From Patescibacteria group bacterium (GTDB lineage: Bacteria; Patescibacteriota; Patescibacteriia; JAQUQO01), in NCBI GenBank assembly GCA_028716045.1, contig JAQUQO010000001.1, positions 192,942 through 256,941 of the forward strand: a stretch of DNA of 64,000 bases, read 5' to 3'. The notes under the pieces are model-generated. The model saw only the letters and a program-made list of their open reading frames with translations. It was not told the DNA's origin and did no database searches. This document shows positions 1 to 64,000 of this stretch, in pieces (the first letter of the stretch is position 1; each line of letters opens with the position of its first letter). The position numbers and the translations under genes are program-made.

Positions 1-492
1 GTTTGGAAATCAGCGTCTACGCCACGGTGGTTTACGAGATAAAATAGCTGATAGCTAACAGACTACCGACTACAGCTTATGAGTTTTAGATTTGAAAATT
101 TAGAAATTTGGCAATTAAGTCGTTCTTTTGCGGGAGAAATTTACAGAAAAACCAAGAATTTCCCCAAAGAAGAAATTTTTGGGTTAGTTTCTCAATTAAG
201 ACGTGCCGCCATTTCTATTGTTTTAAATATCGCAGAGGGGAGTGATAGAAAGTCGGATATGGAATTTATTAGATTTTTAAGAATATCCGTTGCTTCTTTA
301 GATGAGGTTATTGCCGCTTTGTATATTGCTTTAGATCAAGAGTTTATGATGAAAGATGACTTTGATGCGCTTTATGCAGAAGCAAATATGTTGGCGGCTA
401 AGATAAATGCTTTGGTAAATTCAATTAAGAAATAATTATATTGGTTAGCGGTTTTAGCTGTAGTCAGTAAGCCGTAGACCGTAAGCTTTTTT
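1..492. repeat. Imperfect inverted repeats built of GACTAC/GTCTAC units bracketing the four-helix-bundle ORF. Left arm (1-78) reads ...cgtctacgcc...agactaccgactacagc; right arm (436-492) reads gctgtagtcagtaagccgtagaccgtaagc.
   Basis: Read directly: the reverse complement of the right arm carries the same ordered GTCTAC ... GACTAC-GACTAC-AGC modules as the left arm. The same family recurs at 4975-5047. The left arm may extend beyond the window start. Confidence 0.5.
79..435 (+). CDS. Four-helix-bundle protein (family of the so-called 23S rRNA-intervening-sequence / 'S23 ribosomal' proteins)
   Basis: 118 aa with the characteristic N-terminus FxxLxVWQxS...SIxxNIAEG of the TIGR02436-type four-helix-bundle proteins. 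Nested between inverted repeats. Confidence 0.7.
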   Translation: MSFRFENLEIWQLSRSFAGEIYRKTKNFPKEEIFGLVSQLRRAAISIVLNIAEGSDRKSDMEFIRFLRISVASLDEVIAALYIALDQEFMMKDDFDALYAEANMLAAKINALVNSIKK

Positions 493-1767
493 ATGAAAAT
501 TAAACAAATCCATGCCCGCGAAATTCTCGATTCCCGCGGTAATCCCACTATATCTGTGAAAGTAATTTTAACTGACGGAACGGTTGGCGTTGCTTCGGTT
601 CCTTCGGGCGCTTCCACCGGAGTACACGAGGCCTTGGAATTGCGCGATGGTGATAAAAAAAGATACGGCGGTAAGGGCGTGTTAAGGGCGGTAAATAATG
701 TTAATAAGAAAATATTTCCCAGATTGAAAGGAATGAATATTATAAACCAGCGGGAAATTGACGAGAAAATACTCAAGCTTGACGGCACGAAAAACAAAAG
801 CCGACTGGGAGCTAATGCGATTTTGGGGGTGTCTTTGGCTTGCGCCCATGCGGGAGCTAATTATAAAAAACAGCCGCTCTATAGATATATTCGTGGCGTT
901 TACCGTTTAAAATATAAGGGCTGGAAATTGCCCGTTCCGACCATGAATATTATTAACGGCGGCAAACACGCGGATAACAATTTGTCCCTGCAGGAATTTA
1001 TGATTGTTCCGCTTGGCAAGAAGATGAAAGAGCGGGTGAGAGTCGGCGCCGAGATATTTCAGGCGTTAAAGAAAATTCTCAAATCCAAAAAGCAAGTGAC
1101 GGCCGTGGGTGATGAAGGCGGTTTCGCGCCGAATTTAAAAAGCAACGAAGCGGCGTTTGAACTCATTATCCAAGCGATTAAAAAAGCTGGCTATAAATTA
1201 GGCAAAGACGTGGCTACTGCCTGCGATGTGGCGGCTTCGGAATTTCATAATGATAAAACCGGCGGCTATCGCTGGGATAAAGCGGATTGGAATAAAACCG
1301 GCAAAGTCAGAGAATTGTTTTACAAAGATTTAATCGCTAAATATAAAGCGTGGCCGAAAAAATACGGCGTAATTTCCATTGAAGACGGGCTGGCGGAAGA
1401 CGACTGGGAAAATTGGCGGAAGATGACCAGCCAAATCGGCAAAAAAGTGATTTTGGTCGGCGATGATTTATTTGTGACCAATAGCGAGAGGTTGCGGCAG
1501 GGGATAAAGACGGGAGTGGCCAATGCCATTTTAATCAAAGTCAATCAAATCGGGACTTTATCGGAAACGATTGACGCGATAAAATTAGCGCAGAAGCATG
1601 GCTATAAAACCAGCATTTCCCATCGTTCGGGCGAGACAGCTGACACCACCATCGCTGATTTGGCCGTGGCAGTCAATTCGGAATTTATCAAAACCGGTTC
1701 GCTGTCCCGCAGTGAGCGAGTGGAAAAATATAATCGGTTAATGGAAATTGAGGAGGAATTAAGATAA
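493..1767 (+). CDS. eno: Enolase (phosphopyruvate hydratase)
   Basis: 424 aa. N-terminus [19 protein letters not shown] and overall enolase motifs. Confidence 0.95.
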
Positions 1768-1789
1768 TGCTTAAACAAGTATTTTAAAT

Positions 1790-2668
1790 ATGAAAGAAAA
1801 ACCCCAAGAAAGACCTGAACTTAATCCTTCGCCCGAGTTTGATGTCGGACAGGAATGTGAAAGAGCTGGTTTTAAAATTGAAGATTATCCGGATTTAGCA
1901 GAACGTCTTACTGAACTTAACCAGACCGAATATCCGCATTTCAAAGATGCGGTGATTATGTCAAGAATTATTAAAGCTCTGGCCCAGCCGCTCAATGAAA
2001 AACTTAGATTAAACCTCTCTCCGCAAAAACTTGAAATAACTGCCCTTCTCCATGATATCGGCAAAAGCGGGCCGGCTGACGCCAATTCCGAGGAACGTTT
2101 ATTCGTGGCCGGTGTTATGTTTAACAATAAAAAATTCACGGGGATGAAAGAACTAACCATTAAAGAAGCCTTGAAACGTGAAAAGATTAAATTAAGCCCC
2201 TCTGGCGGTTCTTTTTTCACCCGTTTGGGCATTGATATCGGCAAAGAAAAGATGCAAGAATTTTGGGCGCGCCATATTTATTGGACCTACGATATTTTAA
2301 AAGAGAACAAGATTTTGGAAAAGGGCAAAAGCAAGTGGTTAGATGAGGAAATTATCAATACTGCCGCTTCGCACCATTTGCTCGAAGGACATAATCCGGC
2401 CAAGATTAATTTGGAAGAAGGGCATGGCGGCGCGGCAGCCATTGAAAGCATTGACCGTTATCAGTTGCTAATTTTAGTTGATAAATACCAGGCCTTTCGG
2501 GAACGAAGTTCTCAAACTCACGAAGAAGCAATCAAGATTCTAAAATTTTTGATTAATCAAAAATTGTCAGATGGTATCATCACCCCAAAGATGCACGAAA
2601 CATATACGACAATTCTTGACCTTTTGAATAAAGAGAAGGACAAAATTATTCCGCTTGTCTTTCCCTGA
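1790..2668 (+). CDS. HD-domain phosphohydrolase-family protein
   Basis: ALLHDIGK motif typical of HD domains; 292 aa. Confidence 0.55.
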   Translation: MKEKPQERPELNPSPEFDVGQECERAGFKIEDYPDLAERLTELNQTEYPHFKDAVIMSRIIKALAQPLNEKLRLNLSPQKLEITALLHDIGKSGPADANSEERLFVAGVMFNNKKFTGMKELTIKEALKREKIKLSPSGGSFFTRLGIDIGKEKMQEFWARHIYWTYDILKENKILEKGKSKWLDEEIINTAASHHLLEGHNPAKINLEEGHGGAAAIESIDRYQLLILVDKYQAFRERSSQTHEEAIKILKFLINQKLSDGIITPKMHETYTTILDLLNKEKDKIIPLVFP

Positions 2669-2683
2669 TAATCTTTTAGTGTT

Positions 2684-2711
2684 TTGACATTTTTTAAAAT
2701 TGACGTATATT
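2684..2711 (+). promoter_or_regulatory. Sigma70-like promoter (TTGACA-16-TATATT) for the 2792 gene
   Basis: Read directly; followed by RBS gaaaggag 8 nt before the ATG. Confidence 0.5.
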
Positions 2712-2791
2712 AAGAGAGGAGAGTCAAAAAAGACGTTCTTTTATAAAGAAAATTTTGGAGAGAAATTATTTAAACCAGAAAGGAGAAGTCA

Positions 2792-3280
2792 ATGAAAGCT
2801 TTTAAGATGGTGGTTATTATCGTTAATTTGGCGATTATTATGCTTTTGATTCAAGGAAGCGTCGCCGTGCAATCCAAAACCCCCTCGCCTTTGCCCGAGG
2901 AAAAAGCCGAGGTAATGCTTGCCTTCGTCAGTTGCAATTTTGACACCGAAAGCGGCTGCCCGGGGAAAAACCAGATATGTTGCAGGGACTGGTGTGTGCC
3001 CAAAGATCAGTGTGCCAGTTTTTTAAACAGATTGGAGGGGTCAAAACAGAATCAGCAAGCAAGTAATTCGCAAGACAGTAAAATCGAGCAGGTTAAAAAT
3101 TTTGATTGCCAGCAGTTAAAAGAGATTATTGCTAACGATCCGGACATCCTGAAAAAAGTAACTAAGGCTATTGAAGCCAAAAAAAGCAAGTCTGCCGCTC
3201 CTACCAAGGAGGAGCAAAAGATGTCGCCTGACAGAAGTACCGGCTACTTTTGTAACGGCTGGCGATGCGAGTATCGTTGA
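2792..3280 (+). CDS. Small secreted cysteine-rich protein (signal peptide, 10 Cys)
   Basis: N-terminal hydrophobic signal peptide; Cys-rich mature region; no recognisable family. Confidence 0.5.
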   Translation: MKAFKMVVIIVNLAIIMLLIQGSVAVQSKTPSPLPEEKAEVMLAFVSCNFDTESGCPGKNQICCRDWCVPKDQCASFLNRLEGSKQNQQASNSQDSKIEQVKNFDCQQLKEIIANDPDILKKVTKAIEAKKSKSAAPTKEEQKMSPDRSTGYFCNGWRCEYR

Positions 3281-3303
3281 CAGTACATTTTGAGTTTATT
3301 AAA

Positions 3304-3340
3304 ACACCGCCCTTATTATAAACGGGCGGTTTTTATTTTT
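3304..3340 (+). terminator. Rho-independent terminator
   Basis: accgccc...gggcggt stem followed by a T-run. Confidence 0.6.
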
Positions 3341-3357
3341 GAAAAAATCGCTGATAT

Positions 3358-4968
3358 TTGCTATTATTCATTCATAATATGATTAAACGCGGAAAGATTA
3401 GAAAAAATAAGAACAATAGCCCGTTGGTTTTGATTATTCTTGACGGCTGGGGTTTATCTAAAGAAAAAAAGGGTAATGCCATTGCCTTGGCTAATCCCAA
3501 AAATTTCAATCATTTTTGGGATAATTATTGGCACACCACTTTGTTTGCTCACGGTAAAAACGTTGGCCTTTTGCCAAATCAAGAAGGCAATTCCGAGGCC
3601 GGTCATTTGAATATCGGCGCTGGCAGAATCGTCAAACAGGACGTGGTTTATATTAACGAAGCGATTAAGAACGGAACTTTTTTTAAGAATACCGCTTTTA
3701 AAGAGACCTTAAAATACGCGAAAAAACATAATAGCAAAGTTCATTTAATGGGTCTGCTTTCTAATGGTCAAAGCGCGCACGCTTATCCTTTACATTTATA
3801 TTCTTTATTGAAGTTAGTTCATGAGTCGGGTATAAAAAAAGTTTTTCTGCACCTTTTTACCGATGGGCGCGATACGACCCGCTTTGCCGCTCCGCGGCTG
3901 ATTAAAGAATTAAAACAACGGATGTTTCCAGAACAAAAAATCGCTTCCATCATCGGGCGTTTTTACGCCATGGACCGGAATAAATATTGGGAAAGAACTG
4001 AAGCCGCTTATAACGCTATGGTTTTAGGCAAGGGTCTTAAGGCAAAAAATGAAATGGAAGCTATCACTTCCGCTTATAATCGCGGAGAAACGGATGAGTT
4101 TATCAAACCGACAGTTATCGTTAACGCCGCCGGAAAGCCCTTGACAACGATTGGCGATAAGGACGCCGTAATATTTTTTAATTTACGAAGTGACAGGGCA
4201 AGACAGCTCGCCAAGCCGTTTGTGCAGGCGAATTTCGAAAAAAGTAATGGCCGGGTTTTCAAAAGAAAAAAAGTTTTAAAAAATATCCGTTTTTGCGCTT
4301 TGACTGATTTTGGTCCGGACCTAAATCACATTTGGACGGCTTTTCCAAGCCATAACGTGGAAAAAAGTTTGCCGTTTGTTTTGGGGAAAAATAGTTTAAG
4401 ACAGCTCTATATCGCTGAAAGTGAAAAATACGCCCACATCACTTATTTTATCAACGGTGGCCATGCTGACCCAATCGGTAAAGAAGAGAGAATGAGGATT
4501 CCTTCTCCCCATGTTGACAGTTATGATAAGATTCCAGAGATGAGTGCTTTTAAAATAGCCAGTCGGGCAGTGGGGGCTTTAAAGTCTGGCAAATATAATT
4601 TTATAGCGGTTAATTTCGCTAATCCGGATATGGTGGGCCATACAGGAAATTTAGCGGCCGCAGTTAAGGCCATAAAAGCGGTTGATGAATGTATTGGTAA
4701 AATTTCCCGTGAGGCGGTTAGCAACGGCGGTTTGGCAATTATTACCGCCGACCATGGAAACGCGGAGAGCATGTATGATAAAAGTAAAAAAGAAATTTTG
4801 ACGGAGCATTCAAGAAATCCGGTACCATTTATTTTGGCCGGCAAGAAATATAAATTTAAAAAGGGAAAGAAAATATCCAAAGGTATTTTGGCAGATATAA
4901 CACCGACTATTTTAAAGATTTTAAATATATCAAAACCAAGAGAAATGGCAGGGAAAAGTTTAGTCTAA
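3358..4968 (+). CDS. gpmI: 2,3-bisphosphoglycerate-independent phosphoglycerate mutase (iPGM), paralog 1
   Basis: LIILDGWGL...GNSEAGHLNIGAGRIV; 536 aa. Confidence 0.85.
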   Translation: MLLFIHNMIKRGKIRKNKNNSPLVLIILDGWGLSKEKKGNAIALANPKNFNHFWDNYWHTTLFAHGKNVGLLPNQEGNSEAGHLNIGAGRIVKQDVVYINEAIKNGTFFKNTAFKETLKYAKKHNSKVHLMGLLSNGQSAHAYPLHLYSLLKLVHESGIKKVFLHLFTDGRDTTRFAAPRLIKELKQRMFPEQKIASIIGRFYAMDRNKYWERTEAAYNAMVLGKGLKAKNEMEAITSAYNRGETDEFIKPTVIVNAAGKPLTTIGDKDAVIFFNLRSDRARQLAKPFVQANFEKSNGRVFKRKKVLKNIRFCALTDFGPDLNHIWTAFPSHNVEKSLPFVLGKNSLRQLYIAESEKYAHITYFINGGHADPIGKEERMRIPSPHVDSYDKIPEMSAFKIASRAVGALKSGKYNFIAVNFANPDMVGHTGNLAAAVKAIKAVDECIGKISREAVSNGGLAIITADHGNAESMYDKSKKEILTEHSRNPVPFILAGKKYKFKKGKKISKGILADITPTILKILNISKPREMAGKSLV

Positions 4969-4974
4969 TTAATC

Positions 4975-5047
4975 GCTAATAGCTAATGGACTACGAACTA
5001 CCGTCGAAACTGCTGCCGTAGTCGGTAGTCCATAAGCTCTAAGCTAA
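4975..5047. repeat. Empty copy of the GACTAC-unit palindromic element: gctaatagctaatggactacgaactaccg - loop - cgtagtcggtagtcc...
   Basis: Imperfect hairpin; the left arm is near-identical to the left flank of the four-helix-bundle gene (gctRatagctaa..gactacNgactac). Confidence 0.55.
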
Positions 5048-5050
5048 TCT

Positions 5051-6640
5051 ATGAATGAAGTAATAAAAATTCCAAAACCGATTGTTCTCATTATTCTTGA
5101 TGGTTGGGGAGTGGCTCCGCCGGGCGCGGGCAATGCCATTACCGAGGCCGATACCCCCAATTTTGATAAAATGGTTAATTCATATCCAGCCATGGTTTTG
5201 AAAGCTTCCGGCGAGGTGGTTGGCTTGGGTGAAGGGGAGGCGGGTAATTCGGAAGCCGGTCATGCTACTATCGGCAGCGGGCGGATTTTTTATAAAGATT
5301 TAGTACGGATTAGCAAAACGATAAGGGAAGGCGTTTTGTTAAAAAACAAAAAATTACTCGGCGCTTTTAAACATGCCGCAAAACATAATTCCGACCTTCA
5401 TTTAGTCGGGCTTTTAAGTGACGGCGGTAAGGAAAGCCACAAAGAACATCTTTACGCCCTTTTAGATATGGCGCGCTCCGTGGGTTGGCAAGGAAAAATT
5501 TTTATCCATGCGCTTTTAGATGGTCGGGATGTGGCTTTTAATTCCGGAGAAGATTTTATCAAGGAATTACTGCAAAAGATGCCGCCGGAAGCGAAAATCA
5601 CTTCTCTTTGTGGGCGTTCTTACGCCCTAGACCGCGATGGCCATTGGGAGAAAACCGAAAAAGCTTATCGGGCCATCAGCGAAGGGAAAAGCGAGAAAAA
5701 TTTCAACGACGCTATCTCCGCCATTGAAAATTTTTATGAAAATAAAATTTACGATGAAGATATCCCGCCAATTGTTTTTACTGATGCTCAGGGGACGCCG
5801 TTGGGAAAGATAAAAGATAATGATGCGGTAATTTTCTTTAATTTCGGAATTAGCCGTCTTGAACAATTAATAAAAGCGTTTGCTGATAAAAGATTCAACA
5901 GTTTTAAAAAACAGCCGTTAAAAAATCTTCATTTGGTTTCTTTTTGGAGCCGAGACAGGGGGCTGGCGCTTTCTTTGCCTTTCCCCCGTGAAGTCGCCAG
6001 ACATTATTTAGCCAAAGAATTAAACGAGGCTGGATTGAAGCAGCTTCATGTTGCCGAAAGCGAAAAGTACGCCCACGCCACTTATTATTTTGACGCTTTT
6101 AACGAGGAAAAGGTAAAGGGAGAGGAGTGGGAGCTAATTCCTTCCAAGGGTTCCACGTGTATTGAAGAGCCGGCGATGAGCGCTCGGGAAATAAAAGACA
6201 GAGTGATACGCGCCATTAACAAAGGAGAAGAGGATTTTATAGTTCTAAATTTTGCCAACGCCGACATGCTCGGCCATTACGGGGATTTGGAGGCGGCCAA
6301 AAAGGGGATTGAAGTTTTGGATAAATGCATCGGAGAAATAAAAGAAACAGTTTTATCTAAAGATGGGGTGTTATTTATTGTTGGTAGCCATGGCAATGCC
6401 GAAGAAATTTTACATAGCGGCACCGGCCAAACGAAAAAGACCCATACCGCCAATCCGGTTCCTTTTCTGATTGTCGGCGATGCTTACGAAGGCAGAACCG
6501 GCGGAGTGGAAGTGCCCGGTGGAGACCTTTCTTTGGTAAAACCAGTCGGGAGTTTAATTGACGTCGCCCCGACCATTTTGAAGGTGATGAATCTAAAAAA
6601 GCCGAAAGAAATGAAGGGCAAATCTTTACTTAATAAATAA
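5051..6640 (+). CDS. gpmI: 2,3-bisphosphoglycerate-independent phosphoglycerate mutase (iPGM), paralog 2 (more canonical)
   Basis: IVLIILDGWGVAPPGAGNAITEADTPNFDKM...GNSEAGHATIGSGRIF; 529 aa. Confidence 0.9.
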   Translation: MNEVIKIPKPIVLIILDGWGVAPPGAGNAITEADTPNFDKMVNSYPAMVLKASGEVVGLGEGEAGNSEAGHATIGSGRIFYKDLVRISKTIREGVLLKNKKLLGAFKHAAKHNSDLHLVGLLSDGGKESHKEHLYALLDMARSVGWQGKIFIHALLDGRDVAFNSGEDFIKELLQKMPPEAKITSLCGRSYALDRDGHWEKTEKAYRAISEGKSEKNFNDAISAIENFYENKIYDEDIPPIVFTDAQGTPLGKIKDNDAVIFFNFGISRLEQLIKAFADKRFNSFKKQPLKNLHLVSFWSRDRGLALSLPFPREVARHYLAKELNEAGLKQLHVAESEKYAHATYYFDAFNEEKVKGEEWELIPSKGSTCIEEPAMSAREIKDRVIRAINKGEEDFIVLNFANADMLGHYGDLEAAKKGIEVLDKCIGEIKETVLSKDGVLFIVGSHGNAEEILHSGTGQTKKTHTANPVPFLIVGDAYEGRTGGVEVPGGDLSLVKPVGSLIDVAPTILKVMNLKKPKEMKGKSLLNK

Positions 6641-6650
6641 TCAAATATTT

Positions 6651-7100
6651 ATGAAAGTTAAAGACATAATGAAAAATGACATTGTTTCTATCAAAGTGGG
6701 CGCTACGCTTAAAGACGTAGCTCAGACATTGTTTAAAAAGCAGATTAGCGGGATTTTAGTAATGGCTGGCGAAAAATTAGTTGGTTTTGTTTCAGAAAAA
6801 GACATTTATCGTTTGCTTTATCCGCAGTATAATGATTATTATGAAAATCCGGAATTATCTACTGATTACGAGGATATGGAGAGTCGCGCTCAAGCGGTTA
6901 AGGATAAAAAAGTGGAAGAATTTATGAAAACGCCGGTGATTACACTCCGCCCTGATGACGCAGTAATGAGGGCCGGAGCTATTATGCTTTCCCGCAAACT
7001 AAATCGTTTGCCGGTGGTTGACGAGGAGGGGAAAGTTTTAGGAATAGTGAGCCGTCGCGATATTTATCACGCGATATTTAAAAAAGAATTAGGGATATAA
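6651..7100 (+). CDS. CBS-domain pair protein
   Basis: Two CBS-like segments (ISGILVM..., LPVVDEEGKVLGIVSRRDI). Confidence 0.7.
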   Translation: MKVKDIMKNDIVSIKVGATLKDVAQTLFKKQISGILVMAGEKLVGFVSEKDIYRLLYPQYNDYYENPELSTDYEDMESRAQAVKDKKVEEFMKTPVITLRPDDAVMRAGAIMLSRKLNRLPVVDEEGKVLGIVSRRDIYHAIFKKELGI

Positions 7101-7123
7101 ATTTTTAAGTTCAATTTATTATT

Positions 7124-7984
7124 ATGCCGGAGCTTCCGGAAGTGGAAACTATACGCCGTGATTTAGATTTGAAGTTAAGGGGTAAAAAGATAAGGGATAT
7201 CGCCACCGATAATCCCAAAATGTTTACCCCCAATTTTAATTCTGTCAGAAGGAAGGTAAAGGGCCGTGAGATTAAAAAGATAGAAAGACGCGCTAAAATG
7301 TTGATTATGGGATTAAACGGCGGGATTTTTCTTCTTTTCCACTTGAAAATGACCGGCCAGCTGGTTTATGTCCGCCAAGCGAAAATTACCGCCGGCGGGC
7401 ATCCGATCACGGGGGAGAGAGATTTGCCGAATAAATTCACACACGCCATTTTTTATTTTAATGATAAAAGTATTTTGTATTTTAATGACGTGCGGAAGTT
7501 CGGTTATATAAAATTGGTGGACGGAAAAGGATCGGAAAAAATTGAGGCGGGGATAGGGATAGAACCATTGGAGAAAGAGTTCACTTTGAAGAAATTTATT
7601 GAGCTTGTAAAAAAATATCCCCGCGGAAAAATCAAGCAAGTTTTAATGAGGCAGGAGCTGATTGCCGGCATTGGCAATATTTATTCTGACGAGATTTGTT
7701 TTTTTGCCAAGGTGAAACCAGCGCGGACAGTGGCGAGTTTGTCGGCAGCGGATTTTAAAAAACTTTTTCAGGGCATAAAAAAGATTTTACAGTCAGCCAT
7801 TAAGAATCGCGGGACTTCTTTCAACACCTACGTAGACGCGAGAGGGGAAAAGGGTAATTTTGTGCCCTTGCTTAAAGTTTACGGGCGGGCCGGAGCCAAG
7901 TGCCGTCGCGGGGACGGGGGAGTCATTAAAAAAATAAAGCTAGGCGGCAGAAGCTCGTGTTTTTGCCCGGTTTGCCAAAAATAG
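7124..7984 (+). CDS. mutM: Formamidopyrimidine-DNA glycosylase
   Basis: N-terminal MPELPEVE and C-terminal zinc finger CRRGDGG...CFCPVCQ. Confidence 0.9.
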   Translation: MPELPEVETIRRDLDLKLRGKKIRDIATDNPKMFTPNFNSVRRKVKGREIKKIERRAKMLIMGLNGGIFLLFHLKMTGQLVYVRQAKITAGGHPITGERDLPNKFTHAIFYFNDKSILYFNDVRKFGYIKLVDGKGSEKIEAGIGIEPLEKEFTLKKFIELVKKYPRGKIKQVLMRQELIAGIGNIYSDEICFFAKVKPARTVASLSAADFKKLFQGIKKILQSAIKNRGTSFNTYVDARGEKGNFVPLLKVYGRAGAKCRRGDGGVIKKIKLGGRSSCFCPVCQK

Positions 7985-8007
7985 GAATGTTATTTTTGAA
8001 AAGAACC

Positions 8008-8045
8008 CCCGGGCGTTGACTAACGTCCGGATTTTTTATATAACT
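8008..8045 (+). terminator. mutM terminator hairpin whose loop (TTGACT) doubles as the -35 of the thiI promoter (TTGACT-17-TATAAC)
   Basis: ccgggcg-ttgactaa-cgtccgg then T-run; spacing to TATAAC read directly. Confidence 0.5.
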
Positions 8046-8050
8046 AAAAC

Positions 8051-9208
8051 ATGGTCAAACATATTTTAATACATTACAGTGAAATTGGGTTGAAAGGGGG
8101 CAATCGGGATTTTTTTGAGAAGAAACTAATCTGCAACATCCAAATGGCCCTCGGCGATTTTGATGTTAGGATTAAGAATATTTTTGGGAGATTGCTCTTG
8201 ACTGGAGAATGGCAAGATGAAACGGAAGTGAGTGAAAAGTTATCGCGCGTTTTTGGTATTGCTTATTTTTCTTTTGCTTATTTGGTTAGGTCCGATTTGG
8301 AATCTATTAAAAAAGAGTCGCTGCGTCTTTTAAAAAATCGGGATTTTAAAACTTTTGCCGTGCGAGCGCGGCGGGGTACTAAGAATTTCCCGCTGAAATC
8401 TTTGGAAATAGAGCGGGAAGTCGGCGGTTATATTTTTGAATCTCTTGGTGATAAAAAAGTTAATCTAAAAAATCCGGATATCACTTGTCATATAGAAATA
8501 GTCAACGATTACGTTTTTATTTATTTTGACAAAATAAAAGGTCCGGGCGGATTGCCTGTGGGTACCGCCGGCAAACTAGTTTCCCTTATTTCCGGAGGAT
8601 TTGATTCGCCCGTGGCCTCCTGGCAGATGATGCGGCGCGGGGCGGAAATTATTTTTGTCCATTTTCACAGTTACCCGAATACTTCCAAGGGTTCCTTGGA
8701 AAAAGTCAGAGAGTTGGTTAAAATTTTGAGCCATTATCAGTTTGGCGCCAAATTATATCTTGTGCCGTTTTTAGATATTCAAAAAGAGATTTTTGCCAAC
8801 GCGCCGGAAAAATTAAGGATTGTTTTATATCGCCGGATGATGTTGCGATTAGCCGAAGCCATAGCCCAAAAAGAAAAAGCTTTAGGGCTTGTCACCGGCG
8901 ATAATTTGGGCCAAGTGGCCTCGCAGACATTGGAAAATATGTTGGCCATCGGCGCGGCGGTGTCATTGCCGATTTACCGGCCGCTTGTTTCCTGGGATAA
9001 GGAGGAAATTATAAACTTGGCTAAAAAAATCGGCACGCACGATATTTCCGCCGAACCATTTGACGATTGTTGCTCGCTGTTCGCACCGCGCCATCCGGAA
9101 ACAAGAGCGGATTTGAAAGAAGTGGGAGGGGCGGAAAAAAATTTGAATATTAAAGAAATAGTTGAAAAAACAATAGGGGAGATAGAAATAAGAGATATTG
9201 GATATTAA
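8051..9208 (+). CDS. thiI: tRNA 4-thiouridine synthase (ThiI; THUMP + PP-loop)
   Basis: ISGGFDSPVA PP-loop and overall ThiI architecture; 385 aa. Confidence 0.85.
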   Translation: MVKHILIHYSEIGLKGGNRDFFEKKLICNIQMALGDFDVRIKNIFGRLLLTGEWQDETEVSEKLSRVFGIAYFSFAYLVRSDLESIKKESLRLLKNRDFKTFAVRARRGTKNFPLKSLEIEREVGGYIFESLGDKKVNLKNPDITCHIEIVNDYVFIYFDKIKGPGGLPVGTAGKLVSLISGGFDSPVASWQMMRRGAEIIFVHFHSYPNTSKGSLEKVRELVKILSHYQFGAKLYLVPFLDIQKEIFANAPEKLRIVLYRRMMLRLAEAIAQKEKALGLVTGDNLGQVASQTLENMLAIGAAVSLPIYRPLVSWDKEEIINLAKKIGTHDISAEPFDDCCSLFAPRHPETRADLKEVGGAEKNLNIKEIVEKTIGEIEIRDIGY

Positions 9209-9268
9209 AATTAGTTGGTTCAATCTTAAAGATTGAACCAACTACTGTAATTTAGCTGTAATTTTAAA

Positions 9269-9326
9269 CTTGACCCGTCGGTCGCGACCGACGGGTCTTG
9301 ACGAAATTGTCAAAATGTGATATATT
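9269..9326 (+). promoter_or_regulatory. Hairpin-promoter module, copy A: cTTGAC-[gacccgtcggtcgcgaccgacgggtc]-TTGACG-17-TATATT
   Basis: Perfect 26-bp palindrome 9272-9297; -35 at 9298-9303; -10 at 9321-9326. Confidence 0.6.
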
Positions 9327-9329
9327 GAA

Positions 9330-9935
9330 ATGTTTTGTACATTACAGCCTGGAGACGTGACAAGTCTGCGGAATTACAAAAAGCTTTCTGATGTTCGCAA
9401 GGTAGTTCGCGGTCAAGCAAAAATCGTGTCCAAGGAGCCTCGTTGGCGCGAAAAAGACGGCGTTATCTATTTCTCGGTGACCTCTGACGGCACAACCGGC
9501 GAAGAGTGGATTAGACGCTTGATAAAGAAAGGCTTCCGTGTGAGCAACTATGCCGAGGACGTGTTATGCTCGTCGGACTTTAAGCCCACAAAAGGCGTCA
9601 CGACCGAGATTGCGGTGCTCAGGGGAAGGCTGTTCAATGACAACGAGCGCTTCACGAAGAATATTTGCGCCGAGGCAGACCGCCGCCACCTGACCGAACC
9701 CAACGCCGAAATCGCCTGTCTCATCCGCGAGATGTTTACGGATGGGGAGCTGGAAGCCATGGGGTTTCGGTGGATTGTTGCCATGCACAAACCCATCAAA
9801 GATTCCTTTGGCATTCAGCGCCTTCTGAGTGTGCACCAGCACGATGATGGTTGTTGGTTGCGTACGTGCTCCGACAGTCGTGGCGACAAGTGGGGTCGTG
9901 ACGATGGTTTCGCGTTCGTTGTCCGCAAGTGGTAG
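9330..9935 (+). CDS. Hypothetical protein encoded in a GC-rich (~53% GC) island; probable horizontally acquired gene. Start uncertain.
   Basis: Sharp GC and codon-usage shift relative to the flanks; several spurious long overlapping ORFs on other frames. The ATG lies only 4 nt after the -10. Confidence 0.5.
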   Translation: MFCTLQPGDVTSLRNYKKLSDVRKVVRGQAKIVSKEPRWREKDGVIYFSVTSDGTTGEEWIRRLIKKGFRVSNYAEDVLCSSDFKPTKGVTTEIAVLRGRLFNDNERFTKNICAEADRRHLTEPNAEIACLIREMFTDGELEAMGFRWIVAMHKPIKDSFGIQRLLSVHQHDDGCWLRTCSDSRGDKWGRDDGFAFVVRKW

Positions 9936-9992
9936 TTCTTTGGGCTAGTTCTTTAGGCCCCTAATGCGCAGTTTAAAGAAGGAAAAATTTTA

Positions 9993-10030
9993 TTAAAAAA
10001 CCGCTTGATAATTTGAGCGGTTTTTATTAT
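9993..10030. terminator. Bidirectional rho-independent terminator
   Basis: A-run / aaccgct...agcggtt / T-run between convergent genes. Confidence 0.6.
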
Positions 10031-10038
10031 TTTATTTT

Positions 10039-10473
10039 TTATCTCAATAGCATCCACCAATAAGTGACGATAAATCCTAAGGCCAATCCGGCAGTGATTT
10101 CCAGCGGCGTATGGCCCAAGCGGGTGGTGATTTCCGGAAATTGACTTTTATCTCTGACGTCTGCGATTAATTTTTTAAGAACTATGCCGTGATAACCCAC
10201 GCGGCGGCGCAGTCCGGCGGCGTCGCGGATAACGAGAATGGCAAAAATCAGGGCAATGGCAAAGGTAGTGGAATTAAGGCCGTCGGCAATTCCTACCCCG
10301 GTGACCAGCGCTCCGACAAAAGCGGCGTGGGAAGAAGGCATTCCGCCGTAGACAAACGGGTCTTTCCAGGTTTTTTTGCCCTGGATTGTTTCAATTAAAA
10401 TTTTTAATACTTGCGCGCCGAAACCAGCGATTAAGGTGGCGATTAAAATGTCGTACATAATTAGTATTTTCAA
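10039..10473 (-). CDS. Divergent PAP2-family membrane protein (DUF212/YuiD-like)
   Basis: 144 aa, multi-TM, PSSHAA motif. Confidence 0.6.
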   Translation of the reverse strand: MKILIMYDILIATLIAGFGAQVLKILIETIQGKKTWKDPFVYGGMPSSHAAFVGALVTGVGIADGLNSTTFAIALIFAILVIRDAAGLRRRVGYHGIVLKKLIADVRDKSQFPEITTRLGHTPLEITAGLALGFIVTYWWMLLR

Positions 10474-11144
10474 TAATGTTTAAAAGTTTTTCTTAAGCAA
10501 CAAGCCGCGCCGACAACGATGGAGCCAAGGAGCAGCCAGTCAAAAATTTTCCACTGGCGGCCAAAATTAGGCGAGATGTAAGCCCCTAAAACGTTATTTT
10601 GTTTTTTAGTATTATTAATAAAGATGAAAGTGTCATTTTTTTGGGTAGAAGGTTTGGCAAAAATTTGAACCACCAAAATTGTTTGCTGGCCATCGATAAT
10701 ACCTTCAACTTTTGCAATTCCAGTTTCTTCAAATTCTGGGTTAAAGATATTTTGTTTATGAGCCGGACTATTAAGCCAGGTTTCCAGCAATTTATCTTCA
10801 GCGCGGAAATCCTGCGCTAAATTTTCTCCAGCTGATTCAAAATAATACTCTTCTTTTAATAGTTCATCAATGAAAGTTTGCCCTTTGGGCGATTGATGGG
10901 CGAAGTATTGCCTTTTAAACATATCTTCCGCCCGGGCCCGGGCGGCGCGGTTTAATTTTTCATTCTCTTGAAGCGGGGATAATCTGTTTTGGATTCTAAG
11001 GCCATTGATTGATGCCGTAAGATTTTGTTCTTTAACATCCGCTCTCGCGACTGGCGGGGATAAAAAAAGTATACCGCTTGAGTATACCAATAAGATTAGA
11101 GCAGGTAAAATTAATTTTAAAAATTGGCTGTTTTTGTTTTTCAT
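10470..11144 (-). CDS. CAP/SCP (PR-1-like, YkwD-type) domain protein, membrane-anchored
   Basis: GENLAQ...WLNSPAHKQNI CAP motifs; N-terminal signal and C-terminal TM. Confidence 0.65.
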   Translation of the reverse strand: MKNKNSQFLKLILPALILLVYSSGILFLSPPVARADVKEQNLTASINGLRIQNRLSPLQENEKLNRAARARAEDMFKRQYFAHQSPKGQTFIDELLKEEYYFESAGENLAQDFRAEDKLLETWLNSPAHKQNIFNPEFEETGIAKVEGIIDGQQTILVVQIFAKPSTQKNDTFIFINNTKKQNNVLGAYISPNFGRQWKIFDWLLLGSIVVGAACCLRKTFKHY

Positions 11145-11233
11145 TTTTGTTTTTTTATTCTTTCCCGCCGGATTCTTTGAATCTTTTTTGTTTTTCTATT
11201 ATAATTATAGCATAGCTAAGCCCAAAATACAAG

Positions 11234-12946
11234 ATGATTAATCAACAGCTGGCTCAAATTTTTTATAACGTCGCCGATTATTTAGAGATGGATGAAATAC
11301 CGTTTAAACCAAGGGCCTATGCCAAGGCCGCCCAGTTTTTAGAGTCCTTAGATGAAAGCGCGGAGGATGTTTATAACAGGGGCGGGGTTAAAGCGCTGGA
11401 AGCCCTGCCAGCCATCGGCGCGAGCATGGCTAGGAAGATTGAAGAATATATTAAAACCGGCAAGGTTAGGTATTATAATGATTTGCGTCGGCAGATACCC
11501 ATTAAAATTGAAGAACTTACTGCCGTTGAAGGCGTGGGGCCAAGGGTGGCCAAGGAGCTTTATCGTCGTCTAAAAATCACAGACCTTGCTTCGCTGGAAA
11601 AAGCGGCTCGGGCGGGGAAAATTCACCGCCTGCCGGGGTTTAAAGAAAAATCAGAAGAAAACATTTTGCGCGGTGTAGAATTTTTAAAAAAGAGCAAAGG
11701 GCGCAAGCTTTTGGGGCAGGCGTTGCCCTTGGCGAGAGAAATTGAGAGTCGTCTTAATAAATTAGGTTATGTTAAGAAAGCGGCCGTGGCGGGTTCAGTG
11801 CGCCGGCGCAAAGAGACTATCGGCGATTTTGATTTTGTCGCCGCTTCCGGCAATCCAGAAAAAGCGATGGATTTTTTTGTTTCTCTGCCAGAGGTGGCGG
11901 AGATTCACGATAAGGGTAAAACTTTGTCGTCCGTAAGATTAAATAATGGCCTGGATGCGGATTTGCGAGTAGTGCGGGAAAACCAGTATGGTTCAGTTTT
12001 ACATCATTTTACCGGTGATAAATACCACAATATCGCTTTGCGCAGTTTGGCTAAAAGCCGGGGCTTGAAAATCAGCGAGTACGGGGTGTTTCGCGGGAGC
12101 AAGTGTTTGGCGAGCAGAACTGAAAAAGATGTCTATGCCACCCTGGGTTTGCCTTATATTGAACCGGAATTGCGCGTGAATAACGGAGAAATAGAGGCCG
12201 CCGCTGCCGGCAAATTGCCCAAACTTATTTCCTATAAAGATATTCGCGGCGATTTACAGCTCCACACCAATTGGACCGACGGCCATAATTCTTTGGAAGA
12301 AATGGTGATGGCGGCGAAAAAAATCGGTTATGAATATATTGCCATCACCGACCATACCAAATATCTGGCCATGGCTAATGGGTTAGACGAGAAAAGAATT
12401 TTAAAATACATTGAGGCTATCAAGAAAATCAACCGGCGCTTGAGAGGGATGCGAGTTTTGGCGGGAGTGGAAGTCAATATTTTAAAAGACGGCAATTTGG
12501 ATATCGAGAATAGTGTGTTAAACAAATTGGATATAGTTTTAGCGGGAGTTCATTCGCATTTTAATCAAAGCGGAGAAGAGATGACCCGGCGGATGGAAAG
12601 AGCCATGCGTAATCCCAATGTTGATGTGATAGTTCATCCGAGCGGGCGAGTGCTTCAAAGGCGCGAGGGCTACGCGATGGACTGGCCGCGAGTTTTTAAA
12701 ACAGCCGAAAACACCGGAACGATTTTGGAAATCAACGCCCATTTTAACCGTTTGGATATGGAGGCGGAAAGAATCAGGGAAGCGGTGCGCGCTGGCGTGA
12801 AACTGGAAATCAGCACGGACGCTCATTCCGTTGACCATTTATGGTTTATGGAATTGGGCATCGCCGAAGCGCGCAAGGGCTGGGCGAGAAAAGAAGATGT
12901 CATTAATACTTATCCCTTGGGAGAAATGTTAAAATTATTAAAATAA
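11234..12946 (+). CDS. polX: DNA polymerase X family protein with C-terminal PHP phosphoesterase domain
   Basis: N-terminal Pol-beta-like HhH region, GDFDFVA nucleotidyltransferase motif, C-terminal PHP His cluster; 570 aa. Confidence 0.8.
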   Translation: MINQQLAQIFYNVADYLEMDEIPFKPRAYAKAAQFLESLDESAEDVYNRGGVKALEALPAIGASMARKIEEYIKTGKVRYYNDLRRQIPIKIEELTAVEGVGPRVAKELYRRLKITDLASLEKAARAGKIHRLPGFKEKSEENILRGVEFLKKSKGRKLLGQALPLAREIESRLNKLGYVKKAAVAGSVRRRKETIGDFDFVAASGNPEKAMDFFVSLPEVAEIHDKGKTLSSVRLNNGLDADLRVVRENQYGSVLHHFTGDKYHNIALRSLAKSRGLKISEYGVFRGSKCLASRTEKDVYATLGLPYIEPELRVNNGEIEAAAAGKLPKLISYKDIRGDLQLHTNWTDGHNSLEEMVMAAKKIGYEYIAITDHTKYLAMANGLDEKRILKYIEAIKKINRRLRGMRVLAGVEVNILKDGNLDIENSVLNKLDIVLAGVHSHFNQSGEEMTRRMERAMRNPNVDVIVHPSGRVLQRREGYAMDWPRVFKTAENTGTILEINAHFNRLDMEAERIREAVRAGVKLEISTDAHSVDHLWFMELGIAEARKGWARKEDVINTYPLGEMLKLLK

Positions 12947-12953
12947 TTAAGAT

Positions 12954-14456
12954 ATGAATCAAAAAGAATATTCAGCCGGAGCGGTTATTTTTAGAAAAGC
13001 CAATAGTCGGAGAAAATATCTGCTTTTGTATTCCACGAATGGCTATTGGAGTTTGCCACGTGGGCATATAGAAAAAGGGGAAACGGACGTGGTGGCGGCG
13101 AAAAGAGAAATTCAGGAAGAGACAGGTTTAAAAAATCTAAAATTCATTTCCGGGTTTAAAGTTCGCGGCGGCTTTGTTAATAAGCAGAAAAATATTAATA
13201 AAGACATTGTATATTTTTTAGCCGAGACCAAAGAAAAAAATATTACGGTTTCTCCGCCGGAACACAAGGGGTATATTTGGGTTGATTATAAAGAGGCGAT
13301 GAGAAGAGCCGGGTATTCTAATACTAAAAATTTATTAAGGCAGGCGGAAGATTTTTTGAATAATCGCCGCGGCCAAATGAAACTCGTGATTATGGCCGGC
13401 GGCGGCGGCACGCGCTTATGGCCCATTTCCCGCATAAATTCTCCCAAACAAATCCATCCTCTAATCGGCAAAGACACCTTGCTTCAGGCGACCTGGAAGC
13501 GCGTGGCTGGTGATTTTAAAAAAGAAGATATTTTTGTTTCTTCCAATATAAAATACAGAGAATATATAAAAAGGCAGCTGCCGAATTTACATCTGGTCAA
13601 CCTGATTTTGGATCCGGAGAGAAAAGACACGGCCGCGGCTATTGGGCTGGCCGCTTTGAAGCTTTATCATGATAATCCGCGCAATATTTTAGTGACAGTT
13701 AATTCCGACGCCCATATTAAAAACTCCAAAGAGTATGTCAGAATTTTAAAGTTGACTGAACGGGTGGCAAGCGAGAATCCGGAACGAGCTGTTCTCGTTG
13801 GCATTAATCCGAGTTATCCCGAGACGGGTTATGGTTATATCAAGCTCGGTCGGCAGTGGAGAAAAATCGGTCAGGATGCGGTTTTTTACGGAGAGAAATT
13901 TGTGGAAAAGCCGGATCTGGAAACGGCTAAAAAATATTTTAAAAGATGGGATTATCTTTGGAACCCGGCAATTTTTGTTTTCAGGGTTGACCATCTATTG
14001 GACCTTTATGAAAAGCATTTGCCGGAAATGTATAATATATTGATGAATATCTATAAGGCCCTGGGCGGTCAAGATGAAGAAAAAATTATCAGAGAAGAGT
14101 TTCGGAAAATTAAACCGATTTCCTTTGATTACGGCATTATGGAAAAAATCGGTCAAGAAATGCTGGTGATACCGGCGGATTTCGGTTGGTCGGACGTGGG
14201 TCATTGGCGGACAATCAGAGATATTTTAGCCAAAAAAGAGGGGGAAAATGTCGCGAACGGAGAATATATCGGGATTGACAGCGGCGGGAATCTCGTTTTA
14301 AGTTTTAGCAAAAAATTAATTGCCACAGTGGGAGTTAAAAATCATATTATCGTGGAAACCGGCGACGCCATTTTAATCTGTCCGCAAGAACGGGCGCAGG
14401 AGGTGAAAAAGGTGGTGGCAGAACTAAAAAAACAAAAACTTAAAAAATATTTATAA
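12954..14456 (+). CDS. Fusion protein: N-terminal NUDIX hydrolase + C-terminal mannose-1-phosphate guanylyltransferase-like nucleotidyltransferase
   Basis: Nudix box GHIEKGETDVVAAKREIQEETGL, then MKLVIMAGGGGTRLWPIS GMPP-type N-terminus. Confidence 0.75.
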   Translation: MNQKEYSAGAVIFRKANSRRKYLLLYSTNGYWSLPRGHIEKGETDVVAAKREIQEETGLKNLKFISGFKVRGGFVNKQKNINKDIVYFLAETKEKNITVSPPEHKGYIWVDYKEAMRRAGYSNTKNLLRQAEDFLNNRRGQMKLVIMAGGGGTRLWPISRINSPKQIHPLIGKDTLLQATWKRVAGDFKKEDIFVSSNIKYREYIKRQLPNLHLVNLILDPERKDTAAAIGLAALKLYHDNPRNILVTVNSDAHIKNSKEYVRILKLTERVASENPERAVLVGINPSYPETGYGYIKLGRQWRKIGQDAVFYGEKFVEKPDLETAKKYFKRWDYLWNPAIFVFRVDHLLDLYEKHLPEMYNILMNIYKALGGQDEEKIIREEFRKIKPISFDYGIMEKIGQEMLVIPADFGWSDVGHWRTIRDILAKKEGENVANGEYIGIDSGGNLVLSFSKKLIATVGVKNHIIVETGDAILICPQERAQEVKKVVAELKKQKLKKYL

Positions 14457-14463
14457 AATTTTT

Positions 14464-15465
14464 ATGAAGTTTTTAGCCAAGCTTGGGCGGATTATTTTTA
14501 TCTTCGCGGTTCTTTCCATCATTTACGGACTCATTTTAATTTATGCGCCGTCACGTCCCGGGGAGGAGGCAAGTTTTATGATTAAGGAAGGCAGCGGAGT
14601 TAACAAAATTAGCCAAGATTTAAGTAACGCTGGGCTTGTCAGAAGCAAGCTTGTTTTTGAATTTTTTATTTGGGCGAAGGGGTTGGAAACAAATATCCAG
14701 GCCGGCGAGCATCGCTTAAACAAGGGATTAAGCATAAAAGAATTGACCAGCAAATTGGTTTCAGGGAGTTCTTTAAGCAATGAGCGTGTCATCACTTTAA
14801 TTGAGGGCTGGACTTTGCGTGATATCGGAGAATATCTTGAAAAAGAAGGAATTTCCAGGGCAGAGGATTTTTATAAATCCGCAGAAGCTGATTTGAGCGG
14901 CGAGTATGATTTTTTATCAAGCAAACCCACGGGCGTGGGTCTGGAAGGATATGTTTTTCCGGATACTTACAGAATTTATAAAAATTCCTCCGCGGAAGAG
15001 GTTATTAAAAAAGCGCTTAATAATTTGGGGCAAAAATTAACTACGGAACTTCAGGGGCAAATAAAGAATCAAGGCAAAACCGTTCACGAAATTATGACGC
15101 TGGCGAGTATTATTGAAAAAGAAGTTAAAAGCGACGCGGATAAAAAAATGGTCGCTTATCTTTTTGGTCGGCGGTTAAAAATCGGTATGCCGTTGCAATC
15201 CGATGCCACCGTCAATTACATCACTCATAAAAATACGGAGAGGCCGACATACGATGATATTAATATCGCCTCTCCTTACAATACCTATCGTTATCGCGGT
15301 TTACCCCCGGGGCCGATTTGCAACCCGGGTTTAGCGGCCATTGAAGCTGCGATTAACCCGACGCCGAATGACTATTGGTATTTTTTAACGACGCCCGATG
15401 ACAAAGTTATTTACAGCGTCACTTACGAAGAGCACTTGGCTAATAAAAGTAGATATTTAAAATAA
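14464..15465 (+). CDS. mltG: Endolytic murein transglycosylase MltG (YceG family)
   Basis: N-terminal TM, PYNTYRYRGLPPGPICNPG motif. Confidence 0.85.
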   Translation: MKFLAKLGRIIFIFAVLSIIYGLILIYAPSRPGEEASFMIKEGSGVNKISQDLSNAGLVRSKLVFEFFIWAKGLETNIQAGEHRLNKGLSIKELTSKLVSGSSLSNERVITLIEGWTLRDIGEYLEKEGISRAEDFYKSAEADLSGEYDFLSSKPTGVGLEGYVFPDTYRIYKNSSAEEVIKKALNNLGQKLTTELQGQIKNQGKTVHEIMTLASIIEKEVKSDADKKMVAYLFGRRLKIGMPLQSDATVNYITHKNTERPTYDDINIASPYNTYRYRGLPPGPICNPGLAAIEAAINPTPNDYWYFLTTPDDKVIYSVTYEEHLANKSRYLK

Positions 15466-15477
15466 GGAGCTAGAATT

Positions 15478-15517
15478 AAAAAAGACCGCCGAATATTCGG
15501 AGGTCTTTTGTTTTTTG
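15478..15517. terminator. Bidirectional terminator
   Basis: aagaccgccgaa-tattcggaggtctt followed by a T-run. Confidence 0.6.
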
Positions 15518-15520
15518 AAG

Positions 15521-16981
15521 TTAAAAAGCGAAAAATGCCATTAGACGGAATTCTTTGGGCTGGAATTGATTTAAAAAATCAAGTCCTAGTGCCGCTTCAA
15601 GCATGGGCAAGTTTTTGGATATCTTGAAAAGCAATCTTGGCCCTAGTGTTCCGCTTATACCCCTGTCTTTTTCTTGGGCGAAAGGTGTCCAGTTGTTGCA
15701 GATGCCAAATCCGGCGGCAATTGGTGTGGTGAAAAAGTAGTGAAGAGCAAATTCTTGTGAGAGGGCGTGTTGTGCTTTTTCCTTAAAATTCAGAAAATAT
15801 TTGTTGATAGACCAGATATTCACCCCCTCTTTCTCTCCGATTATTTTAAATCCGGCTACTCCCGTATTAAGCGAGAGCTTTTCTTCTGTGCTGATTTTTC
15901 CGCCAATCTCCGGTTTAAACGAGAAACCGTTAACGGTAAATCGCGGTCCACCTAGCAAGTTTATTGAGTTTCCTGTGAGTTGAAAGGCGGCGTTAGTTTG
16001 CCATGATTTCTCGGAGTGCTCATATTGGAAAGACATGGCATTGCCATTGCCACTACCAGAAAACACGGTGGTGATTACATCGTCGGCATAGGCGAAGATG
16101 GGAGATAAAAGTGTTGAGAAAAGGGAAGTGACGGTTATTGCTGTACGGGCTTGAGTTTTTGCTAATTCGGGTACTTTAGTTGCTTCTTCAACAACTTTGT
16201 CAATTCTTTCTAATGGGACCCTTGCGATTTCTTCCGCTAACAAAACTTCTTCTTTGGAGCATCCCCACGGCAATTTGTCAGGGAACATTTTGCTTAATAA
16301 GGAGTTTATCTTTTTCTCTAAAGTCGGAGTTCCATCCGGGTAGAACGATAGCCCAAGTATCCAGACGATTGAAGCTAGCATAATCTTCTGCGGAGCCAGT
16401 ATTAGTTCTTCTTTCAGGGAATAGCGTTCAGAATAAAAAAGTCGGCAACAAAGTATCAGAAAAGCGAAAGGAATAAAACATAAATACCACCAGCCTATAG
16501 TTTTAAGTATGCCGTCGCTAACCCTCGGTACGATCTCTAGTTTTTCCCTTGCTATGGCAATGTCATTATACATTTTCCACCAGTTATTGCCATTCTCCAT
16601 AGAAGCCTCGTAATTTTTTTTAAGTCGGTCAAGGGAAGTATCCGCAAGATAATTTACATATGCTATAGATTTTTTGTAGTAGAGATTTCCCTGCGGTAGC
16701 GTCATGTAGCCCTCGAGGTATTTCAACTCACTTTCCGTTTTTCTCAGGTCGTAAATATCTTGAGCAAAAATTTCGGCAGTGTAACTTTCTTTTTTGACGT
16801 TATTTTGAACGCGCTCAAAAAGTTTTTCTGCCTGGATAATGGTTTCGCCGGCCTCGGCGATTTTTTCTTCGCGGATTTTTTGGTTTTCCTTTATACGATT
16901 CGAAATTTCACCCCAAGGAATCATAATTATAAGAAATATTCCAAACAAAATCCAGGAAACAATTTTTTCTTTTTGGTTCAT
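15521..16981 (-). CDS. Hypothetical membrane-anchored protein (N-terminal TM, coiled region, beta-rich C-terminus ending FFAF)
   Basis: ORF with good upstream context; no recognisable family. Confidence 0.5.
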   Translation of the reverse strand: MNQKEKIVSWILFGIFLIIMIPWGEISNRIKENQKIREEKIAEAGETIIQAEKLFERVQNNVKKESYTAEIFAQDIYDLRKTESELKYLEGYMTLPQGNLYYKKSIAYVNYLADTSLDRLKKNYEASMENGNNWWKMYNDIAIAREKLEIVPRVSDGILKTIGWWYLCFIPFAFLILCCRLFYSERYSLKEELILAPQKIMLASIVWILGLSFYPDGTPTLEKKINSLLSKMFPDKLPWGCSKEEVLLAEEIARVPLERIDKVVEEATKVPELAKTQARTAITVTSLFSTLLSPIFAYADDVITTVFSGSGNGNAMSFQYEHSEKSWQTNAAFQLTGNSINLLGGPRFTVNGFSFKPEIGGKISTEEKLSLNTGVAGFKIIGEKEGVNIWSINKYFLNFKEKAQHALSQEFALHYFFTTPIAAGFGICNNWTPFAQEKDRGISGTLGPRLLFKISKNLPMLEAALGLDFLNQFQPKEFRLMAFFAF

Positions 16982-17061
16982 TTCTCACCTCTTTATGTTG
17001 GTTGTTAAAGTTCAAGTTTCATTATATTTTGGCATAATAGTGAAATTTTGTCAACACCTTC

Positions 17062-17090
17062 TTGACATTTTTTCGGTTTTGGTATAAATT
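17062..17090 (+). promoter_or_regulatory. Promoter for the 17142 gene; embedded in palindrome TGTCAA-N7-TTGACA
   Basis: TTGACA 17062-17067; TATAAA/TAAATT about 16 bp downstream; strong RBS aaggaggg. Confidence 0.45.
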
Positions 17091-17141
17091 GTAGAGATTT
17101 CTTTGAAAATTGAATAACAATCAAAATAAGGAGGGTTAAGA

Positions 17142-18278
17142 ATGGAAATAGTCGTTAGAACTGCTTACGGTGAAAAGAAATTTGACGCTGTGTCTTTGGA
17201 AAATACCAACATTTTTGCTGTTATTAAGCCCCGGGCGATTAAAAACGGGGGAGAGACGATTGAGATAGGGCGGGGGACTATTTTAATACCAAATTTGGGT
17301 AATTATCAATTTTTTCCTTACGGAGCTTATGAGGCCTTACGCAGTAAGAGGACGGCGGTGATTGGTTATGGTAAGACAAAACTGAGCGGCGGAGAGAAGA
17401 AAGAATTGGGAGATATTATAAATGATTTACGCGAAGCGGTTGCGGATATTTTGCGATTTTCCTCGCTATCCGATGAAGAAAAAGAAAAAATCAATAAATC
17501 CATAGAGAATCTCTACCTCCGTCTGTCAAAATCCCGCAATCTTTTAAAGAATGAGGCGAGGGATTATATAGAAAAGAGCTTTGACGTAATTGACAGCTTA
17601 GGGAGAATTAATCCTTCGGCGACTAGCGCTAAACTTTCGGCGGCCCGGGCGCGTCTTGAAGCGAGAATCAAGGAAGTTTACCGAATCTCCGAAAAACTTC
17701 ATTTTTGGGAGACAATTCTTCTCCAAACCATTAAAGAGTCAGTCGGGGTTTTTGACGAAACCGAACAGTTTACTTCCCGCATCTTAAATTCCAAAGAAGC
17801 AGAATTTTTTTCCGGACAGAAAGAAATAATTGAGGATTTGAGAAAATTTAAAGCCCAGCTTGATAATATAAAAGTAGCGCCTTTTTCCGCTACTGCTTAT
17901 TATTGCGAACTGGATTTATCGGGGGCTTTATCAGCTTTTCTCAATGAAGATTACGAAGGATTCCGCCAGAAAATTTCTCTGACCCGCAATGGCGCGCTAT
18001 GCAAATTGCGCCAGCGCGATTTAGAACGGATAATCTGGTGGTTTAAGGGCGAGAATTTAAAGGGCATTGAAAACCGCAAAGAATTTTTTCTCCAAGCGAA
18101 AGAGAAAGTGAAAGAATTTGAAAAAGGAATCAAGGGCAAGATAAGCGACGAAGGATTTATAAAGAAAGTTTTTACAGTTTCTTTCTGGAACAGGTTTGAT
18201 TCCGTTTATGAATTTTTAAGCCAGCACGATTTTGAAACTGCTTACGGCTATCTCAAATCAATTTCCCACGACCTTTAA
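17142..18278 (+). CDS. Hypothetical cytoplasmic protein (378 aa)
   Basis: Strong RBS; no recognisable motifs. Confidence 0.55.
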   Translation: MEIVVRTAYGEKKFDAVSLENTNIFAVIKPRAIKNGGETIEIGRGTILIPNLGNYQFFPYGAYEALRSKRTAVIGYGKTKLSGGEKKELGDIINDLREAVADILRFSSLSDEEKEKINKSIENLYLRLSKSRNLLKNEARDYIEKSFDVIDSLGRINPSATSAKLSAARARLEARIKEVYRISEKLHFWETILLQTIKESVGVFDETEQFTSRILNSKEAEFFSGQKEIIEDLRKFKAQLDNIKVAPFSATAYYCELDLSGALSAFLNEDYEGFRQKISLTRNGALCKLRQRDLERIIWWFKGENLKGIENRKEFFLQAKEKVKEFEKGIKGKISDEGFIKKVFTVSFWNRFDSVYEFLSQHDFETAYGYLKSISHDL

Positions 18279-18285
18279 AAAACGC

Positions 18286-18322
18286 TAACCCCGTTGCCGA
18301 ATAAATTCGGAACGGGGTTTTA
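18286..18322 (+). terminator. Rho-independent terminator, immediately followed by metK promoter TTGACT-17-TAAGAT (18323-18351)
   Basis: ccccgtt..gccgaataaattcgg..aacgggg then T-run. Confidence 0.6.
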
Positions 18323-18385
18323 TTGACTTTTTTTTGAAGCCGGGTTAAGATGAACAGAAGTTTTTATTTATAAGCGAATATCTTT

Positions 18386-19432
18386 ATGTATTTAAAAACA
18401 GCGGAAAGCGTGACGGAAGGCCATCCCGACAAGGTTTGCGACCAGATATCCGACGCCATTTTAGACGCCTGTTTGAGGCAGGACCCGAACTCGCGCGTGG
18501 CGGTGGAAACTTTTGGCGCCCACGGTCTTTTGGTAATCGGCGGGGAAGTGACGAGTGAGGCGAATTTTAATCCAGAACAGATTGCTCGGGAGGTTTATAA
18601 AAAAATCGGTTATAACGATGAGCTGGAAGTTATTTCTCATATTGTTCAGCAGTCGCCGGAGATTGGTCGGGGGGTTGATTTTGGCGGAGCGGGGGACCAG
18701 GGGATTATGTATGGTTATGCGACCATGGAGACGGGGGAGTATTTGCCAAAGTCGATAATTTTAGCTCATAATTTAGCTCGCCGTTTGGCTTATTTGCGAA
18801 GAAATGACCCGGAGTTTTTTTGGTTACGGCCGGACGGGAAAACTCAAGCCACTTTTGCCGACGGGAAAATTAAAACAGTTTTGGTTTCCACCCAGCATGA
18901 AGATAATATGAGTCAGGGTGATATTAGAGAAAAACTAATCAAGGGTTTGATAGAGCCGTTAGTTGGCGATTTGTCCGAGATTGAAATTTTGATAAACCCC
19001 AGCGGCAGTTTTGTCACCGGAGGTTTTATGGCTGATACCGGACTCACTGGCAGAAAAATAATGGTAGATACTTACGGTGGGCTTTTGCCTCACGGTGGCG
19101 GGGCTTTTTCCGGCAAAGACCCCTCCAAGGTTGACAGAAGCGCCGCTTATATGTGCCGCTTTGCCGCTAAAAATATAGTGGCCAGTGGGTTGGCCAAAAG
19201 TTGTCTTGTTTCAGTAGCCTATGCTATCGGCAAAGAAGACCCTTTGATGCTTGTGGCTAAAACTTCCGGCGGCCAAGATTTGACGGAAGTTCTTAAGAAA
19301 AATTTTGACTTTAGGCCAAGAGCAATTATTGAAAGGTTAGGGTTAAGAAGACCAATCTATCAACCCACAGCCGCTTATGGCCACTTTACCAATGCGGCCT
19401 ATCCCTGGGAAGAAATAGTGGGATTAAAATAA
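18386..19432 (+). CDS. metK: S-adenosylmethionine synthetase
   Basis: TAESVTEGHPDKVCDQISDAILDA N-terminus; 348 aa. Confidence 0.9.
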   Translation: MYLKTAESVTEGHPDKVCDQISDAILDACLRQDPNSRVAVETFGAHGLLVIGGEVTSEANFNPEQIAREVYKKIGYNDELEVISHIVQQSPEIGRGVDFGGAGDQGIMYGYATMETGEYLPKSIILAHNLARRLAYLRRNDPEFFWLRPDGKTQATFADGKIKTVLVSTQHEDNMSQGDIREKLIKGLIEPLVGDLSEIEILINPSGSFVTGGFMADTGLTGRKIMVDTYGGLLPHGGGAFSGKDPSKVDRSAAYMCRFAAKNIVASGLAKSCLVSVAYAIGKEDPLMLVAKTSGGQDLTEVLKKNFDFRPRAIIERLGLRRPIYQPTAAYGHFTNAAYPWEEIVGLK

Positions 19433-19441
19433 GATATTACT

Positions 19442-19480
19442 AAAAAAATCTCCCCCGTTAAACGGGGGAGATTTTTTATA
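19442..19480 (+). terminator. Rho-independent terminator
   Basis: atctcccccg-ttaaa-cgggggagat then a T-run. Confidence 0.7.
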
Positions 19481-19519
19481 TTTTACCCTTGAACCCTTGA
19501 TGCTGAAAGTGTTCAGGGT

Positions 19520-19577
19520 CTTGACCCGTCAGTCGCGACTGACGGGTCTTGACAAATCCTTCAAAACATGCTATGAT
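19520..19577 (+). promoter_or_regulatory. Hairpin-promoter module, copy B: cTTGAC-[gacccgtcagtcgcgactgacgggtc]-TTGACA-17-TATGAT
   Basis: Perfect palindrome 19523-19548; consensus -35 and -10 with 17-bp spacing. Confidence 0.6.
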
Positions 19578-19583
19578 ATAACG

Positions 19584-19980
19584 TTATAGTGCCTGGAAAA
19601 TTTAGTTGGCTAAGATTAGCGGAAAGCACTCTTTTGGGATGAAAATTTGGCTATAAATAGAGAAAATATAGCTAAGTTTCCATCCCGAGAGGGATGCCCC
19701 TTCGGGGGTCAAAGCTTATGTTTTGTCTTTTCTGCTATTCAGCCTTTTCCGGCTCTATAACGGATTTGCACATTACTTAAGCCCACAAAATTTTCCCCCC
19801 GAGAAGGAGGGTCAAAATTTAGAAAAGAACGTAGAAAGAGAGTAAAAAAACAATATAGAAATTTAAAGGAAACATTTTTTCATGAGAGTTTTCTCTCACA
19901 AAAAAATATTTTAAGCTTTTTAAGCTTAATAGTTTCCCCTCCAAATTTCTCTTACTCTCCTTTTCCTCTACGTTCTTTTT
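19584..19980 (+). ncRNA. Candidate structured non-coding RNA of unknown class, driven by module B
   Basis: About 400 nt with no ORF of 60 aa or more on either strand. Consensus promoter directly upstream. Local hairpins with GNRA (catccc-GAGA-gggatg) and UUCG (cccc-TTCG-gggg) loops. Long inverted repeat 19815-19845 / 19945-19978. Confidence 0.3.
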
Positions 19981-19984
19981 CTTT

Positions 19985-20695
19985 TTATTTTATTTCTAAA
20001 CCAGCCACCATGTCTTCAAAAACTTTTTTATATCCCCGGTCGTCGCTGTCCAAAGCGCCTTCCATTATTTTGTCGGCCATTTTAAAGAAGTAGTGCGCGA
20101 AGATTTGGCCGTTTTTATTTTTATAAAATGCTTCCAGCCCGTCGAAACCATTAATAGTAATTTTTTCGCTGGAAGAAAGTTTCCAGTCCTTATTTTCGGT
20201 TAACAAGCTTTTTTCTGCCGCCTCCTCTAAACTTTTCTCCGGGCTGATAGTAAATTTTATTGTCCCCTCGCCCCCGATTTTTAATTTTGGATAAAATTCA
20301 GCGATAGTCTCCGGGTCAAAAGTGGAACTCGCGTAAGTCCAATTTTTTGGATATTGGACGGTGAATTTATAAATGTCATTGGTGTAAATTTGCGGAGCAT
20401 TTGAAGCGGAGTTATTAGTTGTCGGCTCTGCCAGTGTTCCGAGTTTTTTATTCTGTGAGTTAATATCTTTTTGCTGTTCGGAGTAGCGGGAGTAGTATTG
20501 CTCCGCAGTTTCGGCAAAATAATTAGAAACGATGTGAAGTTGTCTGGTGAGGAGCGCCATCCAAAAAAGCAGACCGATATTAAGCGCGATTAGAATGATA
20601 ATTGCTCCGCTGGTCAGAGAGATTTTTTTATTATTTTTTCCGGAGTTTAATTTTATTTTTTTGAAGATTTTCTTTCCGCCGCCTAGTTTCAACAT
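19985..20695 (-). CDS. Hypothetical membrane-anchored protein (N-terminal TM)
   Basis: 236 aa ORF; no family recognised. Confidence 0.5.
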   Translation of the reverse strand: MLKLGGGKKIFKKIKLNSGKNNKKISLTSGAIIILIALNIGLLFWMALLTRQLHIVSNYFAETAEQYYSRYSEQQKDINSQNKKLGTLAEPTTNNSASNAPQIYTNDIYKFTVQYPKNWTYASSTFDPETIAEFYPKLKIGGEGTIKFTISPEKSLEEAAEKSLLTENKDWKLSSSEKITINGFDGLEAFYKNKNGQIFAHYFFKMADKIMEGALDSDDRGYKKVFEDMVAGLEIK

Positions 20696-20823
20696 AGGTT
20701 TAATTTTATTTTTTAAAACGCAGGGTAATTATACCATATTTTATTATTTCTCCCAATAATACTGTGGATTATTTTATAATTGCTCCGCCGGCCGATAAAT
20801 GATATTATAACTAAATACTTTTT

Positions 20824-21369
20824 ATGTACGATTTGATACAAAAAGCCGTGAAAATTGCGGTGATGGCGCATGGCAATCAAAAAAGGAAAGACAACAAAAA
20901 GTTGCCATTTATTTTCCATCCGATTTCGGTGGGAATGATTTTATTAAAAGAAGGATTTAATGATAAAGTTGTGGCCGCGGGGATTCTGCACGATGTTTTT
21001 GAGGATACTAATTTTAGCAAAGAGGAAATGATAAAAGAAGTAGGGGAAGACGTTGTAGAAATAGTAGAATATGCTACCCATAACAATCGACTGTTTTGGG
21101 AGGAAAAAATGGAAGAATACATAAAAAAATTAAGGTTTGCTCCCAGCGGAGCCAAGGCGGTCGTGGCTGCCGACAAAATTCATAATTTAAGCTGTTTTTG
21201 CGAGACTTACAAAAAATCCGGTCAAAATTTATGGAAAAAATTTCACGGCGGGCGAAGTGCACAGATTAAATTTCATGAGAATGTTTATTTGTCTTTAAGC
21301 AATGAGTGGGGCCATCGTTTGCTCAGGGAGTATAAAAAGTTGATTCAGAAGTTTAAAAAGTTAAAATAA
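20824..21369 (+). CDS. Small alarmone hydrolase (SpoT/RelA-type HD (p)ppGpp hydrolase domain only)
   Basis: AHGNQKR...FIFHPISVGMILL...VVAAGILHDVFEDT matches the RelA/SpoT hydrolase HD signature; 181 aa. Confidence 0.75.
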   Translation: MYDLIQKAVKIAVMAHGNQKRKDNKKLPFIFHPISVGMILLKEGFNDKVVAAGILHDVFEDTNFSKEEMIKEVGEDVVEIVEYATHNNRLFWEEKMEEYIKKLRFAPSGAKAVVAADKIHNLSCFCETYKKSGQNLWKKFHGGRSAQIKFHENVYLSLSNEWGHRLLREYKKLIQKFKKLK

Positions 21370-21371
21370 TT

Positions 21372-22046
21372 ATGTCTATAAAGAAAAAGAAAAAATGGCT
21401 GTCGCATAGCGGACTTTCCGGCAAGGAACGTTGTCCTAGGTGTTTTTGGCTGCAATATAACAAAGGAATTTACCAGCCCGAAGGAATAGTTTCCCGTTTG
21501 GCTAACAGATTTGACAATGTTATTAAGAATTATTTTGACCTTTATCGGCCTTTAGGAGAATTGCCGCCGATGATTGAGGGGAAAGTGAAAGGTAAATTAG
21601 AAAATCCTTTTCAGGAGATATATTTTTATGATTATGATAATGATTATGGTTTTTACGGCAAGCTGGACGAATGTTTAGTCGGTAAGGACGGTAAATATAC
21701 GCCGGTGGACCACAAAACTTCCAGTTCCGACCCGCGCGAAAAAGAAACCTTGCCGGCTTATCAGGAGCAATTGGACGCCTACGCTTTTCTCTTGGAAAAA
21801 AACGGGAAACCGGCGAGCGGCATCGGTCATCTTATTTATTTCTATCCCGACCATAGTGAAAAACTGCACAATGGTTTCCCGATGATTATCCACGTGGAAA
21901 CACTAAAAACCAATACCAAAAATACTTTAAAGAGAATAGAGGAGGGGATTAAAATTTTACGCGGCCAGATTCCGGAGCCGTCTGCCGCTTGCCCCTTTTG
22001 TTCGTGGTACGATGCCTTGTCCAAAGAATTAAAAAATAAATTATAG
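21372..22046 (+). CDS. PD-(D/E)XK nuclease-superfamily protein (Cas4/RecB-like, with N- and C-terminal CxxC pairs)
   Basis: CPRCFW ... LDECLVGKDGKYTPVDHK ... CPFCSW; no cas genes or CRISPR array nearby. Confidence 0.5.
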   Translation: MSIKKKKKWLSHSGLSGKERCPRCFWLQYNKGIYQPEGIVSRLANRFDNVIKNYFDLYRPLGELPPMIEGKVKGKLENPFQEIYFYDYDNDYGFYGKLDECLVGKDGKYTPVDHKTSSSDPREKETLPAYQEQLDAYAFLLEKNGKPASGIGHLIYFYPDHSEKLHNGFPMIIHVETLKTNTKNTLKRIEEGIKILRGQIPEPSAACPFCSWYDALSKELKNKL

Positions 22047-22049
22047 TTT

Positions 22050-22391
22050 ATGAAATTATTTTTGCGCTGGATGATTTACGCCGCCGCCCTTATTTTAGCG
22101 GCTTATTTGATTCCCGGCGTGGCAGTAGCCAGCTTTTATTCGGCTTTGATAGCCGCCCTGATTCTCGGACTGATTAACGCGCTCATCCGGCCGCTGGTTA
22201 TTATTCTGACTTTGCCCATAAATATCTTGAGTCTGGGGATTTTTACTTTTATTATCAATGCCCTGATGTTGTGGTTAGCCAGCACTATGGTTAAAGGTTT
22301 TTATATAGCGGATTTTGGTTCAGCTCTGTGGGCGGCCTTGCTTTTGTGGATTATTTCTTTAGCTGTTAATTGGATTTTTAAAGAAGATTAA
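22050..22391 (+). CDS. Phage-holin-4_2 (DUF360)-like 4-TM membrane protein
   Basis: 113 aa; MKLFLRWMIYAAALILAAYLIPGV pattern typical of this family. Confidence 0.6.
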   Translation: MKLFLRWMIYAAALILAAYLIPGVAVASFYSALIAALILGLINALIRPLVIILTLPINILSLGIFTFIINALMLWLASTMVKGFYIADFGSALWAALLLWIISLAVNWIFKED

Positions 22392-22560
22392 AATTATTTG
22401 CCGTTGATTATGAAAAACCATTCGCGCCGAAATTTAAACAAAAAAGAGGTCGCTTATCGGATGCCGTCGCGTTTTTTGGCCAATAAGCCCCAAAAAGCGA
22501 GTTTGCCGGTTGAAGAAACACCGCACAAAGGGAGCAGAGAAAAGAAAGAGAGAATAAAAT

Positions 22561-23247
22561 ATGCCATCTAAAAAAGTAGTTATTTCCCTGGGCGGTTCTT
22601 TGGTGTATACCAAGTCGGGGATTGATGACAATTTTTTGAGAAAATTCAGAAATTTTATAGTTGCGCAAACTAAGAGAAACGTGAAATTCATTATTGTCGT
22701 CGGTGGCGGAGTTTTAGCGCGAAACTATCAGGAGGTTGTCAGAAAGATAAAAACCGCCAGCGATGTTGACCTTGATTGGGCGGGGATAATGGCGACGCGA
22801 GCCAATGCTTCGTTAGTGAAAATCGCCCTCGGTAATTTATGCGAAGACCAAATAGCCATTAATCTTAATGGCACGATAAAATGGTCTAAAAAAGTTTTGG
22901 TAGCCGCCGGCTGGAAACCGGGGTGGTCAACAGATTATGATGCCGTATATTTAGCAGACAAATTTAAAATTAAAACCGTTGTTAATTTATCCAATGTTGA
23001 TTTTATTTACGATAAAAATCCCCTGAAATATAAAACCGCCCGCCCCCAAAAAGAGTTGTCATGGAGAGAATATCTGAAAATAGTCGGGAATAAATGGGTG
23101 CCGGGGTCCAATCTGCCGTTTGACCCCATTGCCAGCCAGTTGGGGAAAAAGAAAAAAATAAGAGCGGTGTTTTTAAATGGCCGGAATTTTGTTAATTTAG
23201 AAAGATGTTTGGGCGGGAAAAGTTTCAAGGGGTCGGTAATTAAATAG
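22561..23247 (+). CDS. pyrH: Amino-acid-kinase-family protein, probable UMP kinase (archaeal-like)
   Basis: KKVVISLGGSLV ... IIVVGGG motifs; 228 aa. Confidence 0.5.
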   Translation: MPSKKVVISLGGSLVYTKSGIDDNFLRKFRNFIVAQTKRNVKFIIVVGGGVLARNYQEVVRKIKTASDVDLDWAGIMATRANASLVKIALGNLCEDQIAINLNGTIKWSKKVLVAAGWKPGWSTDYDAVYLADKFKIKTVVNLSNVDFIYDKNPLKYKTARPQKELSWREYLKIVGNKWVPGSNLPFDPIASQLGKKKKIRAVFLNGRNFVNLERCLGGKSFKGSVIK

Positions 23248-23315
23248 ATGACTGGTCGGGCGAAATTTAAGCCGGGGGTTGATTATAGCGTCTAAAATGA
23301 CGCTTTTTTAAATCG

Positions 23316-23400
23316 CTTGACCCGTTGGTCGCGACCGATGGGTCTTGACCAGTCAGTCGCGACTGACTGGTCTTGACAGATTTTTAGGGTTTGTTATAAT
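23316..23400 (+). promoter_or_regulatory. Hairpin-promoter module, copy C. Tandem double hairpin (23319-23344 and 23347-23372) sharing TTGAC units, then TTGACA-16-TATAAT.
   Basis: First hairpin preserved by two G-T wobble pairs on the + strand. Second hairpin perfect. -10 at 23395-23400. Confidence 0.6.
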
Positions 23401-23552
23401 AAGTTAAAAGTTAATAATTTAGTTAATTTTTAACCACAGACAGCGGGGTCCCGAGCGTTCGGGATTAAACCCAAACCCTGCCGAGGTTAGCAGAAGATAT
23501 TCTTAGTATCTGTGGTTTTTCCGCAGATTTTTTATTTTTAATCCATAAAAAT
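23401..23552 (+). promoter_or_regulatory. Probable L10 (rplJ) leader autoregulatory structure
   Basis: About 150-nt structured leader (ccacagaca...tatctgtgg outer stem with internal GC-rich hairpins) directly upstream of rplJ, as in known L10 leaders. Class assignment is by position, not by covariance model. Confidence 0.4.
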
Positions 23553-24068
23553 ATGCCCAAAACTAAACAAAAAAAACAGGAAATTTTAAAAAGTTTTAAA
23601 GATAAATTAGCCACCGCTAAAGCGGTTGTTTTTGCCAAATTTACCGGTTTAACCGTTAAGGACATAACTGATTTACGCAATAAATGCCGCAAGGAGGGGG
23701 TTTTTTACGGCGTAGCCAAAAAGACCTTGTTAAAGAAAGCTTTAGATGAGGCCGGCTTTAATCTTCCCTTAGACGGTGAAATTGCCGTGGCTTTTTCCGA
23801 AAAAGACGAAGTAGCCGCTGCTAAGATTTTAGACATTTTTGCCAAAGACCACGAGCAGGTTAAATTTTTATCCGGTATTTTAGAAAATAAGATTTTGACC
23901 GCCGAAGAAGTCAAAGGTCTTGCCAAGTTGCCTTCAAAGAAAGAATTATTGGCTAAAATGGTAGGCAGTATTCAGGCTCCGGTGAGCGGGTTTGTCAATG
24001 TTCTCGCGGGTAATTTACGCGGTTTAGCGAACGTGCTCAACGCTATTAAAAATCAAAAAACTAATTAA
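23553..24068 (+). CDS. rplJ: 50S ribosomal protein L10
   Basis: 171 aa, typical L10 sequence. Confidence 0.9.
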   Translation: MPKTKQKKQEILKSFKDKLATAKAVVFAKFTGLTVKDITDLRNKCRKEGVFYGVAKKTLLKKALDEAGFNLPLDGEIAVAFSEKDEVAAAKILDIFAKDHEQVKFLSGILENKILTAEEVKGLAKLPSKKELLAKMVGSIQAPVSGFVNVLAGNLRGLANVLNAIKNQKTN

Positions 24069-24094
24069 TCATATAATTAACTAACAAAAAACAT

Positions 24095-24499
24095 ATGAGC
24101 GAAGAAAAAAAAGAAGTTATTGTTCCCGAAAAGTTTAAATCTTTAGTTGGGGAAATCGAAAAAATGTCCGTTTTGGATTTAGCTGAGCTGGTTAAAATTT
24201 TAGAAGACAAGTTCGGCGTTTCCGCCGCCGCTCCGGTGGCGATGGTCGGCGCTATGCCGGGAGCCGCCGCTCCGGCCGTGGAAGAAAAAGATTCCTTTAA
24301 TGTGGAATTAACTGAATCTGGCGCCAATAAGATTGCCGTTATCAAGGCGGTTCGTGAAGTTACTGGTCTTGGTCTAAAAGATGCTAAAGATATGGTTGAT
24401 GGAGCCCCGAAGGTTGTTAAAGAAGGAGTCGCTAAAGCCGATGCTGAAACAATGAAGAAGAAATTGGAAGAAGCCGGCGCCAAAGTGGCCCTGAAATAA
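24095..24499 (+). CDS. rplL: 50S ribosomal protein L7/L12
   Basis: Ala-rich hinge, C-terminal [28 protein letters not shown]. Confidence 0.95.
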
Positions 24500-24519
24500 G
24501 ATTGTTAATAAAGTTTACA

Positions 24520-24560
24520 ATTCAAAAACTCTCCCGAATACTCGGGAGAGTTTTTGAATT
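24520..24560. terminator. Bidirectional terminator
   Basis: aaaaactctcccgaatactcgggagagttttt. Confidence 0.7.
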
Positions 24561-24562
24561 GG

Positions 24563-27115
24563 TTATTTTAAGTGAGTAGCATTAATACTGTAAATTTGCG
24601 TTCCGTTTAGCAGGTAGATTTTTTTTAATGTTTCATCAACGGTAAAATCTTTCAGGTCGTTAAATTTGTCGGAATAATATTGAACCGTCAGCTTTCCGTT
24701 TTTATCAAAAACAAGCAATCTTTTCTCTGGGGGTTCAAGAACATAGAGGTAGCTTGACTTTGCGGAAGTCCATAATTTAGAAGGATTGGCCCAAGCGGGG
24801 TCAGGCAGAGTTGGTTCAAATTTTTGTTTATAGCCGCTTAGAAATTTTAATATTTCGCCGTTATTTTTGAGTACATAGGCGCCGCCGTCTACCGCGAAAG
24901 AAACGAGGCCGTCAAGGTTTACCGTTTCATCTTTTATCCAGGCATTGCCGCGGGCGTATCCGTCCAAAGCTTCATTGTGGCGGAAAATCTGGCGATTAAA
25001 AGTATCCAATAAGTAAAGTCTATTATTATAGAGAGACATTTCTTTAATATCCGCGCTGCTGTTATTTAGGTTAATAGCTACATCTTTGAGGGTATTATCT
25101 TTGATGTTTAATTCTACGAGGCTGCGGTTACTGCGGTAAAAAAGGATTGTGTTTTCATTTTTATTTATAGCTAAATTAAGATGCCCGAGTGAAGTAGAGC
25201 TTTCTTTTAAAATATCAATCGTATTTTCCGCTCCGAGATTGAGCCGATAGATCACGTTATTAAAGGGGTTAAAAGTGAAAAGTTTATTGCCGCTGGCAAT
25301 AATTTTAAATAATTGAATCGTCGGGTCAACGGTTTTAAAATCAGCTACTACTATTGGGGCAGAGATGTTTTCCACCTTTCTCAATTTTTCCAATAAGACA
25401 TTTAGCTCATCAAGAAGATTAGATTTTGTTTCCCTTTGTTTTTTTTGCCCAGCAGGGAGGGTTTCAACCAATTTTTTCGCTTCCCAAAGCAAGCCCCGAC
25501 CCTTATTTTCGTCGTTATAGATGATACTTGCTTCGGCGGCGTTTTTCTTATTTTCTATTTCTTGCAATTGGTCATTGTAGGCGATTGCAGATTCTTCACT
25601 TTTTTGTTTTAAAGAAAGAACGGCGATACTGCTAATAAAGAGTATCCCCAAGACAATAGTTATGATAAGCAAAATTTGGCTGGTGCGCGGCAATTGTTTA
25701 AATTTAAATTTCAGGTAATACAGTAATCTTGCGAATTTTTCCCCAAATTCTTTAGTTTTCGTTTTTAATTTTTCATTGTCAATAATATGGGCCGGAGAGA
25801 ATTTTCTGATTTTTTCCGCATCAGCTGTTTTTTTAACGGTTTTTTCCATCCACAGCCAGCCATTAAAGAAAGAAATTTTTAAAAAGCCGGCCAGCTTAAA
25901 TAATCGGCCGTAGACGTTCCCACATAAAAGGGCAATTTTTCCGGGTTTATTCGGGAGAATTTCAGTCAGCTCGGGAATTATTTCCGTCGCTACCGCATCC
26001 GCAGTTATTTTTTGCTCCTCCCCGTCAATAGTGATTTTTTGACTTTGCTCTAAAATCAACATTTTCTTTTCTTCTTCAATTTTTCTTTGTTCCAAGAGCC
26101 ATTGCTGTTTTCGCAGTTGTCTGGTTTTTAATTTTTTTTGTCGGGCGGTGTGATATTCTTTTTTATATTCCTTGATTTTTTCCAGGAGTTTTTTCACGAA
26201 AATTTTGCTCCGCATATTTAAAATTCCAGATGTTCTAGATAAATTCCTCCGGATGTTCAACAATAGAGAGGGAGAGAGGAATTCTTTGGTTTTTTCTTCG
26301 GTGCCAAGGAGTTGGGCGATAGATGTCTGGGAGGTCAGTTTAGATGGCTGGTTTGAAGGTTTTTCCCTTTGGTCGCTTAATTTGGCCACAATCGCCGCCA
26401 CGCTTACATTGGGGTTTGCCTCGTTAAGCAGATTTTTCAATTGTTGAAGAGCCGAAGTGACAGTTAGGGTGGTGAGCGTAGTTTTAAGTTTTTCCAAAGA
26501 GAAATAATCCAGTAAAGCGGAAGTGCAAAACAGTAAAGAATCTTCAGAATTGATTTTCCCGCTGATTATATTGGAAAAAATTCGTATAAGGTTTAATCTT
26601 TCGCTTTCACTCGGCGCGCCTTCCAGGACATTAAGCATGATGTAATCGTCATTTTTCTTTTTATGAATTAAAAAAGCATTGGTTTGGCCAATGTTTGTAA
26701 AATAAAGATATTTATTTTTAATAACCCCGATAAGAGCATTTAATTTTTCCGGAACTAAATCGAGATTCTGCTCTTTTATCAAATGAGTTAATTTTTGATT
26801 TATCTTTTGCAGGGATTCTTCAAAAATTGTTTCTATATTTTCCAGCCCGTCCAAATAAAGTTGGGTCGCTCCTGCCGGTTGATTAAGCATCAATTTATTA
26901 AAGGTTCCATAATAAGCATTTTCCATTTCAGCGATTATAGTATTGATTATCTTTTGGCTGTCTTTGCTCTGATAATTGATTTCGATGATACCAAAAAGAT
27001 TCCCGAGAGAATTTTTTTCATCGGGAGTGATATTGGAAGTAAAAGCATAGCAAGTCGAACGACTTCGCGGGGAGGTGATAATTAAACGGTCAATTTGGAC
27101 AGCGGGTCTAATCAT
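24563..27115 (-). CDS. Large hypothetical membrane protein (cytoplasmic N-terminal domain, central TM, extracellular beta-rich C-terminal domain)
   Basis: 850 aa ORF with a single central hydrophobic helix (LLIITIVLGILFISSIAVLSL). Confidence 0.55.
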   Translation of the reverse strand: MIRPAVQIDRLIITSPRSRSTCYAFTSNITPDEKNSLGNLFGIIEINYQSKDSQKIINTIIAEMENAYYGTFNKLMLNQPAGATQLYLDGLENIETIFEESLQKINQKLTHLIKEQNLDLVPEKLNALIGVIKNKYLYFTNIGQTNAFLIHKKKNDDYIMLNVLEGAPSESERLNLIRIFSNIISGKINSEDSLLFCTSALLDYFSLEKLKTTLTTLTVTSALQQLKNLLNEANPNVSVAAIVAKLSDQREKPSNQPSKLTSQTSIAQLLGTEEKTKEFLSPSLLLNIRRNLSRTSGILNMRSKIFVKKLLEKIKEYKKEYHTARQKKLKTRQLRKQQWLLEQRKIEEEKKMLILEQSQKITIDGEEQKITADAVATEIIPELTEILPNKPGKIALLCGNVYGRLFKLAGFLKISFFNGWLWMEKTVKKTADAEKIRKFSPAHIIDNEKLKTKTKEFGEKFARLLYYLKFKFKQLPRTSQILLIITIVLGILFISSIAVLSLKQKSEESAIAYNDQLQEIENKKNAAEASIIYNDENKGRGLLWEAKKLVETLPAGQKKQRETKSNLLDELNVLLEKLRKVENISAPIVVADFKTVDPTIQLFKIIASGNKLFTFNPFNNVIYRLNLGAENTIDILKESSTSLGHLNLAINKNENTILFYRSNRSLVELNIKDNTLKDVAINLNNSSADIKEMSLYNNRLYLLDTFNRQIFRHNEALDGYARGNAWIKDETVNLDGLVSFAVDGGAYVLKNNGEILKFLSGYKQKFEPTLPDPAWANPSKLWTSAKSSYLYVLEPPEKRLLVFDKNGKLTVQYYSDKFNDLKDFTVDETLKKIYLLNGTQIYSINATHLK

Positions 27116-27185
27116 TTTTGGGGTGGTATTTGTTATTCACATTTATTTATATTATAATATAAATAGCTAAAAAGTAAAAGAATCT

Positions 27186-27833
27186 TTGTTAATATCTTAT
27201 TTTATGCTTGAACACTTATTTGGTTCAAAAGCCAGGGTGAAATTATTGCGCCTGTTTTTGAATAATCCGGATAAACCATTTTTTGTTCGGGAGCTTAGCC
27301 GTTATTTGAAATTACAGATTAATTCCATCAGAAGAGAATTGCAAAACCTAGAAACCATTGGCATCATTATGGTGGATAGGGGAGCGGCGGAAGAGTCGGC
27401 TCCGGGCAAGGGTAAAGGAAAGAAGGGAGGTAAAATAAAAAAGAGCCGCGCTAGCCAGAAGAAATTTTTTAAGGCGGACAGAAGTTTTATCCTTTACAAA
27501 GATTTAAAAAATCTTTTGGTCAAAGCACAGGTTCTTTTAGAGAATGATTTTATTAAAAAGTTAAAAAAATTCGGTAGCCTAAGTTATTTGGCTTTATCCG
27601 GAGTTTTTGTCGGGCAGGACAATTCCTCGACCGATATTTTGATTGTTGGCAAAATGGATAGAAGAAAATTGAAAAGATTAGTGCGAACATTTGAGAAGGA
27701 GCTGGGAATGGAATTGCGGGTGACACTGATGGCGGTGAAAGAATTTGAATATCGCCGTAATATAACGGATAGATTTTTATATGGTATTCTGGACGGCAAG
27801 AAGATAGTTTTAGTAGATAAGTGGGGCAAATAA
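27186..27833 (+). CDS. Winged-helix transcriptional-regulator-like protein
   Basis: N-terminal KARVKLLRLFLNNPDKPFFVRELSRYL wHTH-like segment; Lys/Gly-rich linker. Confidence 0.45.
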   Translation: MLISYFMLEHLFGSKARVKLLRLFLNNPDKPFFVRELSRYLKLQINSIRRELQNLETIGIIMVDRGAAEESAPGKGKGKKGGKIKKSRASQKKFFKADRSFILYKDLKNLLVKAQVLLENDFIKKLKKFGSLSYLALSGVFVGQDNSSTDILIVGKMDRRKLKRLVRTFEKELGMELRVTLMAVKEFEYRRNITDRFLYGILDGKKIVLVDKWGK

Positions 27834-27839
27834 AAAGCT

Positions 27840-28250
27840 ATGTTTTTATTTATTAATACAGCCGAAGAAGAGAGATTACTGGCGGGGCTGATTTCCGCTA
27901 CTGGAACAATTTTGAAAGCCGCGGAAATTAAGGAAGGTGCGGAGAGAAGGGAATCGTTGTTAGGGTTGGTTGATAAATTATTATTGGCCAGCAAATTTTT
28001 TTCCGAAAAAATAAAAGGAATTATCGTAGTGACCGGTCCGGGAAGATTTAGCCGTTTGCGGTCAGCTGTTGTTTTAGCCAATACTTTATCTTTCGCTTTG
28101 GGTATCCCCGTGGCTGGAATGAATTTGGAGGAAGTGAAAAATCAAAGCGGTCTTATTAAAAAGGGCATAGCCAAGATTAAAAAAGGAGGGGATACGGTAG
28201 TCGCCCCTTTCTACGGCAAAGAGCCAAACATCACCCGCCGGAAATCTTGA
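27840..28250 (+). CDS. tsaB: Short TsaB (YeaZ)-like protein (t6A biosynthesis partner)
   Basis: IIVVTGPGRFSRLRSAVVLANTLSFALGIPVAG matches the TsaB N-domain GPGSFTGLRIGI..A.GLA region. Confidence 0.55.
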   Translation: MFLFINTAEEERLLAGLISATGTILKAAEIKEGAERRESLLGLVDKLLLASKFFSEKIKGIIVVTGPGRFSRLRSAVVLANTLSFALGIPVAGMNLEEVKNQSGLIKKGIAKIKKGGDTVVAPFYGKEPNITRRKS

Positions 28251-28303
28251 CACGTCGGTCGCGACTGACGTGTCTTGACAAATTCAGCTTTTTATGCTAT
28301 ATT
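28246..28303 (+). promoter_or_regulatory. Hairpin-promoter module, copy D: cTTGAC-[gacacgtcggtcgcgactgacgtgtc]-TTGACA-17-TATATT. The tsaB stop codon lies inside the first TTGAC.
   Basis: Palindrome 28249-28274 closed by one G-T wobble on the + strand; -10 at 28298-28303. Confidence 0.6.
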
Positions 28304-28329
28304 ATTTATATAAATAATAAGTTAAAATT

Positions 28330-28695
28330 ATGAGTTTTGAATTTATGCCAAATAATAGTCAACAATCTTCAGGGTCAAGATCTGAAAGGCCAAGAATTGT
28401 AGAAGCCAAGCTTGAGCAATTATTACCTACGGCACAGGAGATGCTAGATGACCCCGATAAAATTGACACTTATATTAATATGAAGGTTGCTCAGTTAGAC
28501 CCTGTGACCAAGGGGTTACTTAGCGAGGAAACAGGTAAAACCGGCATAAAAAAAGAAGATAGGTTTAGAGAAGCTATACGACGCGCTCTGCCCACTCATT
28601 TAGAGTCCGTGGAGAACTATGGACAAACTAACGAGGCTTTCGAAAAAGCAGTAAACAACGTGATAAGGAAAACCATAGAGGGTTTCAAGATGTAA
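28330..28695 (+). CDS. Hypothetical protein (121 aa)
   Basis: ORF downstream of module D; no family recognised. Confidence 0.5.
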   Translation: MSFEFMPNNSQQSSGSRSERPRIVEAKLEQLLPTAQEMLDDPDKIDTYINMKVAQLDPVTKGLLSEETGKTGIKKEDRFREAIRRALPTHLESVENYGQTNEAFEKAVNNVIRKTIEGFKM

Positions 28696-28715
28696 GATTT
28701 ATTAGATAAAATAAA

Positions 28716-28757
28716 AAACACTCAAACTATTTTTACAGTTTGGGTGTTTTATTTTTT
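28716..28757. terminator. Bidirectional terminator
   Basis: aaaaacactcaaact...agtttgggtgtttt flanked by A/T runs. Confidence 0.6.
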
Positions 28758-29159
28758 GCATTCCAGTCGAATGTTTTTCAAAATGACACCCATATATTCC
28801 CGGGATTTTTCCTGGTCTTTTGTGGCAGTGATTTCTATTGTCAGGGCAATGCCAATGGAAATGGCCAAATCCTTGTTTATCTTTCCCCACTTTTCAAGTT
28901 CTCTCAGAAATTCCCTATAGAGATTTTTACCTTGGTTTTCTTTGTTGACCCGTTTACTCGTTTCTGGGGTTATGATAAGTTCGGTCGTTAAAATCCTTTG
29001 ATTTTTGATTTGTTCAAGGATTTTTAATAAACACAGCATCACTTCTGGTTTATTAACAAAACCTTTATCTAACAGCGCTTGGCTAAGGATTTCAAAGATT
29101 ACCGGATTTTCTACTTTGTACTTAGCCATTTCTTCCGCCACGTACTCGGTATTTCCCAA
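28749..29159 (-). CDS. Hypothetical protein (136 aa)
   Basis: ORF; no family recognised. Confidence 0.45.
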   Translation of the reverse strand: MGNTEYVAEEMAKYKVENPVIFEILSQALLDKGFVNKPEVMLCLLKILEQIKNQRILTTELIITPETSKRVNKENQGKNLYREFLRELEKWGKINKDLAISIGIALTIEITATKDQEKSREYMGVILKNIRLECKK

Positions 29160-29258
29160 TTCTTTCTCACCTCCTTTGTTGTCAAAAAGCTTGATTTTTA
29201 ACCCCTGATGGGGCTGGTTGGGTTATCCAACGCCTTAACTTATCATAAAAAATAGGAC

Positions 29259-30782
29259 TTGTCAAGAGCTTTGATTTTTGTTACATTTATTAGTGTTATG
29301 GCATTGACTGACAGGCAAAAATATCGTCTTTTAGAAATTTTCCCGGGAGCTCTGCTTTGGGGAGTTTTTATTTTATCAATCATCTTATCTTTTGTCAGGC
29401 CGATTTGGGTGGTTTACTTTATTATCGTTTTTACCGTTTACTGGCTTTTCCGCGTGACCTATTTTGTTTTTTACATGGTTTATTCTTGGCGGAGATATAA
29501 GTGCGAGGTGAATACCGATTGGATGGCCAAACTAAACGAACTTTCCAATTGGCGCGATTATTATCATATGATTTTTATTCCTACCGCCGGCGAGCCGCTG
29601 GAAGTTCTTCGGACCACCCTAAACAGTATCACCGCCAACGAGATGCCGCTTGATAAATTTATTCTTGTTTTGGCGGGCGAAGGTAGGAAGGCGGACGATT
29701 TTTTGCCCAAAGCCGAAATTTTAGAAAAAGAATACGGCCGCAAATTTTTTAAATTTATAGTGACGGTTCATCCCGACGGAGTGATTGGAGAAATCAAAGG
29801 CAAGGGTTCAAACGCCAATTATGCCGGCCGGGAATCTAAAAAAATTATTGACGGGTTGGGCATACCCTATGAAAAAATCATTGTTTCTTATTTTGATTGT
29901 GACACCTGCGTCCATCCGAAATATTTTTCTTGTCTGACTTATAAATACGCCACCCACCCCAATCCCACCCGCACTTCTTTTCAACCGGTAGCTCTCTATA
30001 ATAACAATATCTGGAATGCTTTGTTTTTCACTCGTATCACCGCTTTCGGCACTACTTTTTGGCTGATGACGGAGCTGGCTCGCCCCGACCGATTATTTAC
30101 TTTTTCTTCCCATTCCATGAGTTACAAGGCGTTGGTGGATGTTGGGTTCTGGCAGAAAGACATAGTTTCCGACGATTCCAGAATCTTTCTGCAATGTCTT
30201 ATACATTACGATGGAGAATATTCAGTCGCGCCGATGCACATTCCTATTTCCATGGATACGGTGATGGCGGGGAATATTTGGGAGAGCGTTAAGAATCTCT
30301 ACAAGCAACAGAGAAGATGGGCTTGGGGTATAGAGAATTTTCCTTTCATGGTTTATCATTTTCTGCGTAATAAAAAAATCCCGTTGTTTAAAAAGATAAA
30401 ATATACCTGGAATCAAACCGAGGGGATGTTTTCGTGGGCCAGCGCTCCGATTTTACTTTTTGTTTTAGGACGATTACCCTTGCTGGTGGCGTCAGAAACA
30501 ATTAAAACCGAGGCAATTATTCAGAATGCTCCTTTGGTCTTGGAAAAATTAATGGTCGCGGCTATGCTTGGTATTTTGGTTTCGGCGATTTTTGGGCTTT
30601 TGCTGATGCCGCCACCGCCGGCAGGAAAAGGCAGATATACTTATCTTATTCTGGCCCTGCAGTGGATTTTTTTACCGGTGACTTTGATAATATTCGGGTC
30701 TTTGCCGGCAATAGACGCGCAAACCCGCCTGATGTTTGGCAAGTATTTGGGATTTTGGGTGACGGAAAAAATACGAAAATAA
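29259..30782 (+). CDS. Processive family-2 glycosyltransferase, membrane-embedded (cellulose/chitin/hyaluronan-synthase-like)
   Basis: DCD motif (YFDCDT) and Q(Q/R)xRW motif (KQQRRWAWG) with multiple TM helices at both ends. Confidence 0.75.
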   Translation: MSRALIFVTFISVMALTDRQKYRLLEIFPGALLWGVFILSIILSFVRPIWVVYFIIVFTVYWLFRVTYFVFYMVYSWRRYKCEVNTDWMAKLNELSNWRDYYHMIFIPTAGEPLEVLRTTLNSITANEMPLDKFILVLAGEGRKADDFLPKAEILEKEYGRKFFKFIVTVHPDGVIGEIKGKGSNANYAGRESKKIIDGLGIPYEKIIVSYFDCDTCVHPKYFSCLTYKYATHPNPTRTSFQPVALYNNNIWNALFFTRITAFGTTFWLMTELARPDRLFTFSSHSMSYKALVDVGFWQKDIVSDDSRIFLQCLIHYDGEYSVAPMHIPISMDTVMAGNIWESVKNLYKQQRRWAWGIENFPFMVYHFLRNKKIPLFKKIKYTWNQTEGMFSWASAPILLFVLGRLPLLVASETIKTEAIIQNAPLVLEKLMVAAMLGILVSAIFGLLLMPPPPAGKGRYTYLILALQWIFLPVTLIIFGSLPAIDAQTRLMFGKYLGFWVTEKIRK

Positions 30783-30793
30783 AACGCGTCTTT

Positions 30794-31003
30794 TTAAGGC
30801 GCGTTAGTTATTTTTTTGATGGTTGAGAAAATAATGGATATACCGCCGATGGTTAGACCCAAAAAGATAAATCCTATGGGTATAACTATTAGGGGGTCGG
30901 TATTGCCAGGTAGAATTTCCCCTAGGCCAGTCGTAATCATTACCGTTCCCATGCCAGTCGTAATCATTAAAGACCCTATTAGTATTTTAAGTAAATCCTT
31001 CAT
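30794..31003 (-). CDS. Possible small membrane protein (69 aa) containing an internal 17-bp direct repeat
   Basis: ORF ends next to a terminator hairpin; repeat gccagtcgtaatcatta x2 at 30923-30969. Coding status uncertain. Confidence 0.3.
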   Translation of the reverse strand: MKDLLKILIGSLMITTGMGTVMITTGLGEILPGNTDPLIVIPIGFIFLGLTIGGISIIFSTIKKITNAP

Positions 31004-31056
31004 AATCCCTCCTTTGTAAAGGTGCGATAATTAGATTGTAGGAAAATCTTAAATAT

Positions 31057-32067
31057 ATGTCAATTAGTCCAAAAATATTAATAAGTTTAGTAACCTGGAA
31101 TAGTAAAAAATTTCTACCCTTTTGTTTACCCGCTATTTATAGCCAGACGTATAATAATTTTCAGTTAGTTGTTTTAGACAACGATTCTTCTGACGGGACA
31201 GCGGATTTTGTTTTGAAAAATTATCCAGAGGCGGAATTAATCAGGAACGGTAGAAACGAAGGATATGTGGCGCATAATAGAAATATAGAATATGGGCTAA
31301 GAAATATGGGAGAAGGATTTGAATATGTTTTAGTGATGAATCCTGATATTGTGATGGAGCTAGATTGTTTGGGTAAATTGGTGGAGGCGATGGAGGGAGG
31401 AGAGAAGTTGGGTAGTGTTGGCCCGAAGTTGAAGCGCTTTGAATTTGGCGAGGACTTGAAAAATATAGTTAAAACCGATATAATTGATTCTACTGGTTTA
31501 AAAATGTTCCGTTCTCGCCGAACCGTTGACCGTGGGGCCGGAGAAATTGATAATAGCCAATTTGATGGTCAAAAAGAGGTTTTTGGAATTTCCGGAGCCT
31601 TAGCGCTTTACCGTCTAAACGCCCTACAAGGGGTTAGGTTGGCTGAAGGAGAGTATTTTGATAAAGATTATTTTATGTATAAAGAAGATGTTGATTTGGC
31701 TTGGCGGTTGAAGAATAGGGGTTGGGGGGCGGAGTTGGTACCAAAAGCAGTTGCTTATCACTATCGCGGTGCCGCGGGTGGTGAAAAAGTTGGCGCAATT
31801 AATATTATTAAAAATAGAAAAGAAAAGTCAAAATTAGTTAATTATTATTCTTACAAAAATCACCTTTTGACTTTAGTAAAAAATGAGCGGTGGGGCGACT
31901 TTTTGAAAAATTTTCCTTTTATATTTTGGTACGAATTAAAAAAGTTTTTATATATTTTATTTTTTGAATGGCCGACTCTCAAAGCGATTCCCGAATTCTT
32001 TAGGCAATTGCCAAACTCTTTAGAAAAGAGAAGATTAATATTTTCGAAATATGCTAAAAATAAGTAA
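31057..32067 (+). CDS. Family-2 glycosyltransferase
   Basis: LVVLDNDSSDGTADFV ... typical GT-A fold motifs. Confidence 0.8.
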   Translation: MSISPKILISLVTWNSKKFLPFCLPAIYSQTYNNFQLVVLDNDSSDGTADFVLKNYPEAELIRNGRNEGYVAHNRNIEYGLRNMGEGFEYVLVMNPDIVMELDCLGKLVEAMEGGEKLGSVGPKLKRFEFGEDLKNIVKTDIIDSTGLKMFRSRRTVDRGAGEIDNSQFDGQKEVFGISGALALYRLNALQGVRLAEGEYFDKDYFMYKEDVDLAWRLKNRGWGAELVPKAVAYHYRGAAGGEKVGAINIIKNRKEKSKLVNYYSYKNHLLTLVKNERWGDFLKNFPFIFWYELKKFLYILFFEWPTLKAIPEFFRQLPNSLEKRRLIFSKYAKNK

Positions 32068-32704
32068 GATATTTTTTCCCCTGGCAGTGCTATTTCTAAT
32101 TGGGTCATTTTTTTGGTATGTGATGGCACCATTTTTTTATTTTATTTATAGAATTGATAAGTTTATATTTATATTAACAATTTTACTGGTGATAGTTTTT
32201 ATTTTTTTATTTATTAATAAGAATTGCAAACGATATGTGAGAGAAAACTTGGCCATATCAATATTGACAATATCATCAGTTATTTTGATATTTTTAACTT
32301 ATTCTTTTAGTAGCTACAATTATTTTACACGAGAAGTGGGCATCATAAGAAATGTCTTTCAGTATAATTTGTCAATTGCAAATTATATTCTTAATAATCA
32401 GACAAAATTGTTATATAATAATTATTTTCATACCGACATATTATTTAATAATTCTAGTCGTATTACCGATAATATGTCAGATAAATGTCAGTACAAGTTT
32501 TTGGTTACTCTTTCTAAAATGGAGGGGGCTAATAAAATTAATGATTCCATCCATTTTATATACAATTTATTAATGGGGTCGGGGTGGAATACTAATCAAA
32601 AAAAGAATGCTGACCTCGCCTCAGACCAATATTATGAAAGTTTTTTTAATGATATAAAAGAGATACAGAGTAATATATTGTATTTAACCGAAAATTGTCA
32701 TTAA
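32051..32704 (+). CDS. Hypothetical membrane protein in an extremely AT-rich segment
   Basis: 217 aa, N-terminal TM helices; GC far below the window average. Confidence 0.5.
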   Translation: MLKISKIFFPLAVLFLIGSFFWYVMAPFFYFIYRIDKFIFILTILLVIVFIFLFINKNCKRYVRENLAISILTISSVILIFLTYSFSSYNYFTREVGIIRNVFQYNLSIANYILNNQTKLLYNNYFHTDILFNNSSRITDNMSDKCQYKFLVTLSKMEGANKINDSIHFIYNLLMGSGWNTNQKKNADLASDQYYESFFNDIKEIQSNILYLTENCH

Positions 32705-32707
32705 ATT

Positions 32708-33520
32708 ATGGACCTCTCCATAGTAATTCTAAATTATAAAACCAGAGGATTTTTAAAGACCTGTATCCGCGGGATAGAGATGTTTAACCATGGGCTAAAT
32801 TATGAGATAATAGTAGTGGATAACGCCTCGGGCGACGGTTCGGCGGAAATGATTAAGGAAAATTTTCCCAATGTTAAGTTGATTGAAGCGCCGGTGAATT
32901 TAGGCCACGCCAAAGGAAATAATTTAGGAATAAAAGAAGCGCAAGGCAAATACATTTTACTTTTAAATACCGACATTGCTCCGCTTGAAGGAGGGGTAAA
33001 GAATCTGTATGACTTTTTGGAAAAGACGCCGGATATTGGTTTGGCCGGGGCTAAATTATTAAATCCCGACAAAACGCCGCAACAGTCCTGTTTGCGTTTT
33101 CCCTCAAAACTCACGCCGCTTTTCCGCCGCACTTTTTTGGGACGTTGGTCTTTTGCTAAAGCGGATATAAGTCGTTATGTTATGGCAGACTTTTGCCATG
33201 ATCGCAGCTGCCCCGTAGAATGGGTGATGAGCAGCGCCATTATGGTGAGGCGAGAGGCGATGAAGAAAGTTGGTTTGATGGATGAAAGGTTCTTTGTCTA
33301 TTTTGCTGACGTTGACTGGTGCCGCCGGTTTTGGGAAAACGGTTATAAGGTTTATTACGTGGCGGAAGCGCCGATGGTTCATTATCATCGCCGCGAGTCG
33401 GCGGAAAACAAGGGTTTGGCCTCTGTGTTTAACCCCCTTACCCGCATTCATATTAAAGATTGGATTAAGTATTTGAGAAAATATAAAAATAGCGATACTC
33501 CCCAAATCTATGGAAATTAA
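32708..33520 (+). CDS. Family-2 glycosyltransferase
   Basis: IVILNYKTRGFL...IIVVDNASGDGS. Confidence 0.8.
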   Translation: MDLSIVILNYKTRGFLKTCIRGIEMFNHGLNYEIIVVDNASGDGSAEMIKENFPNVKLIEAPVNLGHAKGNNLGIKEAQGKYILLLNTDIAPLEGGVKNLYDFLEKTPDIGLAGAKLLNPDKTPQQSCLRFPSKLTPLFRRTFLGRWSFAKADISRYVMADFCHDRSCPVEWVMSSAIMVRREAMKKVGLMDERFFVYFADVDWCRRFWENGYKVYYVAEAPMVHYHRRESAENKGLASVFNPLTRIHIKDWIKYLRKYKNSDTPQIYGN

Positions 33521-35555
33521 AGGAGATTTTTTAAGACGCCATTTGATTTTTCCTTGGCAGCGCCGGCGCAGAAAGTTTTTTCAAATTGTTAAAGCGTTTT
33601 TTTTAGCAGTCGTGATTATAATCATCGCCGGAGGATTTTTTATTTACCCCTTTATCGGCACGGCGCGGGATATCTATGCTTTAGCCAAAGAGGGGAGAAA
33701 TAATTTGGAGCAGGCCGAGGATTACGCCGGGAGATTAGATTTGGAAAATGCCGAAATTTTTTTAATAAAAGCGGAAAGCGACTTATCTGCGGCCCGGGAA
33801 AAATTTGCAAAGTTTTATCTTTTTAAAAAATTGCCGATTATCGGGAAACAAGTTTCCGCCCTGGACAATCTTCTGCTCACCGGCATAGAAACCACCTCGG
33901 CCGTTAAGGAAATCGTTTTGGTTGCGAAGGATATTTTTAAAACCGTTGAGATGGCTTCAATATTGAGCGGGCAGACTGATTTTGGCGAGGGCGATTTGTC
34001 TTTTGACAAAATTTCCAAAGAACAGAAAAAAAGAATTTTAAAAACTTTATTTGAGTCCTCACCGCAGCTTCAGGGCGCCAAAGCCAAGATAGACTTGGCG
34101 ATGCTTTCCTTTAACCAGATACCGGAAGATGAAATTTTTTATCCGTTTAAAAAAGCGATTGAACCGTTGCGCGATAAACTTCCGGCGTTGCAGGAAACAA
34201 TCAGTAAAGCCATTCCGGCTTCGGAAATTTTACCGCAGGTTTTGGGATATCCATATCCCAAGACATATTTATTTCTTCTGCAAAATAACCACGAAATTCG
34301 TCCCACCGGCGGATTTATCGGAACTTTTGGCATTGTCAAATTAGACAGCGGGGATTTGGTCACTTTTGCCACGGACAATATTTATAAATTGGATTTTTCG
34401 GTAATCAATACTTTGAAAGTTAATCCGCCCGAACCGCTTAAAAAATATTTATTGGGCCAGAACGGCTGGTTCTTGCGCGATTCCAATTGGTCGCCGGATT
34501 TTCCCACCAGCGCCCGTCAGGCAGAGTGGTTTTATAATCAAGAAATTCAGTCGCATCTTAATAAGGGAGAAGATGATATCTGGAAAGCGACGGTGGAGCC
34601 GAAAATTGACGGAGTGATTGCCATTACGCCCAATCTTATTCGAGACCTTTTAAAGTTGGTTGGACAGATTAAAATTGACGGGCAAATTTTTGACGCTGAA
34701 AATTTAGTGGAGGCCCTGGAATATCAGGTAGAAAAGGGTTATTACGAGCAGGGGGTACCGGATATCCAACGCAAGGAAATCGTAGGCAAACTGGCGGTGG
34801 AACTCAAAAAACGTTTATTTGAATTACCATCCTCGCGGTGGCCTGAGGCCCTGGATATCCTGAAAAAGAATTTAAACGAAAAGCAGGTTTTGGTTTATGA
34901 TAATAGCGCGGATTTGCAGATGCTTGTTGATGAGAACAATTGGGGCGGGGCGTTGGTAAAATATGACGGAGATTATCTCTCGGTCATTGATTCCAATATG
35001 GCCAGCTTAAAAACCGACCAGGTGATGGCTCGAAAAATAAATTATACCGTCAGCGTAGAAGGAGACGATTTGATTGCCGAAGCGGGAATCACTTATACCA
35101 ATAATGGCAATTTTAGCTGGAAGACAACTCGTTATCGCACGTATACTCGTTTTTATGTGCCGCAGGGGAGTGAGCTCATTGAAGTTAGGGGCGCAATGGA
35201 GAATGATAAAGTTAAAGATCCCGAAAGAAAACCAGGGCAAGCCGATGTTGGCGAAGAGTTAGGGAAAACTTATTTCGGAGCATTTGTTGCCGTAGAACCC
35301 GGAGAGACAAGGAGTTTAAGCGTGAAGTATCGTTTGCCCAAATGGGTAAAAACCAAATACGACCTGGGGCTGTATAAACTTTTTGTTCAAAAACAATCTG
35401 GCACGGAAGGACACAGTTTGACAATAGACCTTAATTTTGATAAAAAGATTAAGTCCTGGCTGCCGCTCGGATATTCTTCCCGCCAGCAAAGCGATAAGCA
35501 GATAAAGTTTATTTATACCCTGCGGCAAGACAGAGAATCCCTAGTGCAGTTTTAA
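33510..35555 (+). CDS. Membrane-anchored DUF4012-like protein
   Basis: 681 aa, single N-terminal TM; resembles DUF4012 proteins often found in polysaccharide loci. DUF assignment is from memory. Confidence 0.45.
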   Translation: MEIKGDFLRRHLIFPWQRRRRKFFQIVKAFFLAVVIIIIAGGFFIYPFIGTARDIYALAKEGRNNLEQAEDYAGRLDLENAEIFLIKAESDLSAAREKFAKFYLFKKLPIIGKQVSALDNLLLTGIETTSAVKEIVLVAKDIFKTVEMASILSGQTDFGEGDLSFDKISKEQKKRILKTLFESSPQLQGAKAKIDLAMLSFNQIPEDEIFYPFKKAIEPLRDKLPALQETISKAIPASEILPQVLGYPYPKTYLFLLQNNHEIRPTGGFIGTFGIVKLDSGDLVTFATDNIYKLDFSVINTLKVNPPEPLKKYLLGQNGWFLRDSNWSPDFPTSARQAEWFYNQEIQSHLNKGEDDIWKATVEPKIDGVIAITPNLIRDLLKLVGQIKIDGQIFDAENLVEALEYQVEKGYYEQGVPDIQRKEIVGKLAVELKKRLFELPSSRWPEALDILKKNLNEKQVLVYDNSADLQMLVDENNWGGALVKYDGDYLSVIDSNMASLKTDQVMARKINYTVSVEGDDLIAEAGITYTNNGNFSWKTTRYRTYTRFYVPQGSELIEVRGAMENDKVKDPERKPGQADVGEELGKTYFGAFVAVEPGETRSLSVKYRLPKWVKTKYDLGLYKLFVQKQSGTEGHSLTIDLNFDKKIKSWLPLGYSSRQQSDKQIKFIYTLRQDRESLVQF

Positions 35556-35573
35556 CATCAATTTCTAATTAAT

Positions 35574-36581
35574 ATGTTTATCAAAAAAATCGGAATAGAT
35601 TTAGGGACAACCAATGTTTTAGTCTATATTCCTAAAAAAGGCATCATTATTAATGAGCCATCGGTGGTGGCTATTTCTGTTGTTGATAAAAAGATATTAG
35701 CTGTCGGCAGTGAAGCCAAAGAAATGCTTGGCCGTACTCCCGATACTATTATCGCTTCTCGGCCGTTGAAAGACGGAGTTATTGCAGATTACAAAACTAC
35801 GGAAGCCATGCTCCGATATTTTATTAATAAGGCGCTTGGCGGAGTTCATCTTTTTCGGCCGGAAGTAATGGTTTCCGTTCCGGCGGGCATCACTTCCACC
35901 GAAAGACGCGCGGTGATTGACGCGACTATCGCCGCCGGAGCCAAAGCCGCTTATATTATTAAAGAGCCGATTGTGGCCGCTATTGGAGCGGATATTCCGA
36001 TTGGCAGTGCTTCCGGGCATATGATTATAGATATCGGCGGAGGAACGGCGGAGATGGCGGTGATTTCTTTGGGCGGGATTGTCGCTTCTGATTCCGTGCG
36101 CATCGGCGGCAACAAACTTGACCAAGCCATTTTGGAGTATGTGCGCCGCAAATTCGGCTTGGCTATCGGTGAACGCACGGCCGAAGATATAAAAATAAAA
36201 ATCGGTTCAGCCACACCCTTGGAAAATAAATTATCCATGGAAGTCAAGGGGAGAGATATGGTCTCTGGCCTTCCCAAAACAATTATTATCAACTCTGACC
36301 ATGTCACCGAAGCCATTCAAGACGAGTTAAACGGAATAATTTCCGCTTGCCGGGAAGTTCTTCATAAAACACCCCCCGAACTATCTGCTGATGTTATGGA
36401 AAAGGGGATGGTTTTGACCGGTGGAACAGCTCTGCTCCGTAATATAGATATTTTATTGTCGCAGGCGACCGGAGTGCCGGCCTATGTGGCTGATGATGCC
36501 TTGCTTTGCGTAGCCAAGGGTACAGGCGTTGCTTTAGAAAATTTGGAATCATATAAAAGGTCAATATTAGCGACAAGATAA
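35574..36581 (+). CDS. mreB: Rod-shape-determining actin homolog MreB
   Basis: IGIDLGTTN ... actin-fold phosphate motifs; 335 aa. Confidence 0.9.
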   Translation: MFIKKIGIDLGTTNVLVYIPKKGIIINEPSVVAISVVDKKILAVGSEAKEMLGRTPDTIIASRPLKDGVIADYKTTEAMLRYFINKALGGVHLFRPEVMVSVPAGITSTERRAVIDATIAAGAKAAYIIKEPIVAAIGADIPIGSASGHMIIDIGGGTAEMAVISLGGIVASDSVRIGGNKLDQAILEYVRRKFGLAIGERTAEDIKIKIGSATPLENKLSMEVKGRDMVSGLPKTIIINSDHVTEAIQDELNGIISACREVLHKTPPELSADVMEKGMVLTGGTALLRNIDILLSQATGVPAYVADDALLCVAKGTGVALENLESYKRSILATR

Positions 36582-37696
36582 TGCTCATCGGCATTGACGC
36601 TTCGCGCGCCAACAAAAAAGAAAAAACCGGGACCGAATGGTATTCTTACTATCTGATTCAAGAATTTAAGAAACTGAACTCCGAAGGGGATCAGTTTATT
36701 TTATATTCTAAAGAAGCTCTGTGTGACGGTTTAGAAAATTTGCCGCCTAATTGGCGTTCTAAAATTTTAACATCTTCTTTGCGCCGATTTTGGACGCAGT
36801 GGCGCCTGTCGTGGGAAATGATAAAAGACAAGCCGGATATTTTATTCGTTCCTGCGCACACCATACCGTTGATTCATCCTAAAAGAACCGTTACTACTTT
36901 ACATGACATTGGTTTTGAGAGATTTCCTGAAATTTATAATTTTCAGGAATTAGCTTACCATCGTTTTTCCGCCCGTTTTGCCATTAAACACGCCAAGCGC
37001 GTTATTACTGTTTCCAATTTTTCGAAACAAGAGATGATTGATATTTACGGCGCCGACCCGGAGAAAATTTCCGTTGTTTATAATGGATATAATTCTGATT
37101 TATATAAAAAATTGCCGAAAGAGGAAGCTAGTTCCATATTAGAGAAATACAATATCAGTCAACCATACTTTTTGTTTTTAGGCAGATTGGAAGAAAAGAA
37201 AAATGTGGCGGGACTGATAAGGGCTTTTAATCTTTTGATGCGAGATGAGAGGTTTGGCGATTATAAATTAGTATTGGTCGGTCGGTCCGGATATTTTGGT
37301 TATCAAAAAATAAAAGATGAAATTTTTCATTCTCCGGTTAAAGATAAAATTTTAGAGCTCGGTTGGGTGGAGGAGCAGGATTTGCCAGCTTTTTATAATG
37401 GCGCTACAGCTTTTATTTTTCCCAGTTTTTACGAAGGTTTTGGAATCCCGATTACAGAGGCCATGGCTTGTGGCACGCCGGTAGTTTGTTCTAACCGCGC
37501 GGCTTTGCCGGAGATTGCGGGCGGGGCAGGAATTTTAATAGAACCGGAAAATTTTGAGGAATTTGGCCGGAAGATGGGGGAAGTTGTAAATGATGAAAAT
37601 TTAAGAAGAACGCTTATTGAAAAGGGCCTGGAAAGGGCGAAATTATTTTCTTGGAAAAAATGCGCGGAGGAAACGATGAAAATTTTAAAGCAATAA
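36581..37696 (+). CDS. Family-4 (GT-B) glycosyltransferase
   Basis: EGFGIPITEAMACGTPVV motif. Confidence 0.85.
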   Translation: MLIGIDASRANKKEKTGTEWYSYYLIQEFKKLNSEGDQFILYSKEALCDGLENLPPNWRSKILTSSLRRFWTQWRLSWEMIKDKPDILFVPAHTIPLIHPKRTVTTLHDIGFERFPEIYNFQELAYHRFSARFAIKHAKRVITVSNFSKQEMIDIYGADPEKISVVYNGYNSDLYKKLPKEEASSILEKYNISQPYFLFLGRLEEKKNVAGLIRAFNLLMRDERFGDYKLVLVGRSGYFGYQKIKDEIFHSPVKDKILELGWVEEQDLPAFYNGATAFIFPSFYEGFGIPITEAMACGTPVVCSNRAALPEIAGGAGILIEPENFEEFGRKMGEVVNDENLRRTLIEKGLERAKLFSWKKCAEETMKILKQ

Positions 37697-37703
37697 TTAT
37701 TTT

Positions 37704-38381
37704 ATGGCAGGAGGGGATAAAAAGTTTAATCGCCAGTCGATTCGTTTAAAAAATTATGATTATAGTGAATCGGGATATTATTTCGTAACGATTTGCGTAC
37801 AAGGTAGTAAATGTTTATTTGGCGAGGTGGTTAATGGTGAGGTGATATTAAATAGTATTGGCGAAATGATTAAAAAATGGTGGCTGGAATTAGAAAATAA
37901 ATTTTTCCGCGTTGAATTAGATAAATTTATTGTAATGCCGAACCATTTTCATGGAATAATAAATATAACCATAGGGATTGTAGGGGCAGACCTGCGTGTC
38001 TGCTCTAATCTTAAAAAGGGCGAACACGTAGGTTCGCCCCTACACAATCGCGAACACGTAGGTTCGCCCCTACACAATCGCGAACACGTAGGTTCGCCCC
38101 TACACAATCGCGAACACGTAGGTTCGCCCCTACATGATATTGTAAAATGGTTTAAAACAATGACGACGAATGAATATATTAAAAATGTTAAACAAGGCGG
38201 TTGGCCGCCATTCGATCGGAGATTATGGCAGCGCAATTATTGGGAGCACGTAATCCGTACCGAAAAATCATTAAATAATATTCGTGAATATATACTGAGC
38301 AATCCCGAAAATTGGAGTGGCGAAGCGGAGGATTTTAATGTATTTGTGGGTAAATTTATTGTTAAATCCGCCGCTTTATGA
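37704..38381 (+). CDS. REP-associated tyrosine transposase (RAYT / IS200-like TnpA_REP) with an in-frame repeat insertion
   Basis: YYFVTICVQG ... MPNHFHGII (HuH) ... RNYWEHV (catalytic Tyr). Decapeptide HVGSPLHNRE repeated about 4 times. Confidence 0.8.
   Translation: MAGGDKKFNRQSIRLKNYDYSESGYYFVTICVQGSKCLFGEVVNGEVILNSIGEMIKKWWLELENKFFRVELDKFIVMPNHFHGIINITIGIVGADLRVCSNLKKGEHVGSPLHNREHVGSPLHNREHVGSPLHNREHVGSPLHDIVKWFKTMTTNEYIKNVKQGGWPPFDRRLWQRNYWEHVIRTEKSLNNIREYILSNPENWSGEAEDFNVFVGKFIVKSAAL
38021..38140 (+). repeat. 3.8 tandem copies of a 30-bp unit (cgaacacgtaggttcgcccctacacaatcg), each containing hairpin gcgaac-acGTAG-gttcgc, embedded in-frame in the RAYT gene
   Basis: Read directly; unit length 30 = 10 codons. 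Confidence 0.9.
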
Positions 38382-38394
38382 TAGAATTCTCTAT

Positions 38395-39405
38395 ATGATA
38401 CAGAAGGGGATACAATGGAACTGGAGGGTGATTGGCAATCGTAATATTGCCGATTTTTTACAAAATAACATTGCCAAAAACAATTTAGCTCACGCCTACC
38501 TTTTTGCCGGTCCGGAAAAAGTTGGCCGCAAGATTCTGGCCTATGAATTTATCTCTTCGTTATTTTGCGAGGATAAAAACGTGAAACCCTGTGGCAAGTG
38601 CCGGCAATGTCAGCAAATCGCCAAGGGAATCCATCCGGACGTTTATCATCTTTCTAAATTGGAAGAAAAAAAAGACATCATCATTGAGCAGGTGAGAGAG
38701 TTACAAAATAAATTAAGTTTAGGCTCCTTTTCTAACGGTTATAAAGTGGCGGTAATTGATGGCGCGGACTTATTGAATGAATCTTCGGCCAACAGTTTTT
38801 TAAAGACGCTGGAAGAGCCGACAGCCAAGACGATTATTATTTTGATAGCCGAGAAAGTTGATTTTTTGCCGGCAACAATTCTGTCGCGTTGTCAGATTTT
38901 AAAATTTTTACCAGTTAAAGAAAAAGAAATTTTTGATTATCTTTTATCCTTGGGCGCTCAACGCGCGGAGGCGGAAAATTTGGCGCACTTGTCCTTTGGC
39001 CGGCCGGGCCTAGCTCTTGATTTATTCCGCCAACGGGATTTGCTGGAAGAACATAATAAGAGAGTGAATGACTTTTTTCTCTTGTCTCAAGGCGAAATTT
39101 ATGAAAGGTTTGAAATCATAAATAATTTGGCCAATAGCAAGATAGAGAGAAATGTTTTGGTTAAAAATTTGGACAGTTCGCTCGGGATTTGGGCGTCGCT
39201 TTTAAGGGACATGGCCTATATCAAGAATGATTCTCTCGATTTTATCGCCAATTTGAATGTCAAGGAAAAATTACAAAAACTAGCGCAAAGATACTCTTTG
39301 GAGAAAATTGTGGAACTAATGGAAGAGCTTAACAAAACCAGGGATTATTTGGAAAGGAACGTGAATATCCGTTTGGCCCTGGAAAACTTTGTTTTAAATC
39401 TATAA
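38395..39405 (+). CDS. holB: DNA polymerase III delta-prime subunit
   Basis: AHAYLFAGPEKVGRK ... CGKCRQCQQIAKGIHPDV zinc module. Start chosen at 38395 to avoid overlap with the RAYT gene. Confidence 0.8.
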   Translation: MIQKGIQWNWRVIGNRNIADFLQNNIAKNNLAHAYLFAGPEKVGRKILAYEFISSLFCEDKNVKPCGKCRQCQQIAKGIHPDVYHLSKLEEKKDIIIEQVRELQNKLSLGSFSNGYKVAVIDGADLLNESSANSFLKTLEEPTAKTIIILIAEKVDFLPATILSRCQILKFLPVKEKEIFDYLLSLGAQRAEAENLAHLSFGRPGLALDLFRQRDLLEEHNKRVNDFFLLSQGEIYERFEIINNLANSKIERNVLVKNLDSSLGIWASLLRDMAYIKNDSLDFIANLNVKEKLQKLAQRYSLEKIVELMEELNKTRDYLERNVNIRLALENFVLNL

Positions 39406-39423
39406 ATTTTAAACATTATCCGT

Positions 39424-40482
39424 ATGTCCAGTAAAAAATTTTTTTTACTTTTCTCGGTTTTAACTATCTTTGTTTTATCCGGCGCCGGTTGCATCAGTTT
39501 TAAAAAATCCGGGAATGATTTGGGCGTTTTTAGAAGCGGTGACAAGGGCGATAATTGGCAGCAGAAAGTGTCGGTGGCGCACGTGGGCGTGGCAGATGTT
39601 TCCATTGCCGGAGTGAATATCAAAGATTTTGAAATTGATCCGTCGGACAGCAACGCTCTTTACGCTCTAAGCGAAGGTCAGGGTATTATCTATACTTACG
39701 ACAATGGAGACAGTTGGCAGTTGGTGAAATTTTTTTCCGGGAAAACAATTAATTCAATTGCCGTAGACAATAAAGATAAATGTAATCTTTATGCCGCGGT
39801 AGATAATAAGATTTTCAAATCCGATGATTGTAATCGCACCTGGAAGCTTATTTACGATGACCCGCGCGCGGACAATAAAATCAACGCCTTGGATTTGGAT
39901 TCTTTCAATACGCAGATTGTTTATGCCGGCTCATCGCAAGGGGATGTTCTTAAAAGTTTGGACGGAGGCAAAAGCTGGAAAGCGATTAATCGGCTAAAAA
40001 GCTCGGTGGAAAAAATTTTGATAAATCAAGCCAATGATACGCGCGTGGTCTTTGTGGCTACCCAGAAGAATGGTGTTTATAAAACCGCCAATGCCGGAGA
40101 GAGCTGGGAGGAATCGCAGGATATTTTAAGGACCTACGGCGGCGGTTTGGAATTTCGCGACATGGTTTATCAAAAGAATAGTTTAATTTTAGCCACCAAA
40201 TACGGCCTATTAAAAACTACGCTGGGCAATGAATGGCAGGCCTGGCAACCCATTAACTTGATTACTGCTCCGGGGACGGCTACTATTTATTCTTTGTCAG
40301 TTAACCCGCAGAATTCCGCGGAAATTTATTATGTGGCCGATAAAACATTTTATCGCACTGCGGACGGCGGGAAGACCTGGACAACCAAGGCGTTGCCGAC
40401 CACCGGCGCGGGGACGGCGTTACTTGTTAATTACGCCAACCCTAATATGTTGTATCTCGGAATTACCAAAATAAAGAAATAA
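39424..40482 (+). CDS. Secreted (possibly lipo-) protein with BNR/Asp-box beta-propeller repeats (Ycf48-like)
   Basis: Repeated S/D-x-D/N-G-G-x-S/T-W motifs (DKGDNWQ, DNGDSWQ, DGGKSWK, NAGESWE, DGGKTWT). Confidence 0.7.
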   Translation: MSSKKFFLLFSVLTIFVLSGAGCISFKKSGNDLGVFRSGDKGDNWQQKVSVAHVGVADVSIAGVNIKDFEIDPSDSNALYALSEGQGIIYTYDNGDSWQLVKFFSGKTINSIAVDNKDKCNLYAAVDNKIFKSDDCNRTWKLIYDDPRADNKINALDLDSFNTQIVYAGSSQGDVLKSLDGGKSWKAINRLKSSVEKILINQANDTRVVFVATQKNGVYKTANAGESWEESQDILRTYGGGLEFRDMVYQKNSLILATKYGLLKTTLGNEWQAWQPINLITAPGTATIYSLSVNPQNSAEIYYVADKTFYRTADGGKTWTTKALPTTGAGTALLVNYANPNMLYLGITKIKK

Positions 40483-40494
40483 GTTTTAAATACT

Positions 40495-41049
40495 ATGCAT
40501 CAATTAATCCAAAAACACGAGGGGGAATTCGCCCAAGCCCTTGAATTTATAAAAAAGGAAGTTTCCACTATCCAAACCGGCCGGGCCAACGCCGCGCTGG
40601 TGGAGGATATTTCGGTTGAGGCCTATGGGGTCAGGACACCCTTGAAACAATTGGCCAGCATTGGCGTGCCGGAAGCGAGAACGATTACCATTGAACCCTG
40701 GGATAAAAATATTGGCAAAGATATTGAAAAAGCCATTAGGGACTCCGGTCGCGGGCTGAATCCGATAAATGAAGGGGGGGTGGTCAGAATAAATATCCCG
40801 CAGATGACGGAGGAAACGAGAAAGGATTTATTGAAATTGCTTAATAAAAAAATAGAAGAGGGGAAGATAAAGCTAAGGGCGGTTCGCGAGAAAATTCGCG
40901 AAGAAATTATTGCCGCCGAAAAGAGCAAAGAAATTACCGAGGACGATAAATACGCTTTGCAGAAGGAGCTAGATGAGGTGACCGGGGATTATAATAAAAA
41001 AGTGGAAGAAATTACCAAAAAGAAAGAAGAAGAAATCACCACGATTTAA
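40495..41049 (+). CDS. frr: Ribosome recycling factor
   Basis: 184 aa, typical RRF sequence. Confidence 0.9.
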   Translation: MHQLIQKHEGEFAQALEFIKKEVSTIQTGRANAALVEDISVEAYGVRTPLKQLASIGVPEARTITIEPWDKNIGKDIEKAIRDSGRGLNPINEGGVVRINIPQMTEETRKDLLKLLNKKIEEGKIKLRAVREKIREEIIAAEKSKEITEDDKYALQKELDEVTGDYNKKVEEITKKKEEEITTI

Positions 41050-41052
41050 ATT

Positions 41053-42522
41053 ATGGCAAAAAATAAAAAAGAAGAAGCTCCCGTTTCCGCTCAAAACGGA
41101 AAGATGGAAAAGATTGTGTCTCTTTGCAAGAGGCGCGGTTTTGTTTTCCCGGGCTCGGAGATTTACGGCGGATTGGCCAATTCGTGGGATTACGGCCCTT
41201 ATGGCGTGGAGATGAAAAATAATATCAAGCAAAAATGGTGGAAATTTTTTGTGCAGGAACGCGAAGATATGGTGGGGATTGACGCCGCTCTGATTATGAA
41301 TCCTAAGGTTTGGGAAGCGAGTGGGCATTTGAAAGAGTTTTCTGACCCATTGGTGGAATGTAAAAATCAGAAATGTCATAAACGTTTTCGTTGGGATCAG
41401 ATAAAAGTTATGTACGAAGGGCCTCGAGCAGAATTAGATGAGCTTGGTCCAGATGAAGATATACTCGGTGCTTTTTGGATTTGTGAAAATTGTGGAACTA
41501 AAAACCTTGGCATTGAAACAAAAGGTAGAGAAGGTGATTTAAGAGGAAAATTTGATGTTAAACAATTTAATCTGATGTTTAAGACTTTTATCGGTCCGTC
41601 AGAGGAACAAGCGAATGTCGCTTATTTGCGGCCGGAAAACGCGCAAGGGATGTTCGTTAATTTTAAAAATGTTTTGAATACCACTCGTCGGCGTTTGCCT
41701 TTCGGCATTGCTCAAATCGGCAGGAATTTTCGCAACGAAATTACGCCCGGCAATTTTATTTTCCGCACGCGCGAATTTGAAATCGCGGAGCTGGAATATT
41801 TTATCAGACCGGAAGGTTGGGAAAAGAAATTTGAAATGTGGTTAGAGGACATCAAAATTTGGTGGCGAGATGTCATGCGGATTAATATGAATAATTTAAT
41901 CTGGCACGAAATCCCCGATGGAGAACGGGCGCATTATTCTAAACGCACAGTTGATATTGAGTATAAATATCCTTTTGGTGTAAAGGAACTGCATGGTATC
42001 GCTTATCGCACAGATTTTGATTTGCGCCGGCACGAGGAAGTTTCCGGGGAAGATTTAAAATATACCGACCCGGAAACGGGGGAAAAGATATTGCCGCACG
42101 TGATTGAGCCGACGTTTGGCGTGGACCGCATGTTGCTGGTTTCTTTGCTGGAAGCTTATCAGGAAGAAAGCGCGCCAACGGGCGAAGGGGAAGAGGATAC
42201 GCGCGTGGTAATGAAATTTCCCTCGTGGCTTGCGCCCATTAAAATCGCCATTTTACCTTTATCTAAAAAAGAGGATTTATCAAAACTATCGCACGAGATT
42301 TATAACGAACTGCGTAAAAATTATACGTGCGAATATGATGAGACCCAGTCCATCGGCAAGCGCTACCGCCGGCAGGACGAAATTGGCACGCCGTATTGCG
42401 TGACGGTTGATTTTGAAAGTTTAGAAGATAAAAAGGTGACCATCCGTGAGCGCGACAGTATGAAACAAGAGAGAGTTGATATTGCCGACTTGGTAAATAT
42501 TTTTCAAGATAAGTTAAAATAG
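41053..42522 (+). CDS. glyQS: Glycine--tRNA ligase (alpha2 dimeric type)
   Basis: FVFPGSEIYGGLANSWDYGPYGVEMKNN N-terminal signature. Confidence 0.9.
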   Translation: MAKNKKEEAPVSAQNGKMEKIVSLCKRRGFVFPGSEIYGGLANSWDYGPYGVEMKNNIKQKWWKFFVQEREDMVGIDAALIMNPKVWEASGHLKEFSDPLVECKNQKCHKRFRWDQIKVMYEGPRAELDELGPDEDILGAFWICENCGTKNLGIETKGREGDLRGKFDVKQFNLMFKTFIGPSEEQANVAYLRPENAQGMFVNFKNVLNTTRRRLPFGIAQIGRNFRNEITPGNFIFRTREFEIAELEYFIRPEGWEKKFEMWLEDIKIWWRDVMRINMNNLIWHEIPDGERAHYSKRTVDIEYKYPFGVKELHGIAYRTDFDLRRHEEVSGEDLKYTDPETGEKILPHVIEPTFGVDRMLLVSLLEAYQEESAPTGEGEEDTRVVMKFPSWLAPIKIAILPLSKKEDLSKLSHEIYNELRKNYTCEYDETQSIGKRYRRQDEIGTPYCVTVDFESLEDKKVTIRERDSMKQERVDIADLVNIFQDKLK

Positions 42523-43800
42523 ATGTACGAGAAAAAAGTTTTACCCAATGGAGCAAAATTGATTTTTATCCCTCAAAAAGAAACCAAAGCAGTCACCGCT
42601 CTGGTTCTTTTTCGTGTTGGCTCAAGATACGAATCCGGAGAGTTGAACGGCGTTTCCCATTTCATAGAGCATCTGATGTTTAAGGGCACCAAGAAGCGTC
42701 CGACGACGTTGGCCATTTCCCGCGACCTCGATTCCATCGGCGCGGATTATAACGCTTTTACCGCTAAAGACCATACGGGCTATTATATCAAAGCTAATAA
42801 AGAAAAAGTCGGCGTGGCCTTGGACGTTCTTTCTGACATACTCTGGCAGTCAAAATTCAGCGCCGGGGAATTGGAAAAAGAACGGGGCGTGATTATTGAA
42901 GAAATTAATATGTATGAAGATACGCCGATGATATATCTGGACGATCTATTTGAAAAGAATTTATACGCCGGAAACAAACTTGGCCAGCTGATTTCGGGCC
43001 CCAAAGAAAATATCCAGCGGCTGAAGAGGGAGGAAATACTGGGCTATAAAAATAAATTTTATTCTCCGGAAAATATGGTGGTGGCGCTGGCCGGCAATAT
43101 CGGCGGGGGAGACAGAAAGTTAGCGGAAAAATATTTTGGCAAAATTAAGGCCGGCGGTGAAGTCACGCCCACTTTTGAGAATTTTAAAATTTCACCAAAA
43201 AATTTCGCGGGTCCGGATGTGGCCATTTTTTACAAAGAGACTGAGCAGATTCATCTGGCTTTAGGGTGGCCGGCTTTATCGCATGATGACCCGAGAATTT
43301 ACGCCCTGAATTTACTTGGAATTATTTTGGGTGGGACAATGAGCTCGCGCTTGTTCATTAATATCCGCGAAAAGAAAGGCCTCTGTTATTATATCAGCGC
43401 CGGCGCGGAGACCTATGAAGATACGGGTCATTTCAAAATCCAGGCCGGGCTTGATAAATCCAGAATCAAAGAGGCGATTCCGTTGATTCTGGCGGAGGTG
43501 CGGAAAGTTCTCAACGCCGGAGTGACGGCCGCGGAACTTGTTCGCGCTAGAGATTATCTTAAAGGACGGACGATTTTGGCGTTGGAGGATTCCAGCGCGC
43601 TGGCGAGCTGGTTTGGCCGGCAGGAGCTTTTGTGTAAAGAAGTTTTAACGCCGGAAGAAAAATTTGCTAAGATAGACGAAGTGGGGAGTAATGATATTTC
43701 GGCTGTGGCGCGCGAGGTTTTTCAGCCGGATTTTTTGCGGGGCGCGCTGATTGGGCCGTTTAAAGATTTTGGAGAATTTCGCCCCTTGCTAAAATTTTAA
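42523..43800 (+). CDS. M16-family zinc peptidase (insulinase-like)
   Basis: HFIEHLMFKGT inverted zinc-binding motif HxxEH. Confidence 0.8.
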   Translation: MYEKKVLPNGAKLIFIPQKETKAVTALVLFRVGSRYESGELNGVSHFIEHLMFKGTKKRPTTLAISRDLDSIGADYNAFTAKDHTGYYIKANKEKVGVALDVLSDILWQSKFSAGELEKERGVIIEEINMYEDTPMIYLDDLFEKNLYAGNKLGQLISGPKENIQRLKREEILGYKNKFYSPENMVVALAGNIGGGDRKLAEKYFGKIKAGGEVTPTFENFKISPKNFAGPDVAIFYKETEQIHLALGWPALSHDDPRIYALNLLGIILGGTMSSRLFINIREKKGLCYYISAGAETYEDTGHFKIQAGLDKSRIKEAIPLILAEVRKVLNAGVTAAELVRARDYLKGRTILALEDSSALASWFGRQELLCKEVLTPEEKFAKIDEVGSNDISAVAREVFQPDFLRGALIGPFKDFGEFRPLLKF

Positions 43801-43812
43801 TCCTTAATTAAT

Positions 43813-44583
43813 TTGGTTATGAAAATTTTTTTTACTATCGCCAATTGGAAAATGAATTTAGGGTTAAAAGATTCGGTCAAGCTTGCCCGCGCTGTCATTA
43901 AAATTAAAAATAATCATAAAAAGAATAAAATAGTGCTTTGCCCGTCGTTCACCAGTTTGGAAAGGGTCGGAAGTTTGATTAAGCGCACGCCCCTAGAACT
44001 AGGCGCGCAGGATATGTTTTGGGAAGAAAGGGGAGCGTTTACCGGAGAAATTTCCCCGGCGATGCTCAAGGAGGCGGGGGTTAAATACGTAATTTTGGGG
44101 CATTCGGAAAGGCGGAATTATTTGAAGGAAACCGATAAAATAGTGGGGCTGAAAACCCGCGCGGCTCTAAAAAATGGCCTGATTCCAATTGTTTGTATCG
44201 GCGAAACCGCCGAAGAAAGAAGGGCGGGAAATTATTGGAGAGTTCTAAGCGGGCAAATCGCCGAGATTTTCAGAGACCTTAAACTTTCTCCGGGAGTCAG
44301 GATATTTGTGGCCTATGAACCAATTTGGGCAATAGGTACTGGGAAATTTTTAGATGCCGCCGCAGCCGCTGAAGCGCATCTGTTTATCAGAAAGAAAATT
44401 TCGGAAATTTTTTCATCCACTGTGGCGCGGAGTAATTTTACTATTATCTACGGCGGCAGTGTTGACAGTAAAAGCATTTTAGGGTTTACTAAAGAACAAG
44501 AAATACAAGGAGTGTTGGTAGGCGGGGCGGCGCAGAAGCTTGCCAGTTTTAAAGAATTAATAAAGAAATCGCAATGCTTATAA
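43813..44583 (+). CDS. tpiA: Triosephosphate isomerase
   Basis: ANWKMN, GHSERR, IAYEPIWAIGTG motifs. Confidence 0.9.
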   Translation: MVMKIFFTIANWKMNLGLKDSVKLARAVIKIKNNHKKNKIVLCPSFTSLERVGSLIKRTPLELGAQDMFWEERGAFTGEISPAMLKEAGVKYVILGHSERRNYLKETDKIVGLKTRAALKNGLIPIVCIGETAEERRAGNYWRVLSGQIAEIFRDLKLSPGVRIFVAYEPIWAIGTGKFLDAAAAAEAHLFIRKKISEIFSSTVARSNFTIIYGGSVDSKSILGFTKEQEIQGVLVGGAAQKLASFKELIKKSQCL

Positions 44584-45356
44584 ACATAAGTTTGATAATT
44601 TTGGGGGGTTGTCTTTTAATTTTAATTGTGATTGCCGTGAGAAAATTTCCCAACTTGGCGGCTATTGACGTCAAATCAATACCCGAGGAACAACAAGCGG
44701 AAAAGAAGGAGCAAATTTTGACCAGTCGATTTAAGGGATTACTCGGTAAAATTAAATCTTGGGGTAAAGAGCTTTTTGGGCCTACCAGCGATATTTTAAG
44801 GGAAAGTTTTTGGAGACTGCATAACAAGCTTTTAGATTTGGAAAAAAGATACAAAAAATCCTCTATGGTAACTGCGGAAAATGGAGAAAACATTGAGCAA
44901 AAAATCACTCATCTTTTACGCGAAGCGGAAGAATTAATTAAAGAAAAAAAGTTCATGGAAGCGGAGCAGAAATATATCACGATTATTAGTTTGGATATAA
45001 AAAATACCGAGGCCTACGAGGGGCTGGTAGGGATTTATATTGAGGGAAAGGAATACGAGCAAGCTCTTCAGACGCTTGATTATTTGATTAAAATCAATCC
45101 GCAAAATTTTGTTTATTATATTGAACTGGGAGAAATTTTTAAGATTCTGGGCGATAAGGAAAAATTATTGGCCAATGCCAAATTAGCGGTTAAATCTTCG
45201 CCCCATAACCCTCGCACGCTTGATTTCCTTTTAGAATCTGCTATAATAGGAGAAAATAAAAAATTAGCCGAGGATACTTTGAAAAAATTAGAAGAGGTAA
45301 ATCCAGAAAACGAAAAATTATCGGAATTTAAAGAAAGGATTAAGGAAATAAAATAA
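44574..45356 (+). CDS. Membrane-anchored TPR-repeat protein
   Basis: N-terminal TM then TPR-like helical repeats. Confidence 0.55.
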   Translation: MLINISLIILGGCLLILIVIAVRKFPNLAAIDVKSIPEEQQAEKKEQILTSRFKGLLGKIKSWGKELFGPTSDILRESFWRLHNKLLDLEKRYKKSSMVTAENGENIEQKITHLLREAEELIKEKKFMEAEQKYITIISLDIKNTEAYEGLVGIYIEGKEYEQALQTLDYLIKINPQNFVYYIELGEIFKILGDKEKLLANAKLAVKSSPHNPRTLDFLLESAIIGENKKLAEDTLKKLEEVNPENEKLSEFKERIKEIK

Positions 45357-45357
45357 T

Positions 45358-45470
45358 GCCGTTGTAGCCCGCCCGGCACGCCTACGGCGAAGCCGTGGCG
45401 GACGGGTTCAGTTGGTAGGGCGGGGCGAGCAGTTGGCTGACCAGCCTTTGGCTGGGACTAATATTTATTC
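45358..45470 (+). repeat. Partial 5' copy of tRNA-Thr(GGU) (gccgttgtagc ... tcagttggtag) interrupted by a 39-bp GC-rich imperfect hairpin
   Basis: The first 11 nt and the D-loop segment are identical to the tRNA at 45479. The insert cccgcccggcacgcctacggcgaagccgtggcggacgggt is about 75% GC. Confidence 0.55.
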
Positions 45471-45478
45471 GTTTATAT

Positions 45479-45551
45479 GCCGTTGTAGCTCAGTTGGTAG
45501 AGCAACTCCATGGTAAGGAGTAGGTCCGCGGTTCAAGCCCGCGCAACGGCT
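45479..45551 (+). tRNA. tRNA-Thr (anticodon GGU)
   Basis: Hand-folded cloverleaf: acceptor gccgttg/caacggc, anticodon loop aTGGTaa, T-loop ttcaagc. Confidence 0.75.
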
Positions 45552-45653
45552 CAGAGGCCTTTTTAAAAAATATTTTGTAGGTGCGATACCGCTGTCGCAC
45601 CTCTGTTTTAAGATAAAAGAGCGACAGTTTTGCCTGCCCGCCAGTCGCTAAGT

Positions 45654-45726
45654 GCCGAGGTAGCTCAGCTGGTAGAGCAGCAGTTTTGTAAACTGCGGGT
45701 CGCAGGTTCGAATCCTGTCCTCGGCT
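45654..45726 (+). tRNA. tRNA-Thr (anticodon UGU)
   Basis: Acceptor gccgagg/cctcggc, anticodon loop ttTGTaa, T-loop ttcgaat. Confidence 0.75.
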
Positions 45727-45759
45727 CTGGTTCAGTAAGTAAATCAATTGCTCCTTTTC

Positions 45760-45830
45760 GGTTTCCGCCAAAGGCGGACCCGGTCGGATGACCGGGCGAA
45801 TCCGACGGGTGGCTTCAGATTATTAATTAA
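45760..45830 (+). repeat. GC-rich nested hairpins (ccgccaaaggcgg; gacccggtcggatgaccgggcgaatccgacgggtgg) resembling an expanded version of the GTCGCGAC-core hairpin arms
   Basis: Arms gacccggtcgg / ccgacgggtgg read directly. Confidence 0.4.
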
Positions 45831-45840
45831 TTTTATTTTT

Positions 45841-45996
45841 ATGTCACAAGACAATCTCATTAAATTAGAATGCTCGGAATGCAAAAGGGTTACCCATTTT
45901 TCTAAGAAAAATAAAAAAACACTTAGAGAGCGTTTAGCGATGAAAAAATATTGCCGACATTGCAAAAAACACACACCGCATAAGGAAACAAAATAG
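45841..45996 (+). CDS. rpmG: 50S ribosomal protein L33
   Basis: MSQDNLIKLECSECKRVTHFSKKNKKTLRERLAMKKYCRHCKKHTPHKETK. CxxC...CxxC and KNxxxxPxRLELKKYC pattern of L33. Confidence 0.85.
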   Translation: MSQDNLIKLECSECKRVTHFSKKNKKTLRERLAMKKYCRHCKKHTPHKETK

Positions 45997-46026
45997 TCGA
46001 TGACTATAAGCCGATAGCTTATAGTT

Positions 46027-46097
46027 CTCGGGGGGTTCGTATAATGGTAGTACAGGGGTCTCACCCGTCAGTCGCGACTGACGGGTGTCTCCAAAAC
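46027..46097 (+). pseudogene. Partial 5' copy of tRNA-Trp (acceptor through anticodon loop) with a 25-bp GTCGCGAC-core hairpin (46063-46087) inserted in the anticodon loop
   Basis: ctcggggggttcgtataatggtagtacaggggtctc + acccgtcagtcgcgactgacgggtg + tctccaaaac; the flanking tc(tc) is duplicated. Confidence 0.6.
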
Positions 46098-46101
46098 TTT
46101 T

Positions 46102-46353
46102 ATGTATTATATTTATATTCTACATATAGAAGGGATTAAGGGTAAAAATTTTTATATTGGTTATACTGCGGATTTGAAAAATAGACTTAAGGAACATTTA
46201 CTAGGGAGAGTTAGAACAACCAGAGGTAGAAACCCAAAATTAATTTATTTTGAAGCTTATGGTGGTAAATATCTAGCTTTAAAAAGAGAAAAAGGTTTAA
46301 AAAATAGTGGTTCCGTTTATAATGCCTTGTTGAGACGTTTAAGTTTAAAATAA
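46102..46353 (+). CDS. Small GIY-YIG nuclease-superfamily protein (YhbQ/UPF0213-like)
   Basis: YYIYILH..GIKGKNFYIGYTADLKNRLKEH..G.....RGR.P.L.Y.E......AL..E..LK matches the YhbQ-type GIY-YIG pattern. Confidence 0.7.
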   Translation: MYYIYILHIEGIKGKNFYIGYTADLKNRLKEHLLGRVRTTRGRNPKLIYFEAYGGKYLALKREKGLKNSGSVYNALLRRLSLK

Positions 46354-46359
46354 AAACTC

Positions 46360-46433
46360 GGGGGGTTCGTATAATGGTAGTACAGGGGTCTCCAAAACCT
46401 CTAGCGTGGGTTCGATTCCTACACCCCCTGCCA
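46360..46433 (+). tRNA. tRNA-Trp (anticodon CCA), 3' CCA encoded
   Basis: Acceptor ggggggt/accccct (G1-U72), anticodon loop ctCCAaa, T-loop ttcgatt. Confidence 0.75.
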
Positions 46434-46448
46434 GAATTAATTAAAAGT

Positions 46449-46658
46449 ATGAATCGAGAAAATATTAATTCAAGCCCAGAACAAAAGAAAGAGTTAAGGA
46501 GGTATGTTTACACGGACCATAAGATTGAAAAGGTTATTTTTGAATGTGAAGCCGGGGATATTCTAGAAGCCGATGAGTTGTATAAAAAAGCCACTGGCAA
46601 TGATTCAAGTAAGCAAGCTTACGTTGGCATTCAGATTTTGGAAATAAAGAAAGAATAA
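46449..46658 (+). CDS. Hypothetical small protein (69 aa)
   Basis: ORF starting just after the tRNA; the track ORF 46374 would overlap the tRNA, so the later start was chosen. Confidence 0.4.
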   Translation: MNRENINSSPEQKKELRRYVYTDHKIEKVIFECEAGDILEADELYKKATGNDSSKQAYVGIQILEIKKE

Positions 46659-46708
46659 GAATTCGTTTTCCGGGCGTTTTTTAATATAGTTGAGTAAATT
46701 TTTTAAAT

Positions 46709-47656
46709 ATGTTCAAATCAACATTTGAAAAGCCCGCCAAGGGGGAGAAGCGACAGGAAAAATTTGCGGAGTTGATTAAGAATATCGCGGCGGAGACAAA
46801 TGAATATCTCAATCGCTTTATTGAAGACGAAAGGGGTAAAAATATCGTCGGGGAAGACGGGCATATTGAGATGCGTTCTTTTTGGACAAAAAAGGGCGGA
46901 CCGTTTGCTAAAACCGGAGAGGGGAGCGTAAGCGAAGACGAAGATTTTGTCTTAGAGCGCCGAAAAATTTTCAGCGGAATTTGGAATGATGACGGTAAGG
47001 AAGATAAAAACATTAAAGATTATTACCGCGATACTTTTAATTGTGGCACCGAAGAGGAAATGGTGAAACAGTGGAGCAAGAATCAGGAAAAAAGCTACGG
47101 GGCGTTGTTGGAAAAGGCGCTTTTGAGTATTTTATATAAGGCCCTGCGCAAGGATTTCATTGTGGTTCATTCCTCGGTTTACGACGATTATGCCAACGGC
47201 GTGGATTACGTGATTGTCAATAAAGAAACGGGCGATGTGGCTTGCGCTTTTGACGGGGTTAATGACGATAAGGGAGGGGAGAGATTTGAGAAAAAAATAA
47301 AAAAAATCAGGGATAAATCAAAAAAAGACGGAGCGGTATTGAAATACGGAATTACTTTTGAAAAATCTGATGGTGGGAAGAAGCTGGTTAAAAAGGAACT
47401 AAGCGGCATTCCGGTTTTTTGTCTGTCAATTTCCCGCGACGAACTGGATAAATTATTGGGCAAGATGAATTATGATTTATCCGGCGGTTTATCAGATGAG
47501 GAGGCAGAAGTTTTCGGTAATTTGATTGAATTGTTAAAATCGCAGACGGCGGATTTGGAACATGCCGGTTTATCGGAAAAAGTAAAAGATAATCTGGCGA
47601 AGTTTAAAATTTCTTTGGCTAAAATGGAGGAGTCAGCTGCGAAAAAGAGAAATTAA
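46709..47656 (+). CDS. Hypothetical Lys/Glu-rich protein (315 aa)
   Basis: ORF; no family recognised. Confidence 0.5.
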   Translation: MFKSTFEKPAKGEKRQEKFAELIKNIAAETNEYLNRFIEDERGKNIVGEDGHIEMRSFWTKKGGPFAKTGEGSVSEDEDFVLERRKIFSGIWNDDGKEDKNIKDYYRDTFNCGTEEEMVKQWSKNQEKSYGALLEKALLSILYKALRKDFIVVHSSVYDDYANGVDYVIVNKETGDVACAFDGVNDDKGGERFEKKIKKIRDKSKKDGAVLKYGITFEKSDGGKKLVKKELSGIPVFCLSISRDELDKLLGKMNYDLSGGLSDEEAEVFGNLIELLKSQTADLEHAGLSEKVKDNLAKFKISLAKMEESAAKKRN

Positions 47657-47798
47657 TTTTAGTATTATGAAAATAATTTTTTATTTAAATAGCGTTTTTT
47701 GAATATTAATAATCTAACCAACAGAGGGCAAAACAATGAGTGATGAAAGAGAAAAGAAAGGGCAAAATGGCTAGGAAAAACCGCCGGTAAGCGGAATC

Positions 47799-47984
47799 GT
47801 GATTGTGTATGGTTCCGATAGCAACGGCAATCCGCTTGGCAGCGATGAAGCCAAAAAGATACAAGGAATTCTTAATATACCAGAGGTGGCAGCAAAGATA
47901 TTTGTTTCCGATGAAGAGTACGAAAAAGAGTTGGATAAAAAATTTCGTAGGAAATTTCTGCCAAAAAATAACCAAACGGAATAA
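47799..47984 (+). CDS. Possible small protein (GTG start, 61 aa)
   Basis: ORF only. Confidence 0.25.
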   Translation: MIVYGSDSNGNPLGSDEAKKIQGILNIPEVAAKIFVSDEEYEKELDKKFRRKFLPKNNQTE

Positions 47985-48147
47985 ATCCATTGCCCAAAAC
48001 GGGGAGCATAACATTGCTTTCCGTTTTTTATTTTCCAGAAGATATTTTAGATGGCGAGAAACACCCTTGACTTATTATCCTTTTGGAGCTATTGTTAGAT
48101 TATATGAAATCATTTTTAAGATTAAAAAAATTAATAACAATAATAAT

Positions 48148-48212
48148 CCCGCCGGCGGATGGTAGTTTTGATTTGTCTTTTACCACCCGCCATTAAACCG
48201 GCGGGTTTTTTG
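48148..48212 (+). terminator. Extended hairpin terminator (cccgccgg ... ccggcggg then TTTTTT)
   Basis: Read directly. Confidence 0.55.
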
Positions 48213-48219
48213 TTTATAT

Positions 48220-48294
48220 TCTGGGGTAGTTTAACGGTAAAACGCTGCACTGTTAATGCAGTTAGTGGAGGTTCGACTCCTCCCCCCAGAGCCA
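48220..48294 (+). tRNA. tRNA-Asn (anticodon GUU), 3' CCA encoded
   Basis: Acceptor tctgggg/ccccaga, anticodon loop ctGTTaa, T-loop ttcgact. Confidence 0.7.
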
Positions 48295-48325
48295 GTTTAT
48301 TTGGTGTTGTGGATAACTTTTTTTA

Positions 48326-48385
48326 TTGACATATTAGCTTGACAACTTTACAATTAAGTCATAAACTATGATTTAAAAATCATAG
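48326..48385 (+). promoter_or_regulatory. Promoter TTGACA-17-TACAAT followed by a 9-bp perfect inverted repeat (ctatgattt-aa-aaatcatag, 48366-48385) in the 5' UTR / operator position
   Basis: Read directly; RBS aggagggtg follows. Confidence 0.45.
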
Positions 48386-48423
48386 AGTTCTTTTTAACTT
48401 TCAACTTAGTAAAGGAGGGTGAA

Positions 48424-48831
48424 ATGGCAAAAGAACACCGCGTCAGCAGTGCCGTGCCGTCGTTTGTCTATCTTGCCACAGTTCAGGTTTGTGATGTTGG
48501 TCAAATCATAAACAAAGATAATTTGCGGAAGTTTGTCGATAAGCTTTGCGAAGCGATTGAGATGAGAAAGATGCGCCAGAATCCGATCGTGGACGAGCTT
48601 CCCTCGGAAATTTTCGGGGTGAAGTCATATTCGGTCAGCCAACCGCTTATGACATCAATTCTAAGCTTGGACACTTGGCCGGAGGAAGACAGTTTTGTTT
48701 TACTCATTCATTCCTGCAAAGAGTTTGACCCGCAAATTGTGGCGAATACAATCACCGAATTTTTCAAGGGCGCGAAGATTTTCAAAGAATCTTTCATTGA
48801 CCGCACCCTTAGAAAGAGCGGGTCGCAATGA
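48424..48831 (+). CDS. S-adenosylmethionine decarboxylase (SpeH/class 1b)-like protein
   Basis: TSILSLDTWPEEDSFVLLIHSCKEFDP aligns with the ESHISIHTWPE...VDVFTCGDHVDP core of SpeH. Confidence 0.45.
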   Translation: MAKEHRVSSAVPSFVYLATVQVCDVGQIINKDNLRKFVDKLCEAIEMRKMRQNPIVDELPSEIFGVKSYSVSQPLMTSILSLDTWPEEDSFVLLIHSCKEFDPQIVANTITEFFKGAKIFKESFIDRTLRKSGSQ

Positions 48832-48874
48832 GACGTAAATTTAAAAAAGACAATGAAGGTTATGGCACTCTTCC

Positions 48875-48925
48875 GACCCCTGCATAAAAGCTCAACGTAG
48901 CATAGCAGGGGTCTTTTATTTTTTT
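48875..48925 (+). terminator. Rho-independent terminator
   Basis: gacccctgc...gcaggggtc then a T-run. Confidence 0.65.
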
Positions 48926-48976
48926 AAAGAATATGGTAAAATAGGTTAATGAGTTCTTTAAACAAAAGGAGGTAAA

Positions 48977-49192
48977 ATGTTTACATTTTTAATCGTTGTT
49001 TATCTGACAATCGGTTTGGCTGTCGGGTGGGGCTGGTTCCGAAAAAATAAACAGGGATTTGAAAATAATCCCTTGGAAGCAAAAATTTTCATCCCGGTCC
49101 TCGTTGGTCTTATTTGGCCCTTGCCTATGGTAATATGGATTTTCGAATATGGTGATAATTTATTGGCAAAGAAGAATATAACCCCGCCGTAG
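48977..49192 (+). CDS. Small membrane protein (71 aa, 2 TM)
   Basis: Strong RBS aaaaggaggt; hydrophobic. Confidence 0.5.
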   Translation: MFTFLIVVYLTIGLAVGWGWFRKNKQGFENNPLEAKIFIPVLVGLIWPLPMVIWIFEYGDNLLAKKNITPP

Positions 49193-49209
49193 TGGGGTTA
49201 TTTTAAATT

Positions 49210-49584
49210 ATGGGAAATGAAACTAAAAAATTTAAAGATATTTTAGAAGAATATGGCTCTGCGGATTTTAGTCAAGAAAAGGAGTTGGGAGAACTGGAAT
49301 ATAGAAAGAATCCGCGTCATTCTTTACATCCACCAATCGGAGCGGAGCTTGACCTCCACGGCCAGCGCGTTCGCGACGCCATTTTGAATCTAAAAATTTT
49401 TATTAAAGATTGCCAAAAGAGGGGAGTATCCAGAGTTTTAATTATCACTGGCAGAGGCGAGGGTATATTGCGGGAGGTTGTCGGAGAAAATTTGGCGGGG
49501 TTAAAAGATGACGGAGAGATTAGGTTATATAAAGCAGTAGTGGATAAATCGGGGGAGGCGGGCCCTTTTGATGTTAAACTTTGA
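49210..49584 (+). CDS. Smr (MutS2 C-terminal-like) domain protein
   Basis: LDLHGQRVRDA...LIITGRGEG motif. Confidence 0.75.
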   Translation: MGNETKKFKDILEEYGSADFSQEKELGELEYRKNPRHSLHPPIGAELDLHGQRVRDAILNLKIFIKDCQKRGVSRVLIITGRGEGILREVVGENLAGLKDDGEIRLYKAVVDKSGEAGPFDVKL

Positions 49585-49624
49585 ATTTGCTATAATTAGT
49601 TAAAGTTTAAAAATAATTATTTAT

Positions 49625-50356
49625 ATGAGTAATACCTTGAAGCCGTCGAAAGATAAGCGAGAAATTCTTGAAGAAATAAAAAGATTTCAGGCGCCGATGG
49701 AGCCGTTCACCAGCCAGGCCAGCTGGAAGATTTTTAAAATTATGGCCGAGTTTATTGAGGGGTTTGAATTTTTATCAAAACTAAAAAAAGAGGTGACGTT
49801 CTTCGGTTCGGCCAGAGTGACGGAATTTGATGAGGATTACAAAGACGCCCGCCAGCTGGCCTATAAATTAGGCAAGGCGGGATTCGCGATAATTACTGGC
49901 GGCGGGCCGGGCGTGATGGAAGCGGCTAACAGAGGGGCTTCCGAAGCCGGCGCCAATTCCATAGGCCTGAATATCCAGTTGCCGACAGAGCAGAGAATTA
50001 ATAAATACGTGAAAAGAGGAACAGGTTTTTATTATTTTTTTACCCGCAAAGTAATGCTTTCAATGTCCGCTCGCGCTTACATCTATTTTCCTGGCGGTTT
50101 TGGCACTTTGGATGAATTTTTGGAAATCATCACTTTAATTCAAACAAGAAAAGCGCCGCCGTTGCCAGTGGTGCTGATGGGCAAAGAATATTGGGAACCG
50201 TTTACAAAATTTATTAATGATACGGTTTATAGAAAATTTGGCGCCATAGAGAAAGCGGATATGGACATTTTTTATCTGGCGAAAAATGTTGATGACGCCT
50301 ATCATTATATTTTGAAAAATTCCAAACCAAGAAAGTTTTTTACGACTAGAGATTAA
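49625..50356 (+). CDS. LOG-family (TIGR00730) phosphoribohydrolase/Rossmann-fold protein
   Basis: TGGGPGVMEAANRGA ... FPGGFGTLDEF motifs. Confidence 0.8.
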   Translation: MSNTLKPSKDKREILEEIKRFQAPMEPFTSQASWKIFKIMAEFIEGFEFLSKLKKEVTFFGSARVTEFDEDYKDARQLAYKLGKAGFAIITGGGPGVMEAANRGASEAGANSIGLNIQLPTEQRINKYVKRGTGFYYFFTRKVMLSMSARAYIYFPGGFGTLDEFLEIITLIQTRKAPPLPVVLMGKEYWEPFTKFINDTVYRKFGAIEKADMDIFYLAKNVDDAYHYILKNSKPRKFFTTRD

Positions 50357-50380
50357 TTTCTTAAAATCGTTTTGTAAAAA

Positions 50381-50415
50381 GTGGGCGAGAATCCGAATTC
50401 TCGCCCACGTGTTTT
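50381..50415 (+). terminator. Terminator hairpin gggcgagaat-ccga-attctcgccc then a T-run (family shared with 50995-51022)
   Basis: Read directly. Confidence 0.6.
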
Positions 50416-50662
50416 TAAAAAAGAAAGCGCCATTTATTGGCGCTATTTAGATACGTTTACTTGGTTTTATGTTTTTGATATTTTTTTATTTGTCATTCTG
50501 AGCGTAATCCCGATTATTCGGGATGAAGCGAAGAATCTATATGCTTATTTTTAGAGATCCTTCGTCGCTCCGCTCCTCAGGATGACAAAGTGGGTTTTTA
50601 AAAAAAGAAAGCGCCGTTTTACTGGCGCTTTTTAGATTGGGTTACTTGGCTTTATTTTTTTT
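50411..50662. repeat. Two ~65-bp direct repeats (50411-50477; 50592-50662, about 85% identical, each holding hairpin gaaagcgcc...ggcgct) flanking a ~115-bp inverted-repeat-bounded structured insert (TIR ttgtcatYctgag)
   Basis: Read directly. Confidence 0.6.
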
Positions 50663-50851
50663 GACTTTGGGCGGTAAAACTTTGGGGCAACCCATTTCTT
50701 CCTGGGTCCATAATTTGTCCCAGGTATTCATAATTGCGTCCCCGTCGGCTTGGTCGGCTTTCGCCATTTCTTCATAAAGCTCCTCGCCTTCTTTTTTGAG
50801 CTCTTTGAGCTCTTTAGAAGTAAACCTTTTCTTTTTTAATTTCTCTGTCAT
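50642..50851 (-). CDS. Hypothetical small Lys/Glu-rich protein (69 aa)
   Basis: Good RBS (aaaggagaat); promoter module F upstream. Confidence 0.45.
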   Translation of the reverse strand: MTEKLKKKRFTSKELKELKKEGEELYEEMAKADQADGDAIMNTWDKLWTQEEMGCPKVLPPKVKKNKAK

Positions 50852-50927
50852 GGTATTCTCCTTTGTTAAAAATCATCTTTTTAAACCATGGAGAGAAGTA
50901 TAAAACCGCAAAAACCAAGTATATTTC

Positions 50928-50988
50928 ACAATATCACAAACTTAGAAATTTGTCAAGGCCAGTCAGTCGCGACTAACGGGTCAAGCCC
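50928..50988 (-). promoter_or_regulatory. Hairpin-promoter module, copy F (minus strand; degenerate hairpin, TTGACA-17-TATTGT)
   Basis: Reverse complement reads cttgacccgttagtcgcgactgactggccttgacaa...; weaker -10. Confidence 0.4.
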
Positions 50989-50994
50989 TTGTAT

Positions 50995-51022
50995 GAAGGC
51001 GAGAATTCGAATTCTCGCCTTC
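50995..51022. repeat. Hairpin gaaggcgagaat-tcga-attctcgccttc (second member of the gcgagaat family, with compensatory flank changes)
   Basis: Read directly. Confidence 0.5.
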
Positions 51023-51078
51023 ATATTTTGGAACGTTTCCAACCCCAGCCCCTTGTCAGGGGGCCAAAAAGGTCTATC

Positions 51079-52032
51079 TTACCTTGTTTCTTTCAAAATT
51101 TTTTCCAGTTCTTTTAATGTGGATATTTTAACCAATTTTTCTCTTAATTTTTTTGCGCCCAGGACGCCTTTAAAATATTGTACCAAGTGCTTGCGGAAGG
51201 TGAGAATTTTGTCTTGGCCGTAAAATTTTAAGTGGAGTTTGGCGTGTTCTAAAACTATTTTTTTAATTTCTACAGCGGTTATTTTTTGGGGAACGATATT
51301 TTTATTCAGCAAATTTTTGGTTTGCCGGAAAATCCAAGGATTGCCAATGGCGCCGCGGGCAATCATAATGCCGTCACAGCGGGTTTGTTCAAGTGCCCGT
51401 TGGGCGTCTTCAGCGGAGAAGATGTCGCCGTTTAAAATCACGGGGATTGCCAATTGTTTTTTTACTTCACCGATTATTTGCCAATTGGCTTTTCCACTAT
51501 ACCCCTGTTTTTTTGTCCGGCCATGGATAGTAATTAAATCCCCGCCGGCTTTTTCAATTATTTTTGAAAATTCCAAAATTTCTTTTTCGTCGCTCCAGCC
51601 GGTTCTCGTCTTTACTGATACTGGAACACTCACCGTTTTTTTTACTTCCCGAATAATTTCAGCGGCCAGCTTTGGGTCGCGCATGAGCGAAGCGCCGTTA
51701 AAATCAGCAATGATTTTTTTAGCGGGACAGCCCATATTAATGTCAATGCCGTCCGGTCTAAATTTTTTTGCGATGATTTTAGCGGCTCGCGCCATCACTT
51801 GCGGGTCTTTGCCAAAAATTTGCTGGATAATCGGGCGTTCGGATTTTTTGAATTCGCACATTTTTAAAGTTTTTGCCGAGCCGCGGACAATTGCTTCGGC
51901 CGAAACCATTTCGCGAAAAATCACTTCCGCCCCCATTTTTTTACAAATCAAAGAGAATGGCTCGTCGGTAATGTCAGCCATGGGAGCCAGAGCGATAATT
52001 GGTTTTTTTATTTTTCGCCAATCTAAAATCAT
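51079..52032 (-). CDS. dus: tRNA-dihydrouridine synthase
   Basis: ALAPMADITDEPFSLICKKMGAEVIFREMVSAE...INMGCP motifs. Confidence 0.85.
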   Translation of the reverse strand: MILDWRKIKKPIIALAPMADITDEPFSLICKKMGAEVIFREMVSAEAIVRGSAKTLKMCEFKKSERPIIQQIFGKDPQVMARAAKIIAKKFRPDGIDINMGCPAKKIIADFNGASLMRDPKLAAEIIREVKKTVSVPVSVKTRTGWSDEKEILEFSKIIEKAGGDLITIHGRTKKQGYSGKANWQIIGEVKKQLAIPVILNGDIFSAEDAQRALEQTRCDGIMIARGAIGNPWIFRQTKNLLNKNIVPQKITAVEIKKIVLEHAKLHLKFYGQDKILTFRKHLVQYFKGVLGAKKLREKLVKISTLKELEKILKETR

Positions 52033-52160
52033 AGTTTTTATATTATAGTATATTTTTATGTTTATACACAGTTGAGTGCCTGCTAAAAAACTAAAAAAAT
52101 GGTATAATATAAGGGATTTTTAAGAGCGGGCGAATAGGGAAAATTGAGAAAAAACATTTT

Positions 52161-53108
52161 ATGTTTGATAATCTTGGAATTTTTGCTTTAATAGCCGTTT
52201 TATTTTATCTTTTGGGCCGGTCGGCTGATTTAGTCGTGATTAATTTAAGGCGCGTGGGAAAGGGATTAAACGTTTCTTTATTTTTTTTGGGAATTTTTCT
52301 CGGAGTATTTACTACCTTGCCGGAATTTGTTTTGGGTATCAACGCTTTGATAAGCGGGGTGGGGGAAATTTCTTTCGGCAACTTGGTGGGTGGGATTGTT
52401 GTTTTACTTGGTTTAATTTTAGGGGGTAGCGCGATTTTAAACAGGAAGATAGCCGCCAGCGGAGAGCTATCATCTTTTTTGTCAGCTTTAGCGATTCTTT
52501 TTATACCTCTGCTTTTGGGTCTAGATGGCAAAGTGGATTGGGCTGATGGTGTTTTTATGATATTGGCTTATTCCGCGGCAGTATTTTATTTATATTTGAG
52601 AAACAAAAAAAAGGAACCAACATTCCCGTCCGTTGAGATAACCAATACCCGAAAGATAATAAAAAATATTTTTGGCGTCATTATCGGAGTGGCTTTGGTA
52701 GCGATTATCGCCAATTTAATCATGAGATATACTTTTATTGTTTTGGAACGTTTGGATTTGCCGGCATTTTTTGTGGGCCTGTTGGTTTTTTCTTTGGGAA
52801 CAAATTTGCCGGAGATTATCGTTTCTTTAAGGGCTTGGCGGCGACACGTGGAGGAATTGTCGTTAAGTAATATTTTAGGTTCGGCAATCGCCAATGTTCT
52901 TATCATTGGAATTTTATCCGTATTTAAGAATATCGGGGTGTCAGTGAATAGCTCTTATTATTTATTGTTTATAATTTTTGGAGTGTTATTTCTTCTTTTG
53001 GCGATTTTTTACAGAACCGGACGGCAATTGACAAACAGAGAGGGCGCGGTGTTAGTTTTGATTTACGCGGTTTTCGTGATTGCCCAGTCATTTATCTTAG
53101 CAAGATAG
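52161..53108 (+). CDS. CaCA-family cation (Na+/Ca2+) antiporter
   Basis: Two alpha-repeats (GTNLPE..., TTLPEFVLG...), about 10 TM. Confidence 0.65.
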   Translation: MFDNLGIFALIAVLFYLLGRSADLVVINLRRVGKGLNVSLFFLGIFLGVFTTLPEFVLGINALISGVGEISFGNLVGGIVVLLGLILGGSAILNRKIAASGELSSFLSALAILFIPLLLGLDGKVDWADGVFMILAYSAAVFYLYLRNKKKEPTFPSVEITNTRKIIKNIFGVIIGVALVAIIANLIMRYTFIVLERLDLPAFFVGLLVFSLGTNLPEIIVSLRAWRRHVEELSLSNILGSAIANVLIIGILSVFKNIGVSVNSSYYLLFIIFGVLFLLLAIFYRTGRQLTNREGAVLVLIYAVFVIAQSFILAR

Positions 53109-53113
53109 AAAGT

Positions 53114-53578
53114 ATGTTTAGAGAGAAGTTTTACGTAATCGCCCACAACATCAGGAGTTTGTATAATGTCGGGACTATTTTTAGGACGGCTGATGCTCTC
53201 GGAATTTCTAAAATTTTTCTCACCGGCTATACCGGCCAGCCGCCGAGAAAAGAAATCAGCAAGGTGGCTTTGGGAGCGGAAAAAACGGTTGCTTGGGAGC
53301 AACAAAAGAGAGTTGGGGTGGTTATAAATAAATTAAAAAAGGAGGGGGTGAAGATAATCGCGCTGGAAACCGGAAGCAAGGCGACGGATTATAAAAAATT
53401 TAAGCCGAAATTTCCCCTAGCCCTTATTCTCGGTAATGAAGTGGCTGGCATTTCCGGTGGTCTTTTGCAAAAAACTGATAAAGTAATATCTTTGCCCATG
53501 GCCGGAGAGAAAGAATCATTAAATGTCGGAGTGGCCATGGGCGCCGCTGGCTATTATCTGAATAATTTTAGAAAATAA
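53114..53578 (+). CDS. SpoU/TrmH-family (SPOUT) RNA 2'-O-methyltransferase
   Basis: 154 aa; LILGNEVAGIS...NVGVAMG motifs. Confidence 0.75.
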   Translation: MFREKFYVIAHNIRSLYNVGTIFRTADALGISKIFLTGYTGQPPRKEISKVALGAEKTVAWEQQKRVGVVINKLKKEGVKIIALETGSKATDYKKFKPKFPLALILGNEVAGISGGLLQKTDKVISLPMAGEKESLNVGVAMGAAGYYLNNFRK

Positions 53579-53587
53579 TTTAAATAT

Positions 53588-54049
53588 ATGCCGGAAAAAA
53601 TTTTAACAAACATCAACTGGGGGCGTTGGCTGATTTCTTCCCTCGTTTTTGCCGTTTTGGCGCAGATTGTTCACACGGTTGGCGCTATGGTCAGTATGAA
53701 GTATTATTTAGACCCGCAGTACTTTGCGGTGTGGAGCAAATTGATGATGCCGGAAGCCGGTCCGCCGCCGACTTCTTTCATGTATTACTCTTTTATTTTT
53801 TCTTTTATCGGGGCGTTGATATTCACCGGGCTTTATATTTTTTTAAGAAATAAAATTTTCGGAGAAGTTTCCAAAACCAAGAGCGGATTATTTTATGGCG
53901 CAATGTATTTTTTGGCGGCAGTTATTCCTTATTCCCTGACAATGGTTCTTCTGATAAATCTGCCAGCGGGTTTACTTATTTGTTGGGCGGCGGAGTCCGT
54001 TATTGTTTATCTTTTAGGCGGGATGTTGGCGGCTGTTATTAATAAATAA
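53588..54049 (+). CDS. Hypothetical membrane protein (4 TM)
   Basis: Hydrophobic ORF. Confidence 0.5.
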   Translation: MPEKILTNINWGRWLISSLVFAVLAQIVHTVGAMVSMKYYLDPQYFAVWSKLMMPEAGPPPTSFMYYSFIFSFIGALIFTGLYIFLRNKIFGEVSKTKSGLFYGAMYFLAAVIPYSLTMVLLINLPAGLLICWAAESVIVYLLGGMLAAVINK

Positions 54050-54054
54050 TTCAT

Positions 54055-54951
54055 ATGCTTTGGCTGTGGACCTCTTTTGTCGGGTATTTTTTTAATGCCG
54101 TTTCGTCTGTTATAAATAAGATACTATTGGGCAGGTCAATGCCTAACCCCCGGATTTACGCTTTTCTAGTGGGCGTTTTAGGGCTCTCGGGGTTTATTTT
54201 AGCTCCCTGGGGTTGGTCTTTGATTTCTGGGTATTGGATGCTTATTTCTTTAGTCACTGGCGCTTGTTTTATAATTGCTTTGTTGCTTTTTTTCACGGCT
54301 TTAAGAAAAGACGAGGCCTCGCAAATGGTGACTTTGGTCGGGGCGACGCAGGCAATAATTATTTTTGTTCTGGCTTTTATCTTTTTAGGGGAGCGCCTTT
54401 CAGGATGGCAGATTGCCGCTTTTTTGTTATTAGTGCTCGGAGGAATTTTTATAAGCATTGACCCTACTGGTCGGGGGAAAAGCGGTCAAAGTGGCGGAGT
54501 TATTTTAGCTTTGTCCGCCGGCATATTTTTCGCCCTGTTTTATATTTTGACTAAATATATATTTAACAATTTGAGTTTTGTGGATGGGTTTATCTGGCCA
54601 CGCCTCGGCTCTTTTATCGCCGCTCTGTTTTTATTGTTTGACGTTGAAACGAGAAAGAATCTTTTTAGCGGCGGCCAGGAGATGACTGCCAAGGTTTATC
54701 TGATTTTTTTAGGCGGGCAAATTTTAGGCGCTTTAAGTTTTGTTTTTATAAATTACGCCATTTCTTTGGCCAGCGTCACTTTGGTTAATGCTTTGCAGGG
54801 GGCGCAATATGCCTTTGTCTTTATTTTGGCGTTGTTGCTGATGTCTCGCTTTACCAATCTTTTGAAAGAGCAAATGGCCCCCCGGGTTATCTTACAGAGA
54901 GTCATTGCCATTGTTATAATAGGCGTAGGAATTGCCATAATAAATTTTTAA
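54055..54951 (+). CDS. EamA/DMT-family transporter
   Basis: 10-TM duplicated-domain pattern. Confidence 0.65.
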   Translation: MLWLWTSFVGYFFNAVSSVINKILLGRSMPNPRIYAFLVGVLGLSGFILAPWGWSLISGYWMLISLVTGACFIIALLLFFTALRKDEASQMVTLVGATQAIIIFVLAFIFLGERLSGWQIAAFLLLVLGGIFISIDPTGRGKSGQSGGVILALSAGIFFALFYILTKYIFNNLSFVDGFIWPRLGSFIAALFLLFDVETRKNLFSGGQEMTAKVYLIFLGGQILGALSFVFINYAISLASVTLVNALQGAQYAFVFILALLLMSRFTNLLKEQMAPRVILQRVIAIVIIGVGIAIINF

Positions 54952-54954
54952 AAA

Positions 54955-55959
54955 ATGAACAGATTAAAAAATATAATTTTTGGCGTAATTTTCATAATTC
55001 TAGCGGGAGCGGTGGCGGTTTTAGTTTTTCTCTACGCCGTTAGTTTGCCGCTGGAAAAACAACCACTGGAATGGGGAGTTTCTTTTTCTTGGGACTATGC
55101 CAAGTATCTTGGGCTTAATTGGCAGGAGGCCTATTTAGCCGTTTTAGATGATTTAAAAGTAAAGTGGGTAAGGATACCGGTTTATTGGGACGATTTAGAA
55201 TTGAAAGAAGAGAATTTTAATTTTTCCAAGATTGATTGGCAGGTAAGCGAGGCCTCCAAACGGGGAGTGAATATCCAATTGGCTATAGGATTGCGTTTGC
55301 CGCGCTGGCCGGAATGCCGCGCGCCCGGCTGGTGGTGGGGGTTGGGAGAGAAAGAGAGGCAGGATAAAATACTTACAATGTTGAGAGAAATCGTAGAGAG
55401 ATATAAAAGGGAGCCGGCTTTAAAATATTGGCAAGTGGAGAACGAGCCATTTTTAGACGTTTTTGGCGAGTGTCCGCGGCTGGATAAAAAGTTTTTTGAA
55501 GAAGAAGTAAAGTTAGTTAAATCTTTGGATGGAACGAGACCGGTAGTGGTTACTGACAGCGGGGAGTTGTCCAGTTGGCGTAGAATTGCTAAAATATCCG
55601 ATATCTTGGGGGTGAGTATGTATCGGGTGGTTTGGAACAAGAGATTTGGTTATTTTGAGTGGTTTGTGCCCCCTTCTTTTTACCGTATTAAGGCCTATTT
55701 AGTGAGAAATCACGTGCAAAAGGTAATAAACACGGAGTTGCAGTTAGAACCTTGGTTACCTTCGGGTTCGGCGTTAAATACGCCCTTAAGCGAACAAAAA
55801 AAATCAATGAATCTTGAGCAAATGAGGAAGAATGTCCGCTTTGCCGAAGAGGTTGGTTTTTCCCCGACTTTTATTTGGGGGGCGGAATGGTGGTACTGGA
55901 TGAAAAATATAAAAGAAGATGCTTCTTTTTGGGAAGAAGGGCGCCGCCTTTGGCAATAA
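54955..55959 (+). CDS. Membrane-anchored clan GH-A (GH5-like) glycoside hydrolase
   Basis: WQVENEPF catalytic NEP motif; N-terminal TM. Confidence 0.5.
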   Translation: MNRLKNIIFGVIFIILAGAVAVLVFLYAVSLPLEKQPLEWGVSFSWDYAKYLGLNWQEAYLAVLDDLKVKWVRIPVYWDDLELKEENFNFSKIDWQVSEASKRGVNIQLAIGLRLPRWPECRAPGWWWGLGEKERQDKILTMLREIVERYKREPALKYWQVENEPFLDVFGECPRLDKKFFEEEVKLVKSLDGTRPVVVTDSGELSSWRRIAKISDILGVSMYRVVWNKRFGYFEWFVPPSFYRIKAYLVRNHVQKVINTELQLEPWLPSGSALNTPLSEQKKSMNLEQMRKNVRFAEEVGFSPTFIWGAEWWYWMKNIKEDASFWEEGRRLWQ

Positions 55960-55981
55960 TTTCAAATTAAATTATAAAAAT

Positions 55982-57775
55982 ATGTTTAAAAATCAGGAAG
56001 GTAAAACTTCTTTTAGTAGTTTGATATTAGGATTTTTAGTTATTGTTCTTTTGGGGATAGTGGTCTTACAGGTAAAAGAGAACATTGATTTGAAAGTTTC
56101 TTTAAAGAATAATGAAGAGCAGGCGTCAACCAGTGAAAAGATTACTCCTTTGGCGCTTAATTTGTCCTGGCAGCAGGGTAAGGTTTTTGTTGAAGAACCG
56201 GGGGCGGATTTTACCACCGTGGAAACGGGCGTGCTATTGAAAGAGGGTTGGGCGATAAAATTAGATAAGAACGCGCGGGCGATTTTGGAGTTTGCCAGCG
56301 GCGGGGTTTTGAGATTGGACGGCGGGGCAGAGATTGTCTTAACTAAATTAAGTAAGGAAGAAATTGTTTTGACTCAAATCAGCGGTTCTTCTTATCATCG
56401 GGTTATTGTAGACGAAAATGGTGTATACAAAATTGATTCACTCGGCCAGACGATTGTCGCCTTAGGAACGGCGTTTAACGTCGCTTGCGATAAAGACGGA
56501 GGCGCTCTTAAAGTGGATGTGATAGAGAATAAGGTTAAGGTGGAAATCAAAAAAGAGGGGAAAGTTAAAGAAGAGAAAACCGTGGAGGCCGGTCAGGGGG
56601 CCAAAGTGGACAGCGCCAAAGAATTAGCCGAAGTGGCCAAGTTGACGGAAGCTGACTTAAAAACGGATTGGTATTTATGGAACAAGGAAGAAGATAGTAA
56701 AAAATCTTATGAGTTAGGAGTGTTAAAGGATATTAAGAAAGATGAGGAGTTAAAAGAAGAAGAAAATGAGGAAGATGAGGGGGCGGGGAGCAGTGCGGAG
56801 GAAAATAAAAAAAGCGAATATCTTACTCTTTGGGGTACGGCGCAAGATGACGGTATTCATCTTTCCTGGACGCCTTATGCCGGCGATAATTTTTCTTATT
56901 ATAAAATCGTGCGTTCGGAAAATAATCCCGATTTAAAATATCCCGCTGACGGATATATTAAAGTTTCTTCGGATAAAAGTTTTTCTTCTTCTATTGACTC
57001 CACCGCTAAAAAGGGGGCGGAGTATTATTATCGCATTTGCGCTAAGATCGGAGAGGAAATAAAATGCGGAAACGTGATTCAAAGAACGGCTGTCAACGAG
57101 AGTAAAGAAGAGGAAACGGAGAAAAAAGACGAGGCAAAGAACACTTTCACATTGGTTGAAAATGCCCTGAATTTGAGCGTTGAAGCCAAGACCGACGGCA
57201 TTCACCTTTCCTGGACGCCTTATGCCGGTACGGATTTTTCTTATGGTAAAGTCGTGCGTTCGGAAACCAACGCTAATTTATATTATCCGAATGACGGTTA
57301 TATTAAGGTTTTAAATGATAAGGAATCGGTCGCTTACCTTGATTCTTCGGCTAAGGGCGGTACGGATTATTATTATCGCATTTGCGTTAAAACAAGTTCG
57401 GGTGAAGTTAAGTGCGGCAATGTCATGAAAATAAAAGCTGCCACGGCCGGCGGAGAGGAAACATCCCAGACTGAAGGGTTTAAGGCTATCACGGGTGAAC
57501 TTCAGCTTTCTGTTTCCAAGGCCAGCGACGGCGTGCATCTTTCCTGGACGCCGCGCGCCGGAGAAGGTTTTATGTATTATAAAGTCGTGCGTTCGGAAAC
57601 CAATCCGGACCTGTATTATCCCAACGATGGTTATATTAAATATTCAACGAAAAGAACTTTTAATTCTTATCTTGATGCTGACATAGCCGCTGGAAAAACC
57701 TACTATTACCGAGTTTGCAGTAAAGAGGAAAGCGGGGAGGTGTGGTGCGGCAATGTCGTGACGGTTAATAATTAA
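55982..57775 (+). CDS. Membrane-anchored surface protein with three tandem ~100-aa FN3-like repeats
   Basis: Repeat GxHLSWTPxAGxxFxYYKxVRSExNxxLxYPxDGYIK...YYYRxCxK...CGNV three times. Start set at 55982 to avoid overlap. Confidence 0.6.
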   Translation: MFKNQEGKTSFSSLILGFLVIVLLGIVVLQVKENIDLKVSLKNNEEQASTSEKITPLALNLSWQQGKVFVEEPGADFTTVETGVLLKEGWAIKLDKNARAILEFASGGVLRLDGGAEIVLTKLSKEEIVLTQISGSSYHRVIVDENGVYKIDSLGQTIVALGTAFNVACDKDGGALKVDVIENKVKVEIKKEGKVKEEKTVEAGQGAKVDSAKELAEVAKLTEADLKTDWYLWNKEEDSKKSYELGVLKDIKKDEELKEEENEEDEGAGSSAEENKKSEYLTLWGTAQDDGIHLSWTPYAGDNFSYYKIVRSENNPDLKYPADGYIKVSSDKSFSSSIDSTAKKGAEYYYRICAKIGEEIKCGNVIQRTAVNESKEEETEKKDEAKNTFTLVENALNLSVEAKTDGIHLSWTPYAGTDFSYGKVVRSETNANLYYPNDGYIKVLNDKESVAYLDSSAKGGTDYYYRICVKTSSGEVKCGNVMKIKAATAGGEETSQTEGFKAITGELQLSVSKASDGVHLSWTPRAGEGFMYYKVVRSETNPDLYYPNDGYIKYSTKRTFNSYLDADIAAGKTYYYRVCSKEESGEVWCGNVVTVNN

Positions 57776-57777
57776 AT

Positions 57778-58758
57778 ATGAACAAAAAGCAGATAATTTT
57801 TTTAGCCATTTTTGTTCTCTTGGTAATTTCGGGCATTTTTTTCCTGGCGATTTTTGAGAAAGCAAACGTTAAAGAACAAAAATCAGAAGAAAAAAAATTA
57901 CGAGTGGTGACGACCGTTTTACCGCTCTATGCTTTTACAAAGAATATAGTCGGTGACAAAGCGGAGGTGGAAAATCTTCTGCCGGCGGGCGCCGGTTGCG
58001 CTCACGATTATTCTTTTACTCCCGCTGACGTAATTAAAATTTTTAAAGCCGATGTGGTGATAAAGAACGGCGCTCATCTTGACGATTGGGTGGATGAAAT
58101 TATAGAAAGTGCCGGCAGGGGAAATTTAAAAGTTATTGACGCGAGCGAAGGGATAGAACTTTTAGGCGTGGTCGAATCAGCTAAAAAACCAGAGGAAGAT
58201 GAGCACGCTCATAGCGAGGAGGGGAACCCGCACGTTTGGCTTGACCCTCTTTTAGCCGTTAAGGAAGTGGAAAAAATCGGCGGGGGGCTGATGGAGGCCG
58301 ACCCGGGAAACAAAAGCGTTTATTTGGAAAATTCCATAGCTTACATAAGAAAATTGCGGGATTTGGATAAAGAATTAGAATTGGGACTTCAAGATTTAAA
58401 AACAAAAAATTTTATCTCTTTCCACGCGGCCTTTGATTATTTTGCCAAACGGTATGGTTTGAATCAGGTAGCGGTGCTTGAAGAGTCCCCCGGCAAAGAG
58501 CCTGGAGCGCAATACATTGCCAATCTAATAAATTTAATAAAAAAATATAAAGTACCGGCCTTGTTTACCGAACCGCAATACTCTCCCAAACTTATGGAAA
58601 CTTTGGCGGCTGATTTGAAATTGCCGGTTTTTGAGCTTGACCCTCTGGTCACCGGCGAGTTTACTTTGGATTTTTACGAAAAAGGCATGAGAAAGAACAC
58701 GGAAATTTTAAAAGAGGCCTTGGGAGTGAAAAACGAAGAGAATAATACTGAAAAATAA
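57778..58758 (+). CDS. znuA: Zinc/metal ABC transporter substrate-binding protein (TroA/ZnuA family) with a His/Glu-rich loop
   Basis: LPAGAGCAHDYSFTPADV...EEDEHAHSEEGNPHVW. Confidence 0.8.
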   Translation: MNKKQIIFLAIFVLLVISGIFFLAIFEKANVKEQKSEEKKLRVVTTVLPLYAFTKNIVGDKAEVENLLPAGAGCAHDYSFTPADVIKIFKADVVIKNGAHLDDWVDEIIESAGRGNLKVIDASEGIELLGVVESAKKPEEDEHAHSEEGNPHVWLDPLLAVKEVEKIGGGLMEADPGNKSVYLENSIAYIRKLRDLDKELELGLQDLKTKNFISFHAAFDYFAKRYGLNQVAVLEESPGKEPGAQYIANLINLIKKYKVPALFTEPQYSPKLMETLAADLKLPVFELDPLVTGEFTLDFYEKGMRKNTEILKEALGVKNEENNTEK

Positions 58759-58762
58759 TTGT

Positions 58763-60589
58763 ATGTGCGGAATAATCGCTTACATCGGAGATAAGGAGGC
58801 CTTGCCGATTTTAATTAATGGGCTTAGGCGTTTGGAATATCGCGGTTATGATTCCGCCGGCGTGGCTTTATTTTTTAACGGCGAGATGAAAAGGGTCCGG
58901 GCGGTCGGCAAAATTGATAATCTAGCCGAGAAAATTAAGGGCGAAAATCTGGCGGGTTCGGTCGGTATTGCTCATACTCGCTGGGCGACTCACGGCGGAG
59001 TGAGTGAAGCCAACGCGCATCCGCACAGCGCCTGCGCCGACGATATCATGATTGCCCACAATGGCATCATTGAAAATTATCGCGAACTCAAAAGACAGTT
59101 TTTATCCGAACATCAAATAAAATCCGAAACCGATACGGAAATTTTAGCTCATCTAATAGAAGTTTTTTATGACGGCGATTTGTTAAAAGCCGTACGCCGG
59201 GCTTTAGCCGAAGTGCGGGGCACTTACGGCTTGGTGGCCATGCACGTTGCCGAACCGGATAAAATTGTGGCGGCGAGAATGGGAAGCCCCTTGGTGATCG
59301 GCGTGGGGGAGGGGGAATATTATATTGCTTCAGACACCTCGCCGATGCTGGCCTACACTAAGAAAGTTATTTTTCTGGATGATGGCGAGCTGGCGGTCAT
59401 CGAGAAAAGCGATATGCGGATTTATAATATTAATGCCGAGACGATTGAAAAACACGTGGAACAAATAGACTGGGATGAAGCGCAGGCGCAGAAACAGGGT
59501 TTCCCGCATTTTATGCTCAAAGAAATTTTTGACCAGCCGAAAGTGATACAGGATGCCCTGCGCGGTCGCTATAATTTAGAAGAAGGTACGGCGCATTTGG
59601 GAGGTCTGAATATGAGCGAGGAAGAAATGCATCGGGTAAAAAAAGTGGTATTTCTGGCGTGCGGTACGGCTTATTACGCCGCTCTGGTCGGCAAATATGC
59701 CTTTGAAAGATTGGCCGGATTACCCGCGGAGGCGGATGTGGCGAGCGAATTCAGATATCGGGACCCAATTATAGACAAAGAGACGTTGGTATTTGGGATT
59801 TCGCAATCCGGGGAGACAGCCGACACCCTGGCCGCTTTAAGGGAGGCCAAGCGCAAGGGCGCTTATGTGCGCGGTATTGTCAATGTGGTGGGTTCTACGA
59901 TTGCTCGTGAGACAGATGGCGGCACTTATATCCACGCCGGTCCGGAATTAGCCGTGGCATCCACCAAGGCCTATACCAACATGGTGGCGGTTCTAATCCT
60001 CTATGCTTTGCAATTCGGACGTCTGAATCGCGTGTCTTTGGCTACTGGCCAGCGCTTGCTTAACGCTCTGACGGAAATCCCTCAAAAGATGGAAGGGTTT
60101 TTAAAAAATAACAACGAGGGGATAGCGGCCCTGGCGGAGAAATATCAAAATTTTAAGAATCTTCTTTTTTTGGGGCGAGGTATTAATTATCCGGTGGCGC
60201 TGGAGGGGTCGCTGAAGCTGAAAGAAATCACTTATATTCATAGCGAGGCCTATCCGGGCGGGGAGATGAAACACGGGCCAATCGCGCTTTTGTCGGAAGA
60301 TTTTCCGGTGGTGGCGATTATGGCCAAGGACCAGCTTTACGACAAAATGAGAAGTAATGTTGAGGAAATTCGCGCCCGAAAAGCGCCGCTGATTTTAATC
60401 GCGACTGAAGGCGATGCCAAAGCCGCAGAGCTGGCCGAAGAAGTGATTTATGTTCCGGAAACAATGGAGCTTCTACAACCCCTGCTTAATGTTTTACCTT
60501 TGCAATTATTGGCTTATCATATAGCCGCGGGATTGGGGCGGGACGTTGACCGGCCGAGAAATTTGGCCAAGAGCGTCACGGTGGAATAA
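58763..60589 (+). CDS. glmS: Glutamine--fructose-6-phosphate aminotransferase
   Basis: MCGIIAYIG N-terminal nucleophile; two SIS domains; 608 aa. Confidence 0.95.
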   Translation: MCGIIAYIGDKEALPILINGLRRLEYRGYDSAGVALFFNGEMKRVRAVGKIDNLAEKIKGENLAGSVGIAHTRWATHGGVSEANAHPHSACADDIMIAHNGIIENYRELKRQFLSEHQIKSETDTEILAHLIEVFYDGDLLKAVRRALAEVRGTYGLVAMHVAEPDKIVAARMGSPLVIGVGEGEYYIASDTSPMLAYTKKVIFLDDGELAVIEKSDMRIYNINAETIEKHVEQIDWDEAQAQKQGFPHFMLKEIFDQPKVIQDALRGRYNLEEGTAHLGGLNMSEEEMHRVKKVVFLACGTAYYAALVGKYAFERLAGLPAEADVASEFRYRDPIIDKETLVFGISQSGETADTLAALREAKRKGAYVRGIVNVVGSTIARETDGGTYIHAGPELAVASTKAYTNMVAVLILYALQFGRLNRVSLATGQRLLNALTEIPQKMEGFLKNNNEGIAALAEKYQNFKNLLFLGRGINYPVALEGSLKLKEITYIHSEAYPGGEMKHGPIALLSEDFPVVAIMAKDQLYDKMRSNVEEIRARKAPLILIATEGDAKAAELAEEVIYVPETMELLQPLLNVLPLQLLAYHIAAGLGRDVDRPRNLAKSVTVE

Positions 60590-60609
60590 AGAAATATTTT
60601 TAAGATATT

Positions 60610-61320
60610 ATGCCGTTTTTTGAGGCAAAAAATTTAACTGTCAGATATGGAGACGCCGTTATTTTAGACAAACTTTCTTTTTCTATTGATGACGGTGATA
60701 TCGTCGCTATCATCGGTCCGAATGGTTCCGGCAAGACGACTTTGGTTAAGGCCATCCTTGGTCTGATAAAATATGACGGAGAGATAAAATGGGCCCGCGA
60801 TGTGAGTTTTGGTTATGTCCCGCAGAAACTGGAATTTGACCGCAGTTTTCCCATCACCGTCAGGGAATTATTTTTTTTAAGATTGCCAAACGTGTTTTTC
60901 GGTTCCGGCAAGAAGCGGACTACGGAGAAAGTAAGATTTCTTCTTTCCCGCGTCGGCGCCGAAAAATTATTGGAAAAACAAATTGGCAGTTTGTCGGGAG
61001 GGGAGTTGCAAAGGGTGCTGGTGGCTTACGCTCTGGTCGGCCGTCCGCAAGTTTTATTTTTTGACGAGCCGTCGGCCGGCATTGATATCGGCGGAGAAGA
61101 AACTATCTATAATCTCATTCACCAGGTCTGCCACGAGGAACGATTGACTGCCTTCTTCGTTTCCCATGATTTGGATGTGGTTTTTGACCATGCTGACAAA
61201 GTGGTTTGCTTAAATAGGAAGCTCATTTGCCAGGGGATTCCGCAGAAAGTTTTAACCGGCAGAAAATTAGAAGAGATTTACGGCCACGGGGTGGCGACCT
61301 ACGAACATCATCACGAATAA
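60610..61320 (+). CDS. znuC: Metal ABC transporter ATP-binding protein
   Basis: Walker A GPNGSGKTT, signature LSGGELQR. Confidence 0.85.
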   Translation: MPFFEAKNLTVRYGDAVILDKLSFSIDDGDIVAIIGPNGSGKTTLVKAILGLIKYDGEIKWARDVSFGYVPQKLEFDRSFPITVRELFFLRLPNVFFGSGKKRTTEKVRFLLSRVGAEKLLEKQIGSLSGGELQRVLVAYALVGRPQVLFFDEPSAGIDIGGEETIYNLIHQVCHEERLTAFFVSHDLDVVFDHADKVVCLNRKLICQGIPQKVLTGRKLEEIYGHGVATYEHHHE

Positions 61321-61331
61321 TTTTTTTACCC

Positions 61332-62147
61332 ATGTTTGAATTTCTCGCCTATTCTTTCATTCAGAGAGCCCTGATTGCGGGCGTTATTATCGGCATTATC
61401 ACTGCCGTGCTTGGCGTTTTCGTTATTCTGCGCAAGATGTCTTTTTTTTCCGACGCCATTGCCCATTCCAGCTTGACCGGCATCGCTCTCGGCGCGCTCC
61501 TGAATTTTGACCCGCTTTTAGGCGCGGTGGTTTTTTGTATTTTGGTCGCTCTGGGCATTGCTTTTTTAAATAAAAAAAGCGTCCTTTCCATAGACGCCAT
61601 CATCGGCGTATTTTTTTCCGCTTCCGTCGCTTTGGGCGTGGTAGTCATCGGATTTCTGCGCGGTTATCGGGTGGATTTATTTAAATTTTTGTTCGGCGAT
61701 ATTTTAGGGGTGACCAGCTGGGATATTATTATTATTTCCGTTTTGGGAATCGCCGTGCTGGCTTTAGTGGCTTTTTTATTTAAAGATTTTGCCAAAATCG
61801 CTTTTCATCGGGACTTGGCCGAAGTTGAGGGACTGGCCGTTGATTTTTACGATTATCTTTTTATGTTTATTCTGGCGCTCACGGTGGCGGTAGGATTAAA
61901 AATTGCCGGCGCCATTCTTATCGGCCCTTTGCTTATTATTCCCCCGGCCACGGCGAAAAATATGGCTATTAATCTGAAAGAGATGCTGGTGTTTTCGGTG
62001 ATTGTCGGCGTTTTGTCAGCTCTTATCGGCATTGTCGCCTCTTATTATCTAAATACCGCCTCCGGCCCGACCATTGTTTTGGCCAGCTCGGTTATTTTTA
62101 TCTTTAGTTTATTTTACAGAAGATTTGTTTTGGGCAGTTCTTTGTGA
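61332..62147 (+). CDS. znuB: Metal ABC transporter permease
   Basis: MFEFLAYSFIQRAL...; start chosen at 61332 rather than the track's overlapping 61227. Confidence 0.8.
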   Translation: MFEFLAYSFIQRALIAGVIIGIITAVLGVFVILRKMSFFSDAIAHSSLTGIALGALLNFDPLLGAVVFCILVALGIAFLNKKSVLSIDAIIGVFFSASVALGVVVIGFLRGYRVDLFKFLFGDILGVTSWDIIIISVLGIAVLALVAFLFKDFAKIAFHRDLAEVEGLAVDFYDYLFMFILALTVAVGLKIAGAILIGPLLIIPPATAKNMAINLKEMLVFSVIVGVLSALIGIVASYYLNTASGPTIVLASSVIFIFSLFYRRFVLGSSL

Positions 62148-62252
62148 TAAAGCGGAAATTTTTGTAAGGATAGCGGGGCTTGAAGAAAATTTAATAATAT
62201 ATTAGTATAAAACTATATAATTGTTGTTTAACATTTAACAAGGAGGATACAA

Positions 62253-62432
62253 TGGATGGAGAAAACATGGGAGAAAGCGCAGGAAGGGCATCGGAAGCCC
62301 CAAAAAAGAAAAGGAGAAAACTGACACCAGAGGAGAAAGAGGAAATTATGAAAGCATATCTTAGAGATAAAGATATTGAAGCGTGGCAATCCGCAAGCGA
62401 TCAACTATTAAAACCTAAACAAAAAGATTAGC
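62253..62432 (+). CDS. Possible small basic protein (59 aa; KKKRRKLTPEEKEEIMKAYL), perhaps a transposase HTH-type N-terminal remnant
   Basis: Strong RBS caaggaggatacaATGG; below the 60-aa track cutoff. Confidence 0.3.
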
Positions 62433-62457
62433 ATGTTCTTTCGCCAAAATAATTAGG

Positions 62458-62485
62458 GTAGAGTATAATCTCTACCTTTTTTATT
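62458..62485 (+). terminator. Terminator hairpin gtagag-tataat-ctctac then a T-run
   Basis: Read directly. Confidence 0.5.
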
Positions 62486-62787
62486 TGTTCTAAGTATTTT
62501 CAATTTCCACACTTGATTGGAAATAATTAAAGGGACGGACGGTGGATTTCACTATTCGTCCTTTTGGTTGGTTAGCGGCGATTGGGCCCTGCAGAAGTAG
62601 AGGAACGCTCAAGAGAGGGAAAAGACCCGGAATTTCTGGCTTTTGAGAGAAAGACACGTTGGAATCTTCTTTCCGTCTTAAAGAAGAAAAAGTGAGGGCT
62701 ATGTTTATTCAAAATCCACCGCTATTAAGCAGTGGATTTTTTATTTTTATTAATTCTCCCCTTAAGATAAGGGGAGGGGAGGAGGGG

Positions 62788-63588
62788 TTAGGATTTTAAG
62801 AGGGGGGTTTCTACTACCACCATTATTTTCTGCCCGGTGTAGATATTTTCTTTTGTGCCGTTCCAATCGTGAACGGCATTCAAAAGATTATCATATTTAT
62901 ATTTAAACCCCTCGCCACGCTTGGTGCCCGGGTCATTGGTGATAAACTCGTTGCGGTCATAGCCGCGGATGACAAGCATATGATAAGCCGGTCCTTCGCC
63001 GGAGAAATAGGGATTGTCCAAAAGCCGCCCGGCAGTGGGGACGATGATTAAATTGCCCTTGTTTAATTCCTCCTTGATTTTATCCGCGGATACTTCTTTT
63101 GAGGTCCGCGCTTTGACATTATAATATTTATCCAAAATTTCCACGACATTCTCGGCCGTGGAATCTTCCCAAAAGCCGAAATAATTTTTTTCCCATTCCA
63201 CTAATTTTAATATCTCGTCATTCATTATATTTTTATCCAGCGGTTCGTCCTTGAAGTATTTGGCCGCCATAATAATACTGGCTTCTTCGCAGGCCTCCTG
63301 ATAAGGCATCCCCCAGTCGGCGAATGGCGCTTGGGGGGCGAAGGGGACGGGGATGTCTAAAGTTGTTTTGATTTGGATAATTTCTTCCGGAGCGGCCGGC
63401 GGGGTTTCTATTGGTGGTTGGTCTTCCGGCTGGGCTTCGGCAGGCGGAAGCTCCTCTTCGGAAAAATTCCCCGAGTCCGTCTTTTGCTCGGGTTGATTAA
63501 GATTTTGTTCCGGCTCGGAAGGTTTTGTGAAATCACAGCCGCCCAGAAACAAGGTTATTATTACAATAAGAGGTAAAAGTCCGCGCAT
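62788..63588 (-). CDS. Lipoprotein with papain-like peptidase C39-like (C39_2) domain
   Basis: Lipobox LFLGGC; Pro/Glu-rich linker; C-terminal domain with candidate Cys (CEEAS) and His (AYHMLVIRGYD). Confidence 0.45.
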   Translation of the reverse strand: MRGLLPLIVIITLFLGGCDFTKPSEPEQNLNQPEQKTDSGNFSEEELPPAEAQPEDQPPIETPPAAPEEIIQIKTTLDIPVPFAPQAPFADWGMPYQEACEEASIIMAAKYFKDEPLDKNIMNDEILKLVEWEKNYFGFWEDSTAENVVEILDKYYNVKARTSKEVSADKIKEELNKGNLIIVPTAGRLLDNPYFSGEGPAYHMLVIRGYDRNEFITNDPGTKRGEGFKYKYDNLLNAVHDWNGTKENIYTGQKIMVVVETPLLKS

Positions 63589-63713
63589 AAAATTGGCAAT
63601 TTAGTTTTTAGCTCGTAAACAATTTAATTATAAGACCATGGTTTAATAAAGGCAACGGTTGGTGGCGTGGTTTTTCAAATATGATATAATAGAAACATCT
63701 AATAAAAAAAACT

Positions 63714-64000
63714 ATGAATAAAAAATTATTAAAGAAGAAGCTGGCGGGATTTACCCTGATTGAACTTTTGGTAGTTATCGCCATTATCGTTATTCTTTTC
63801 GCGGTGATTTTGGTGGCCGTGGACCCGGCTAAGCGCATTGGTCAGGCGCAGGACGCGGTCCGGCGCCAGGATGTGCGCGATATTTCAGAAGCGATTCAGG
63901 AATACATCGTGGACAATAATGGTTCTTTCCCGTCCGGTTTAATTGCCGATGGCAGTTATAAAATGCTTGGCGCTTGTTCAAGCGGAGCCAGTTGCGTCGC
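63714..64000 (+). CDS. Type IV pilin-like protein (N-terminal class III signal/prepilin motif), truncated by the window end
   Basis: KKLAGFTLIELLVVIAIIVILFAV; -10 TATAAT at about 63685. Confidence 0.75.
   Translation, partial: MNKKLLKKKLAGFTLIELLVVIAIIVILFAVILVAVDPAKRIGQAQDAVRRQDVRDISEAIQEYIVDNNGSFPSGLIADGSYKMLGACSSGASCV

Follow-up and report, generated by a model that had tools for sequence, protein, structure and literature searches.

The locus described here raises the question of how the gene for a small nuclease came to stand between a broken copy of a tRNA gene and an intact copy of that same gene on the chromosome of a member of the Patescibacteria. The layout is found, in patchy fashion, in dozens of Patescibacteria, and this recurrence points to a mobile cassette, not described before, that would break a tRNA gene at its anticodon and supply a functional replacement. 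We put at roughly 60% the probability that the arrangement is a selfish cassette living in the tRNA genes of Patescibacteria, which enters at the anticodon and provides an intact tRNA gene again.

The locus and its nuclease gene

The window, by which we mean the whole 64,000-nt stretch of DNA that was analysed, carries on its plus strand rpmG for ribosomal protein L33 (51 aa; positions 45841 to 45996; Pfam Ribosomal_L33, E = 1.4e-15), followed by a 5' relic of tRNA-Trp at 46027 to 46062. This relic, also on the plus strand, comprises 3 nt of flank and nt 1 to 33 of the gene, matches positions 46357 to 46392 at 36 of 36 nt and breaks off after the first base of the anticodon (canonical position 34); the complete tRNA-Trp gene measures 74 nt. 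The anticodon of the relic is interrupted between positions 34 and 35 by a perfect GC-rich palindrome of 24 nt, ACCCGTCAGTCGCGACTGACGGGT, at 46063 to 46086, which becomes 26 nt when C46062 and G46087 are counted in; an initial sequence-only reading of the locus was right about the perfect symmetry but gave the length as 25 bp. The 5-nt direct repeat GTCTC borders the palindrome on both sides (46058 to 46062 and 46087 to 46091), and the duplication first noted as tc(tc) is therefore real but longer than described. The relic continues with GTCTCCAAAAC (46087 to 46097, plus strand), which consists of GTCTC, a repeat of nt 29 to 33, and CAAAAC, nt 34 to 39, that is, the remainder of the anticodon loop plus the opening base of the 3' strand of the stem; the tRNA homology of the upstream copy stops at 46097. 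The nuclease gene, of the minimal GIY-YIG kind and of Slx1-like/UPF0213 type (Pfam PF01541), occupies 46102 to 46353 on the plus strand with the stop codon included and encodes 83 aa. The intact tRNA-Trp(CCA) begins 6 nt past this stop codon and spans 46360 to 46433 on the same strand (ARAGORN; Rfam tRNA, 57.9 bits, E = 3e-11). The half-copy, the hairpin, the GIY-YIG ORF and the intact tRNA-Trp that had been proposed are all present and in place.

Neither ARAGORN nor Rfam called a tRNA at 46027 to 46097, only the intact copy being called, which agrees with the earlier description of the upstream copy as a fragment, and no intron family was matched at the locus when Rfam was scanned with E values up to 10. 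The whole insert measures ~330 nt, has the 83-aa ORF as its single ORF and lacks a recombinase gene, whether tyrosine or serine. As had been pointed out, the usual secE-nusG context is absent downstream; the next two ORFs (69 aa and 315 aa) match no family. The GIY-YIG protein is present on two long assemblies and the layout is repeated in >25 independent assemblies, and the arrangement is therefore no artefact of assembly. Since the window relic is identical to the local tRNA-Trp, a foreign origin is not demonstrable at this particular locus, which also has no right-hand (3') relic.

The 83-aa protein matches the GIY-YIG family PF01541 over residues 1 to 69 with 43.8 bits against a cutoff of 22.6 (E = 3.2e-11), which bears out the family first assigned to it, and Tyr5, Tyr18, Gly20, Arg28, His32 and Glu51 of the catalytic motif are invariant in 31 homologues. 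Its AF2 model is confident along the full length (pLDDT 92), and a Foldseek search with this model placed 1zg2 at rank 1, Slx1 chains at ranks 2 to 9, I-TevI at rank 10 and UvrC at rank 15. When a family profile was searched against the PDB, the matches were 1zg2 (E = 2.6e-7), 1ywl (E = 9.5e-4) and, weakly, SLX1. The label "YhbQ-like" given at the outset was well chosen, as the nearest solved relatives, 1zg2 and 1ywl, are UPF0213 proteins. The likeness to UPF0213/YhbQ-type proteins (PMC1564403) extends to the same minimal domain with the catalytic residues kept and no auxiliary domain; the protein is a single domain, and Pfam, the model and Foldseek all give a catalytic core only, with no DNA-binding module for a long target. 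A C-terminal catalytic Asn is typical of the UvrC/homing lineage (PMC1564403), and by sequence alignment only, no Asn is invariant across the homologues found here. Minimal stand-alone GIY-YIG domains make up a prokaryotic Slx1-like lineage apart from the homing-endonuclease/UvrC lineage; this lineage is without auxiliary domains, includes a TrmH fusion and is regarded as consisting mostly of vertically inherited repair enzymes (PMC1564403). We conclude that the protein is a minimal Slx1-like (UPF0213/YhbQ-type) domain and no homing enzyme of the I-TevI type. It had no match in NCBIfam or PADLOC and only a marginal one in PHROGs, to "GIY-YIG homing endonuclease" (E = 0.008). In every pair of genes allowing an estimate dN/dS was ~0.1, and the protein is therefore functional.

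Our scan for promoter-like sites found none on the plus strand from 45872 to 46295, and none upstream of the ORF or of the relic. The proposal that the hairpin acts as the promoter of the GIY-YIG gene was rejected, since the palindrome has GTCTCC where the -35 box would be, the ATG follows too closely, at 14 to 15 nt beyond the palindrome, and no promoter-like site is present. There is no terminator-like site between rpmG and the ORF. At cassette-free sites, a -10-like box precedes tRNA-Trp in only 4 of 54 cases, and this rarity makes co-transcription with rpmG the simpler reading. Most likely, the ORF is expressed by read-through from rpmG, on the rpmG/tRNA-Trp transcript, and the cut by RNase P at the 5' end of the tRNA would then define the 3' end of the mRNA.

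Filled, empty and ghost sites

The locus does not stand alone but belongs to a widespread family, which the initial reading missed. About 54 homologues of ~83 aa, 59 to 73% identical, were found in public data. In the first nine contexts each tRNA adjacent to the GIY-YIG gene starts 3 to 7 nt past the stop codon and is tRNA-Trp bar one tRNA-Tyr, a pattern that persists despite differing wider synteny. A scan of species-representative genomes, made with a narrow alignment and with peptide patterns that bias the sample towards close relatives, returned 49 GIY-YIG loci; 27 of these are at ~46% identity or more, and here tRNA-Trp adjoins the ORF in 24 and tRNA-Arg(CCT) in one. Of the 39 close homologues in the fetched loci, defined by 84 profile bits or more, 29 abut a tRNA gene on the same strand, at -13 to +35 nt (27 Trp, 1 Arg-CCT and 1 Ala); in the other 10 a further relic or a second cassette intervenes, a contig end cuts the locus, or the ORF has an rRNA location (L035). 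Distant GIY-YIG relatives had no tRNA linkage, either in the genome scan or among the fetched loci. An exact 49-nt probe from the 3' part of the window tRNA-Trp gave zero matches in metagenome contigs. Viral contigs contained no relative of the GIY-YIG protein and no copy of the palindrome, and so point to no vector.

The relic lies nearly always 5' of the ORF and consists of the 5' part of the tRNA together with one or two GC-rich palindromes. The partial copy includes the anticodon loop, which is the place where the palindrome breaks it, usually between positions 34 and 35, and the relatives linked to tRNA-Tyr have an equal design with the break likewise at 34/35. Relics are 100% identical to the local tRNA over 32 to 39 nt in eight loci, the window included; in a further three the match is nearly complete, and in about five the relic has clearly diverged. 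In most relic-bearing loci 0 to 11 nt separate the end of the relic from the start codon, with up to ~30 nt in L011 and L032; no relic is present upstream of the ORF in L016, L021, L024 and L028, and L080 has tandem pseudo-tRNA units.

An independent sample was obtained with the L33 protein of the window as the query, which gave 80 metagenome loci, 59 of them with tRNA-Trp downstream of rpmG. No more than five of these 59 carry the cassette, while 22 have another gene in its place and 32 are empty, rpmG being followed directly by tRNA-Trp, just as had been predicted for related genomes without the insertion. The gap between rpmG and tRNA-Trp in the empty-site relatives is 3 to 157 nt. Relics of the local tRNA were found by a scored screen at all five filled sites and at 5 of the 54 unfilled ones (p = 5e-5); a screen for exact matches of 12 nt gave 2 of 54 at the sites lacking the GIY-YIG gene. 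The relics at unfilled sites look like footprints of lost cassettes. Ghosts without the ORF are seen in L143, L102 and L116, the first of which retains the palindrome and the 3' half after the tRNA. Empty, filled and several ghost sites thus occur side by side among the 59 loci, a presence/absence pattern like that of free-standing HEGs.

The loci whose tRNA-Trp is nearest to that of the window (68 and 66 of 74 nt) have no GIY-YIG gene between rpmG and tRNA-Trp, and L088 and L090, which are among the loci nearest by tRNA-Trp, are empty sites. Relatives found through the neighbouring 260-aa TPR protein (62 to 67% identity) all lie on contigs that end ~60 to 570 nt past the TPR gene, and with the contigs of the nearest relatives ending before the site, no near-identical pair of genomes differing just by the cassette was found.

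Insertion, recombination and rival explanations

The clearest trace of insertion is found in L027, where the order is 5' relic, palindrome, intact tRNA, ORF, palindromes and 3' relic. The 5' and 3' relics pair mutually, and three compensatory base pairs (4-69, 27-43 and 29-41) differ from the intact tRNA. As the relics are complementary to each other and differ from the intact gene, a resident tRNA-Trp was split here by an insert bearing another allele. Along with the empty sites and the association of relics with the gene, this upholds the original idea that an element entered the tRNA gene and rebuilt it. L002, L006, L020 and L025 likewise have a 3' relic capped by a palindrome behind the intact tRNA, and the relics of L006 and L020 derive from another allele than the functional tRNA.

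Some loci have been invaded more than once: L025 and L028 each contain two cassettes in tandem, with the copies falling in different subclades in both loci and those of L028 being 49% identical to each other. In L030, there is a tandem array of relic-palindrome-ORF units that are identical at 253 of 254 nt, from which it follows that unequal recombination takes place between the direct repeats; run in reverse, it would excise the cassette cleanly. Mirror arrangements (tRNA, ORF, palindrome and 3' half; L022, L027 and L100) nest inside the Trp clade, as does the switch to tRNA-Arg in L031, and relic architecture tracks the protein subclade. No correlation was found between GIY-YIG and L33 similarity (Spearman -0.09, 299 pairs), a result that is only suggestive since L33 is too short for a dependable phylogeny of the hosts.

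A single scheme accommodates every one of these forms; the loci themselves demonstrate insertion, patchy occurrence and recombination, while the scheme adds an inferred role for the nuclease, its substrate and a route of transfer. If these loci are the products of a selfish cassette, the full element would be bounded by palindromes and would carry the nuclease gene and an intact tRNA copy. It would enter a resident tRNA gene at the anticodon and leave two overlapping relics (about nt 1 to 40 and 27 to 76), while the copy that it carries would keep up the tRNA-Trp supply of the cell. Because the insert begins and ends with tRNA sequence, every tRNA-Trp gene would offer homology for copying-in by recombinational repair, and a break made by the nuclease would probably stimulate such repair. 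Recombination between direct repeats could then remove one relic and give the 5'-relic form of the window or the mirror form, remove the ORF and give the ghosts, or remove everything and give the empty sites. The Slx1-like fold and the absence of a DNA-binding domain point to a DNA structure as the substrate and not a long sequence, the candidates being a hairpin or cruciform formed by the palindrome and the anticodon arm in its folded state. We would only tentatively go further and suggest a bacterial mobile element of a new type, whose structure-specific nuclease and short perfect palindromes at the ends target tRNA positions 34/35 by DNA shape, not by a long sequence, and swap in the carried allele. 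In that case tRNA genes would move horizontally among Patescibacteria, and in this genome the palindromes would also have reached -35 boxes.

Several observations do not sit easily with a cassette. A domain of 83 aa without a DNA-binding module is unlike the known site-specific homing endonucleases, and the intact tRNA-Trp keeps the presumed target, which creates a problem of self-immunity. The right-hand relic, which is predicted by the full-element model, and with it the two-relic form, is rare, being present in only 4 of about 28 standard loci. Strong purifying selection suits a host function equally well.

The alternative that survives best, although we consider it unlikely, is that the gene is a resident of the host, a vertically inherited housekeeping or repair nuclease in the rpmG/tRNA-Trp operon. 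Under this explanation, the relics would come from local duplication and unequal crossing-over and be kept similar by gene conversion, and the palindromes would be regulatory or terminator elements. The low dN/dS of about 0.1, an ORF that is intact in nearly all loci, a position after rpmG that is conserved across many lineages, the local tandem duplication in L030, and the absence of both a DNA-binding domain and viral carriage are all consistent with it, as is the survey that describes the Slx1-like lineage as mainly vertical (PMC1564403). Against it stand the filling of only 5 of 59 related sites, the ghosts lacking the ORF, the occurrence of two cassettes as divergent as those in L028 in tandem before one tRNA, and relic halves in L027 that represent a different allele from the intact tRNA. 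The nesting of the mirror forms and of the tRNA-Arg target within the Trp clade, the equal architecture at tRNA-Tyr and the lack of correlation with L33 similarity argue in the same direction.

The palindromes, too, accompany the gene, which counts for the cassette. As single-stranded DNA the relic palindrome has a folding energy of -13.1 kcal/mol (z = -3.6), a copy with the identical 24-nt core lies at 19524 to 19547, and the GTCGCGAC core occurs seven times within the window against 0.3 expected; the same palindrome stands at the same relic position in the Moranbacteria locus L006. Among the L33 loci, CGCG-centred GC-rich palindromes were present in 6 of the 15 with the GIY-YIG gene and in 1 of the 65 without it (p = 1e-4), and in GIY-positive loci 38 of 42 palindromes lie <=150 nt from the ORF, a distance that covers ~12% of the sequence. 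Short direct repeats flank them: GTCTC in 12 of 15 relics of the window's type, which makes the target-site duplication proposed for the window plausible, and TCCA in another lineage. The other six copies in the window follow the pattern CTTG, palindrome, CTTGAC(A/G), and the four plus-strand copies that were checked have a TATAAT-like box 16 to 17 nt downstream, which places the insertion point inside a -35 box that is regenerated.

Alternatively, the true partner of the nuclease might be the palindrome: the GIY-YIG protein and the 24-nt palindromes could form a pair similar to REP and RAYT, in which a structure-specific nuclease spreads or maintains the palindromes and the tRNA relics are merely permissive landing sites. 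We regard this as improbable. Its strengths are the tight clustering of palindromes with GIY-YIG ORFs across genomes, the target-site-like repeats in relics and at promoters (CTTG), the tandem palindrome insertions, which repeat the target, a palindrome sequence that drifts between genomes yet stays palindromic, and the Slx1-like fold of the protein. Slx1 cuts branched and hairpin DNA. Against such a pairing, six of the seven window palindromes are far from the single GIY-YIG gene, and to our knowledge GIY-YIG enzymes do not act as transposases in bacteria. A RAYT-like ORF in the window (37704 to 38381; 58 bits where the cutoff is 80) could mobilise the palindromes in place of the GIY-YIG protein, although no GTCGCGAC palindrome flanks it. 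By itself, the pairing also leaves the strict adjacency to tRNA genes and the split allele in L027 unaccounted for.

It is very unlikely that the locus acts at the RNA level, with the relic and hairpin serving as a tRNA-like decoy, an antitoxin or an mRNA leader and the nuclease acting on tRNA-Trp. The relic does nearly always retain the anticodon loop and mostly ends within 0 to 11 nt of the start codon, the tandem pseudo-tRNA units of L080 are reminiscent of repeat-RNA antitoxins, and the TrmH fusion in the protein lineage hints at RNA metabolism (PMC1564403). Imperfect palindromes, however, have 17 G.T and 18 A.C mismatches on the sense strand, and the lack of a G.U excess over A.C argues for a role of the palindrome in DNA over one in RNA. 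Moreover, the hairpin has the same place in the relic whether the relic is upstream or downstream of the ORF, the four loci named above manage without a relic upstream of the ORF, and relics range from identical to badly decayed. Conventional explanations appear negligible, whether they invoke an integrase island that duplicated its att site, a split tRNA, a group I intron or faulty assembly: tRNA genes are classic integration sites with partial duplications, but there is no integrase, the whole insert is short, no Rfam intron family matches, a complete tRNA stands downstream, and the layout is shared by the independent assemblies and by both assemblies of this genome. Group I introns do occur in tRNA genes of Patescibacteria (PMC13011429).

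Relation to known systems and significance

The closest precedents are SegB in the tRNA cluster of T4 and the insertions of endonuclease genes in fungal mitochondria that duplicate part of their target. SegB is a free-standing GIY-YIG homing endonuclease in the tRNA gene cluster of phage T4 (PMC2330249). As in the cassette, a GIY-YIG gene is found among tRNA genes and outside any intron, and SegB spreads by a break in the tRNA region of genomes without it, after which the gene is copied together with its flanks, which is comparable to what we propose here. In contrast to the cassette, SegB is a phage protein of the I-TevI-like homing lineage and includes a DNA-binding part, whereas the cassette has an 83-aa Slx1-like core, a bacterial chromosome as its host, a half-tRNA duplication and palindromes. 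The fungal mitochondrial insertions resemble the cassette in that the endonuclease ORF, on entering an essential gene, brings a piece that replaces the part it displaces; the gene thereby remains whole, and the displaced part is left as a relic. One such insertion, in atp6 of Allomyces, was reportedly described by Paquin, Laforest and Lang in 1994. Truncated copies of atp6 and atp9 have been described in endonuclease-rich mitogenomes (PMC4162613). These are cases of organellar protein genes with larger, domain-rich endonucleases, while the cassette has a 74-nt tRNA target, a break at the anticodon, a palindrome-capped relic and both 5'- and 3'-relic forms.

Within the phylum, GIY-YIG ORFs have been reported in non-intron insertion sequences of CPR rRNA genes, where they are sparse and were judged to be outside a homing context (PMC11270868). 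Phylum and superfamily are the same and an ORF likewise sits in a structural RNA gene without an intron, and our locus L035 looks like such a case. The rRNA insertions differ in being inside the rRNA, with no duplicated gene half that restores the host gene. The islands and prophages that target tRNA genes also regenerate the tRNA gene with sequence borne by the element and leave a partial copy at the far end. They extend over kilobases, depend on a recombinase of the tyrosine or serine type and rebuild the 3' part of the gene, whereas the cassette is ~330 nt long, has no recombinase and may leave either half behind. The palindromes recall the REP/RAYT system, in which short GC-rich intergenic palindromes of genome-specific sequence are tied to a single small gene of nuclease type. 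RAYTs belong to the Y1 (HUH) transposases, and REPs are usually imperfect and without flanking duplications; in the cassette, the linked gene is of the GIY-YIG type and the palindromes are perfect, with flanking repeats of 4 to 5 nt. In the open-access literature, we found no description of GIY-YIG genes with half-tRNA relics, and no report of tRNA-gene linkage, half-gene relics or palindromes for the UPF0213 family. The cassette follows the logic of homing-type selfish genes, but its enzyme comes from an unusual lineage, its ends are palindromic and the gene it replaces encodes a tRNA.

If the cassette is what it appears to be, it would represent a third way for a selfish nuclease gene to inhabit an essential gene without killing the host, neither by self-splicing, as introns and inteins do, nor by taking up a neighbouring position, but by bringing along a spare copy of the gene that it breaks. 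It would also provide the first biological context for the minimal Slx1-like GIY-YIG proteins of bacteria, and the pairing of nuclease and palindrome is amenable to in vitro work, with a protein of 83 aa and substrates of 24 nt. For the Patescibacteria, it would explain unannotated pseudo-tRNA fragments and perhaps the assembly breaks beside this tRNA cluster in their genomes, and it would mean that members of this phylum, whose genomes are very small, trade tRNA alleles horizontally.

Palindromes at promoters in the window

In addition to the copy in the tRNA-Trp relic, six further copies of the 24-nt palindrome GTCGCGAC are present in the window (9273-9296, 19524-19547, 23320-23343, 23348-23371, 28250-28273 and 50958-50981), two of which form a tandem pair at 23320-23371. 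All six have the 4-nt direct repeat CTTG on either side (it reads CAAG around the copy in reverse orientation). The right-hand CTTG falls within a TTGAC(A/G) -35 box, and a TATAAT-like box follows at a distance of 16-17 nt in all four plus-strand palindromes checked. Judging from these sequence features, the six palindromes look like insertions into promoter -35 boxes in which the box was regenerated.

The window also encodes a 225-aa protein resembling REP-associated tyrosine transposases (RAYTs; 37704-38381, plus strand), with a score of 58 bits to NCBIfam NF047646 that is below the family cutoff of 80. None of these palindromes flanks the ORF, which overlaps with the gene that follows. The protein could mobilise the window palindromes or could have nothing to do with them.

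Variation around tRNA-Trp

In the comparison locus L080, tandem pseudo-tRNA units with a period of ~113 nt (4120-4433) lie between the GIY-YIG ORF and the intact tRNA. Each consists of nt 1-36 of tRNA-Trp, a palindrome where nt 37-53 would be, what is left of the T-loop, and an AT-rich spacer. In the comparison locus L091, the GIY-YIG ORF (495-746) runs into the tRNA without its own stop codon and terminates at a TAG supplied by nt 8-10 of tRNA-Trp, giving a 10-nt overlap between the two genes. The nearest relatives, identified through a 260-aa TPR protein (L059-L064), all have contigs that stop ~60-570 nt past the TPR gene, just short of the tRNA cluster; these ends may be assembly breaks due to the repeated tRNA pieces and palindromes.

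Downstream of the window tRNA-Trp, the usual secE-nusG genes are absent, and the 69-aa (46449-46658) and 315-aa (46709-47656) plus-strand ORFs found there matched no Pfam or NCBIfam family. On the upstream side, an unannotated ORF of ~118-150 aa separates rpmG from tRNA-Trp in many relatives (L066-L068, L076, L078, L089, L124, L128, L142 and others; 143 aa in L002), sometimes together with other ORFs (~350 or ~520 aa). The window lacks this ORF.

GIY-YIG genes at other RNA genes

More distant small GIY-YIG genes directly precede other tRNAs of the tRNA-Thr/Tyr/Thr-rpmG-tRNA-Trp cluster as well, and were found immediately 5' of tRNA-Tyr (L069, L078, L128, L134 and L143), tRNA-Thr GGT (L116, L097 and L032) and tRNA-Ala (L039), with three such genes packed into 1.3 kb at L134. 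A distinct clade of ~75-aa GIY-YIG proteins from Patescibacteria and Saccharibacteria (L037-L056; e.g., L038 3001-3228) has no tRNA partner.

A close homologue (L035 520-774) lies within 23S-rRNA-like sequence on a contig binned as Bacteroidales, with a 15-nt inverted repeat on either side of the gene (ctggcactcaatttt / aaaattgagtgccag). This arrangement resembles the non-intron rRNA insertions reported from CPR bacteria (PMC11270868).
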